From the NCBI RefSeq assembly GCF_009914755.1, contig NC_060928.1: a stretch of 64,000 nucleotides of DNA; one strand, 5' to 3'. The translations under genes were made by a program, and so were the position numbers. Positions 1-64,000 of this stretch are shown piece by piece. Numbering within the stretch: the first letter of the stretch is position 1; every line of letters begins with the position of its first letter. The notes below the pieces were generated by a model. That model ran no database searches and was not told where the DNA came from. It was given only the letters and a program-made list of their open reading frames with translations. This stretch comes from the human T2T-CHM13v2.0 reference genome, Homo sapiens.

Positions 1-739
1 TTTCTTACAGGTCATCTGAAAGAGCAATCAAAACTAGCAATGGGAGAGAGAATTTCAGTGTTGATTTTGGGAGAGGTATAGCTTTAGCAAAGCCCCTGAT
101 CTACTGCATGAAGGAGACTTGTGATTAACTTGGCAGTGAGCACAAGCCATGTTTCTAACACCAAGTGGGGTACTGAGCTTCTATCTACAACGTTATTACA
201 CAAAAGCTAATTTCCCAATATTTACTAATCAATTGCTTCATGAGAACTTGTCGTACCGGTGCTCCCAAACTAGGTCTGTTGTTCAGCTGTGATTTGTGGA
301 TGGGGCACTATTTTACTATAGTCACTACTCTGGTGTCCCCAGGAAATTAGATGGCTTCACCTGGTTCAGGTATATATTTTGTAATACTTTAAGACCATCT
401 TTAATTAGAACTAAAACAAAAAAAGTAGTTGAAATAAAAATATTATGAGGAAACAATATTTGGGTTTGTTGAACCATTAACACATATGTCCTCTAAAGGT
501 GTTTGGTTTAACAGTGTGTGTAGTTTTATTTTTTAGTCTCTTTCTACCTTGATTCAAGTACCCTCCCCTCCTCCCCCCAGCCCCACAAAACACACAGGCG
601 TGCACGTGAGCGTGCTCTTAGGCCTCTTACAGTTTTTGCAAGCCGACCACAGGGGCTGGACTCATTCTGTAAGTGTTTGAAGTTCAATTACTATGGTACT
701 CTTATTACGAAGGGTTACTGGTGGGGTGCCTTTTATTCA

Positions 740-2100
740 TCTATGTATTTATTTATTCTTCACTTAGCACATTTATTGAATGCCTTTTAATGACCAGACA
801 CCGTGCCAAATACAAGATACAAAAATGACAGAGACATATTCCTTGGTCTCAAGAAGTTCACGGTTCATAAAGGCAAACAAATACATAAATAGATGATTAC
901 TATGTGAGATGATAACTGTGATATGGAAACATACATAGCCTATCACAGGAGCACAGAAAAGGCTAGGCAAGAGCTCCTGCAAGCTATGATGACTGAGCTG
1001 AGCTTTAAAGAATAAATAGGAGTGAGCCAGGCACAGGTGTGACTGACAGTACTTCTGGGAGAAAGTGGAGTCTGAGCCATCTCATGAGGTGGTGAAAGCA
1101 GCCCTGCACATCCAGTGAAGAAGGGCAAACTGAGTAGAGCGTGGACTCTGGAACGGGACCACCTGCTCTGCTGCATGCAAGGTGTGTATGCATGTAACTT
1201 TGGGCAAGTAACTGAGCTTCTCTGTGTCTCAGCTGCCTCATCTGTAAACACTGAGATAATTACAGGACCACCTAATAGGGTTTCTGTGACAATTGTGAGC
1301 TAGCATACATAAAGTGCTTAGAGTAGGGCTTGGCGATAGTAAGCATTATGTGAGTTTTTTGTTGCTAGTTTGTGAAGTGAAAAACAAGCAGGACAGGTGA
1401 GAAATGAGGCTGGAGGCATTGGCAGGAGTAAGATGACTGTATCTCATGTTTATGAGCTTGGACTTTATGCTATGTAGCCAGAGGGGACTTTGAAAGGCTT
1501 AAAAAAGTGGGAAATCATGGCGAGATGTTTTTTTTGTCACTCTGGTGACTGCAGCGAATGGGAAAATCTGGAGACAGATTTTACCCAGGGAGCTGTAGTG
1601 CTAGGGAGACATGATATGGAAATGAACTAAGATGTAGCAGTATGTGTAGGAAGAATAGGGAAATTAGTCTGCTCAGGCCACTGAGGGGACATGGGAGTGA
1701 AATGGAGGGGGCGGAGGGGAAACAAGAGTCCAAGATGGCCCCTTAGTGTGTAGTGCTGGTGATTTGGTGGCTGGTGGTACTAGCAACTGACCTAGCTAAT
1801 GGTAAAGGAGGAGCAGGTACAGAGGGGAAGATACTGGGTCCAGATTTTCACATGTAGGTCCTAAAGTTTCTGATGGAAAAGTCCAGCAAGCATTTGAAGT
1901 GTAACACTTGGGAGGAAGGTCAGGACAGATAGAGTTTTAGGAACCATCAGCATGGTGAGGTTGAAATCACGAGTAATAAAATCCCTCATAGGTGGAGGAC
2001 AGAGTCTTGGAATGACATCTACAGTTACAGCGAAAGCTAAGAAGAGGTCTTCAGGTTGGAGGCAAAGAAGGTAGAAGAGCTCCTGGGAGGACTGGAAAAA
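740..2100 (-). mobile_element. Degenerate LINE-2 fragments, interrupted by a MIR
   Basis: Reverse complement of the L2 3' end (cattcat/atttattgaatgcc...gtgcca) followed by typical purine-rich L2 body sequence. Confidence 0.65.
1105..1355 (+). mobile_element. MIR SINE
   Basis: MIR core: tttgggcaagtaactgagcttctctgtgtctcagctgcctcatctgtaaa...aaagtgcttagag. Confidence 0.75.
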
Positions 2101-3166
2101 GAACATGCTCATGTTTTTGCCCCCAGAGATGATTTCCTCACACATGTGTGCCAATATTAGATTTTAAGAAGTATTCTTCTTAGGTTGCACTTTACATATG
2201 TGGCCCCAAGCATGAGTCTAAAGTTGCTAGTGTTCCAAAACTTCAGGCAGGCCACATGGCCAAGGTGAAAATAACTAGTCACATGTTTCTCTCTGGTTAG
2301 GTGGAGCAAGCTTACTCTTGCTAATACTGATCACACAGTCACTATGTTCCTGGAGCCACTCAGTAATGCTGGCATTTTTCCTAAGGATGCTCTTAAAAGT
2401 CTATTTATCTAGTTCCTGGGATCATTTGGATAGCCATTCCCAAAGAAAGCCAAAACATAGCATCTCTCTCTATGGCATTTTTATTTCTTTCTCATTAGTT
2501 TCCCCCTGAGTGTTGGAAAGATGTAGGTTGATAGCCACATCTTTGCAACAATCACTACTGCCTTGATGAGCACATAAGTTTTTCCTGCCCTTATGAGTGA
2601 ATTTCTTCTACACAATGAAACAATTGTGGAGATACACAAAAATGGAAACAATTAGTTTCGTCTAAACTTGCTGTGCTGCATATAAGTGATGATATAAATT
2701 ATGAAGATAGTGACTTTGTTAAGTTTAAATGATTTGGATACTGGAAGTCCTTGGAGGATCTTTAAGCGTATGTTACCCTTGTTTGCTTGTACCATTGAAT
2801 ATGTTGTGAATGTCATACAAACTCACATCCCATACAAACTTTGGAAAATTTCAACTTTAAAACATATAATGAAAAGCAAATAAAAATACCTAACACCATT
2901 TGAATACTTGATTAGAAAATTGTACAGCGAAGCACTTAAATGTAATTTTTAGATTACAGATGTAAAGTTGATATCACATAAGGATAAAGAGAATGATTAG
3001 AAATGACTCACATGATTGTATGTTTGCATTACAGAGAGAAATGACATGGCTAAGAGTCAAAAACTGTAGACAATAAAGATAATAAACTGCCACTTTAGGT
3101 TTAGGGAAACAAAAAAGGTATGAAGTCAAATAAGAGATGTTAGACTGAACAGATTAAGGAAGTTAG

Positions 3167-3495
3167 AGCTGGGCATGGTGGCTCATGCCTATAATCTCAG
3201 CACTTTGGGAGGCTGAGGCAAGAGGATCGCTTGAGCCCAGGAGTTTGAGACAAGCCTGGGCAACATAGTGAGACCCTCATCTGTACAAAAAGTTTTCAAA
3301 ATTAGCTAGGCGTGGTGGTGCATGCCTATAGTCCCAGCTACTTGGGAAGCTGAAGTGGGAGGATTGCTTGAGCCTGGGAGGTTGAGGCTGCAGTGAGCCA
3401 TGATAGGGCTACTGCACTGGGCAACACAGCGAGACCCTGTCTAATGAAAAGAAAAGAAAAGAAGAGAAAAGAAAAGAAAAGAGAGGAGAGGAGAG
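3167..3495 (+). mobile_element. AluJ with (GAAAA)n/(GAGAG)n tail
   Basis: Dimeric Alu with AluJ-type gaggatcgcttgagcccaggag and ggttgaggctgcag. Confidence 0.92.
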
Positions 3496-6142
3496 AATTA
3501 GAAATGAGGATCAAAGTCCTGGAAGTAAAAGGTGAGGTAAGCACAGAAGAGATTCTGTAGAACAAGGAGAGAGCTGCTGGGCAGGTAATCAGTGAGGAGA
3601 GGAGAACGCACAAGGTCAGAGAGAAATGAAGAGAAGAACATTTATGCCCTAATTAGTGAGCAATTTGTTATAAAACAGCTTTGCCACCTGGAGAGTAGAA
3701 TTTAAAAATTTATTGGCACGAACTACCAAATCAGCCAAATTAGAGCAGGCCATCTTCCAGGTCTCCAGCACAGGCTACAGTGGACAGTGTGCAATAGCAA
3801 CCCTTGTCATGAAGGCGGAGAGAAGAGGAAGTGTACTTCAGGAAAGCACGGGCTAATCCAATCAACGAAGATCAGCATAAGGTCATAAGAGTTCCATGTT
3901 GCAATCAGTCTTTTAAAAGCCAAAATTACCTTTTGCCTTTGGCACTGCTATCTGATACCTTAAATGGAGTATTTTGCTACCAAATGAAACTAAATAGGAC
4001 AAGAAAGAGCTGCTCATCTCTTTATTGCACCATCATTTACACTAAACTTTTCCACAAAAGGGTAATGTTTCTCTTTAACCTCAGGGGCACATGTGAGTCA
4101 TTGCTCTTTCAGATCCTAACTATCCAGTGATATCTATTAAGTCACCACTTGTACCTTTAACACAGTTTCTATTCGGTCCTCCTGGCCTCCCGCAAGGACT
4201 GCATTAGTCTAGTCAACCAGTAGTGCTGCTGCCGAAGTTACCTATTCCTCATGCTTGACTCTAAGAACCTCTTCCTTTCTTTCTTCTTGTTTTCTAGGCA
4301 TAGGGATTTCCAGCTTTACAACATGCTATGAATTATCCTCCTCTGTGTTAACACTTGTGTTAACCTCATCCGAAGTCCTGGGGGATGTCCTGTTCAACCT
4401 GCCATTTCACCCATAGTAGAGTTGGTCCACAGTGAAAAGTGGTGAAAAGACTGAAGTCTTTATACCACTTGCATATATTGTTCCTGATCCTGCGTGTACA
4501 TTTCAGAGAACTGGTGAATAAACTCTCCGCTCCATGCCTTTCTGCTCAGAGAGGTTACATCTTATATTCTCCAAATTTAAATTAAAATGTAGCTTCCTTC
4601 ATTTGCTTCTCTTGTTTCTTGGTATATTTTCCCTTCTTCTAGACAAAGTTGATCAGCTTTTTATTTTTTTATTTTTTGTACTCTACTGAGATCTATTCCT
4701 AGAATGCCAGCATTGTCCACCTTTATCATTAAAAAAAAGTCTGCATCATGAAACTATGAGTCCTAATTAGAAGGGTAGTGGTGATTTTCTAACCAAAAAT
4801 TACTTGGCATAATTTACTCTGGGATTAATAAGTATAAATGCATTGTCCCATCTTTGAAATTTTTCTTTTACTTCTGACTAGACATGGCAACTCTGAGTTT
4901 GAATCCAAACACAAATGTACTTACTTGAATTTCCTGGTTTTGGTCCATCATAAAAGCAATAAGTTTGACAGGAAGACAGCCTATCAGTTTGCCCTACAAG
5001 TCTTATCAGTATAACTTTGGAACCAACCAATCCAACACTCTTTATTTTGTTGGGTAGCAACTACTCCTGCTTGTTCACCCGACATTACATTTTCTTCCAG
5101 CAAAGATCCATCAACCTTATTCCCTTGTGTGACTTCCCTGATTTCACTCGTGCCTGCCATTAAATGCACTGTGTCTTTTGAAAACACTTAAACACTAATT
5201 AAATTAATTTATGGTATATGTCATTAGTATCCCATTTTGCCTTGGTCTTTTCTGCCCAAAACAATAAGCCCCCGAGACATTCAAAATGCTTGTGTTTAGT
5301 TGCTTAGTAAATCCTTAGTATCCATCATAACATCAAATCTTGATGACAGTAATGGTGATGGATAAAGGAGAAAATTACACCCCAGAGAAGTTATGAGTCA
5401 AGAATGTCTAGTTAGATTTACTTAGAACAAAGTAACAGACAAGATAAAGCCCTAAGAATAAGTCTGGGTTCATTTTAAATTGAGATGACAACCATCCCAT
5501 AGTCCTAAAATAATTACTGCTTCTAATATAGACTGCACATGATTTAATTACTTCACATTGATTTTAAAACAAAACCTACATGCAATAGTTGCTGACAGAA
5601 GTTTAGACCCGATGCCTTTTCAGCCAGGATAGGTACAAGCACTGGCGCGTGTGACAGCAGGCTTCAAACCTCATTCAGCAGACGGGATAGTAGGCTAGAT
5701 AATAAACAGCAATTAGAACTCACTGTGATAAAGGCCATGGTAATATTGTTAGAGAGTGCTACAGAAATGCACAGTAGTAGTTCTCTACTCAGACCAAGAG
5801 ATCAGGCAGGGCTTCATAAACATCTCCATGTAATTTGCCTTATCCGGGCTGTTGCCTACCCTGGCTGCCTAGATAATGCTTGCTTCTCTTCCGAGACTCA
5901 ACTCAAATCCACCTTCTCCTTAATCCAGATTTATTCTTTCCTTGATCAGCTAACATGCGCAGTGTTCTGTCCCCTGCACACTACCCTCAACCCCAGGAGG
6001 ATTCATTGCTTCCTTTTAGTTGCTATAAGGGCTTTACAATCTGGCCAGGCTTAGTGGTACACCCTGCTCCTTTCCCATTTTGAATAAAATCTGCACCATA
6101 GGGCCAGAGAAATCAGAGAGAAGAGCAATTACCTTGAGTAGG

Positions 6143-6521
6143 TATATTAGTTCATTCTCATGCTGCTAATAAAGACATACCCGAGACTGGCTAATTTATA
6201 AAAGAAAGAGGTTTAATTAACTCACAGTTCCCAGTAGCTAGGAAGGCCTCAGGAAACTTATAATCATGGCGAAAAGGGAAGCAAACACATCCTTCTTCAC
6301 ATGGCAGCAGGAGAGAGAAGAATGAGTGCCCTGTGAAAGGGGGATGCCCCTTATAAAGCCATCAGATCTCGTGAGAACTAACTCACTATCAGGAGAACAG
6401 GATGGGGGAAACTGCTCCCTTGATTCAATTATCTCCATCTGGTCCCTCCCACGACACATGGGGATTATGGGAACTACAATTCAAGATGAGATTTGGATGG
6501 GGAGACAGCCAAACCATATCA
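6143..6521 (-). mobile_element. THE1 (THE1D-like) solo LTR, ERVL-MaLR
   Basis: tatattagttcattctcatgctgctaataaagac...ccaaaccatatca, flanked by a perfect 5-bp TSD GTAGG (6138-6142 and 6522-6526). Confidence 0.92.
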
Positions 6522-7124
6522 GTAGGCATCTAAAAACTCAGCCCTCCACTGTCTGTGTTTCTCTCCCCAGCACTTTTGCCATTACCCTATAGATATAATG
6601 ATGGAGCTCTGGCTTCATGATAACTTCAGGGTTACCTGGTATGGAAAAGAGAGACAATAAAACTTGGTTTTTGTAACAATTTTTATGTCCTCAAGCCAGA
6701 TCCCCTTTCCAGGACATCTCCAGCATGTAGGGATGATTCAGAGACCCAGACATAAGGAGTCACTTAAGCAAACCAGAGAAGCATATACAGTTGGAATTTG
6801 GGGTGGTGGGTAGAGAGGGGCAATGTTTTTTGAATGCTACAAAGTTCAAATGCCAATCTGTTCTCTTCCTGCCGGACTGGTCTTTGTGATGTTCAAATAA
6901 AGTGAGCATGAGATATTCTCAAAGTTAGAAGGAGTCTGTAACTATTTGCTTACAGGCAGAGGTTTGGGTAGGGGACAGGGTGTGAGAGCACCTCAGTTAA
7001 ATTGTGTACGGAGGTTCTGAATTGTTTAGGCAATAGCAATGCATTATGCAATACTCAGCCAAAATGTGAGTGTAATAAATTAATAGAACTTTTGGATGAC
7101 TTTTTCCCTTAAAATAGACACTTG

Positions 7125-7155
<31 letters not shown>

Positions 7156-7347
7156 GCTGTCTTGTCTCTCCAGCAAGTGTTTAATCTTTATGTGTTTAGA
7201 TTGTTTATTGGGTGCTATAATTATAGATATTTGAATATTAGAGTGTCCCTACTCAAACTGTTTTCATCACAAAATGTATGACAATTATATTGTGCCATTA
7301 GTAGACCTGCTTTTCTTCTCGACTCTGTCACAAGGACAGTGTCTTTT

Positions 7348-7645
<298 letters not shown>

Positions 7646-8697
7646 GAGGGACAGTGTCTTTTGATTCTTGGAGTTTTGCACAACACCTGGCACATAAATA
7701 TTCCTCAGCTAATTTATTTAAAAAATAATAACTAGAGGAGCTCTGATTCTTGACTGGACACATGCAATTTAGACTTCTACTAAATAAAAAAAGAACACTA
7801 GAATAGAGAATAGATGCACTGGGATTGTGCAGCCAGGAGAAATCAATCTACCTAGATTGCCTATGTGATTCAGGTGGAACTAGGATGCCAGCCTGAAGCG
7901 TAGAAAGAATTCCCAAGTATTCTACAGAAGACTACAGGCCAGAGGTAGAACAAAGCAAGAAGAATGGCATTTTTTCTCTACAGTCAGCTTTTAAAACAGC
8001 ATACGGTCTTGTTTCCATGGCAAGAAAATCTCCTAGGTGCATTGCCAGGAGATTCTCCCTTAGAAATTAAAAAGAAGAAAGAAAAGAAGGGAAAGAAGCC
8101 ACCCATAGCTGTGTTTTCTGAAAACAGCTTGACTCTCCTGCTGATCATCGACGGCTGCCACGCCACGGAAACACCTCATCCAATGGTGCCCAGGCCGCCT
8201 CTACGCAGCATGCTGGAAGCTTGTGATTAATTTTGTTTGACAGCAGCAAAAAGTATGCCCTACGTTGGATGCCAGCTGATTATTTCCAGTATGTTTGCTG
8301 CTGAAAATTCCATTAATGATTTTTAATATCCATTCAACTTGAAGAGAGGAGAAAAGTGCTTTTCTGAAAAAGGAAAAGTAAATTGGACTCAGTCTTATGG
8401 AAAATCCAAATCTACAGAGTGAACGTTTGATGGCAGATGAGTTGAGGAAAATGTGAGCAATTTCAAAATTTTTTTACGTGAAGGATTTGCTCTATTATTG
8501 GTAATATATCTGTAGAGAATGTGTTGTGAATAATAACATATTTTGATTGATGTGCTTTCATTTTCTTCCCAGTGTACAAATATGGCAACTTTTAATGTTC
8601 AACTTGATGTGTATTTATTAATTGCTTACTGTGTTCAAGACCCTTATTAAATATTGATTGAACTGAAATGAGCCCTGGGGGAACCTACCATCTAAGA

Positions 8698-8862
8698 CAG
8701 CAATTCTCAACTGTGGCTCCACATTTGAATTCCCAGGGGAACTTGAAAAATTCTGGGCCCTCAGAAATTCTGACTTAATTGTTCTGGAGTAAGGTCTGTG
8801 GCCTCAGTATTTTTTCATATGTCTCCTCATGTGCATAATATGTAATTAGATTTGAGAATCAA
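8698..8862. mobile_element. MER5-family hAT-Charlie DNA transposon relic
   Basis: cagcaattctcaactgtggct...agaaattctgacttaattg...tttgagaatc. Confidence 0.6.
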
Positions 8863-9384
8863 CAGCTGATATAAAAGGAAGTGAAAAGGCAGTACATGGC
8901 CAAGTCCCTGTAGATATGCAAAGGACACTGTTTTAAAATCATTTATCTATTTGAAAAGTATGATGATTTAAAAGGAGAGGAAATTACATTTTTTTGAGGC
9001 TGCCAGAAAAAAACTCCATGAAGGAAGTAATATTTAAGTAGACTCTCAATGTGTAAAATTTTGATCGGCAGAGATAGGTATCCAGGTAGAGGATCAAAGA
9101 CTAGGATGAGAAAAGAATAAGGCCAGTTCTGTGAATACCCAGTGACTAACACAAGGCTAGGAGAAAAGGAGTATTGATTGCTATTATAAAGCATTACCAT
9201 TAATTTGTAATTTCAGCTAGCTATGAACTCAAATACGTTTATGAAGTAATGAGATATTTTAGCATTTTTTTCTCATGTGCTACTCCTAAAAGTTACTCTT
9301 AAAACAACAGGGTTGACAAATATGTTTAATATATGGCAAAATAGACATAGATTTAAAAATGCACTTTAGTATCTTGCTATTTGA

Positions 9385-9540
9385 TTGTGTGGTCCTCAGA
9401 TGAGCAGCATTGGCATCACCTGTAACTTGTTAGAAATGAAGCTAATGCAGGATGTTGGCCCCCACCCCAAACCTAACAAATCAAAGTCTGCATTTTAATA
9501 AGATCTTTGTGTACACACTAAAGTCTGAGAAGCACTACTT
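9385..9540. mobile_element. MER5A relic
   Basis: gtgtggtcc...cagcattggcatcacctg..cttgttagaaatg...aaagtctgagaagcact. Confidence 0.7.
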
Positions 9541-10287
9541 TAGCATCTCAATTATTATTACATTATTAGCAGTAATTAATTGAGAAGAGTAGAGAAGTAC
9601 GTTTCAACAAATTAAATTTCTACCTATGACTGTGAACGATGAATAGTGTTGATATGCAATAATCTTTTCTTTCAATCATATCTTTTTATATATGTCACCC
9701 TATATATCCCCATATAGTAATGTACTTATGTGTGATTAATACATCTAAATATGTTTCTTTGTATAGGTGTTCTCTCCAGTTCCAGTCTTTATGTCTAAAA
9801 AGATAACATCTTTTCATTTTAGACCTTGGTAATGTTTTCTGTGCTTTTCAAAAAGATGTCCTCAACATCACCTCTGAAAATGCATTATGATCTCCTGTGC
9901 CTCTGCCATCTCATTGCACACTGGTTTCGGTGGCATGTGGCAGATGGAACAGAAAGACATGAGGCTGGGAAACTCATAGATTCCAGAGGAAACTTGAGGC
10001 ACACAGGAAGCTGGTTCAGCTTGGGCATGCAAGCATTATTTACCTCTTTAATCTGAATTAAACAAGTAACAGTAAGTAATGATTCAGAGAAGTTTTGTTA
10101 AGTGGCAGAATATTTTATGGATGGGTATTTTCTTACAGTGCTTCTGACCTAAGAAACGGCAGCCTATCAACAAATAATTATTAAAACATTCCTTTTCCCA
10201 AATCGTATTGGATTTGGTTACCTGCTTAAACACCCTTAGGCTGATGGTTAGCAACAAGATCTTAGTATACTTTAGTTACAAAATCAT

Positions 10288-10463
10288 CTGCTGTTCTCAA
10301 ACTTTAGTGTGCGATAGAATATCAGTGGATGTTGCTCAAAATAGATACTCCAGATCCCACTGAGAATCTGATTCAGTAATTTGGGGGTAAGGTCCAGGAC
10401 TCTTTTGAAACAAGCATTCCAGGAGATTTTGTTGTTGTTACTAAGAATACTACATTTTGAGAA
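10288..10463. mobile_element. MER5A relic
   Basis: gttctcaaactttagtgtgc...tctgattcagtaatttgggg...ttttgagaaa. Confidence 0.6.
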
Positions 10464-10493
10464 AACAAAAACAAAAAACACATTGCTTTAAGA

Positions 10494-10712
10494 CAGGGGT
10501 ATCCAATCTTTTGGCTTCACTGGGCCGCATTAGAAGAATAAATGTCTTGGGCTACACATAAAATATAGTAACACGAACGATAGTTGATGAGCTTAAAAGT
10601 ACTGCAAAAAAATCTCATAATGTTTTAAGACAGTTTACAAAATTGTGTTGGGCTGCATTCAAATCCATCCTTGGCCGCATGTGGCCTGCGGGCCAAGGGT
10701 TGGACAAACTTG
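10494..10712. mobile_element. MER30 hAT DNA transposon
   Basis: caggggtatccaatcttttggcttc...gggttggacaaacttg with imperfect terminal inverted repeats. Confidence 0.85.
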
Positions 10713-10914
10713 CTAAGGCATTGTATTCTTAGGAATTTACTATTTTCTTTCGGTATCAGTATTATCTAAACTAAAGCTACGCACCAGGCTAATACCTAAG
10801 CTTAGTAAACCATAGATTGATCCACCAACCTTTTTGAAGGAGATGATATTAGAAAATGATTTTGTATCCATTGTAGGATTTCATATTCTAAGCATTGACA
10901 TATGTAATCTATTG

Positions 10915-11206
10915 GGCCAGGCACAGTGTAATGCCAGCACTTTGTGAGGCTGAGGTGAGAGGATTACTTGAGCCCGGGAGTTCAAGACCAGCCTGGGAAG
11001 CATAACGAAACCCTGTCTCTGTAAAAAATACAAAAATTAGCCAAGCCTGGTGGTGCATACCTGTGGTCCTAGCTACTCAGGCAGCTGAGGCGGGAGGATC
11101 ACTTGAGTCTGGGAGGTTGAGGCTGCAGTAAACCGTGATAGTACCACTGTACTCCAGCCAGGGCAACAGAGTAAGACCCTGTCTCAAAAAAAGAAAAAAA
11201 AAAAAA
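10915..11206 (+). mobile_element. AluJ
   Basis: Dimeric Alu with A-tail, a small 5' deletion and AluJ diagnostics. Confidence 0.92.
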
Positions 11207-11374
11207 CTGAAAAAATAAGACAGCTGTATTATACAATGCATTAGATTTGATTAGTGACCATGTTGCATTTTTTGTAAGAAAAAATTCACTAACTGTACAG
11301 TTTTTACAAGAAACCTATAATAGAATCTGACTTTACTGGTTGGTGCTGGATGTTTTCTTAGCTACTTACCATTA

Positions 11375-11438
11375 AAGAAAGGAAAAAGAAGGAAGGAAGG
11401 AAAGAAGGAAGGAAGGAAGGAAGGAAGGGAAGAAGGAA
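11375..11438 (+). repeat. (GGAA)n microsatellite
   Basis: aaggaaggaaggaaagaaggaaggaagg... Confidence 0.9.
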
Positions 11439-11449
11439 CATGAATAACA

Positions 11450-11840
11450 ACTTATGTAAATAGATGATCATTGCAACTTTATTTATCAATAGCAAAATAA
11501 ACCTAACTCTCAAACCATAGGAACATGGATAAACATATTTTGGCATACCCATAGGAGAGAAAAATGCAGTCATTTAAATTAATATTTTTCAAAATATTGA
11601 ATATAAGAAGATTCTCATCATATCATGTTAAGAGAAGAAATAAGATTAAAAAAGTTAATTTTAATAATGATAAAAACATACACATGAAAAATTGAGTGGA
11701 AAAACAACACAATGTAAATTGGTCATATCTTGAATATTAAATTGTAGGTGGTTTTAATTTTTTTCTTTCTAACTTTCTGTATAGTCCAAAATATTTTCAA
11801 TAAGTTTATGTGACTTTTATAACTAGGTAAAAAAAAATTT
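11450..11840 (+). mobile_element. Old L1 (L1ME-like) 3' fragment
   Basis: gatcattgcaactttatttatcaatagcaaaa...ggataaacatattttggcata resembles an L1M 3' end. Confidence 0.5.
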
Positions 11841-12949
11841 TAAGAAGTATAATTTTTAAAATCTGGGTTGTTTTAAGAGTGGTTCAGCTTAAGAACAGGT
11901 GGATGGACTAAATGAACCTTTTTAACATTGCTTCAGTTCTAAAGACCATCTGCCCAGTCCTATTAACCAGTAACTACAGAAAGAAGTTAGATCCAATTAG
12001 TAAAGGCAGAAAGAAACATTGCCTTTGTGAGTTCTGTTTCCCTGTGCATATCTGCCACCTTAAACTAATGGAGCTATTTATTGAGTTCAAGCTGTCCCCA
12101 ACGAAAGCTGCTTTTTACTTTGCTTCTGTGCAAATCTTGTTCACTTTTTACAACTGGCTACAGAATCAAAGCCAGCAGCTGGCCTCCATGCTACTACACA
12201 GAACAATAGCCTGAGCCCAAGCTTCTGAAGAGCAGGCCTGCCCCAGTATCTTGAATGTATGCCTGCATAAAAAGCAGACACCACCCAGGATGGCTGTATC
12301 TGCTGCTTCTGCTCAGGCAGTAAATATGTAAAATAGGAAGCCAAAACACATCCAGGGCCACATCTCATTGAGTGCCCTTGGGAAACTCAATTGGACATCA
12401 GTTTATCTTTAAAATAGGAATCATAATGGCTTCCTCTGATTATGTCCTGTAAAGTATATAAGTGGTTTATAAACTACAGTTTTAACATACTGGTTGTTAG
12501 GTGATCGTGTTCCCATTTTTTATGTGGTTGCTTTCTCAAGCACATACATAATCATGCTAAAGAACGGTAAAATAGCAGCAGTCCTCCTGCCATGCCCAGG
12601 ACTTATGCTACTTTGTAATGTGATCTCAAAATGGACTGTAAATGGATGGCCCAGTGGTATTTATTATCACCACTTAAAGTGAACCCATATGCCAGTGGCA
12701 TATTGAGCTAACAATCTGTGATGTCATTGGCAGAAGCAGCTCTTCCAGAAGGCAGAGTTGCTGAGGATTGTCTATGACATTACTCTATCAGCATATTGGA
12801 TGTTGCTCGTCAATAGTAGCCGTGGTGTCGGGGAAATAAGGTCAAGTGAAGCAGTGAGTTACTGGTAACTTAGGGGTTACCACCTGTCAAAAATCATACA
12901 GATTATGATTTTTTTCCAAAATTAACCTGAAATCTCATAGGATTATCAC

Positions 12950-13135
12950 CATTTATATGTTTTGATTCTTCTCATCAGTCCTGTGAGGTACTGTTATTAT
13001 TGCCATTTTAAAGATGAGGAGACTGAGGTTAGGAAAGATTAAGGAAGGTGCTCAAGTTCACTCATTTGGGTGGTGAACCCAAATTTGAAACCTCCCAGGT
13101 AGGCTGAATGCAGAGCCTCTGCTGCTCACCACTTT
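12950..13135 (-). mobile_element. MIR SINE
   Basis: cctgtgaggtactgttattattgccattttaaagatgaggagactgagg. Confidence 0.7.
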
Positions 13136-14264
13136 ATAACGTTTACCTGTAAATATTCTGAACAAAGTTTAAAAAAGGAGCACTTAATCACTTAGGAAAA
13201 CCAACTGCCAGAGAGTATTTTAGGTTTAGCCATTCACATAAAAATAATGCAAACTAGTAGAGTTACTTTCTTCTTAAACTCATATTTTAATATACAAATA
13301 AGATTTCTAAATCCCAAAGAGAGAATCTTGGAAGATAGTTGCAAATATGAAAAGTTGAAGGCTATTTCATTAAACCCATTTACGTTTTTTTAAAAAAGGA
13401 AAATTGAAACCCAGAGACGTTGACTTGCTCCCAAAATTCTTAGAATAAACACGTGGAAACTGCACAAGACCTTAAGGGTCCTACCTCCTACCTCATGGTT
13501 CAGTGCCCTTCATGTGACCTTGTCCATATATTTAAGTAGAATTATGAGATTAAAGTTTGTACCTTTTCAGTATAGTTGACCGACTCTTCTTGGAATCTAT
13601 TGAGTTAGTGTTTTATTATGCTCTTTGTTAGCCTCGATTGTTTCCCGGATACAATCATGGCTTGATTTTGTCACTGCTCCCTTAAACTTGAGATTCTAAC
13701 CTACATGAACTGGGAGCAATTTTCAGTGTTGTTTTGTGCTTTTTGCTTCTGGCCATGTACTGTGAGGCTGTGTTTGAGGTTGTCCCCGTAGGTACTCATT
13801 CAGATAGAATTGCCTGTGAATTGTTCCTTAAACTTTTAATTTCAGCATCTTTAAATTGCACTTACTTGTTTTCATGTTTGGTTTTCTTTTCTAGATTTTA
13901 AGTTATCTGTGGTCAGGGAACATGACTTATGTGCTTTAGTTTTCTTACTGCTCGTCACACTATGTGGCACATTGCAATAAATGTTTTTTAAGTAAATAAA
14001 CTTGGAAATAATTATAATTGATTTCTTCTTTTTTAAACTTCTTCGTTGATACCTGCCTTTCTTCTCATTTATCTGAATCAATGTGTCATTATGGACAGTG
14101 ATCTTGTTGGAGGAAATAAACATTTCAATTGCACGTGGGCTCTCTTCTTACTATACTTTTTCCTCAGCATGCCACAATTACCCAAACTCAATAAAGCAAA
14201 AATAATGATACCTAATTAAAGATGAAAACATAAAGTCGTTTATCTATTAATTTAAATAAAGTGA

Positions 14265-14584
<320 letters not shown>

Positions 14585-16199
14585 CACCCTGACTTTCTTA
14601 ATGCCTTGATTCTGGAGGATGCAGTTCTTAGTAACCAGGCTGTGGCCCTCTGATGTAACTTTAGAGAATGATTAACATGTCACGTGGTTAGCTGGGCTCT
14701 GAGATGATCTCTGTAACAAAGCAGTCTACATTGTTCTCCCAAGGAAGAGATTTGTGTGTGACTTATTGAAGGGGAATTGGTTTTGTTTCTTAGAACGGTT
14801 TATCATTTCACAACCTGTATTTTCCATTGTTATTCTTTATCACTAGAAGGTTTTAAAACTCAGAAATAATAAAAGAGAATATAAAAACTCTGGAAGCCTC
14901 TTAAATTGATTGATGGGAAAATAGTTTAGTTTGTTAAGTACATTGTCTGGTAGACCTTCTTTCCATACTAGGAAATGGAATGGAATATATACATTCCATT
15001 CGAGAATATATATTAAATATAATGCTTGAATATATATTCAAAGAAGTTTGTTGCATTCATTCCTGGCATGGCCTCCTTACTAGTTTTTCTAACTCTGCCA
15101 TGTCACCTGTTGTTTCATGGATGAGCAACCTATTGAGTTTGTTCTCTATACCTTTGTCCCTGTAGAACTGTGTTTGGAATCAGGCTTGTTAGGACAGAAA
15201 ATCAATCGGAGTTGTGAAAGAAAGTGAAACCCTGGATGCATTGGAGAGGACATAGCAGAATGGAGAGGAAGAGGATGGGCATAGGAAAGAGACACAGGAA
15301 AGCCCATTAGGGACAGTATAGTAACCTCCATGTTAATCTACTAGTCACAAGTGCATTGAGACTACAAACAAAATTGTAAGAGGATATTTTAATCTATAAA
15401 ATAAATGAAAAATTATTTTCAAGCTCTTCAAAGGCATTACTTACAAAATATGTATTATTCTTATCAGACTCCAGAAATCGATCATTTTGTATATTTTAAA
15501 GAATTTGGTTTCTTAAAAAAATGTAATAGAGAGTTTTCACTAACTCAGTCTATCTTTTCTTTTAATTAGTTCTGTTAATAAGATTTTACTGCATAGGTAG
15601 TACCACTTACCACCTTACATTTTTAAACTCAGTATTAATTGTGCATAGGGAAGCTTCTTGCACATTGATGGTCTTTAATTTTGAAAGGAGTACCTCTAAA
15701 TCATCATTAATTTATTCTAAGAGCTTGACTTCATTCCAGTCTAACTGTCTTTGATGCCCAGCAAGAATGGCTGGGCATTTTCTTCCAATTAATACAGCTG
15801 GCTTCTGTTTAAATGAATTAATCACGAATTCAACTGTCTTGATTCTCGTAGTATGACATTAGGAACCATTTAGTAATAAAGTAAGAAGCTTAATACTTAA
15901 TGGAAAGAAAGATCTGTTTTTTTAATGCAAAAATTTTATTATCATTCCAGTTCCTGGGGAAAATTTTGCTGCCATGGCAAGTATTCTTAGCAGACTCTTG
16001 CCTTGTTCTCCTACTTTGGAATCAGGGTGTTTAGATGATATACCATAGACAGGGACTTGAAATGTAAAGATTGAATTTACAAAGCTATTTTTTTTAGCTT
16101 TACTTAAATGCTTATATACACAGCCATTAGTATGGTGACCACATATTTTAAGTACTCAATAAATATTTGCTGGATAAATAATACATGAAAACACGTATT

Positions 16200-16494
<295 letters not shown>

Positions 16495-16689
16495 ATGAAA
16501 ACATGTATTCTTTTAATTAGTTCTATTAATAAGATTTTACTGCATATAGGTAATACTACTTACCAAATTACATTTTTAGCTTGGAACTGAATTTGCATGG
16601 TCTATATTTTGCATCTAAATATCCAGTAAGTGTGTAGAATAACTCAGGCTTCATTTGGTATAAAAACGCCTTCCTATTTCAAACTTGTT

Positions 16690-16824
16690 TTTTTTCCCCT
16701 TTTTGTGGAGAGTGGGGTCTCACTATATTGCCCAGGATAGTCTCAAACTCCTGGGCACAAGGTATCTTCCTGCCTCTTCTTCCCTAAATTTTGGGATCAT
16801 AGGTGTGAGCCACCTGGCCCAGCC
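16690..16824 (-). mobile_element. FLAM / Alu left monomer
   Basis: Single ~130-bp monomer: ggggtctcactatattgcccagg...gagccacctggcccagcc. Confidence 0.8.
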
Positions 16825-17453
16825 AAGCATGCCTTCTTATTTGTATAGAATCATATTTTCAATTTTTTTAGTGACTATACATTTTACTAATTTATTTAAT
16901 AATTAGTTTTATATGGCTAATGATGAAATGCATAATTACTAAAACTTAATGAAACGTGCATTTAGTTATAATGCACAATTTTACCTTCCATTTTGTCAAT
17001 CGTACTTTTGCAAAACCAATTCAGCTTCAATATTTGAAACATATGTGAGAGTATCCCTCTATTGTGGATAAGAGCTTCGTACTAGAATATTTTAAAAGTG
17101 AAGAGAGAAAACGTGGCTCAAATAGTCTGACCAATTACTTAGCATCTTGTGAATATTACAAAGAAAAATGCCTTCTAAAATGTGTTTGTATTTTCTTCTT
17201 AACGTTTTATATATTTAGTGTTCATTTTTATATTTCCTGAAAGGAAATATGTAAATTTTGCTATAAAATCGAGCCATCTTTGTAAAAGTGATCCTGCTTA
17301 AAATTACAAAATCTATCTGAGAGTCATTTATAAAGGTGTGAATGTATCTGGCAGCCTGGGCAAGCAGTCTGAGTTACTTCCTGATATATACATTTGGCCC
17401 TTATCTGGAGAGGACTGTACATGTCTGTATAATTTCTTTTGTTGTTTTATTTT

Positions 17454-17565
17454 TTTAAATTTTTAAATTTTATTTTATTATTATTATACTTTAAGTTTTA
17501 GGGTATATGTGCACAATGTGCAGGTTAGTTACATATGTATACATGTGCCATGCTGGTGTGCTGCA
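17454..17565 (-). mobile_element. Young L1PA (PA2/PA3-like) extreme 3' fragment
   Basis: ttattatactttaagttttagggtatatgtgcacaatgtgcaggttagttacatatgtatac; 15-bp TSD ttgttgttttatttt. Confidence 0.9.
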
Positions 17566-17860
17566 TTGTTGTTTTATTTTGAGAGACAGTGTCTCACTTC
17601 GTTGCCTATGCTGGAGTGCAGTGATGCAATCATAGCTCACTGTCACCTTGATCTTCTGGGCTCAAGTGAGTCTTCTGCCTTAGCCTCCCTGAGTAGCTGG
17701 GATTACAGGTGCTCGCCACCATGCCTGGCTAATTTTTAAAATATTTTTGTAGAGATGGAGGGTCTTGCTATGTTGGTCTCAAACTTTTGGGCTCAAATAC
17801 TCCTCCCACTTCACCCTCCCAAAGCGCTAGGATTACAGGCTTCAGCCACTGCACCTGGCT
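17566..17860 (-). mobile_element. AluJ
   Basis: Reverse Alu with AluJ features (atcatagctcactg, ctgggctcaag). Confidence 0.9.
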
Positions 17861-18254
17861 CTGTAATCTCTTAATTCCTCTTGAGTTAGATAGCAGAATT
17901 GGCTTGCATCTGGTCTTTATCTTCCTCCAGATGTAAAATCCAGGCCCATCACTGTTGGGTATAAGGAGTGAGAGAGAGGGGTTACTATTTATTCCACTCA
18001 GTGTGTAATCTATTAAGCCCTCTGAGCCAATCAAAATCATGTGGGCATTGAAGTTCAAAACCACAACATAGATGCATTCATTTATAGTGACATTGTTGCT
18101 TAGGCAACAAGAAATCTGAATCTCCTATTAAACTAGCCAACAGCAAGAATTTAAAATATTTTATTTTATATATCTGGTATTTTGAATCAATTAATAGAGT
18201 TTTTTTTCTGAGAATGACTAATAGATACTTAGTTTTCATACAAAGTTTAGGTGA

Positions 18255-18740
18255 CATAAGAGTTACGGCTGATAGCTGCCATAACATAGAAGCATAAAAT
18301 TTCATGGTTTAGCACAAAACATGCTTAAATTTTGTTCACATAAAATCTAGTGGAATCGTTGTGGGGTGAGGGGGTGAGGATCTTGTATCTCTGATTTGCG
18401 ATTGTTCGGGGACTCAAGTTTATAAAGTTGTGTTTACAGGGTCATCTTGATAGAGACTGCTTCTAACCATTGGCTTCTGAGGTCTCGTTAGCAGTTGACA
18501 TCCAGCTGGTCCACTGAGGAACTGAGAATGTGCAGGATGGTGCAGGAGATTGTCACAGGCCAGGCCTGAAAGTGGCGTGCATCTCTTTTGCTTACATTCT
18601 GTAACCTGTTGTATGGTCAAAGCACATGCAGAAGGGGTAGGAAAATGAAGTCTTCCATGGAGTAGTCATTTTCCAAAAACAACGCTTCTCTGTGAAAAAG
18701 CAGCATGAATTTTTGGTGGACAGCTAGCTTCCTCTGCTGT
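18255..18740 (-). mobile_element. MLT1-family (MaLR) LTR relic
   Basis: gctgccataaca...ggccaggcctgaaagtggcgtgcatc...cacatgcagaaggggtaggaaaatg. Confidence 0.55.
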
Positions 18741-19679
18741 GGGAAGAGAGTGACTATGATTGCTGTATTCAAGCAACAACTGAAAATCGTCAGTGTAATG
18801 GTATTGAAAATAAGGCTATTTTTAAAAATGGAAACGAAACGCGATTAAATCCATAATTGAATACATTTAGGACTTCGCTTTAGAACTAGAGGAGATGTTA
18901 TAGCATCAAGTAGAGTCCCATTTAGATGATTAAGGAGATATTTTGGATTTCTGAAATTAAAAATAGTTTTTCCTGTTTTTCCCTCTGGAAAGTAAAAAAT
19001 AGTTTTTCCCAAGGGTAAAAGGGGAGAAACTATTTTTTACTTTTTAAGTAAAGGTCTAAAATTCCCTCTTTCTGTAGTTGCTCAAATAAAACTGCTAAGC
19101 AAGATGATTTTCTCTGAACATACGTGCAACACATTACCTTGTATTTAGTGATTATGACATATGAACATTCTATGATGCTAAATTAAATTTCTGTAATTAA
19201 GAATAACAATATCCAGATAGTATTTTGCAAAGTACTTCCAAGTCCTTATGCCATTTTAGCCTCTCAATGAGCCTCTGAGAGAGACAGAACAAGTGTTCTT
19301 AGCCCCTTTTTGGACAAAGAATATGAGACTATCAGTGTTTAAATGACTAGTTTAAAATTCTTTGGGTTGTTAAGGGTTATAATCCAAATAATCCAGGATT
19401 ATTGTTAAGATTATAGTTCTCATTGTAATCCTGTAATGTTCTTTTCATTATCTGCAATGACTGGATCTATCTGGTCACTAGAAACGGCCATTCGTGTACG
19501 TTTTTCAGGTTGTACAATTTATAAAAATGCCCACAAATGCAGTTGATGTGAGAATCACCAAGGTGACTGAAGTAATGGATCAGCATTACTGGTTTATTCA
19601 TTTTGCTGATACAGACATATTTTGTGTATTGCCTTTTAAGTATTTATAGAGTAGAATTCCAAGAGCTGACAGATATTAA

Positions 19680-19992
<313 letters not shown>

Positions 19993-20824
19993 TTGGAATT
20001 TGTATTTTAAAATCCATGGACAGGTCAAAACATGTTAAGCAAGAAGAAGATATATCTAAGAGATAACTTTGTAAAAGTCTTCAATTATTTGAAGGGCCTG
20101 TTAGAGAGTGGCTGGCTGTGAGGAACCTGGCTGGGAACACATGCCAGCAAAGACCTAAGGACGGCCTGAGAAATTTGGAGGAAGGGGGAACTTTCCTTCA
20201 GAGTTATTAAGCACTAAAACCAGTCACTAGTGTTTTTAGAGAACCTTTACATAATTTTCTTGTAAAAGGAATAGATTCTTCTGGAACAGTTCATTAAAAG
20301 CTCTGCATGTATCTAGGAGGGAAAAGGAAAAGATGAAAAAAATAGAGGACTTAGCAAGATCATTTTTTAACTTCAAGTCCCCATAGGCTGTAAGTTAATT
20401 TACTGACAAACTATAGAAACTGTAAAAGATTTTTCCTTTTATATGACACAAAAGCTGGTCCAATGTTATATATTAACTGGTCATTGATCAGAAGAGTATA
20501 ACAGAAATCATATCTTTAATATAAATATTAAAATTGCCTCAGAACACATTTAGGAACCACTGCATCCTGTTAATATAGACACTGACTACACTTTGCCTGC
20601 CTTTTAAATGTAACTGTCTCAGACATTGATAAAAGGCACTCACATCTGCAAGATTCCCCTTGTTTTTTGTACAATGAAACTCTTTTTATCATAAAATCAA
20701 CACAATTAAAAATTCGAAAAGAGGTTTGACTCCCATATTACTTTAACAACATCCCATTTATGTTCTAGTCTTTATTTATATTCATAGATTTTTTTTATAC
20801 AGTTGCAACACAACAAAAACATAC

Positions 20825-21780
20825 ATCATTCTTTTATTGACCACAGGTTGACTTAGTGCCAACTCTCTGGCAGGCCCTGTTCTAGGGCTGGAGACACTGC
20901 TGTGAATTAAACAAAGTCCATGCCCTTGTGGCAACTATATTCTAGTGGAAGTGGGTGGGGCTAGACAATTAACACATAAGCCAACAGGTAGATAATGTCA
21001 AGTGGCAAAAAGCAAGCAAGCAAGCAAACAAACAAACAAAAAAACCACGAAGAAAACTGAAGCACAGAAAGGGACAGAGAGTGATGGGGGGCTCTTCAAA
21101 CTTGGGGAGTTAGGGAAGGCTCCTTTGAGCAGAGGATTTGACTGGAGTGAACAGAGGAAGTTACTTCTGTGACTGTCAGGGTAAGTCCATTCCTGACAGA
21201 AAAACAGCAAGTATATAATGCCTGGGAAGGGAACTCGCTTGGCATGCTGGAGGAGGAGTAAGGGACACCAGTAAGTCTGGAGCGTAGGGAGCAAGAAAGA
21301 GTGGTCAGAAATGAGATCAGAGGTCAGCAGAGACCACCTGATAAGTACCACTGTGTATGGCAGGTATTATGTTGGGTGATAGGAATACAGACCTGACCAA
21401 GACAGTTCTTAACTTCAAAAAGGTTACATTCAAATAGGCACATAGATGTATAAGCAAATAAGGAACAACAAATTGTGTTAGGTGCCATTATAAAGAAAGG
21501 AGTATAGTGCTGTGAGCAGTGTAACTAACTGCATCAGTGAGATGATGATGCCGAAATGGGATTTGAAGGATGAGTACAAGGTTTCCAGGAAAAGAAGAGA
21601 GGAAAGAGTATTTCAAACAGAGAGAGCAGCACATGGTAAAGTCAAGGAGTTGACAGAAACATCCTGGCATGTTTTTGGTTTAGCAAAATGTTTAGTGCTG
21701 TTAAAAAAAGATGTATGTTGGAAAGTTATGGGAGATGAGGGTGGAAAATAGGTTAGAACCAAATTGTAAAGGTTCCAAGT
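20825..21780 (-). mobile_element. LINE-2 fragments
   Basis: ggccctgttctagggctggagacac...tggtcagaaatgagatcagagg, then a second L2 piece from ~21350. Confidence 0.65.
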
Positions 21781-23074
21781 TTAAAAATTTTCCAAACTTT
21801 ACAATAAAGTATTCTAGACTATTTTCTGTTTTTCATTTGTGTTATGTTATTCTATAGAAATTTAAAGTTCTTATCCATTATACTAAACTCATTGTTTTCC
21901 TGTGTTATTTTTTGCTGCTCCTTTAAGCAGCAAAAATTATTAACAAGCAATTAAAATATTAAACAAAGATGGCTTAATCATTTTTTAAGCAGAGGTAACC
22001 AGAAAGAATTTTCAATGACACTTTAATTTTTGGTCTTTGAGGAAGGAATCAAGACCTTGAAGTTATATCTATATTATTTAATAATTATTTACTTTAAAAA
22101 ATGATAGGTTTCCTAGTTTCCTTACAGATACTGACTTACCACAAGTTCTACAGTTATACATATAGTAACTTTTTAAGGGACTATTTCTTGCTCATGTAAT
22201 ATTACTTTTCAGGAGATGTAATGTATTTTGAATGGCTGTTATTATTGTTTAAAATTTATTCACTTCATTGTCTTGCAACTAGGCTGAAAAGTTTTAGAAA
22301 TGAATTATAAATAAATTCTGGATTCTGAGCATAAGTTTTCCCAATGTATTATTTTAACCTCTGAACCTCAAAAGATTTCATTTCAGACTGATTTTATTGG
22401 TTCTCTTTTTGAAAATGGAAGTGTTTCTAAAATTTCTAGAAAAGCCTGGTTTTTTTTAATAAGAAATCATAATCAATCCATAAGTGTTATTCACTGGATA
22501 GATTTAAGGCTGATAAATTGCTGTGTCCCTTGATGCTCTTCATTAGCATCAGAAGTACCATGGTGAAATAATGTTATGGGAACCTCAGGCTCTGGGGTTT
22601 TACAGAGGAGCAGGCAGTGCCCTGAGAGACAGCACTGGGTCACTGGGAGTTTTCACAGGTGCCTTCCTGGCTATGCTGAGGTCCTTTTGTTAGTGACTGG
22701 CAATAGTCACAGTTCATTTGGGAATGGGCAAGGGGACAAGCTGGGGAGGTTTCAGCATTTTAGAATATACATGTCTATGCAAACAAAACATGAGCATCAT
22801 CTTTGATTTTGAAACGTAACTTTAAAGTGGAAGCGTTTACCTATATAAAGTGGACATTTCCAGAGCACTCCATTACCAACAATTGGCCTCACATATCTAA
22901 AAACTTGACTGTAGTCTTATTTTAATGGGGCTTATGTAACAAAGCTTGAAAACCTGAGAATATTAATTTTTTTGTTTTTTTTTTCTTTTACAAAATGTTA
23001 TTTAGAAAAGGACGTTTTATGTCTCCAAAAGACGGTGAAACAGAAATCAAATGACTGGAAAGGAACTGGAAAGG

Positions 23075-23260
23075 AAATTAACATTTATCTGTAGATGGGC
23101 CTTTATATATGAATTCACCGAACTGTCACAATTGTTGCACAGACATAATTAGAACCACATTTTTACAGATGAGTAAACTGAGGCTCAGAGAAGTTGAATG
23201 ACAGGTCTGTGAATTGGATCCAGATCTTTCTGGCTCCAGTGTCCCTTTTCACACTGCTCC
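23075..23260 (-). mobile_element. MIR SINE
   Basis: ttttacagatgagtaaactgaggctcagagaagttgaatgac. Confidence 0.7.
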
Positions 23261-23314
23261 TCCCTATCATGAGTCCCAGCTCTATTTAAACATGTCATTT
23301 GATATTTTTGAGCC

Positions 23315-23640
23315 GTAGTTCTGCTCTAGTTAATTATCACAACATAACAAACCACCCCAACACTTAGTGATTTAAAACCGACAATTTAAATTCTCTCATA
23401 CTCCAGTGGGCCCAACTGGCTTTCTTACCTGGTGGTCTCAGGGAAGTATTCCAAAAAAGTGAAATGGAAGCTGCGAGATCTCTTAGGACTTCTAGCCTCT
23501 AGAAGTCATAGTGCCACTTCACCACATTCTATTAGTCTCAGAAAGTCACAAGGCCAGCCCAGATTAAATGGTGGGAAATAGATTCTACCTCTTGATGGGA
23601 GGAACTGTAAACATTTCATGACCATATGCCATCAGTCACT
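23315..23640 (-). mobile_element. MLT1-family LTR relic
   Basis: ataacaaaccaccccaacacttagtgatttaaaa...agtcacaaggccagcccagatt...acctcttgatgggagga. Confidence 0.7.
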
Positions 23641-23930
23641 ATTCTTTTCTATCTTTAATTTTTAACACATTGTGTTATGTTGTATTATTACCAAAGCACT
23701 GAAGAATGTTAGCAAGTGAAACTTTAGATTATTTGTCTCTAAAATGTGCCTCCTAATTTTGTTCTGCTTTACCATTGTGAAGAAGATATTTGAAAGGAGG
23801 TAATGAGCATGGAGATGCTTTGAAAACCTATAAATAGAGCCCTTTATAATCTAAGATGTTACTATGATTTATGGAAGATGCTAGTATTTATTGTAGAAAT
23901 GATATTTCATCAATTAAAAAAGCAGATGAA

Positions 23931-24312
<382 letters not shown>

Positions 24313-24999
24313 CTAATGTTTTTCTGAAACGTAATAATATGTGGTATTTTTTATTAAGTGTTTTGTTGTTGTTTGTGTGTGTAAAATCAAACAGTGAGTA
24401 AAAGTTGAATGGAATCGGTTTTCCATTCTTTGGGCAGTTAATAGTATTACAGCCAGATGTCCTCATACAAGGAAGTCTGTGAAATCATATCTTGGGAATA
24501 GAATGGTTTTCACTAATGCAGAAATTCCTAACTCAAAAGACTTTCCCAAAGAGTGAGATTCCTCAGTTAAATCTCTTTCTAAGAATCTTTCTAACTTTGA
24601 ATATAGATTTCATAAAAATCTCAAATCATTGATAAGCTATAGTTTTATGAAATAAATTATTACTTTCAACTCCTTACTTTTCTAAAATCTATTTTTTTTG
24701 CATCTCAAAATATTATTACAGTTTGCTAAAATGAGTTTTAAAATGGAAAACCTACATAGTGGTATGAAACAGATATCCTCTTGATTACTTCTTTTTTTAA
24801 GGGATGAATAGGTGAGACGTTAGAACTTTACTTAGGAAGAGGTTCTTGAAAATTAACCCTGAACTATCTGTTCTTAAATGGCCCAAATAACTGACATTAT
24901 AAAGATTAAAAGCTTTGAGTTTGGTCCTTTTTTGGAGTTGTTTTTATATATACATATCTACTTAAGTTGCGTTCTCTACCATGAAATCTGGGGATTAGA

Positions 25000-25300
25000 A
25001 AATACTTAGACCAAGCCACAGGCATATTCGTTTAGCTCACATTATGTTTTAAAAATTGAGTTAGTTGCCAATGTTTTAATCAGAAGATTTTATGTAAAAG
25101 TCTTAAATTCTAGCTTCGTGATAAAAGTCAGAATATCTGATAATATTGGGCCAGCATTCCCACTCTAATATAATGTTTTGAAGCTGAATAGAAGTTACCC
25201 TCGTTAGACGAGGCACATGCAACCTGGTTACCATTATTTTCACTTTCCATACTTTTATAATCTGCCTGGTTGTCCTAGGCATTTGAGTTTGAGACAATGA
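25000..25300. mobile_element. MER102-like hAT DNA transposon relic
   Basis: Ends in cctaggcatttgagtttgagac, resembling a MER102 terminus. Confidence 0.5.
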
Positions 25301-26769
25301 CAGAGTTGTGGCTGAAGGATTCAAACATGCCTCTGACGTTTGATAAACAAACACAATTTGAGGGCTACTTCTGGGCATATCAGTGGTACATCAGTGACAA
25401 AGGATTGAGACCCTCAGATGGATGGGTGCAAAGAGAAATGAGGAACTTAAGAATTCCATATGCCACCTGATCAAGCTCTGAATAGCAGTGGTACAGGTTC
25501 TGCCCATCTTTGAACCATATCATAAAACCTGATTTTGGCAGTAATACTTCAGCACAGATTGTACCTGCTGTTTTTAAAATACTGCTTATCAGTCATTTTT
25601 AGCATCATATTGATATCAAGGCCAACACAGCCTAAAATTTTGACTTCCCTCAATGCTGCTGAAAGCTACAAAGAAAGGAGGACAATAATTATAATCCCAA
25701 ATTACCCTTAATTCTGAACTCAGGAATTTAGGCAAACTAACTAAATAGTAGACCTTTCTTTTGATCAAATTTTGGATTGGTACAGTCTTTAAGAGATGTG
25801 ATATTTGATCTGTATTTTTGTTAAAAATCTTGTGAATTCTGCAGTGAATTTTTTCCAGAGTAGTTATCATTGTCCTACCAATTAGAAATTTTAATGTTGA
25901 TTAAAAAGCAAAATGGTCCAAATGTCTGCAGTTCTACTTTCTAAAACAGAGAAATGAAATGGATCAGCACTACAGAAAATTATCAAAATTAGCTTTTAAT
26001 AGCAGTAGCTAACGTTATGCAGTGCTTATTATGTGCCATCCCTTTGAGATAGATATCCCCACTTTTAGATGAGAAAATTGAGGCATGGATAGGGGATTAA
26101 ATTTGTCTAAATTTGCAGAGCATGAGGATTTGTTTCTAGGAATTTGTTTAAAGATTATACAATGCTTTGCGATGGTTATAGTCTTGTTTTATAGATTAAG
26201 TGCTTTTAATCGCTTGGCTCCACCCTCTTTCAGTTTGCACTCTCTCAGACATACGTGACAGCCACCACTGAATTTCACAAAGGTCTTTTTTTCAGACATT
26301 GTAAGAATGTGCAGGAGTCCAATGTTTTTTGGGCTTTGGGGACATTCTGTATGAAACTTAAGGATTTATAGTCATATGTATTGTAATAACAGACAAAACC
26401 AAAATTCATTAATATGAAGATTGGTAGAAACTGTGGATTTTCCTTATAAAACAAAATCATATATTTCCATTTTAAATGTCATTTTTTTCTCTTCTGAGAT
26501 TGTTTGAATATAGCCAGTGTGTGTTCTTAAATTTAGTTTTTAAATGTGGTAATGTACAAAGATGAAAATTACGGTGAGACTATTTGGATTTTTTTAAGAA
26601 TGGCATCTGGCCACAGAATTGCAATCCATACACTACACAACATAAAAAACATACATTACAGCACTAAATATAGTTCAGGCTTGCCTTTGCTTCTGACTTC
26701 GAGGACTGAACCATATAAACACAAGGCAGATGAACTAGTGAGAAGTCACTTGGTGTAGAAGTCCTTGTT

Positions 26770-26918
26770 AATTAAAGTGTCCATGGACCAGCAGCATGGG
26801 CATCACCCAGGAGCTTGTAAAAAGCAGACTCTCAGACCACAGCTTCGACCTATGGAAGCGGAATTTATATTTACATCAACAGATTATTCCTATGCACACT
26901 AATGTCTGAGAAGCATTG
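26770..26918. mobile_element. MER5A relic
   Basis: ggaccagcagcatgggcatcacccaggagcttg...tgcacactaatgtctgagaagcattg. Confidence 0.7.
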
Positions 26919-26929
26919 GGTTAGATAGG

Positions 26930-27195
26930 TTGGATTCTGCCAGTCTCTGGGAATTAGCTATTCATCTTTGAATAAGTTACTCACTATGTTCTATGTATTT
27001 TAGTTTCCTCCATTTCTTGCTACTTATTACATGTTGATTTAGAGCAACTTAATTCTGTAATCTTCATTTAGTTGCCTATAAAATAGGGATATTAATAATA
27101 CCTACCTTATATTATTATAAGGATTAAATGAGGTAATGAGTGTAAAATATATAGAATATTGTCCACATATAGTATGTGATTAATATGTGCTTGTG
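26930..27195 (+). mobile_element. MIR SINE
   Basis: ctataaaatagggatattaataatacctaccttatattattataaggattaaatgagg. Confidence 0.65.
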
Positions 27196-27739
27196 ATGGT
27201 TCTTTTAGTTATTTCTCTGGTGTGCTATATAATCTTATTGATTACATGACAAGTGGAATTAGAAATTTCTTTCAAAATCTGCTACACAGATATGTAAATA
27301 TGCTTTTAAAAATCAAAAAATTAGAAGGAGATAAATTTTCCAAGGGTTAAAGAGTCTAGTGGAAAAAACACTGGAATGGGAATTACACAGACTAAACTCT
27401 AGTCCCAATTCTTTTGACCTTGAGCCTGACATTTAACTTTTTTGATTTCATGGATATTATATAAGAATATAAAATGCCTTAACATGCTTATAGGGCAGTT
27501 TTATAGATTTATAGAACTGGCAGTAACCAATTATTATGCATACATTGTCTTAATCTATGAGAATTTGTGATAGGGTGTTCAGGTGACTGCTGTTCTGTGA
27601 CATTATATTGGGTACTTGTAGAAGTTTCAGTAAATCCTTCAGATTATTAAATTACTGTTTAAGCTGCAAACACATGTCCTGATTTCCTATATCTAATCCC
27701 AAATCCATTATTTATATAAGAAGTAGTTCCTTTTTGTGT

Positions 27740-28139
<400 letters not shown>

Positions 28140-28907
28140 TGATATATGCCTGAATCATTGCAGGCACACAACAAACCTTCACCAAATAAGACAGTAACTT
28201 TACCCTTGTTTTCTGCTCTCCATTAAATAATTCACTGGAATTTGTTGCTTCCCTTTTATGTTAGTAGAGTCTGTACCAAAATATCAACTCTATGATAACC
28301 AAGAACTTTGAGTTAGGAGCTCATTGTAACTCTTCTTTGCTTGAAAATCTGTCCCAAATTCATAATTAACTTGGCCAGTGTTTATATTGGAGTAGAGTAT
28401 ACTGTGAAACTTGTATAAATGAATAGAACTTCTTGGACCTTCCTTAATCTGTGGCTTTTGTTTCTCTTTTTCAATTATTAATGATAAATCTTCCCAGTGA
28501 ACATGCAGCCAACACATTGAATAAATATTTCAATTAAGTCGGATGTTGATGTGAATGCAAATTAAATTAGGCAATTTTTCTGCTTATTTTAATATATCTG
28601 CAAATCATATCCCATTGAAGTGCTTTGTGATGTTTTTTAAAAAAGAGATAAAGTGATCTCTTAAAAACTGAGGAGTGCTGTTATGCTTAAGCATCAGATT
28701 CATAAATAAATAAAGACATTTCTTATCAACCTATCTCTGAGACAAAGACTTCAGCCGTTAGAAAAAAGACGTTCTCAAAGGAACCATGTTCTTAAATACA
28801 AATTTTGATACTTATCTGAAGGGGATATTTGATTATGGATTCAAAACAATACATCCAGCACTAAGAGGACCAGAAGGAATTTATGTGATGGAAAAGAGGG
28901 TGCAGCA

Positions 28908-28955
28908 CGTGTGTGTGTGTGTGTGTGTGCATGCATGTGTGTGCGCGTGTGTGTA
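28908..28955 (+). repeat. Interrupted (TG)n microsatellite
   Basis: cgtgtgtgtgtgtgtgtgtgtgcatgcatgtgtgtgcgcgtgtgtgta. Confidence 0.9.
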
Positions 28956-28989
28956 TAAACATTGAAGCTGCAGTGTATTACAGTTATCT

Positions 28990-29125
28990 TCTTGTTAGCA
29001 GCTTTTAAAAGATGTAATTGACATAGATATTTAGTGTACATATTTAGTGTGGGGTACAATTTGATAAATTCTGACTTATGTATAAACCATAAAGCCATCA
29101 CTGCAATCAAGATAAAAAACACATT
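28990..29125 (-). mobile_element. Old L1M 3' fragment
   Basis: cagctttt..agatgtaattgacata...gtacaatttgataaatt..gccatcactgcaatcaagata. Confidence 0.55.
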
Positions 29126-30679
29126 TAGTTACTAAACATATTTAGTTATTGGAATGTCAGAACCAGATTTCATCACCAGTAAAAATTTTACTTTATGTTG
29201 CATTTCAAAAATTAAGTTAGATTTGTGTATATTCATTTGTGTTTAGTCACAAAGCATTGTTTTTGTAACTAATTAATGGTTTTTGTCTTGTTTTTTAAAA
29301 AATTTAGGGTGTGGCTGGAATGCATGCTGTAGCATGAGTGGCCTCCAGTGGTGTCTTTGAAGAATAGCATCACTGGGAAAGTCAAAGCAACAGGTGAAAT
29401 TTAAAAGATAAGAGCAATTTGCACATCAGCTAAGATGCTGTGGCACAGTCTAATTGGCAGGGGCTGGTGAAATAGAACATTAGATCTTCAAAAATGGAAG
29501 GTGAGAACTACCCTCTTCCAATGTTGGGATTCCTCAGTGGCAAGAAGTGCTCTGATGCTGAGTGATGCTTGACTGCAGTTATTACTCAGGAATTTTTCAC
29601 AGAGGAAACATCAAGGTTTATATTGATTTTCTTTTTCTAGAAGAGACTTTTTTAGGCTGCATTTTTTTCTACTGTGTTGATGCTTCAGAATATATCTTTA
29701 TTATTTACCTTTTTTCCTTTTGTGCCTTTTTCTTCTTACAGCTTTTAATTTGGTTATATACTCCAAGAACTCTAAAACTGTACCTATATGAGTAAAAATT
29801 GTTACACATAAAATGCGTTTTTGATTTGGAGTCATTTTAATGATGAATTTAGGTGCCTGAGAGTGTGCCTGTGATTTGTATCAGGCACGAAGACAAGAAA
29901 TGTTTAGATCTTGAACTGCTATGTTCTGGCATGTCCTATCTCTTTATTCTTTCTTTCTATTATTCTATTGTTATCCCCAGTAGAGGAAATGTAGAATCAC
30001 AAATTAGATTATGAGGATTGGGGGAGAATCTAGGTTACAATAAGTGAAACAGATTTATACCTTTCTGTTTATAAGTATAATAATAATTCTTTTATAAAAA
30101 TAGAATTCTTTATCATATGAAAAGGAGAACTAGTTTCTTGTATAAATACATTTGTACTCTACATCTCACTGTCTGTGCATGCTCATATTATGTCTTCCTA
30201 CAGTTTTTGTCCGTGCATGTTTATAGTAGTTAACTGCAGGCTCTCATCTGTGCTAATGAGTCTGGTGAGCCACTTCGTTGGCTGCCATGTGGAATCTGAG
30301 CACATCTTTCCTTTATTCCATGTCCCTCTGGTCTATCACCAGGCTCCACTGGGATACAAAGGTGCATATTGTCTGATTAGAACCCTTCTTCCCCATGGTG
30401 CTCTGATGAGGGGCTGCCAAAGTAGTGTAGCTGTGCTCCAGCGTCTTACAAAGTTCATCCCGATTCTTCCTATAGGGTTCAAATATAAGGAGCACTCAGA
30501 AGCTGACCAGGAGTTCAGTGCCTGTGACAGCAGCCAGCCTTTCCTATTTTATGAAGGACACCTTGTCACTGCATGGGTCTCCTTATGAATTGCTCCATCT
30601 TCCGTTTGAATGAGCTGTTTACAAAAGTCTCCCAGTCTCCTCATCAATCAGGATTAATTGATTTGTTAAATAACTGATT

Positions 30680-31085
30680 AATCACTGGAACCAATGAAAC
30701 CCCAAAATCACAGTGACTTAAATAAGATAGTAGTTCATTTCTCTCCCACATAAAATAAATCCAGACGTTGGTAACCTGGGGCTGGTAAGGCGCTCCATGG
30801 GCTCAGGAATCCAGGGTCCTTCTATCTTGCTTCTCTGCCATCCTTACCATGAGGCTTCCACCTCACAGCCTGAGCTGATGGTTCAAGCTGTAACCATCAT
30901 GTCCAGCAGAATCACAAAAAGTGGATAGCAGTATTTATGCTTTATCTTTAAGGCCACTTCCAAAGCTGCAAATAACTCTTTTTAAAAAAATTCTATTGGT
31001 CATCACATAGTTACATGACCATACTTTGCTTTAGATGAGACTAGGAAATGTATGCTGCAGGAGCACATATGCAGCCATGTGCCCA
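30680..31085 (-). mobile_element. MLT1-family LTR relic
   Basis: ccccaaaatcacagtgacttaaataagatag...tccttctatcttgcttctctgccatcc...gcagccatgtgcccaacta. Confidence 0.6.
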
Positions 31086-31499
31086 ACTATTACTATTATT
31101 ATTGTTGTTGTTATCATTATTATTTTATCAAAGCAAGAAGGGAGACCATCTATTGAAGAATAAGCCTTCAATGCTGTATGTAGAAACATAGAAAAAAAAC
31201 CAGTAAGTCGATTTTGCCACAATACTTATGCAAGTAGGTCTCTGGAAGACTCATTCTACCAGTCCACACAATTTGTCTAAGTCTGGGCTTAAATTCAAGC
31301 TAAGACCTACTCCATTATATTTTGCTTCATTGTAAAGTACCATATGCCTTGGGCAAAAGCAATATTAATTGCTTCCAAAGCCATCAAGGGCTATTTTATT
31401 TGGACCTTTCTGTGGCAAATATTATCACTCCTTCAATTCCAGATTTGGGCTAGGATGTCTGTCATTTACAGAGTTGTCCAGTGTCACTTTTCCTTTTTT

Positions 31500-31798
31500 T
31501 TTTTTTTTTTTTTTTTTTGAGACGGAGTCTCGCTGTCGCCCAGGCTGGAGTGCAGTGGCGCAATCTCGGCTCACTGCAGGCTCCGCCCCCTGGGGTTCAC
31601 GCCATTCTCCTGCCTCAGCCTCCCGAGTAGCTGGGACTACAGGCGCCCGCCACCTCGCCCGGCTAATTTTTTGTATTTTTAGTAGAGACGGGGTTTCACC
31701 GTGTTAACCAGGATGGTCTCGATCTCCTGACCTCGTGATCCACCCGCCTCGGCCTCCCAAAGTGCTGGGATTACAGGCGTGAGCCACCGCGCCCGGCC
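31500..31798 (-). mobile_element. Young AluY (AluYe-lineage-like)
   Basis: CpGs nearly intact; variants cacctcgcccgg, gcaggctccgccccctgggg and gagtctcgctgtcgcc; perfect 15-bp TSD cacttttcctttttt. Confidence 0.93.
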
Positions 31799-32535
31799 CA
31801 CTTTTCCTTTTTTATATCATTAGATTTTCTTAAAGTGAGTCACTCATACTCTCTCTCTCTCATATGCTGGAATAGTCTATATGATGTGACCTTTGCACCA
31901 GTTGTGCCAGATGGTGTGCTTTCATGACAAGTATTCACTCCCCTAAATTATTCCCACAAAAAGGTATAGCTGATTTCTTTTTTTCTGATAGATCTCTGTG
32001 CTAGAGTTAAGTTAATAGAACTCATTCAGATTGGTTATGGTTGTCTTCAGGTCACTCAGCAACATAATTCCTTTTTTCTGAGTGAGTCCTAGCTTATACT
32101 CTGTAAGGTAGATTTGGCTGCGTTGAGCTATTGTCTAAGAGTGGTAGACTCCAGTATGCAAATTGCACCCAATTTATACAGCTTGGGAGTGTGTTTTCTT
32201 ATCAAAGATTACTGTATTTCCTAAACCAAAGGGAAAATAAATTAGGATGGACTAGTGTTAGAGAAAAAGCTACTGCTTTTGGTACATGTTCATTTCAGGA
32301 AGCACTGTGTAAATGAAAACTTTCCAATTTTTGCCCAAGGGCTGACTCTGTTTGAAGGACTATTAATTTTAGACATAATCAAGAGAAATTATAGGCCCAG
32401 ATGTAGGGAAATCAGAATGCTGCAAATATTTGAGCACTATTAATTATTTTAGCTTTTACAAAGCTAACTTTGAAATTTGAGTTAGCCATTAGCTCAAAGT
32501 AAAAACCCAAAATAGCTATAGATAAATTTTCCTCT

Positions 32536-32649
32536 TGTGTATATGTGTGTGTGCATGTGTGTGTGTGTGTATATATATATATATACATATATATACACAC
32601 ACACACATACACACACACATATATATGTATATATATACACACACACACA
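32536..32649. repeat. Compound (TG)n(TA)n(CA)n microsatellite
   Basis: Directly visible in the sequence. Confidence 0.95.
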
Positions 32650-32789
32650 AATCATAAATGTGCATGTGTATATATAAGATAAATAAAATGATAAAGTCTA
32701 AAATATCTTAGTGGTTTATAAATGCTATTCATGTAATATTGGACAAGCCATGTTTCAGAGTTTCCACTTTCTTTTTATATTTGCCTACT

Positions 32790-35700
32790 GAGTGAAATTT
32801 ATAGCATTGAATGAATTTTTTGGAAAAGAAAAAAGATTAAAATCCATCAATCTAAGCTTTTATCATAGAAAAGTAGAGAAGATAAAGAACTATATAAACC
32901 TAAAGCAAACAGAAGAAAAGAAATAAGAATTACAGCAGATACAAATGAAATTGAAAACAATAGAGTAAAATCAATGAAACCAAAAGCTGATTATTTGAAA
33001 AGATATATAAAGTTGATAAAATTTTAGTCAAACTAACAAAGAAAAGAAGAAAGAAAACACAAATTCCTAATATCAGAAATCAAAGAGGGATGGATCATCA
33101 CCGTTGATTCCATGGATATTAAAAGAGCAATAAATAAATATTACGCGCAACAACTAAGATGAAATGGACTAATTCCTTGAAAAGTACAATCTACCAAAAC
33201 CTATACAAAAAGAAATAGGTGATCTGTAAGTCTGTATCTATGACAGAAATCAAATCAATGGTTAATAACCTTCTAATAAATAAAGCACCAGGCTCAAATG
33301 GTTTCACTGATGAATTCTACCAAATATTTAAGGAAGATATGATAACAATTCTCTACAATGTCTTCCAAAAAATGGAGACAGAATACTTCCTAGTTAATCC
33401 TATGAGGCTGGTATAACCCTAATTCTAAAACCCGATAAAGACAGGACAAGAAAGGAAAACTACAGACCAATATCTGTCATGAAAATGATGTAAAAATATT
33501 GAACAGAAAGATTTATATACTATTATCAAGTGAGATTTATTCTGTGTATACAAGGCTGGTTCACCATTCAAAAGTCAATTAAGGTAATTCATCACATCAA
33601 CAGGCTAAAGAAGAAAAATCGTATGATCATATAAGTGAAGGTAGAAAAAGCATTAGACAAAATCCAACACCCATTCCTCAAAAAATAAAAAGAATCACAG
33701 AAAACTAGGAACTGAGGGGAACTTCCTTAACCTGATAAATAACATCTACAAAAGGCCTATAGCAAATATTAGACTTAATGGTGAGAAACTAGCTGCTTTC
33801 CCCCTAAGACTGGCAACAAGTAAAAATGTTTTCTCTTACTCTCATATTCTACATCATACTGGAAGCTTAGCTAATACAATAACACAAGAAAAGGAAATAA
33901 CAGATATATTGGGAAAAAAGAAATAAAACTCTCTTTGTTCACAGATGGCATAATTGTCTATGTAGAAAATCCCAAATGGTCAACAACAACAATAACAAAG
34001 ACCTCTTGGAACTAATATTGATGATAGTAGGATCACAGGATACAAGGTTAATATACAAAAGTCAGCTGATTTCCTATATACCATCAATGAGCAATTGGAA
34101 TTGGAATTTTTCATTAGCACCAAAAAATGAAATACTTATGTGTAATTCTAATAAGACACGTATAAGATATATATGAGGAGAACTACAAAACTATAATGAA
34201 AGAAACCAAAGGAGATCTAAATAAATATTCCATGTTCATAGATAAGAAGACTCAATATTATTAAGATTTCACTTCTTCTCAACTTGATCTATAGACTCAA
34301 TACAATCCCAATCAAAATCTCAGCAAGTTGTCTTGTGGATACCGACAAACTGATTCTAAAGTTTATATGGAAAGGCAAAAGACTCAGAATAATAAACACA
34401 ATATGGAAGAAAAATAACAGAGGACTGACACTACCCAACTTAAGACAGTATAAAGCTATAGTAATCAAGACAGTGTGGTACTGGTGAAAGAATTAACACA
34501 TAGATCAATGGAAAAGAATAGAAAGCCCAGAATAGATACACACAAATACAGTGAACTGATTTTTGACCAAGATAAAAGGCAATTCAATGCAGAAATGAGA
34601 GTGTTTTCAACAAATGGTGCTGTAATAACTGCATACCCACATGCGACAAAAAGTGAATCTAGTGGCAGATATTATACTTTTCGCAAAAAGTGATGCAAAA
34701 TGGATCAAGAGTTAAATGTAAAATGTAAAACGATAAAACTTCTAGAAGATAACATAGCAGAAAATCTAGGTGACCTTGGGTTTGATGATGAGTTTTTAGA
34801 TACAGTACCAAAAGGATAATTCAGGAAAACAAAAATTGATAAGTTGGGCTTCTTTAAAATTTAAAACTTCTGTTTTATGAAAGACACAGTTAAAAGAATA
34901 GAAAGACAAGCCACAGGCTACAAGAAAAAAAATCTTTGCAAAACACATATCTGATAAATTGTAGCCATTATATACAAAGAAATCTTCAAACTCAACAACA
35001 AGAAAACAAGCAATCCAGTTTACACATGTGTAAGTGATCTGAACAGATACCTTATCAAAGAAGATATACAGATGGCAAAAGATGCATATGAAGAGATGCT
35101 GGACATTACATCTCATTAGGAAATCACAAATTAAAACAAGATGTTGTTTTACAGTACAAACCTATTAGAATTACTAAATCCAAAACACTGACAATACTGA
35201 ATGCTGGCGAAGAGGTGGAACAACAGAAACTGTCATTCATTAATGTTAAGAATGCAAAATGGCACAGCCACTTGGGAAATCAACTTGGTAGTGTCTTAGC
35301 AAGGCTAAACACAGTCTTACTGTACAATCTAGTGATCATACTTCTAGGTGTTTACTCAAATGAAATGAAAACTTAGGTGCACACAGAAATCTGCGCTTGA
35401 ATGTTTACAGCAGCTTTATTCATAATTGTGAAAAATCAGAGGCAACCAAGATATCCCTCAATAGATGAATGGATAAACTGTGATATTACAGTTTACAATG
35501 GAATATTATTCAGTGACAAATGAACTATAAAGCCACAAAAAAATATGCAGCAGCTGTAAGGGCATATTGCTAAGTGAAGAAACAAGCCCTTTTGAAAAGG
35601 CTACATACCATTTGATTCAAACTATATAACATTTTAGAAAAGGCAAAACTTTAGAGATAGTAAAAACATCAGTGTTTTTCAGAACTTTTGTGGGGAGAAG

Positions 35701-35880
35701 GGGAAGTGATGAATAGATGAAGCACAGGGAATTTTTAGGGTCGTGAAACTGTTCTGTATGATCTTGTAATGCTGTGTGATCCTGGAATACATGACACAAT
35801 GTACTTGTCCAAACTCATAGAACTGTACAACATAAAGAGTAAACTCTGATGCAAATTGTAGACCTTAATTAATTAAAAAA
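32790..35880 (+). mobile_element. Degenerate L1 (L1MC-like) ORF2 remnant plus 3' UTR, ~3.1 kb
   Basis: ORF2-like peptides KAPGSNGFTDEFYQIFKE and IPIKIS...LILKFIWKGKR...YKAIVIKTVWYW, broken by stops and frameshifts. Confidence 0.92.
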
Positions 35881-36259
35881 TAGAATAAAATCAACAACAA
35901 AAACATTTTTCCGAATTATAGAGATTACTGTTGATAACATGTTCATGTATCTCTTTCCAAATGTATATATGTAAATGTATCATAATTAGTTTTTTACATA
36001 CATGAATGAATTTGATATTTCTCCCTACACTGCCAAAAATCAGGCTTTGACTAAATACAGAGTAACTTTTTGCAGAGATAGTATTTCTTCTAGCTGTAAG
36101 AAGGAAATATCCTTAATTTCTCTAGGAAATTCAATATGGATCCCAAGGGATGTGTCAAATTCTAGGCATTAGTGGTGTTAACTGGACTCTAAAGATACAT
36201 AACTTTAGCATTTTTAATTATCAATATTCCTTCCAATGTTCTTAGGCAACAACAAATTT

Positions 36260-37480
36260 TTCATTCTTTCATACATTCATGCATTCATTCATCTATCTAA
36301 GAAAAAGTTACAGAGCTCATATAACACGTCAGTTAATGTTTTTTGGCACCAGGAACTTGTCTTAGTGGAGTCTGTATTCCTATGGAGAGAAAAAAAAATT
36401 CAACAAATAAGAACCCAATTACCTATATTACTAGAAGTTGTGGTAGGTGCTATGAAAGAGGACACAGGTTTGTATAAGAGAGTTTTACAAGGAGACCTGG
36501 TTTGGCTTGAGTTGGGAATGCATTAAGGGAGGCTTCTATGACCAAGTTATACTGAAGCTGAGATTTGAAGGATGAGTCAGATGCAAGAATGAGGACAACA
36601 TTCCAGGCAGAGGGAAGTACACATGCAAGCCCTGAAGTGGGAAAGACCTTGATGCACATAGGGACTGAAAGAAGGCCAGTGTCACCGGTGTATGGTGAGG
36701 ATAGAGAAGCAAAGAGGGTCCAGCTCATGAAGGCTTTGGAGTTGTTACTAAGTTTAATGGAAATTTATTGGAATTATTTGGGCATTGGCTAGGTGGAAAC
36801 AATTCTATAATTTGACACTGTTACACTGAGAGGAATGGTGGAGGGATGGAGTAGAAGTAGGGTAGCTGATAGGATGTTATGGTTATAGACCTGGTGAGCA
36901 GCAGCGGTGGCTGGTGGCTGTGGGGATGAAAAAAAAGTGTACATGGAAGATATATTTTGGTGGAAAAATTTATAAGACTCAGGGATAGATTGAATGTGGA
37001 CAACTCCCAGGTGTTTGGCTGGGTACTATTCACTTAGATGGGGAAGCCTGGAGAAAAAAACATTTCGGGGGAAAAAATCCAAAAATAGTATGTGAGACAT
37101 CAAAGTGGATATGTCAGATGGGCAGCTCAGAAAAGAGGCTAGAACCAGAGATAGGAACTTTGGATTGAGCACATATATGAGATTTACCACCATGGGAGCA
37201 GATGCTGCTGGTGGGGCGCATGTATAGGCTAAGAAGAGAGGAAGCCCCAGGACAGTTCTGAATTTGAGTTCCGATAGAAAAGGAGGACACCTCAAAGAAA
37301 ACTGAAGCAAAGCAGAAAGACCATGAAAAGAACAGGAGAAAGTTGAGTGCCAGAACTAAGAAAAGAAAATTCCAAAAGAAGGAAGAATGTCCAACTGTGA
37401 AGTGCTGTTAAAAAGTCAGATAATCTGAGGACTGTCAAATCTCTATGAGATTTGGCAACGTGGAGGTCACTAGTAATTTA
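36260..37480 (-). mobile_element. LINE-2
   Basis: cattcatgcattcattcat 3' end; ttccaggcagagggaag..catgcaagccctgaagtggga; gatttggcaacgtggaggtcact. Confidence 0.75.
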
Positions 37481-39097
37481 GTAAGATATTTCCTAGTATC
37501 TTAACCACATACCTAGACGGAACTGAATTTCTAGATATCCTCCTCTTTATTGTTCTCACCTTTTGTTCCAGGACTAACTTCATTTTCAGTTCCTCTTCAC
37601 TTTCCCAAGTTATTTTCCTATCCATCTATTCTCCTCACTTTGGGCCAATAGAAAAGTATAACACAGGGAGGAGGGGAGGTGAGGAAAAGAAAACAGGACA
37701 AAAGTTAATGCAACATGGTATTTAATTTTGTGCATTCTTCACAGAATTGCTTTTCCTCCTTGTATTTGCCTAAGTATTTCATTTACTTAGAAAAACAAGT
37801 ATATTTTAATTTTAAATATTATCTGTTTCATCATGCTCAACATAAATGTAATCCTGTGTTGTCTACTCCTGAAGTGATTAAACTATAAATAGAGCTTTCT
37901 TTGCAACTTAATTTGCTATAATCCTTAGCATAAAATGAAGATGTCCTTAATGTGGAATGCAAATACTATGATATGGCTGATGTCATGAGGACTTGAAACG
38001 TTTCATCCTCTTTCACTAATTTTTTTTAAACATTCATATAAGAAAAGCCTTGGCATTAAATGCTAAGAAATAGGTGCTTAGATGGCCAGAAATTGACTGG
38101 GTTTGATGGCCTTCATGATACAAAAACATCAACTGTTTTAAAAATAGTATTATCTAAGACTGAAGATTTCTTTTAAGTGAGAAATGTATTTTGAAATTAA
38201 GGAAAAGAATGTCAGTGATGTTTTAATGGCAATTTTTGAAAGTAGTCAAAAGACACTCCAGTATATATCGTCATGAATTTATGACTAATGACTAAAATAA
38301 TTTAGAATTCTGCTTAGCACTAATCAAAATCCAGTTAAAAGACTGCTTTTGTACTTTTGAAGCACGTAAGATCTTTGGAAATGCATTACTGAATATTATT
38401 TGTGCTTTTAATGCTTCATCAACATTTAGGAGTACAAGCTTCCATTGTCAGTGTTTTAAAAGTCAGCTATGTAAAGCTGATAGAGTATACATATTAAATA
38501 TATCCATTAGTCATTCTCAGGAAGTGGAATATGTACACACATCTGAATATTTGCTTAAATATAAAACAAGAGTAAGATGTTTAAGCTTCAATGTAGAATA
38601 AAATACTGATATTTGGGTTTTAGGTTAAAAAATATTAGTTGTGATTTTTGTCCCCCTTTTCCTCCATGCCTTTGATTCCTTCCCTCTGAAGACAGACAAA
38701 ATCCTGACTTAGGCAGTATTTTTTAAAATACCAAGGGTCTCGGAAACCTAGGGTTTGATAAGTAAGAGGAACAGATCAAATTCTAAATCTCCTTTGTCCA
38801 CATTGTCATTCTCCAGCTTGTTGTTCTTTTCAGTGGTGAGGTAAGAATATAACTCCTACTTAATGTTCCTGTTCCTTAGGTGAAACACTACCACCTTTTG
38901 TTCAAAAGTTAGATGCTGGGGTTGTTGCTGTTGTTGTTTTCTTCTTTTCTTCCTTTACTTTTTAGATTTTGATGGAGACGTGGTAGGAAGTCTGGGCTGG
39001 GAAATGAGGTGAAAAAGAAAAGCAATTAGTTTGTCTTTATACAAAATAAAACCTTCTAAAAAACCTTATTATCACAAAAAAGAGCTCTACAAATCTA

Positions 39098-39469
<372 letters not shown>

Positions 39470-40979
39470 AAAAACATGTATAATTGGGAAAAAACTGAAA
39501 GAGAATGCAGGATCATAAAAATATAGCAAACAAAGTGAGTGGGATTTAAAATTAGTGGAATAAGAAATAATGGGTAACAATGAAGAACATAATTTAGGTA
39601 ATAGTATAGTATCTTGGGAGCCCTCCTGGAAGTATCTAGTTATGGACAGTGAGCAGCAGAAACAGGATGTAACTCAATTCAGCATACTTGATGGTTGTGG
39701 TAACCCTAGAAAATGACTCCAGGAAATAGGTGAGAATCCAATCAGATTGAGAGGCTAATGTTCATGACAGGGGTGCCCTAGCAGACAGGCAAAGCTGAAT
39801 AGAAATTCAGGAGGAGAGGAATTTTGGCTATTTAGTAAAATTATGAGCAGTTGGTCATAGGCAAATTTTATGAGTAGGTAGCCCTTCTGAAGTCTTAGGC
39901 ATATAATTAACCTAGGTTGGAATTATAATTAGACATCAAAGTTTAAACTTTTTTATCTGAACCGAGATGCAAAAGTAAATTGGTTCTGTGTTCTGGAGAA
40001 TTGTAAAAGAATTCCTTAATTCCTTAGCAAAATTTGGAAGTCAGTATCAAGTGGTGAGGATAGGAAAGTTGAAGAGACTGTGGACCAGGCAAGACCTTAT
40101 CAGTTGATTTAGGAAGCAGCAGTGACAGAGGCCAGACAGGTAACAAGAGAAAAGAGAAGGTGGAAAGTAAGAGACAGTTTTAATTGCTACGATAGAAAGA
40201 TGGGATTTTGAAAAGATTAGCTATATGGAATAAAATTAACCAAAAATTGATCCAAGATTATAAGAAACTATTTCAAGACTCATTAATTTTACTATTGCTG
40301 TCAAACACACATTAAATCATTTTCCACTTGGGTCAGCTATAGGCATGAAGGTTCATTTGTGAAACAATTTCTGTAGAGTATTATTCCATGATCTGACATG
40401 CTTCACAAACTGTGTTTGTACATCCAACTTAAAAGCTGAATAGTCTATGGTAATTCTGCCATCATGTTTGAAATTTTCTTACCTTAAACAAAAAACCTGA
40501 TCATATTGTATTACTCAAATGTGTGTAAGACTAGATTTAACTTAATGTGTACTAGTGTACAGTGTGAGACTGCATAAACAAACTTTAAAGAAATTCGTTA
40601 TACATATTTTGATTTAACCTACAATGAAGTTAAGAGAAATCCTTAACCCCATTAGAGATTTGGGAGAGGGATGTGGCAACTGCTAACTTATAAATATTTT
40701 GCTAATGCTTAAATTTTACTAGCTTTCTGTCAATTCCTATTTTTACTCAAAAAATTATATAGTATTTAAATTTATAATTTGTATTCAGTTATTCTAGCTT
40801 ACTATTATATGGTATGGCTTGACGGAAAGGACATTGTCTTCTTCTCTTCTGCAAAGCAGAAAAATATCCACTAAACACAAAAATATACACAGCAAGTGTT
40901 AAAGTAGCCCTCTAAACCTTATGAAGACTTTTAAATCCTCAAATAGTACTTCAGAGCAACTGGATTTAATATCTTTCAT

Positions 40980-40991
40980 CCAGCAGAGGGC
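40980..40991 (+). promoter_or_regulatory. Candidate CTCF site
   Basis: CCAGCAGAGGGC matches the CTCF core consensus; motif only. Confidence 0.35.
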
Positions 40992-41538
40992 TACCAAACT
41001 CCATTAGTTTCTGTGAACACACATGACAAAAAAATTCAGATGGGTTATTTCAGTGGTTTTCAGATTGTTTTAAGCAGCAGATCCTTTTCTTAAGATAGAG
41101 TTTTACAGTGTGGAAGTGAGATACACTCTCTGCTTTAATTGGAGAAGGGCCTCCAAGCTGCCTCTCCAGAAGGCCCAGAGAGGTGTGGAGGATAATTGAA
41201 ACCCTCCACTCTGATTTATCCAAAAATACACTCCCACATTTAAAGTCAGCTCTTTTTGGGATCAGTCGTAATCCTTAATGCTGACACCGCATGGAAAATA
41301 TATAAGCAGAATGATGCCCAAGTTATAGAAGTTCCTCTTCCTGGATTTTGTCTTCAATTGTAACTGTAGTTCCTACCGTGTGGTTGTATGTGTTGTTAGT
41401 TTGTTTTTGTTTTGTTTTGTTTGGGAAAGGTGACATTTCATCTCCAATCTAATGAGTGAGAAAGATGCTTATTCTGACAAATTTTCTTCACAATATTTCA
41501 TAGGTGTGCCAAGCTGACAGATTGGTTGACTCTGTACT

Positions 41539-41673
41539 CTTTTATTTTATTCCTGTAACTGGGCCAGTTTCTGCCCTTAACTAAAACTGGATCAATTATA
41601 GGAGTGAAATAAAGGTCCATCTCCTGCCTATTTATTACTTTGCTTTGGTAATAAATCTATTTTTAAAAGAACC
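41539..41673 (+). ncRNA. MIR1243: microRNA-1243 locus (mature AACUGGAUCAAUUAUAGGAGUG at 41585-41606)
   Basis: 41581-41673 matches my recall of the 93-nt annotated precursor; the best hairpin visible in the sequence spans 41539-41615. Confidence 0.85.
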
Positions 41674-41938
41674 TATTACAGAGACTTCCATTTGGAATTA
41701 TGCATACTTGGTGTCAAATGGTGATTGTTTTTTGTTGTGTTTTTCCATTCGAAACAAAGCTTTTGTGAGGCGTCCCTTTATTCTGATTAAGGCCTGGTGT
41801 AAATCTTTGATAATGAAGCCCATTAACAAAAATGACTATAAATAGCTCTACTTCTATCAGGGATATTAAATACTTTCTCAAGCACACATGCTCACTGATT
41901 TTAAGACTCATTCCACAGTGTTCCAAGTTGCGTGTTAG

Positions 41939-42259
<321 letters not shown>

Positions 42260-42439
42260 TAGTCATAAAGAGTGTGAGCTTATTAATGATGCTGACCATT
42301 CAAAGTGATCAGCAATCTCTTTGCACACACACTATCTCTGGGGATGAGTCTATCTATTTCCAGTCCATCCATCTTGTTTTGGTCTTGTAAATCTACTTTA
42401 TTATCTTATGCTTTTATATTCATGTTTTGTTTCAGAACA

Positions 42440-42630
42440 ATAATCATAGTAGTATCATTTATTGATCTGTTACCAGTGTTTTACATGTGCTATTTCACTT
42501 GGTTCTGTTAGGTAGATATTGTCTTCATTCATGTGAAATGAGATTGAAGCCCATAAAGGTGAAGTAATGCACCCAACATAGAACCCAAATTAGGATTCAA
42601 AAACCCAAATTTGATGCCCTCTACCACATA
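42440..42630 (-). mobile_element. MIR SINE
   Basis: ctgttaggtagatattgtc...gagattgaagcccataaaggtgaagtaatgcacccaa. Confidence 0.5.
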
Positions 42631-44755
42631 AAGAAGCTTTATTTCATAGCAGTAGCAAAACCATTATTTGATCAGTTAATAAAAAAGATGGTTAAAGTGG
42701 AGAAAAAACTGATATATGCGTAGTTTAAACATTTTATTTCAACTTGAAACACGTAAGTTGGACATTCGTTTACCAATGATCTGATGTCCAGTCAAGACCT
42801 TTTATTTAAGTATATTTTATTTAAGAAGTTTCCAGAATTTGGGGTTTAGCTTTGTGTTTTTAAAAATAAACAATACCTATTTGTAGGCATTGTCTCACTG
42901 GTTTGTTATCTGTTAAAGGCAGTCAGTAATTAAAGACACTTGCAAAACAATCTGATTGTAGAACTTCTAAATATTTTCGAAGCTTCCTCCCCAATCTTTT
43001 TGATTTGTTTCAGACATACCCATAATTCAATAGCAATATTGTAGAAATTCCTTTTTATTAAGTTCTTACAAAGCATGCATCGTAATTTTCATAAAGCAAT
43101 AATTTTTGGAACTCATTTTTATTAGATAATCTAAGATTTATTTAAATTATGTAATTGCAATAGCAACTACAATAGGATCAAAAGGTTTGGGATAAACATA
43201 CTTGACTCTTGCTGAGCATATAACTTTACTAGTGGGAGAAGAATGTACACATATTATAGAATGGCTAGTAAGCTACAAGCTTTTAATGTATGGTGGGCAT
43301 CAGTCAGCATTTATAGAGAAAATGGAAACATTTTCTTAAGTAAAGTTTCGCTGAGAGAGCTTCTACTCTGTTTTTCAAGAAATTAGGGGAGAGAGAGAAT
43401 TTACTCCTTTTCTGTGAAGACATGGGATTTAAGCTATGTGTATCACAGGACTTGAAACAGAAAAAAAAACTCTACAGATGTTTTTATTTTACAAAGTTAG
43501 TTGGGTTAAATATTGCCCAAAGTTTCTACCTGAACCATCAAGTTTGGTTTTCATAAAAAACTTTTAATTTGTGAGAAAAATGTTATTTGAATTCTTTCAA
43601 TTACATCTTATCAGATTTTGGTGATGCTTTTGAATTCTCAAATGTTTCAAGTTGCAATTCTCTGTTAAGATTTATTACATCATTATCAAAACTTTGTATT
43701 AAGAAAAGAGTATATCTTTCTGAAGTCCCGTAGTACATATTGTTTCTGCCATTCATTTGATGCTTATATTTCTCATTTGCTAACATTTATAATCATCTGT
43801 TCTTACGCAAAGCAGTATGTCTTGGTGGAGAGGTAGTGGAAAAAAACAAAAAACACCCATGAAATAAATCTGTACTCAAAGAATTCAGCTTGCTTAACTT
43901 CCCAACTAAGTGATACTACTTTGGGGAACCATAACTGCTTTCCTTACTCCATCCCTTTTGTTTCACAGTGCCTTGTTCACAGCTCAATTATTTGAAGTCT
44001 TTATAGATCTGTTTCTCTCTTTTGTTGTTTCTGCTGTACACCTGGTTGTCTTTGACATTACTTCTGCCAGTCTTTGTGGTCACAAGTGACTTGTGGAGCA
44101 TTTTAAACCAAGTTCGAAGCTTGAGTTTTGTTGTAAGTCTCAGCAATAAAACCCAGGTTATAAATCTGCTGAAGGTCTCGTTATTTATTATTCTGCTCTT
44201 GCCCTTAGAGTATTGCTTTTTGAGGTCTCAGATGACTGTGAAGAGGGCTCCCTATTGGACTGTGCACCTTGTGTGGACATTGACCTTCGATATCTGCCTT
44301 CTTGCCTGGAACTTTTCAAAATAAAAGCTCAAGTTTGCAGGGAAATGCACTTAGGAAACAAAAGCAATTTCCCTGCTTGCTTATCTTTCAGTGGTTCCAT
44401 TTTCCTTCAGTTTTGCCTAGCAATTCCTTATTATCATTCCAGCTGTTTGTTGCTTTTAAGAAGTTATTTATATTTTATCCAGTATTTCTAGTTTGTTTCA
44501 GCAGTAGTGTTTGTCTGAATACCTGGCTCCTATTAGCTGGAAACACATGCTGTTCATACAGGTGCTTAGTGTTTTGGTTGTTGATGTGATTTAGAAGTGA
44601 TATAAAGACCATGTCACACAAAAAAGCTCAAACATGCTTTACCTCTGAAAATGTGGTTTCTAAAGAAGATTTTATTTAATTTTATACTTAGGTTTCCATA
44701 TTTATGGAATATGAGTTTGCACGAGTGGGCATAAAATGAAAAGTGCTGGTCATGC

Positions 44756-45113
44756 TGTTATTAGTCCGTTCTCATACTGCTAATAAATATATACCAGAGA
44801 CTGGGTAATTTATAAAGGAAAGGGAGATTTAATGGACTCACAGTTCCAAATAGCTGGGGAGGCCTCACAATCATGGTGGAAGGCGAAGGAGGAGCAAAGG
44901 CACATCTTACCTGGCCGCAGGCAAGAGAGTGTGTGCAGGGGAACTGCCCTTTATAAAATCATGGGATCTTGTGAGTCTTACTCACTATCATGAGAACAGC
45001 ATGGGAGAAACCTACCCCATGATTCAATTACTTCCCACTGGGTCCCTCCCATGACACGTGGGGATTATGGGAGCTACAATTCAAGATGAGATTTGGGTGG
45101 TCAAACCATATCT
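44756..45113 (-). mobile_element. THE1 (THE1B/C-like) solo LTR
   Basis: tgttattagtccgttctcatactgctaataaa...caaaccatatct; 5-bp TSD CATGC at 44751-44755 and 45114-45118. Confidence 0.92.
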
Positions 45114-48100
45114 CATGCCTAAAGCAAGAAACAAGGAATCCCTAGCAATAGATTTTATTTGCAGTTTAGTTAAACAACAGGTGCAAGCATATCTTATGTC
45201 TGTTGGTAAAGAAGTGAAAATGGATCACAGAAGCTCTTTCAGAGGGAAAAAAAGAGTTAAATATGATAGCATCCAGAAGCATTAATAATCCAGATGTTTA
45301 CAACTTCATAAAAATTGCCAAGTACTCATGGATACAATAGTCATTTTCACCAGGTGAAAAATGACCAGATGGTAGCACTTCAATTCTCTGGTGCCAACAA
45401 TGCAGCCACAGGGGGATTGTTTTTTGAGTGGCTGTGCTATTGAAACATGTTTTATAAGTATTCTATATTTATCGTAGTATCTGCTGCACAGGACTTTACT
45501 AGCCATAGAATTGGTTGTTGGAATTGCTGAAAGTGTTTATGTTTGTGTTTTAACAATAAGGGCTTTGGGTTGGGAAACTGGAGACCTGACACTTTATCAG
45601 TGATTTCATGTTTGATCTATAGTTGATTTGGATGTGCTCTAATATTACATTTTGCCATTTTTCTATTGTTAATTTTGAAAAATAAGAAAATATTTTTGCT
45701 AATTATTTACTGGCCAAGCATACTGAATTCATGGTCTATAAAAAGTACAGAATAATAGCCCAGTCATTTAAAATCACATTTACAGGCTTTTAAGCATTAT
45801 TAATTTATATGTAAATACAAAATTATTTTGTGAAAATTTAAGATACACATGGCTTAAATTTAGAGCCACATAAAGAATAACAATTAAAAATAGTTCTGTC
45901 CCAATTAGGAGAAATCAATCTTTTTCTTTTGCAAATAGTCTAATTAAAATATTCTATCAAAGGTTTATCCAAATGACACATCTAGTTGACACTGTATAAA
46001 TGTAAAACTTACAGGTATTGATCAAACTTACCAATAAAATTGTTTCCCTTGAGATGCTAAAGCTGTTAACATATAATTTCTGAGTAAAAATATAATTACT
46101 AAAGAAAACAACAAATTTCTTCATGGATAAAGGCACGACATAAATGAGCACACAAAAGCATCCTCAGTGACCTTGAGGGTTAAGAGGCTTGAGATTGAAT
46201 TTTCACATTTTAACCACAATTCAGTGCTTTTCATTTGACCAAAGTAAAAGGGCTAAGAAATATACCCAGAGCTTTTATAAAAAGCTGTTACAAACCAAAA
46301 GGGGAAGTTATATGTGTTTTAAAACACGGCAATAAATAGAGGAGTTAGATATTAACTGTAGTGTTCCAATCCTTTAATAGACTATGAGGATTTCTTATCC
46401 AAAATCAGTATATTTTTTGGAAAAAAAACCTTGTGAGCAATAGAATAAAATATCATTTATGAGAAGAAAGCAGCCCTGAGAAGCCATTTGAAGATATTAG
46501 TTTCAAACTTGGGCTAAGCATTTGAAGATTTTGAAGCAGCTTTCTATCAAGATGTGAATATTAGTAATTGCAGTCACTGTAGATTATACAAAGTGACTGA
46601 GGTGTTCCAGGAAGGCTGAAAAGAAACACTTCTATGGCTGGATTTTCATATCCATGAGGACAAGGGTTTTGTCATTTTTGTTACCAGATCCCCAGTGCTT
46701 CCTGGCTGGCTCATAGTAGGCCTTTAGTAACTGTGTTTGATAAGAAGATACAACCATAAAAAGAAGCTGTGTATGCTAATAAGATGGGGACAATAAGAAA
46801 GTTTTTATTTTAAATAAAGGATATTTTAAAAGGATAATTTTAAGTTCAATCCCTAGGCTTTCAGTTTAAGATACTATTATAGTAAATTAAAAGAATGATT
46901 TTAACATCCTGGGGCTTTTCTGATTCTGGAATAAATTTCTTTATTTTCTGTCAAAGAGAGCACACAAAATACATTTGTTTAGGAAGTTCTAGTGAGGGGA
47001 TTTTTTCATCAGAAGAGTTTTCACAACTAGCAAATCCAGCCTGTTTACACAGGCAGACTCCACAAGCTGGGCTGTTGCACACTCATCTTTGTCCATTTGG
47101 GAATGAGTGATTGAGGCTGGAGTGGGGTTGGGAGGATGCAGGGGGAGACAGAATGTGTATGGAAATGTCTTTTGCTTATGAACTGTGGCTTTTTCAGTGT
47201 TCCCTTCTCTGTACCTTTCCCTTCCCTCTGCCCACTGCAGTGTGGCTGCTGCCTGTAATCCCCAGACTTCCTCTGTCATAATAAAGGGAGGTCTGTGGTG
47301 ACAGAATGGTCACTATTTATGACCTACACTTTCTGCAGCTCTATCTTCTTTATGTCAAGGGGTATCCCGAGGGTAGCTTTTCATTCCTTGTCTGTTGGCC
47401 ATTGTTACTAGCTAGAAATTTTCTGTGAAACTTCAGAAGTGTTATGAGCTTGAGAGGCATACACTTGGGGGGTCTTGAGACTGCTTCTACATCTCCTTCT
47501 CAGCCTATGAAAACCGCCTGTTTTGATTTGGAGCTGGAGTGTCCTTGTTTCCTTTCCTCAGGCAGGAGTAGAAGGAAGATATCCTTTGGGCATTCTCATT
47601 TTAGCCAAATCATCTCCTTGTGGAAACATTCTTATCACAAGAAAGTAGGATCTATTATATTATGAGCAAGCTTTGCTTGGTAATTTTGCATTATCAAATT
47701 GGCTTTTGGGTTTGGCTTCAGGTAAAACAAATTGAGAGTGCTATGCCATTGGACTCACTTACTCAGTTTGCTTTTCCTTACCTTGATCACTCATTAGTCC
47801 CAAAAAACAGAGGAAGCCTCAACTATGGATTAACACCATGAACTTGATTAGAATAATGAACTCTTGGCACATAGTTCAAACATAGTTCAAGTGAGCACAT
47901 TCTTTTTTTTTTTTCCCCTGATTAGGTGATGTTTTAACTGTCTTTGTAGTGCATCTGCTTCTCTTTCCACTTAGCACCCATACCACATTTGTGGTAGAGT
48001 GACGATATATGCTGTTCAATTGCATAGCTGCTTCTCCTGGGCAGGGCTAGGGAAAGTGAAGGGGGAGATTAAGTTGCATGTGGCTAGCTCAGTTGTTATT

Positions 48101-50999
48101 AAACGCTGCCTGACTGATGCCTGATGTCTGCAGAGGATTTTCTTTGGAATTTGATCAATGGAGTGCTGGACAGTGAGGACAGCAAATGGCCATTTTATCT
48201 CCTGTCTTTAAAATAAAATATGCCCTCTCTGAAGGACAGTCTATGCTGGCTCTCAAGTTTAAATGTGAACGGACAGTGTGCTCCTTACCTTTGAAGGCAG
48301 ACACAAGTTTATCCCATTGATGGTCATGATGCTTTGTGGAAGGAATCAGCTTTTGTTACGAGCTCAAAATTCAGCCAGAATTATATCTCTGCTGGAGGTT
48401 TGATGGGAAGAGCCTTTTAATGTGGTGCATGCATCATTTCAATGGCTGTGAGCTCCTGGAATTGGAACCTGGTGCCTTGTCTGTGCAGAGGTCAGCTGGT
48501 GAGTATGAGCTACTCTCTTTCCTCAGAGAACTGATACCAATTATTTTCCATTCAAATAGAAATCATAGTTAAGTTTGAGCAACACAAGTATACAAGAAGG
48601 AAAGATTTTAAAAACATCAATTTCTCATCAGCTTACTACTGAATAAGCTAGTTATAAAGAGGCAAAGTTACCACTCTGTGTAGGAATGTCTAATCTGCCT
48701 AGCTTTCTTAAAAGGATTATGTGCTACTATCTCCTATGGGAGCAATCTGTTCCTTAATTAAGGAAAAGAGAAATAAAAATCACACACTACGAATGGACTT
48801 GTGATGAGTTTATTTTGTTTACAAATATTTATACTAATTGTCTGGGATTTCCTGTTTTGTGATTTGAATAGTAAGAGCCCTCAATGAGGGCTTTTTGAGT
48901 GGGTTCCTTTTCCGAGGTGAGTTGATTTAAGAGCCCTGAACCTTGGCCCTCCTGCCCTTGAGAGCCATCCCAAGGAAAGATACCTGGAAAAAATTATTTG
49001 GCTTCTAGTGTCCTCATCTATAAAAACATGGTGACTCTGCTTCTCTGTCACACTTAAAGATATTATGAGAAAATGTAAGCAAAGTAGTGTAATTATGATT
49101 CTTAAAGATGTGGCAATCACAGTGCTTTGTGCAATGTGTATGTCGGTCAATCTAACATCTAACAAACTATCACCTGGTTCATTACCTTTTCTTTATGAGA
49201 CAAAGATAAAAAGAGCTGTCATACTTGTTTATAGAAAGTAAAAGAGTCTTAGAGACTAAGACTCTGTTAACCATCCCTAAATTTTTTTTACTTATTAAGT
49301 TGAAGTTTAAAAAATGTGAAAAAATGTATAATTTTCCTGGCATTAGAAAACAACATAATGAAATTAATAACTGTTTGATTTTACAAGAGAGTCTATATTG
49401 AGCTCATTAAAAGCCAATGAAATAAAAGGTTTTTTTTGACAACAGGAACTCCTCACTTTCTTCTCTATCTGTGCTGATGATTTTTCACTTTCTTAATGAG
49501 GTTTCTAGAAGAGGAGAGGATATTTTGATAGTGTATCAGCAGATTCTAAAGGGGCAGTGGAAAGGTCTTGTGCCAGAAGAAGCTGGAGTCACCCTCACAA
49601 CAGGAAAACCATTGCAGGAGGCTTAGCCACATTTCCTTGGGACTCATGCTATTAAGCTAAATGGACATCCACCAATCAAGTAAGACTTGCTTGTTGCGAA
49701 CATTTTTTTAAAAGTAGAAGGAAAGAAAATGCCAGATGGCATTCAGAACACCCTGTGCTCTAGTCTTGCTGCTTTCCCTGAACCACCTTCTTTCCTAATG
49801 ACTGCTTTGACACCACAACAGCTGATTCTCCAGAGTACTTCAGAGGACAAAATGTTTGAGGTATGCTATGTCAAGTGGTAGACGGTGACTCCCCTGGCCA
49901 AGGAGATAGAAGAATCCTCCCCACATCCACACATTATCTTTGCAGAAAGCCTGAATGACTATGTGTATTTCTCTGTAAATATGTAAAAGGTTTTTCAGAC
50001 AAGGGAGTTTGAAGGGCTTAGATACTAATGAAGCTGATTTGTTTTTATTTTTGTTTTTTTGGAACATGAATTTTCAGCTGTTCAGATCAGAGAAAGCTAA
50101 TGCTCCCCATATATGATAAAAACTGCTCCCTTCTCTCCCTTCCTCTACCCTCTGTAAGTTGACTGACCATCATATCAACAATACAACACTGATCCATGCC
50201 ATGGTGATTACTGTTTTCTTTGACTTTCGAATCAGATTAAGTGCTAGGTTCTCTGTACTACTGTGGAATGCATTTTGCTTGCTTATGGGATATTTTATTA
50301 ATCTTAGTGCTTTCAACTCAGTTTAGGTAAAAGGAAAAATGATAAATTATGTTATATAAACTATAACATGTACCATCCACATTAGTATTTTCCCTCCTAG
50401 AAGAGTTGCTCTCTTACTATCTTTATGTAGTACAAGAAATGAGACTTTACGTTCTTCATTTATGGAAGCAGATATGTCATAAGGGTTAGGATACAAAAAC
50501 ATATCATTTTCTAGGAGAGCATTTTTAATGTTATTTTACTCTTTTCCTAACAATAGCATATATGTAGACTCAGATTATATTGTTTTACTATCAATGATTA
50601 TAATAGTGAAAACCCTTCTCCTAAAATGCAACAGTTGTGTGTATTGGGAAGGAACGTCCATAGTCCTCTATATACAATATAGTGGTATGATTCTGTCTCC
50701 AGCTAAGAATGAATAACTAAGAAGTGAGTGCCATCCTTGGCATCCTATTAGACCTCGATAAAACTATGGCAGTATAGTTAATTGGAATACTATAGAGAAC
50801 TTCATCTTCTTGAGTTAACAGCTTGTATCCTCTTTCCTCTTTCATTGAGCCTCCCTATTGGGTGTATATACAGCAACATTCAGAAATACTAATCCTGCTT
50901 TACTTCATCACATTGCTTTTCAAGTAAATTTGCATTTAACAAAAGCCTTTGATAATTAATAATGAGTACCTATGTGCCCTCTTTGAGTGATAAAGAGTG

Positions 51000-52007
51000 G
51001 CTTGGGTGGTGCCTGCTTTCCTCTTTCCCATTCTCTATCCCTGCCTTCCTCTCCCTCTTTTGAGCTCCCCGCTCTTTCTCCCAGGAAAACCTCGCTGAGC
51101 CCAGATTATATTGTTTGTTCACTGACAGCTCTTTTCTATGCTTAATGCAGCTCCCTAATTCAGCCTCACGTGGATCTGTAAATGGTACAGTGAGGACCCG
51201 GCTACTTCTAGCCCTTCCCAGACCTGCTCACCCCTGTATTGCCACGGCAGTGGCAAGTAACTCCAACTGTGCTCCTCTTCTCCCAAAACAGCAACGTCGA
51301 TTCTTTACTTTAAATGAACCTTGGAGAAGGAAAGGGCTGTGAGATGAAAAAGGCAGGAATTCATGTCATGTGCTACAGCAGAGCAGCCGTAGCAACGGCA
51401 GTAACAGCAGTAGCACGGCGGCAGCAGCAGCAGCAGCAGCAGAGTCCTTTAGCGAGACTGCACCATTTTCTTCTCACCCTGCATAGAGGTGTGGTTGGAA
51501 GCAGCAATAAACTACCCACCCCCTAGCAGTTTCACAGAGGTGGCCTCTTCCTGGCTCCAGTCAGAAGACACAGTCTGTCTGGAGGAGTCCCCAAAGACTG
51601 TTCCAATTGGTGATGTGTGTCTAAGGATGGCTTTTTCAACTAGTAGGATGCTTCTCTGCACTTGCAGCCACCCAACTGCTGAAGAGCTGGAAGTCTAGTG
51701 CTCCGCCTTCCCCCGGGACCATTTCTGAGTGTGGGTGCACACCTATGCCTGTGTGCGTGCAGGTGTGTGCTGCTGGAGGTCTCGGTTTGGGACCTTAGTT
51801 CATTGTAGTGAGTTGTGGGTGCTGCAGAGGCTGGAGCAAGATTATGACCTAGCTCGGGGGCGGAGTGGATTATCTTGTGAGTGTTCTGGCTGCCAGCCAT
51901 TGCCCTGGTGGGGAAAATCACATCTCCATAGAGCTCTGAAATCACCTGGATTGCTGGGGAGTGGAAACTGATCCTCTGCTACTGCTTCTGCTGATTTCCT
52001 CTGCAAA
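51000..52007 (+). promoter_or_regulatory. ANK2: Alternative promoter / 5' UTR of the ANK2 alternative first exon
   Basis: Local rise in GC and CpG; GC box gggggcggagt (51856-51866), E-box cacgtg (51167-51172) and CAG tract directly upstream of the ATG exon. TSS cannot be placed from sequence. Confidence 0.6.
51422..51442 (+). repeat. (CAG)7 trinucleotide repeat within a longer degenerate GCA-rich tract
   Basis: cacggcgg followed by cagcagcagcagcagcagcag. Confidence 0.95.
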
Positions 52008-52136
52008 ATGGCTCACGCTGCTGCTTCTATTAAAAAAGTTCGAGAGGCTGATCTGGATGAAAAGGAAAAAAATCTTGAGAGAGACAGAAAAAAACAACGG
52101 AAAATCCCCAGAGAACGTATGGAACGAAAAAGAAAG
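52008..52136 (+). CDS. ANK2: Ankyrin-B alternative first coding exon, MAHAAASIKKVREADLDEKEKNLERDRKKQRKIPRERMERKRK (43 aa, partial CDS)
   Basis: Kozak aaaATGg; upstream in-frame TGA at 51969-51971; phase-0 donor AAG|GTATGA; similarity to the ANK3 MAHAASQLKK...RDRKKK and ANK1 MAQAAKQLKK N-termini. Confidence 0.88.
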
Positions 52137-54171
52137 GTATGAGGAGCATCCTTTTAACCCTCTTTCTCTGCAGCTCTGTGTAGCACCATCAGCCTCAGAA
52201 CTGGCAACTTCATCCTCCCTTCCTTCCATCATTCCCCTGCACCATTTCTAAGCTCAGTTTGCAGCCTAGAGCTCATGCCTACATTTGCTGCATTGGGAGG
52301 AGATGCTTGAGCAGGGTGAATTTCCTTTGCTTTGACCAAGCAAGGCAAAAATGCCTCCACTTCATTTTTCTTTTTTTTTGTCTCAATTATCTTTATTTAA
52401 TCTCAAAGCTAGGTGCTTTATCTCTTCAGGCTACTCTTAGTACTGGGCACAGAAGAAGGAAGGGGTTGATTTACGGTTGGAGGGTTAAAGTATTTTCTTC
52501 TTCTTGTTCCTCATCTCTATTACTATATCTTTAGCAGTGTGTCTTCTCACTGACTGTATATTTGATGTAGACCTCTAGTTAAGAATAAACTAAAGATTTT
52601 ATGTGCTCTCTTTTTCCCTCCTGGAGGTTTACACCCGGTTTTCACTTCTTAGTGAAGCTGCACTAAGAATATTGGTGCAGTGAGCTGTGTCTCTGCATTT
52701 TTAAAATTTTAATTAATTTTTTTGTTTTCTATCATTAATCCTTTAATTTTCTTTTCTGAATATGGCAATGAAATCAAAACAACCAAGGTTAAACAAGGGA
52801 TGAAATGTTGATTCCTTTTACATTGAACTATTGTTTCTTTCTCTTAAAATATTGTTTTCCTTTATAATAGAAATAATCTTACAACTTGATGGAACTGAAA
52901 TACTCATTTAGTCAGTGATCTAGATCTATAAAGAAAGACCTCTGTAAATGTTTTAATTAACAAAGTAGGTCACTGAATAATTTCAGAAGATGATAAATGG
53001 CATATTACATTAGCAGAGCATTAAAATAGTGGTTTGTACACAAGCTGTTGTTAAACATAGCTCTGGGATTAGGGATGCAATGGGGATCCATATACTTAAT
53101 AATCCATATGCTCAATGGACTCTTTTTTTCTTCCATAATAGATATGTTTACCTTTCAATTTGGGGGATGTTGTCTTTGCCTCACTTTTGGAAAGACACTT
53201 GAGAACCAACATTGAGTTGAGATCTTACTGCATAGGGATTCATTGCATTTCAGTTTACTACTTATCTCACCACCAACTAGATCAAATGACTGTTACTAGG
53301 CTACAGAAATAAAATTAGCAGTATATAATGATTTCCCTTCTGGGGAAAACTTTAATACTGCTTGTCTGAGCTTTAAAAGGCCGTGTTGTTTCAAGATTGC
53401 ATTAATTCTTTTTTTTAGTATCAAAAGTATTATTAGCCATTTTGTGGAGGTCGACTTCCTTCTTGACAGCGACTGCAGTTCTGTTTCTAATGCTCTAAAT
53501 GGAACATTATTGTATAAAGAATTTTCTGTGATTATATCTTTTTTATCTTTTGTTCTCCAAAACACAGTATATGATTTCTTGGCTAGCGGCCCTTGTCAGC
53601 ATTCAGCTGTGACCTAGCAACTTTGCTTAGCTAGAGTACCATGCATACACCTGGAAAATCACTTGTTCTCACTCTGGTTTGTTTCTGTATCTAGTTGAAT
53701 GTTTTTCCCTTTCCAAACCTTGATAAAAACAGAAAAACTGAAAAACTGTACTGTTAAAATAAAAGGTGCCAGTTGTTGTTGAGAATCTCAGTTGCTTGGA
53801 TGCTTCATTGCTTTAGCTTGAATCCAGAACCATAGGCAAGATTATTGGTTAGTAATGTGGTCATATGACAGGATCATCTGGTCTTCACATGTAGATATTA
53901 TATCTAAGCTAGAACCAGAGTAAATTAGGAAAATAAAGGCATAGCTAGTATTTGTCCTTGTTCCTCTTTTTTCATGTGCACCTATTGCTCCTCCTCCCTT
54001 TTCTACTGCAGATATTTACACAGCACAACAAACTTGCTAAAAGAGTGGGTGTGCTTTTTAGCTATATTATATTTATTTTCTAGATAGACAGTCCCTCCCC
54101 CAACCCCACCACACACACATAAGCACTGAACCAGTTTTCAATTTTCTTTTGAAAAAAGAAATTTACCTCAT

Positions 54172-54217
54172 CATCATACCTTAAGGTGTACATCATACCT
54201 TAAGGTGTACATACCTT
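54172..54217. repeat. 19-bp perfect tandem duplication plus partial third copy
   Basis: catcataccttaaggtgta x2, then catacctt. Confidence 0.9.
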
Positions 54218-55304
54218 CATGATAGTTCATGAAGAAATGAAAAAAAAATGGTAGCCTATTAGTGGCATTCTGGAATACCATCTGCAGAAAGTAATTTTAA
54301 AATTATCATCGTTTATTTGCTGATGCCACTTTATCATCATAAGGGAAAGCATCAGTTGTAGAGATGATTGAGTATATCATTTTCATATCCATTTGTAGTG
54401 CCTCTTACTAATGAAACTGTTTATTTGAAAAATTCAGATGAGATCCACCCCAATGCAGATAAAAGCCAATTATGGGGCTCGAAAGAAAATAAATAAGCTG
54501 ATTTTGAAGGATTTTTACCAAGGTAAAGATATTGCACATTAAAATCAATTAAGCAGTCACATTTAATCTTTATTTTAATATTCTTTTGTAAACTTACTGT
54601 TAATTAAAAGAATATTTGTATTATTATTTTGTACTCCTTAAAACATTTAAAATTAATTTTAATTATTTGTAAACTTGAAACATGTTGCATACTTGACTAT
54701 AACCCCTCTACCAAGTTGCCAGTGGTGTTGTATTAAAACAATATATACTAAGAGATCTACTTTCAACCTCATTATAAGCAGAACTTATCTTACTATAATA
54801 TGTTCAGATTTCTTTGAGCTATACTCTGGTTAGCTAATATTTAAATATGGTATAGTACCGAATATCTATTGTATGTGTCATACTATGTAGAGCTAAAATA
54901 AAACTAAGCTTTAAACAAATAGGCAAAGATTAAGATGAGTTAAACTAATTTAGTATGTTTGCTGAAGAGTTCATTAATCTGGAATTTTACAAAAATCAGA
55001 ATATCTCTATTCTAATTATTAGCTTATATTAGCAAGTAATTTCTTTGTATGTCCAGATTTTGCCAGTTTTTATGTTGGAATCTGAGAATTTTAGAATTGA
55101 GGAGGATGCCAACAAAAAATGGTTAAGTGATTTATCAGCGTTTTCACAAATTTGCGAGACTTAGTTCTAAAAAGTGATTTGAAGTTGAATATTCTTTCCA
55201 CAACTAGATACTATTTCCCAACTGTACGTTTTTTAAAATTTGAAAAATACATAATTTTTAGAGAATGAGTAAACAAATTTATTCTTGAAAGTAAAACATA
55301 TATT

Positions 55305-55570
55305 TATTTTATTTATTTTAAAACTTTATTATAAGTTCAGGGGTACATGTTCAGGATGTGCAGGTTTGTTACACAGGTAAATGTGTATCATGGGGGTTTG
55401 CTGTGCAGATTATTTCATCACCCAGGTGTTAAGCCTGGTACCAATTGGTGATTTTTCCTGATCCTGTCCCTCCTCCCAACCTGCATCCTCCAATAAGCCC
55501 CAGTGTGTTGTTCCCCTCAATGTGTCCATGTGTTCTCATCATTTAGTTCACACTTATAAGTAAGAACATA
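55305..55570 (-). mobile_element. L1PA (PA13-15-like) 3' fragment
   Basis: aagttcaggggtacatg..caggatgtgcaggtttgttac...gtgtccatgtgttctcatcatttag. Confidence 0.9.
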
Positions 55571-55834
55571 AAGTATATATTTAAATAATATTTATCACTT
55601 AAATTTAGGATCACCATAAATTTTCAAATAAATCAATATGTTCACCATTTCTCAGCACAGACAAACTATTGTCCAATCAATCATAATGTCTACAATACTC
55701 ACTGGAATCATATGACTTAAAAGGCAAATGTATGACTAGTTCTTAACATCCTGATGCTTAAAACATTCTTTTTATTATTTTAATTTATACTATTAAAATG
55801 CCAGAGTTCACATTTTCTGAAAAAATATTTGTGA

Positions 55835-56025
55835 TCATTTATTAAGTACCCATGTGGTCATGTATCTGACACTTTACACACATCGTGCTGTTAACCATGA
55901 TAACAATCCTATATATTAGGTATTATTCTCTGGATTTCACAAACAAGGAAATTGCTTAATCACACACAAGTAGCATGTGGCAGAGTTGGGATTTGAATCC
56001 AGGTCTGTCTGGCTCTAAAGTTCAT
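55835..56025 (-). mobile_element. MIR SINE
   Basis: aacaatcctata..taggtattatt...gtggcagagttgggatttgaatccaggtctgtctggctctaaag. Confidence 0.7.
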
Positions 56026-56784
56026 TGGAGAAAAAAAGTAATATTATTTCTTGGTCTTGTACCTACACTGGGTGTAGATTATAAGGAAATCACTTATTCC
56101 ACCAATGCTTCAATTTCTTCACTTCTAAATTACCTTCCTACAGCTGAAAGAAATTTAAATACTGTGATAGTAAATTAAATGATGAATTTGAGGGGGAAAT
56201 TATGTAAATTCGTGTTGGGATTCTATCAAAATTGCACCAAAATATTTCATGAGATTTCTTGGAAAATCAACTATTAGAAGTCAACATTTGCTCTTCAAAT
56301 TGAGGTCAATTACTGGCAATTATAGACTATGATATATAATCATTTTTTGTCACAATTTTATTAGGACTTCAAGATGTATTTGCAAATCTACTTTTATTAA
56401 ACTGATAGGTGATTTTGCATGGGATTAAGTAGAAAATTTAAAAAAAGCCTCCTTTTGAGTTGTTTTCATTTAATTTCACAGTAAAAGGTTCTGATTAGTT
56501 ATTTGCTTTTAAAAATGTACACAGTTATTATCTTGGTGAGAACAAGACTTATTTCTAGGATAGGCTTTGGGGAAATCTCCCCCCCCACCACATTCTTCTT
56601 GTTCATTTGCTTATTTAATTGATAGCAATGATAATACTTATTGAGTATATATAATAAAGTTCTCATCAAGTTGTAATGGGACATGGAGCAATGAAGATTT
56701 TTAGAAGTTATATTAGTATTTTTTCTTAATTTAAAGTGTTTTATTTGCAAGTTGAGAGTGGAATGTATTCTATAACTTTGGAAT

Positions 56785-56886
56785 TGTGTTATAAGAATGA
56801 GTTGAAAGTGAATTGTGTTATAAGAATGAGTTGAAAGTGTGTTATAAGAATGAGTTGAAAGTTGTGTTATAAGAATGAGTTGAAAG
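56785..56886. repeat. Minisatellite: 4 identical copies of a 24-bp unit
   Basis: tgtgttataagaatgagttgaaag at 56785, 56814, 56838 and 56863. Confidence 0.95.
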
Positions 56887-58369
56887 TGAAACATAGTGTA
56901 AAACTGAGCATGCTTTCCCTGGTGGTCTGTGGGTAAAGACTGCAGTGTAGGAGGAGATTGGACAGCCTAGTCATCCCTCTCATTTTTGAGCCTTCTGCTT
57001 GGGCACTCAGCAGCCTGTTTCTGAAGGGAAGTCCAACTACGGAAGTTGCAACACTTAGTCAAGAACCATGTATGCACAAAGATGTCTGGACACCAAACCA
57101 AATACACTGTGATTAAAAATACAAGTCACAGCCAGAATAACATGGCACTGTATAATGTGTTACATTCTAGAACTCTACAAACATGGGAAATCTGAGTCAA
57201 CAGTTTTTAAAACCTGCATGGAATTGTCTTTATGTTAACTTCCCAGAACCCCTTCATCAGTATGTCAGTATTTCCAGAAACCACATTAACATAAAGTAGA
57301 TTGGTGCTGTCTTGAGTTTTATCTGGACAGATGCTCTTCTTATGTCTTAGTGTCTACTTATATGTGAAAATTCAAAAGTTTTATTGGTTTGCTCTTCCCA
57401 TTTTGAGTCTAAATAAAAATGTTCAGCCATATCTATTTAAATGTGGTAGTTTCCATAGAATCATTATTATTATTTAAAACCCATTATCTTTTTCTTTATC
57501 ACTCCTCTGATTTCTCTTCTTAGCTCAGTTCACAAATCCTTTCTTGGCTAGAATCATTATCTTTAAATAAATGACTTGCATTATTAATGACACTCTTCAC
57601 CAGCACCATAAAGCTGAGTTTTTATTATAAATAAATTTATATATTTATTAATTATAAAGAACTTCTTTTGACCATTGCATGGGTGACTAATAGCTTAGGT
57701 TTACAGCTGTCAAATTTGTGCAATTGTGGCAAAAATAGTCCCAATTGTATGGCTTGAGGTAAGTTTTAAGAAGACAGTTGAAAGAAAAAGAAAATTTTAA
57801 TTGAAAAAAGCTACTATGAGGGATTGACTTATTTTTGGAATCTAAAATCTTATACACACTCAATGTAATTTTTTTCCTATTTTATTACATTAATCTGTGT
57901 TTATATAAATGTTTTAATCTTTAAAAAATCAGAATTAATTCTTTCGTTACCTTTATTATCAAACTTAATTTTATTAGTCCCCTTATTCACCAATTGATTA
58001 AAAATAATGATATTTACACTATATTTTGACATCATCATGAATACAGAAAATATTTTATAGAAAGATTTAAGAGTCAGTGAAAGTACAAGCAAGTTAAGAC
58101 TTCTACTCATGCCATATTTAATGATCTACTTGTGTTTATATTTTTCCATTATGCCACTCTTTTTTATTTGTATTTCTCAAAATAATTTCTTCTTTACAAT
58201 AGTCTCAGTCACAGAGACATTATATACTAAAATAAAGTGTAAAGAAGACTTTTCTCAAATTCTGGATTTCTGCATAAATTGCTAGTGAAGTCATCAGCTA
58301 TTTGAGTGTGACCCTTTTGCTCCAAAGGTGAGCTGTGATTTTAAATGTTTATTGTGGAAAGTCTCAACA

Positions 58370-58497
58370 GAATCATCTGGTTCTATCCCATTCATAATAA
58401 GTCAGAATCCTGGGGTAGACTGGAAGGGAAAAGAGACCATAATCCATATATTTTTAAAGCTCCCTTGGTGATTCCAACCAGGGTTGGAAATGACTAG
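58370..58497. mobile_element. MER5-family relic
   Basis: aagtcagaatcctgggg...tatttttaaagctcccttggtgattc..ccagggttggaaatgact. Confidence 0.5.
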
Positions 58498-59564
58498 AAT
58501 AAACATTTCCATTCCCCCACCAACCCCTACTCTACTCCATCTTGAAATTTCAAGCGATCGTAGATTTACTTCTAATAATCAGTATGACTCTAATTTTTTC
58601 ATGTGTAGATAGGAGACACCCTGGCAACTTTCTGAAAGTTTAATAAGACTAATTGGTTTATGTAATAACCAATTAATTCTGAGCACAGAAAGGAGGAAAC
58701 AAGTGTTTAAGAGATAAGTTGCAAGACTTCATGATCTGCAGTTTGACTAACTTTGCCCTAATGGAATAATCTTCAGGAAATAAGGTTGTGTGTAAATGAC
58801 TTTTATGTAACTAAGCTCAAACAGGTGGAGAAGTTATCCAAGCTAAGTTTTTAAAGGAAGACCACTACATTGTGAATTTAAAATTATGTCTTAAACACGT
58901 TATGCTGTTTTGAAAGAACTCAAGTTAGTGTCCTAGGGATTTAATTGGTAGCTTAGCAGCCTTGGAGGCCTCAAACCTTTGGAGAGGTCAGCACTTCTAG
59001 GACTCCTAACACAAGTCAACAACTACCTTTTGTGTTTTGTACTTGACTTTGATAGATCTTTTCAAAATTATGTAATATGACATTAATTTAGTAAGAAAGA
59101 AGGAATAAGTAATTCATAGATGAGTTATCTCCCCTAATTCTTCAGATATTCTCTTTCAATACTCCTAACTCTTCAACTTCTCACAGTGCCAGGATCTTTT
59201 GTTTGGTTGGTTGGTCAGTTGTTCTGTTTCTGTTTTTGTTTTTTTCATGAAACTGCTCTCTCACTCTCTTTCTGGTTCACCACAGTTTCCAGAGCAGTCA
59301 GAAAGGGATTCCTTACTCAGTTGTACAGGATTCTGAAATGTACTTTTTAGCATGTACAGTTGGAATTCCTTCTTCCATGTTCCTTTACTTCATTAGCAAC
59401 TTTGCCAGGGAAAACTCTTTTTTCTCTCATTAGAGTTTCATTTATATCCAACTTAGCCTTTTTCTAGAGAAATTATTTCATTGTATATCATTATTATGTT
59501 GCTTATCATAGGGGAACACCTCAACAGAAAACAATGTAAGTAGTATTAAGGAAGAGAATATGTG

Positions 59565-59695
59565 GGCTGGGTGTGGTGGCTCATGTCTGTAATCCCAGCA
59601 CTTTGGGAGGCTGAGACGTGAGGAGAGCTTGAAGCCAGGAGTTGAAGACCAGGCCAGGCAGCATAGAGAGATCCCCATCTCTTTTAAAAAAAAAT
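59565..59695 (+). mobile_element. FLAM / Alu left monomer
   Basis: Single monomer ggctgggtgtggtggctcatg...atccccatctct plus A-tail. Confidence 0.85.
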
Positions 59696-62164
59696 CAGAG
59701 ATATGACAATCATTATAAACATGTATCTTAATCTAATCAATTTATTTGGTTAAGACTAATGGTGTTATTTCACATTAACCTATATTTCTTGGCTTTTTAT
59801 ATATTTTTGCATAGAGACTTATTAATTACCAATTTTAACTCACTTGTTTATAGTTTGTCTGTAAAAAAAGCCTTCAATTAAGACTGAAAATGACCTCTCT
59901 TTGTGTATTTGAATGTAATTAATGATGGTTTTTCCAAAAGTCTATTTTTTAGCGAAAAAACTTAATCTCTATGTTATTTTTTCATAAATAAATAATGTTA
60001 ACCTCACAAACATGAATTCTAATAATCTACTTTACTTTTATTATTATAAAGATCAAATATGATTTTTGCGTTTGAAACAAAGTTTAGCCGATAACCCTTT
60101 CAAGACATTCAGCAGGATAAGAGGTGGATGTGAAATCTAAGATTATAAAAAACAGGCAACATACCAGAAAGCTGTTTACTAAGTTAATAAAGTATATTTA
60201 TACAAAATTACCAGATACTTCTAAAGCTCCATAAAAACAAATTCAGGAGACCTCTGCTTAATTCTGTCTACTCACTACAACCTTGGGTAAACAAATGACC
60301 TCAGTTTTTGCATCTATAAAATGATAAGGATCTGAGATCTGTTAGAATTCTTCCTGTCTTTATGCTTCTGTGTCATTTTAATTGTTTCTTTGCTTCCCTT
60401 TATTATTATAAATGATTAAGACAGTTGGTAGAATTTCCAGGTTTTTCTTCATTTAAGATAAATTTTTTTTGAGCTGACACTATGTCGTAGACAGAGTACC
60501 TTTACCCAAGGAGCTCATAGACCTCCTTGGGTGATAGGAACTTTTCACAGATAATAAGAATGAAATGTTAGTTGTGCCACTATGTTAGAATTGAGATTGT
60601 CTATTTTTGTTTATATGACGCAAGTTTTCTTTAATAGGTGTTACCTGTGAGATGAAATAATGGAAGGAAATAGTTCCTGTTGTGGTGCATGAAATTTTAT
60701 GGAAGTTATTAAGACTGGGTATATACAAAATGAAGTAATCATATAAAGCTATATGGTTGTTTTGTATTTCAGATACTGATTTGAGCCATTTTGAAGGAAG
60801 AAATTTATTGTGGTTCCCTGAGAACCACAGTTGATTTCTCCTGAAGTTTATTCTCACTTTTCTTTTAGGTACTCTGTACACTGATAATACCAGGAGTTAG
60901 AAATTCACAGAGAAATATCATCATTGTTTAATTAATCATTTTACAAAGATCTGATGGCAGTAATGACAGCTGCCTTTAAATTGCAGGGTGCTGTAATAAA
61001 CAAAAGTCCACAGTAAACGCTTAAACCTCAGCAATTCACAAACCTTTCAATTGTACAGCTTAGTGAAAATAAATCTCCTGAGTTCTTCTACAGGTAGTAG
61101 TACAAACTTCCTTATTTATGGCTCCTGCCTCAAACTGGGCCAGAATGCTTAATTAAACCATGTCACATCCTAAAATGACTGAAACCAATAAAATGTAAGT
61201 GGAACAGGTTACCTGGAAACAGTAACTTCTTTGAGGACAGAGGTTACTTAGGAAATGAGCTTTCGTTCAGGGTGGTCACCTACAAAACATGGGGCTTCAC
61301 TGTGGGCTCCGAGGGACAGGAATCAAAGCCTGGGTGTGGGTGGGAGAGAGAAAAGCCATCTGTGAAATCACACGTTTCCATTACTGGGGAGAAGGGAGAC
61401 AACAAAGGACCCAGTAGCAGATGCCAATTCTCTGACTACAAACACATTATCGAATATAAGGGCCCTTGTATATAACATCAAGCACTCATACTCAGTCTTT
61501 CAACACAAGGGACAATATTTTAGAACTTTCAGCTTTCATACTAGAAAAGAGAACCAAAATATAAAAGAAGACTTTGTAATATGCTAATATGACAAATATT
61601 TTGCCATTGAAGGAAACTTGATGATTAAGACTAATTCCCATTAATCACTGTAATTGGCCTTCACATGAGGGCCTTCTGGGTTATGTATTCTTTAGTAAGT
61701 TGTATAAGAGCATCTGAAACAATTTAGTCACTCCAATGATCTTTAAAAGTTTGTAAAACTTTATTTTTGATCAAGAAATTCAGAGAATGATGCTTCTTAG
61801 TTTTAATCACATTTTCACTTACAATCAAACAGAAGCTCTTTTAAATTATGCTTGTTTTATTTATCTTCTTTCATGTCTTAGAAAAACATTTGCCATGCTT
61901 CACTTTTCCATCAAGCATCCTCCCTATTTCCAAAGTCGGTTCAGATGTATATAATATATATAATTCAGGGTATTGCAGTCCCTTGGATGGAAGAATTATT
62001 TGTTGAATAACTGCTATGAGCCAAATTTTAAATTGAGAGATAAAGATTATTTACTGAGTAAAAAAATATTTTCTCTCAAGTAACTTCCCTTTTAGATAGA
62101 TATTTAAGGTCAATGGCAATGGAAAAATTAGAGTACAGAGCTAGATTAGGTATCATAACTTTTA

Positions 62165-62262
62165 AATTTTCTTTCTTTTTTTGTTTTTTTTTTTAATACA
62201 TAGTAGATGTGTATATTTACAGGGTACATGAGATGTTTTTATACAGGCATGTAATATGAAAT
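62165..62262 (-). mobile_element. L1MA 3' end fragment
   Basis: T-rich tail then tacatagtagatgtgtatatttacagggtacatgagatgtttt. Confidence 0.7.
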
Positions 62263-62889
62263 AGCTGGTTGCTTTTAAGAGAGATTGTGGACTTGAGGAT
62301 AGGTAGGTGGTAGGGTTGGCTTAGGTGGAGAGGGTACCTCAGAGGTTGAACATAGAAGCTGGTGAACAGCTTGGCATGATCAAAGTGGAAGGAAGGGGTT
62401 GGAAATAAAGTTGGAGCACTTACAGAGCAAAGAAGTAGCTGAACTCAGTGAAGCAAAAAATAAGCAGGTATGGAAGGTTCCTGTGATGAAGAAAGACTAT
62501 GAGGGGGAAGTGAAGTGTCAAGGTCACCCAGAAGACTGTTATGGTAATCCAAGAGAGATGAACAGGGCTTGGATTGGAATGGTCATACCAGAAGAGCAGC
62601 AGGGAGGAAAACAGGATGGTTATCAGCACTCAACTAGGAATAAAGAAAAAAGAGAAGAGTGAATAAAAATAACTTTAAAGTTATATATTTCAATGATATT
62701 AAAAAATGCTTGTCATCAACAGAAATACAAATTTCATGTGCAAGTCAGAAGGAAAGTAAAAACACATTGCTTTATATGTGGTAAGTTTGAAGTGGTGGCA
62801 GGATGATGTTTATTTTCATTAATTGCAGAGACTTTATATGTAAAAAGCCAATAAATAAAAATGTGATCTTTCTCTTTGGGTATAGTAGG

Positions 62890-63105
62890 AAGAGAATGAA
62901 GTTTAGAGTTTGGAGTCCTTAATTCAAATCTTAGCTCTACCAAATTCTGGATGTCTGATCCCTGGCCTCAGTTGTCTCATCTGTAAACTGAGTTAATAAT
63001 GATAATTATTTTTAAATGCACACGTATACGAAACAGAGTAATTCTAAGGATTAAAATGAAATGATGCTTTTGAAAGCACTTATGTGCACAGTAATATTAC
63101 TTATT
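62890..63105 (+). mobile_element. MIR SINE
   Basis: ttcaaatcttagctctacc...gcctcagttgtctcatctgtaaa...aaggattaaaatgaa. Confidence 0.7.
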
Positions 63106-63182
63106 ATATCACCATAGTCCCCCTTTTTATGTGAGAGGACAAAAGGAAATATGCTTAGTAAAATGATTAAAAATGTCCATGA

Positions 63183-63496
<314 letters not shown>

Positions 63497-63509
63497 GAAC
63501 TCGTTGTTT

Positions 63510-64000
63510 TTAATATATACACAGATAGATATAAAAACAAATACGTAGAGTTGTACGTTGTGTGTATACAGACATGTATTTCCTACCTCCCTTCACTTAG
63601 AGGGCCTAGAAGCAAGGATACTTCAGTAGCAATGAGCAAACCTAGCCTGCATCTTGGTTTCCAAACATAATTTTCCAACAGAAGAAAATATAACTTCTTG
63701 GGAAAATGGCTGATTTGAGTAAGAACAGGCTCGGAAAATGATGGGGCATATCAACCTGAAGCAGCTCCCAATGACTGAATACACAGAAATCTGAGCAACA
63801 AAATAACTAATAAAAACAAATAATAACTCATAGAATAAAAGAAATAGCCCGGGGTCTTTACTAATAGAAATAAATAATTGAATAAACAAGTAAATAAGTG
63901 GAGGAGAAGGGACAGATTTTTTTATAGTAGAATTCCAGTGAACAAATCTAGAAGAAATATGGAAATTATAACTAGTACAAAGGCAATCAGCAATCTAGCT
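63510..64000 (+). mobile_element. Old L1 (L1MC4/L1MD-like) 3' region, runs off the window end
   Basis: gagggcctagaagcaaggatac..cagtagcaatgagc...cttgggaaaatggctgatt resembles an L1M 3' UTR. Confidence 0.65.

What the first reader, a model, noticed from the sequence alone, without database searches (positions are those of the whole stretch)
41539..41627. miR-1243 sits on the 3' arm of an upstream-shifted canonical hairpin; precursor probably mis-annotated and a 5p strand predicted
Seen in sequence: 41541-41570 (tttattttattcctgtaactgggccagttt) pairs without gaps with 41584-41613 (aaactggatcaattataggagtgaaataaa), giving 24 Watson-Crick pairs, 4 G:U pairs and 2 mismatches around a 13-nt loop, extendable to 41539/41615. 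The G:U pattern favours the + strand. Taking the mature sequence as 41585-41606, 2-nt 3' overhangs give a 57-nt pre-miRNA (41550-41606), an 11-bp basal stem (the canonical Drosha distance), a 22-nt 5p strand UUCCUGUAACUGGGCCAGUUUC (41550-41571) and a CNNC (CTGC, 41624-41627) at +18. From recall, the annotated precursor is 41581-41673, which omits the whole 5' arm and has no comparable stem. Inference: the mature product is really a 3p miRNA, and constructs built on the annotated precursor alone would not be processed properly.
Basis: partly seen in the sequence, partly recalled or inferred. Interest (0 to 1): 0.8.

Follow-up and report, generated by a model that had tools for sequence, protein, structure and literature searches.

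The report
miR-1243 hairpin annotated one arm off
The small RNA called miR-1243 sits on the 3' arm of a strong hairpin that starts about 40 bases upstream of the official precursor, so the database precursor is most likely drawn in the wrong place; this is a correction to a weakly expressed known gene, not a new kind of element.

Summary
Arms 41541-41570 and 41584-41613 give 24 Watson-Crick pairs, 4 G:U pairs and 2 mismatches.

**Folding**
- The 121-nt + strand context folds at -34.7 kcal/mol, z -4.2; 0 of 200 shuffles fold as well.
- The annotated precursor 41581-41673 folds at -14.8, z -0.66; 42 of 200 shuffles fold as well.
- In 250-350-nt contexts the mature bases pair upstream with mean probability 0.876 and downstream with 0.000.
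- Only 4 of 1500 random 22-mers from the window sit on an equally stable unbranched hairpin.

**Published data**
- On the annotated hairpin, 609 of 615 reads are the mature form and 0 are its inferred star.
- miRDeep2 predicted a macaque mir-1243 de novo (score 17.7). Its 21-nt product equals window 41584-41604.
- A 3' end at 41604 gives a 13/11-nt lower stem.

**Not shown:** 5p reads, Drosha or Dicer dependence, and AGO loading.

**Weak points:** only one of four Microprocessor motifs is present (CNNC), and expression is low, below 100 cpm at most.

**Verdict:** this is probably a canonical intronic miRNA of ANK2 with a mis-drawn human precursor. The kind is known, the value is an annotation correction, and interest is modest.

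The parts
41539..41570 (+). 5' arm of the upstream-shifted hairpin; lies wholly outside the annotated precursor
   Evidence: Pairs with 41584-41615: 25 WC, 5 G:U, 2 mismatches. Kept in the MFE and centroid folds of the 121- and 201-nt contexts.
41571..41583 (+). 13-nt apical loop
   Evidence: Folds.
41584..41615 (+). 3' arm of the hairpin
   Evidence: Probability of the expected upstream partner is 0.92 or more at 19 of the 22 mature positions.
41585..41606 (+). Annotated mature miR-1243, read here as the 3p product
   Evidence: RefSeq row in the hub table. miRBase mature at 5-26 of the 93-nt hairpin, 609 of 615 reads. 19 of 22 bases pair with the upstream arm.
41584..41604 (+). Stretch identical to the 21-nt macaque mml-mir-1243 product; alternative 3p ends
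   Evidence: Table 3 of PMC3328248 against the window stretch printed. These ends leave a 13-nt (5' strand) and 11-nt (3' strand) lower stem.
41550..41571 (+). Predicted 5p strand, unverified; it would be 41552-41572 with macaque-type ends
   Evidence: Inferred from 2-nt 3' overhangs on the fold. No read evidence seen. It lies outside the annotated precursor, so one search's counts could not include it.
41624..41627 (+). CNNC word (CTGC) at +18 from the 3' cut at 41606
   Evidence: Further CNNC words start at +12 and +15.
41581..41673 (+). Annotated MIR1243 precursor (RefSeq, miRBase); not supported as the structure that forms
   Evidence: -14.8 kcal/mol, z -0.66, 42 of 200 shuffles as good. 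MFEI 0.53 against 1.17 for the upstream hairpin. 0 star reads.
41630..41656 (+). Small local 10-bp hairpin that occupies half of the annotated 'star' region
   Evidence: MFE folds.

Best explanation
miR-1243 is the 3p product of a canonical intronic pri-miRNA hairpin at 41539-41615 on the sense strand of an ANK2 intron.

Proposed mechanism:
- The hairpin is transcribed as part of the ANK2 pre-mRNA.
- Microprocessor measures from the basal junction at 41539/41615. It cuts near 41549-41551 on the 5' strand and 41604-41606 on the 3' strand, releasing a pre-miRNA of about 55-57 nt.
- Dicer cuts next to the 13-nt loop, creating the 5' end at 41584/41585.
- The 3p strand is retained because its 5' end is the less stably paired end of the duplex.

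The human database precursor 41581-41673 was drawn downstream from the read and is wrong.

Shown here: the structure, its statistics, the lack of a competing downstream fold, the absence of star reads on the annotated hairpin, and expression of the same small RNA in macaque. Inferred: the cleavage sites, Drosha and Dicer dependence, AGO loading and the existence of a 5p strand.
For: **Structure**
- 32-position stem with a 13-nt loop, -31.7 kcal/mol for 77 nt, MFEI 1.17 at 35% GC.
- z -4.2 with 0 of 200 shuffles as good.
- The stem is kept in 201-, 250- and 350-nt contexts. The mature bases pair upstream with mean probability 0.876 and downstream with 0.000.

**Coincidence**
- 4 of 1500 random 22-mers of the window sit on an equally stable unbranched hairpin.

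**Excision test**
- Read stack taken as 3p (-70/+20): -35.7, with 19 of 22 bases paired.
- Read stack taken as 5p (-20/+70): -17.0, three hairpin loops, 13 of 22 paired.

**Published human reads on the annotated hairpin**
- 609 mature, 0 star, 615 total, 32 libraries, precision 99.02%.
- The ends are therefore sharp, but there is no partner where the annotation expects one.

**Macaque**
- mml-mir-1243 was predicted de novo by miRDeep2, score 17.7. [quoted passage not shown]
- Its 21-nt product equals window 41584-41604.
- A 3' end at 41604 leaves a 13/11-nt lower stem.

**Strand choice and pre-miRNA shape**
- The terminal 4 bp at the 3p 5' end score -0.1 kcal/mol, against -1.7 at the 5p 5' end.
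- 2-nt 3' overhang, 57-nt pre-miRNA, CNNC at +18.
Against: - No read on the 5' arm has been seen by me. The decisive signature, two arms with 2-nt offsets, is untested.
- Three of four Microprocessor motifs are absent: no UG at -14/-13, no apical UGU/GUG, no mismatched GHG.
- With the human ends the lower stem is 11/9 nt, 2 short of the geometry I recall as optimal. The stem spans 32 positions rather than about 35.
- Human and macaque 5' ends differ by 1 nt, so the seed is not fixed across the two annotations.
- Expression is low: maxima of 13.45, 27.53 and 75.6 cpm in three compilations.
- Hairpins of this strength occur roughly once per 10-15 kb in this window.
- I could not see the macaque precursor, so its use of the upstream hairpin is inferred, not read.
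Confidence: 0.72

Rival explanations
1. The small RNA is not a Drosha/Dicer product. It is a stable fragment of the ANK2 intron, perhaps protected by lying in a duplex, or favoured by ligation bias. The hairpin is then incidental to its production.
For: - Low abundance: below 100 cpm at most; 615 reads over 32 libraries.
- No star read is recorded anywhere I could look.
- Only 1 of 4 processing motifs is present.
- Comparable hairpins are not rare in this window.
- A published summary says only 758 of 1881 miRBase pri-miRNAs were efficiently cleaved by purified Microprocessor, so many entries are doubtful.
Against: - 99.02% of reads on the locus are the one species.
- The ends fit a 2-nt overhang and a loop-adjacent Dicer cut.
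- The same small RNA, shifted by 1 nt, scored 17.7 in miRDeep2 in macaque.
- The chance of such a hairpin under a random 22-mer is 4 in 1500.
Confidence: 0.17
2. The hairpin is the source, but processing is Drosha-independent. Dicer would act on an endogenous short hairpin released by other nucleases.
For: - Three of four Microprocessor motifs are absent.
- The lower stem is 2 nt short with the human ends.
- The stem is nearly perfect (2 mismatches in 32 positions), as in hairpin-derived siRNAs (comparison from recall).
Against: - Single-stranded flanks, a 13-nt loop, CNNC at +18 and a 13/11 lower stem with macaque-type ends fit Microprocessor.
- It is not a mirtron: the nearest annotated exon is 51727-52136, about 10 kb away (hub table).
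- No alternative route that would define the 3' end is apparent.
Confidence: 0.07
3. The annotation is right. The mature RNA is the 5p product of the 93-nt hairpin 41581-41673.
For: - This is the fold held by miRBase and RefSeq (hub table).
- Folded alone, the 93-mer does pair the mature region with 41643-41664; miRScore counted 4 mismatches and 0 bulges.
Against: - z -0.66, with 42 of 200 shuffles as good.
- MFEI 0.53.
- Downstream pairing probability 0.000 once the flanks are present.
- The would-be star region forms its own stem at 41630-41656.
- 0 star reads of 615.
- The pre-miRNA would be about 80 nt with a structured loop of about 36 nt.
Confidence: 0.03

Closest known systems
Canonical intronic animal miRNA hairpins processed by Drosha-DGCR8 and then Dicer
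   Same: About three helical turns of imperfect stem, single-stranded flanks, a loop over 10 nt, a 22-nt product one base from the loop, a 2-nt 3' overhang, a downstream CNNC, and sense orientation in a host-gene intron.
   Different: No basal UG, apical UGU/GUG or mismatched GHG. The stem spans 32 positions rather than about 35. Products from both arms and enzyme dependence are not shown. Expression is low.
hsa-mir-1243 as held by miRBase and RefSeq (93 nt, 41581-41673)
   Same: Same mature sequence and same strand (hub table).
   Different: The database places the mature RNA on the 5' arm of a fold no better than shuffled sequence. The reading here places it on the 3' arm of a hairpin whose 5' arm starts 42 nt upstream of the annotated start.
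mml-mir-1243 (rhesus macaque; Dannemann et al. 2012, PMC3328248)
   Same: The 21-nt product is identical to window 41584-41604. It was found de novo from reads plus a hairpin model.
   Different: Its 5' end is 1 nt upstream and its 3' end 2 nt upstream of the human mature. I could not see its precursor sequence, so its use of the upstream hairpin is inferred.
Doubtful miRBase entries described in the 'non-existent microRNA' literature (PMC12008284)
   Same: Low expression, absence from stringent sets (recalled), a functional literature that in the one paper I opened rests on synthetic mimics, and failure in an automated validation.
   Different: Here the failure has a specific cause that can be corrected: a mis-placed precursor. 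miR-1243 is not mentioned in that paper's main text or in its one held supplementary file.

Membership tests
Canonical miRNA gene (structural and read criteria of the MirGeneDB type, criteria recalled) | Hairpin with at least 16 paired positions between the mature region and the opposite arm | tested here: met
   19 of 22 mature bases pair with the upstream arm; the stem has 30 of 32 positions paired when G:U pairs are counted.
Canonical miRNA gene (structural and read criteria of the MirGeneDB type, criteria recalled) | Fold clearly more stable than shuffled sequence, unbranched | tested here: met
   z -4.20, 0 of 200 shuffles as good; a single stem-loop. MFEI 1.17.
Canonical miRNA gene (structural and read criteria of the MirGeneDB type, criteria recalled) | Reads from both arms offset by 2 nt (Drosha and Dicer signatures) | not testable with these tools
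   No read data are available here. The published counts cover only the annotated 93 nt, which excludes the predicted 5p.
Canonical miRNA gene (structural and read criteria of the MirGeneDB type, criteria recalled) | Homogeneous 5' end of the mature product | tested here: inconclusive
   609 of 615 reads fall in the mature class, precision 99.02%. The macaque product starts 1 nt upstream.
Canonical miRNA gene (structural and read criteria of the MirGeneDB type, criteria recalled) | Lower stem of about 11-13 bp from a single-stranded basal junction, and about 22 bp up to the apical junction | tested here: met
   11/9 nt with the human ends and 13/11 nt with macaque-type ends; 21 bp of upper stem; unpaired flanks.
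Canonical miRNA gene (structural and read criteria of the MirGeneDB type, criteria recalled) | Microprocessor sequence motifs (basal UG, apical UGU/GUG, CNNC, mismatched GHG); helpful, not obligatory | tested here: inconclusive
   1 of 4 present, CNNC at +18. AC lies at -14/-13, there is no UGU/GUG at the loop start, and ATA lies opposite -7..-5.
Canonical miRNA gene (structural and read criteria of the MirGeneDB type, criteria recalled) | Dependence on DROSHA/DGCR8 and DICER1; loading into AGO | not testable with these tools
   No such data were found for miR-1243 in the texts I could read.
Canonical miRNA gene (structural and read criteria of the MirGeneDB type, criteria recalled) | Conservation of the product in related species | tested here: met
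   The macaque small RNA is identical to 41584-41604 over its 21 nt. Conservation of the arms could not be tested because no primate genomes are held.
Annotated hsa-mir-1243 hairpin 41581-41673 | The annotated stretch forms a hairpin better than chance, with a star product | tested here: not met
   z -0.66, 42 of 200 shuffles as good. Downstream pairing probability 0.000 in context. 0 star reads.
Mirtron | Hairpin ends coincide with splice sites of a short intron | tested here: not met
   The nearest annotated exon in the window is 51727-52136 (hub table). The hairpin lies deep in a large ANK2 intron.
Transposon-derived palindromic miRNA hairpin (MITE type, such as the miR-548 family; recalled) | Many related copies in the genome | tested here: not met
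   The 121-nt query matched only itself. The 401-nt query matched itself plus one 35-nt simple-repeat match. The tool states that its counts are lower bounds and that it skips very common words.
Rfam miRNA family | Match at the gathering score to a curated family | tested here: not met
   6 matches at E up to 10. The best is 21.1 bits against a gathering score of 100. Four of them are generic miRNA-hairpin models aligned to 41539-41615 on the + strand.

The most novel reading that the evidence does not exclude
miR-1243 is a genuine canonical miRNA of the ANK2 intron, shared at least by human and macaque, with an unannotated 5p strand. Its failure in automated validation, and probably in screens built on miRBase hairpins, would then be caused by a precursor drawn on the wrong side of the read. 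If so, other early deep-sequencing entries may carry the same one-arm shift, and tallies of 'non-processed' miRBase hairpins would be somewhat inflated.
Probability: 0.5. Interest if true: 0.4.

Novelty: already known. Interest (0 to 1): 0.3.

Why it matters
**Size of the literature**
- A 2025 compilation counted 41 PubMed titles or abstracts on miR-1243.
- My full-text search found 181 papers that mention it.

**What the correction does not touch**
- The one functional paper whose methods I read used synthetic mimics, which a precursor shift does not affect.

**What the correction does affect**
- Hairpin expression constructs, knock-outs or edits aimed at 'the precursor', read counting of the star strand, automated validation, and biochemical screens of miRBase hairpins.
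- miRScore failed the entry for lack of star reads.
- From recall, the large Microprocessor screen used constructs of about 125 nt centred on the miRBase hairpin. Such a construct would lack most of the 5' arm.

**Naming**
- Four papers already write 'miR-1243-5p' and none writes '-3p'. Under this reading the arm label is wrong.

**Overall**
- For biology at large the effect is small: this is a weakly expressed, young miRNA of a familiar kind.

Tried and rejected
**Inverted-repeat search.** The repeat finder with 9-nt exact seeds gave 0 pairs. This is uninformative because G:U pairs and mismatches break the seeds.

**Rfam.** No family matched at the gathering score.

**Mirtron.** Rejected on distance to the nearest exon.

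**Literature for an existing re-annotation**
- 'mir-1243' with hairpin, miRBase and Drosha: 6 papers, none about the precursor judging by title and abstract start.
- 'miR-1243-3p': 0 papers.
- With 'ANK2': 0 papers.
- With 'primate': 17 papers.
- With 'transposable': 1 paper.
- Primate ortholog names: 1 paper.
- A six-term search was too loose and returned nothing bearing on miR-1243.

**Papers that could not be read or held nothing**
- The paper I recall as the discovery paper (Morin et al. 2008) is not held under the DOI or the PMC id I tried.
- Brown et al. 2013 and Alles et al. 2019 do not mention 1243 in their main texts.
- The Alles supplement could not be searched, and no supplements were asked for after that.
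- The supplements of Dannemann 2012 (macaque precursor), Alles 2019 and the Microprocessor screens may therefore hold data that bear directly on this claim.
- A look for the construct design of the Microprocessor screen in PMC12379101 found nothing.
- PMC8963304 gave only expression-change statements.

Full report
**1. What is in the sequence**

A script counted the pairs.
- 41541-41570 against 41584-41613 gives 24 Watson-Crick pairs, 4 G:U pairs and 2 mismatches, with no gaps.
- Extending to 41539/41615 gives 25 Watson-Crick pairs, 5 G:U pairs and 2 mismatches.
- The result is a 77-nt stem-loop with a 13-nt loop (41571-41583) and MFE -31.7 kcal/mol.
- RNAfold leaves 41559 and 41562-41563 unpaired, giving a 1x1 and a 2x2 internal loop.
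- The annotated mature RNA (41585-41606) starts one base into the 3' arm.
- The 57-nt stretch 41550-41606 folds with a 2-nt 3' overhang at -19.4.

**2. Is it more than chance?**

| Stretch folded | MFE (kcal/mol) | Shuffle mean / sd | z | Shuffles as good |
|---|---|---|---|---|
| 41520-41640, + strand (121 nt) | -34.7 | -20.7 / 3.3 | -4.20 | 0 of 200 |
| 41520-41640, - strand | -26.0 | -18.69 / 3.12 | -2.34 | 4 of 200 |
| 41581-41673, annotated precursor (93 nt) | -14.8 | -12.8 / 3.1 | -0.66 | 42 of 200 |

- The G:U pairs favour the + strand, which is also the sense strand of ANK2 (hub table).
- Folding 201 nt keeps the upstream hairpin. The downstream region forms its own 10-bp stem at 41630-41656, which uses up half of the annotated 'star'.
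- Partition-function folds of 250 and 350 nt give the 22 mature bases a mean probability of 0.876 of pairing upstream and 0.000 of pairing downstream.
- MFEI is 1.17 for the upstream hairpin and 0.53 for the annotated one.

Hairpins of this strength are not rare in themselves.
- An 80-nt scan covered 25,570 windows in 5-nt steps on both strands, with mean -11.9 and sd 5.6.
- This hairpin ranks about 20th among non-overlapping windows.
- Several better ones are GC-rich or branched. The best is a (TG)n(TA)n(CA)n microsatellite.

What matters is the coincidence with a sequenced small RNA. Of 1500 random 22-mers from both strands, 215 had some unbranched hairpin with at least 16 of 22 bases paired, and 4 had one at or below -31.7.

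**3. Geometry and motifs**

- *Human ends.* A 3' cut after 41606 gives a 5' cut before 41550. The lower stem is then 11 nt on the 5' strand and 9 nt on the 3' strand, and the upper stem is 21 bp.
- *Macaque-type ends.* With 41584-41604 the lower stem is 13 and 11 nt. That is the geometry I recall as canonical from the Microprocessor literature; I did not check this here.
- *CNNC.* Words start at +12, +15 and +18 from the human cut.
- *Missing motifs.* There is no UG at -14/-13 (AC), no UGU/GUG at the start of the loop, and no GHG opposite -7..-5 (ATA). Motif support is therefore weak, at 1 of 4.
- *Strand choice.* The terminal 4 bp at the 3p 5' end score -0.1 kcal/mol, against -1.7 at the predicted 5p 5' end. 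Over 5 bp the values are -2.7 and -3.3. This mildly favours retention of the 3p strand, in line with what is observed.

**4. What a discovery program would pick**

I imitated the two excisions that miRDeep2 tries, as I recall them, around the read stack.
- *Stack as 5p (41565-41676).* -17.0 kcal/mol, three hairpin loops, and 13 of 22 mature bases paired. Six of those pair with the remnant of the upstream arm.
- *Stack as 3p (41515-41626).* -35.7 kcal/mol, with 19 of 22 bases paired in the long stem.

**5. Outside evidence**

*miRScore (PMC12594335; supplementary file 2, one passage and the header part read).*
- It lists hsa-mir-1243 with a 93-nt miRBase hairpin that reads the same, compared by eye, as window 41581-41673 as printed.
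- The mature RNA is at 5-26 and the inferred star at 63-84.
- The counts are 4 mismatches, 0 bulges, 609 mature reads, 0 star reads, 615 total reads, 32 libraries and 99.02% precision.
- The product therefore has sharp ends but no partner where the annotation expects it.
- Reads from 41550-41571 could not have been counted, because they lie outside that hairpin.

*iScience 2025 (PMC12450571; passages of three supplementary files).*
- Maxima for hsa-miR-1243 are 13.45, 27.53 and 75.6 cpm.
- The paper lists it among miRNAs below 100 cpm, with 41 PubMed title-or-abstract hits and 7 title hits.

*Dannemann et al. 2012 (PMC3328248; Results section, part 1 of 3 of the prediction-methods section, and one passage of Table 3 read).*
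- They sequenced small RNAs of rhesus macaque and predicted mml-mir-1243 de novo with miRDeep2, on chromosome 5, with score 17.7.
- The 21-nt product printed there is identical to window 41584-41604.
- I could not see the macaque precursor. Given section 4, the upstream hairpin is the likely one.

*PMC12008284 (passages).*
- It summarises that purified Microprocessor efficiently cleaved 758 of 1881 miRBase pri-miRNAs.
- miR-1243 is not named in its main text or in its one held supplementary file.

**6. What it is not**

- *Not a known Rfam family.* The best match is 21.1 bits against a gathering score of 100. Four of the six weak matches are generic miRNA models laid on 41539-41615 +.
- *Not a multi-copy element.* The 121-nt query matched only itself. 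The 401-nt query added one 35-nt simple-repeat match. The tool warns that its counts are lower bounds.
- *Not a mirtron.* The nearest annotated exon is about 10 kb away.

**7. Best explanation and its rivals**

| Reading | Confidence |
|---|---|
| Canonical intronic pri-miRNA at 41539-41615 with miR-1243 as its 3p product; the human precursor is mis-drawn | 0.72 |
| Stable intronic fragment, not an RNase III product | 0.17 |
| Hairpin-derived but Drosha-independent | 0.07 |
| The annotated fold is right | 0.03 |

The narrower statement, that the annotated 93-nt stretch is not the structure that forms, is firmer still, about 0.9.

**8. Is it in print?**

- I found no paper that re-draws the human precursor.
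- 'miR-1243-3p' occurs in 0 papers and 'miR-1243-5p' in 4.
- These searches cover open-access full texts only.
- Supplements were unavailable, and I could not consult miRBase or MirGeneDB themselves.
- That MirGeneDB lacks this gene, and that the entry stems from Morin et al. 2008, are recollections. That paper is not held.

**9. Verdict**

The element is an ordinary miRNA hairpin belonging to an already named gene. The new content is a boundary correction, a predicted 5p strand and a changed arm label. Interest is modest, at 0.3.

Noticed in passing
window 32541-32620 (inside masked repeat 32532-32698): The strongest 80-nt fold of the window (-54.5 on the - strand, -49.4 on the + strand) is a compound (TG)n(TA)n(CA)n microsatellite. 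It is self-complementary by composition, so the fold is trivial.
   Followed up: partly
window 18956-19035 +: Unbranched AT-rich hairpin (30% GC, -31.6 kcal/mol), about as strong as the miR-1243 hairpin. Its arms are inverted copies of an A/T-rich stretch. No small RNA is annotated here.
   Followed up: no
window 1536-1615 + and 60476-60555 +: Two further long unbranched hairpins (-42.5 at 50% GC and -31.3 at 44% GC), neither annotated as an RNA gene. The first lies about 350 nt beyond the RefSeq enhancer 687-1187.
   Followed up: no
window 41630-41656 +: A local 10-bp stem with a 7-nt loop just downstream of the hairpin. It forms in every context fold and occupies half of the 'star' of the annotated precursor.
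   Followed up: yes
window 41393-41427: A (TTTG)n-like simple repeat upstream of the hairpin. It gave the only second genomic match of the 401-nt query: 35 nt at 97% identity on contig C1.
   Followed up: no
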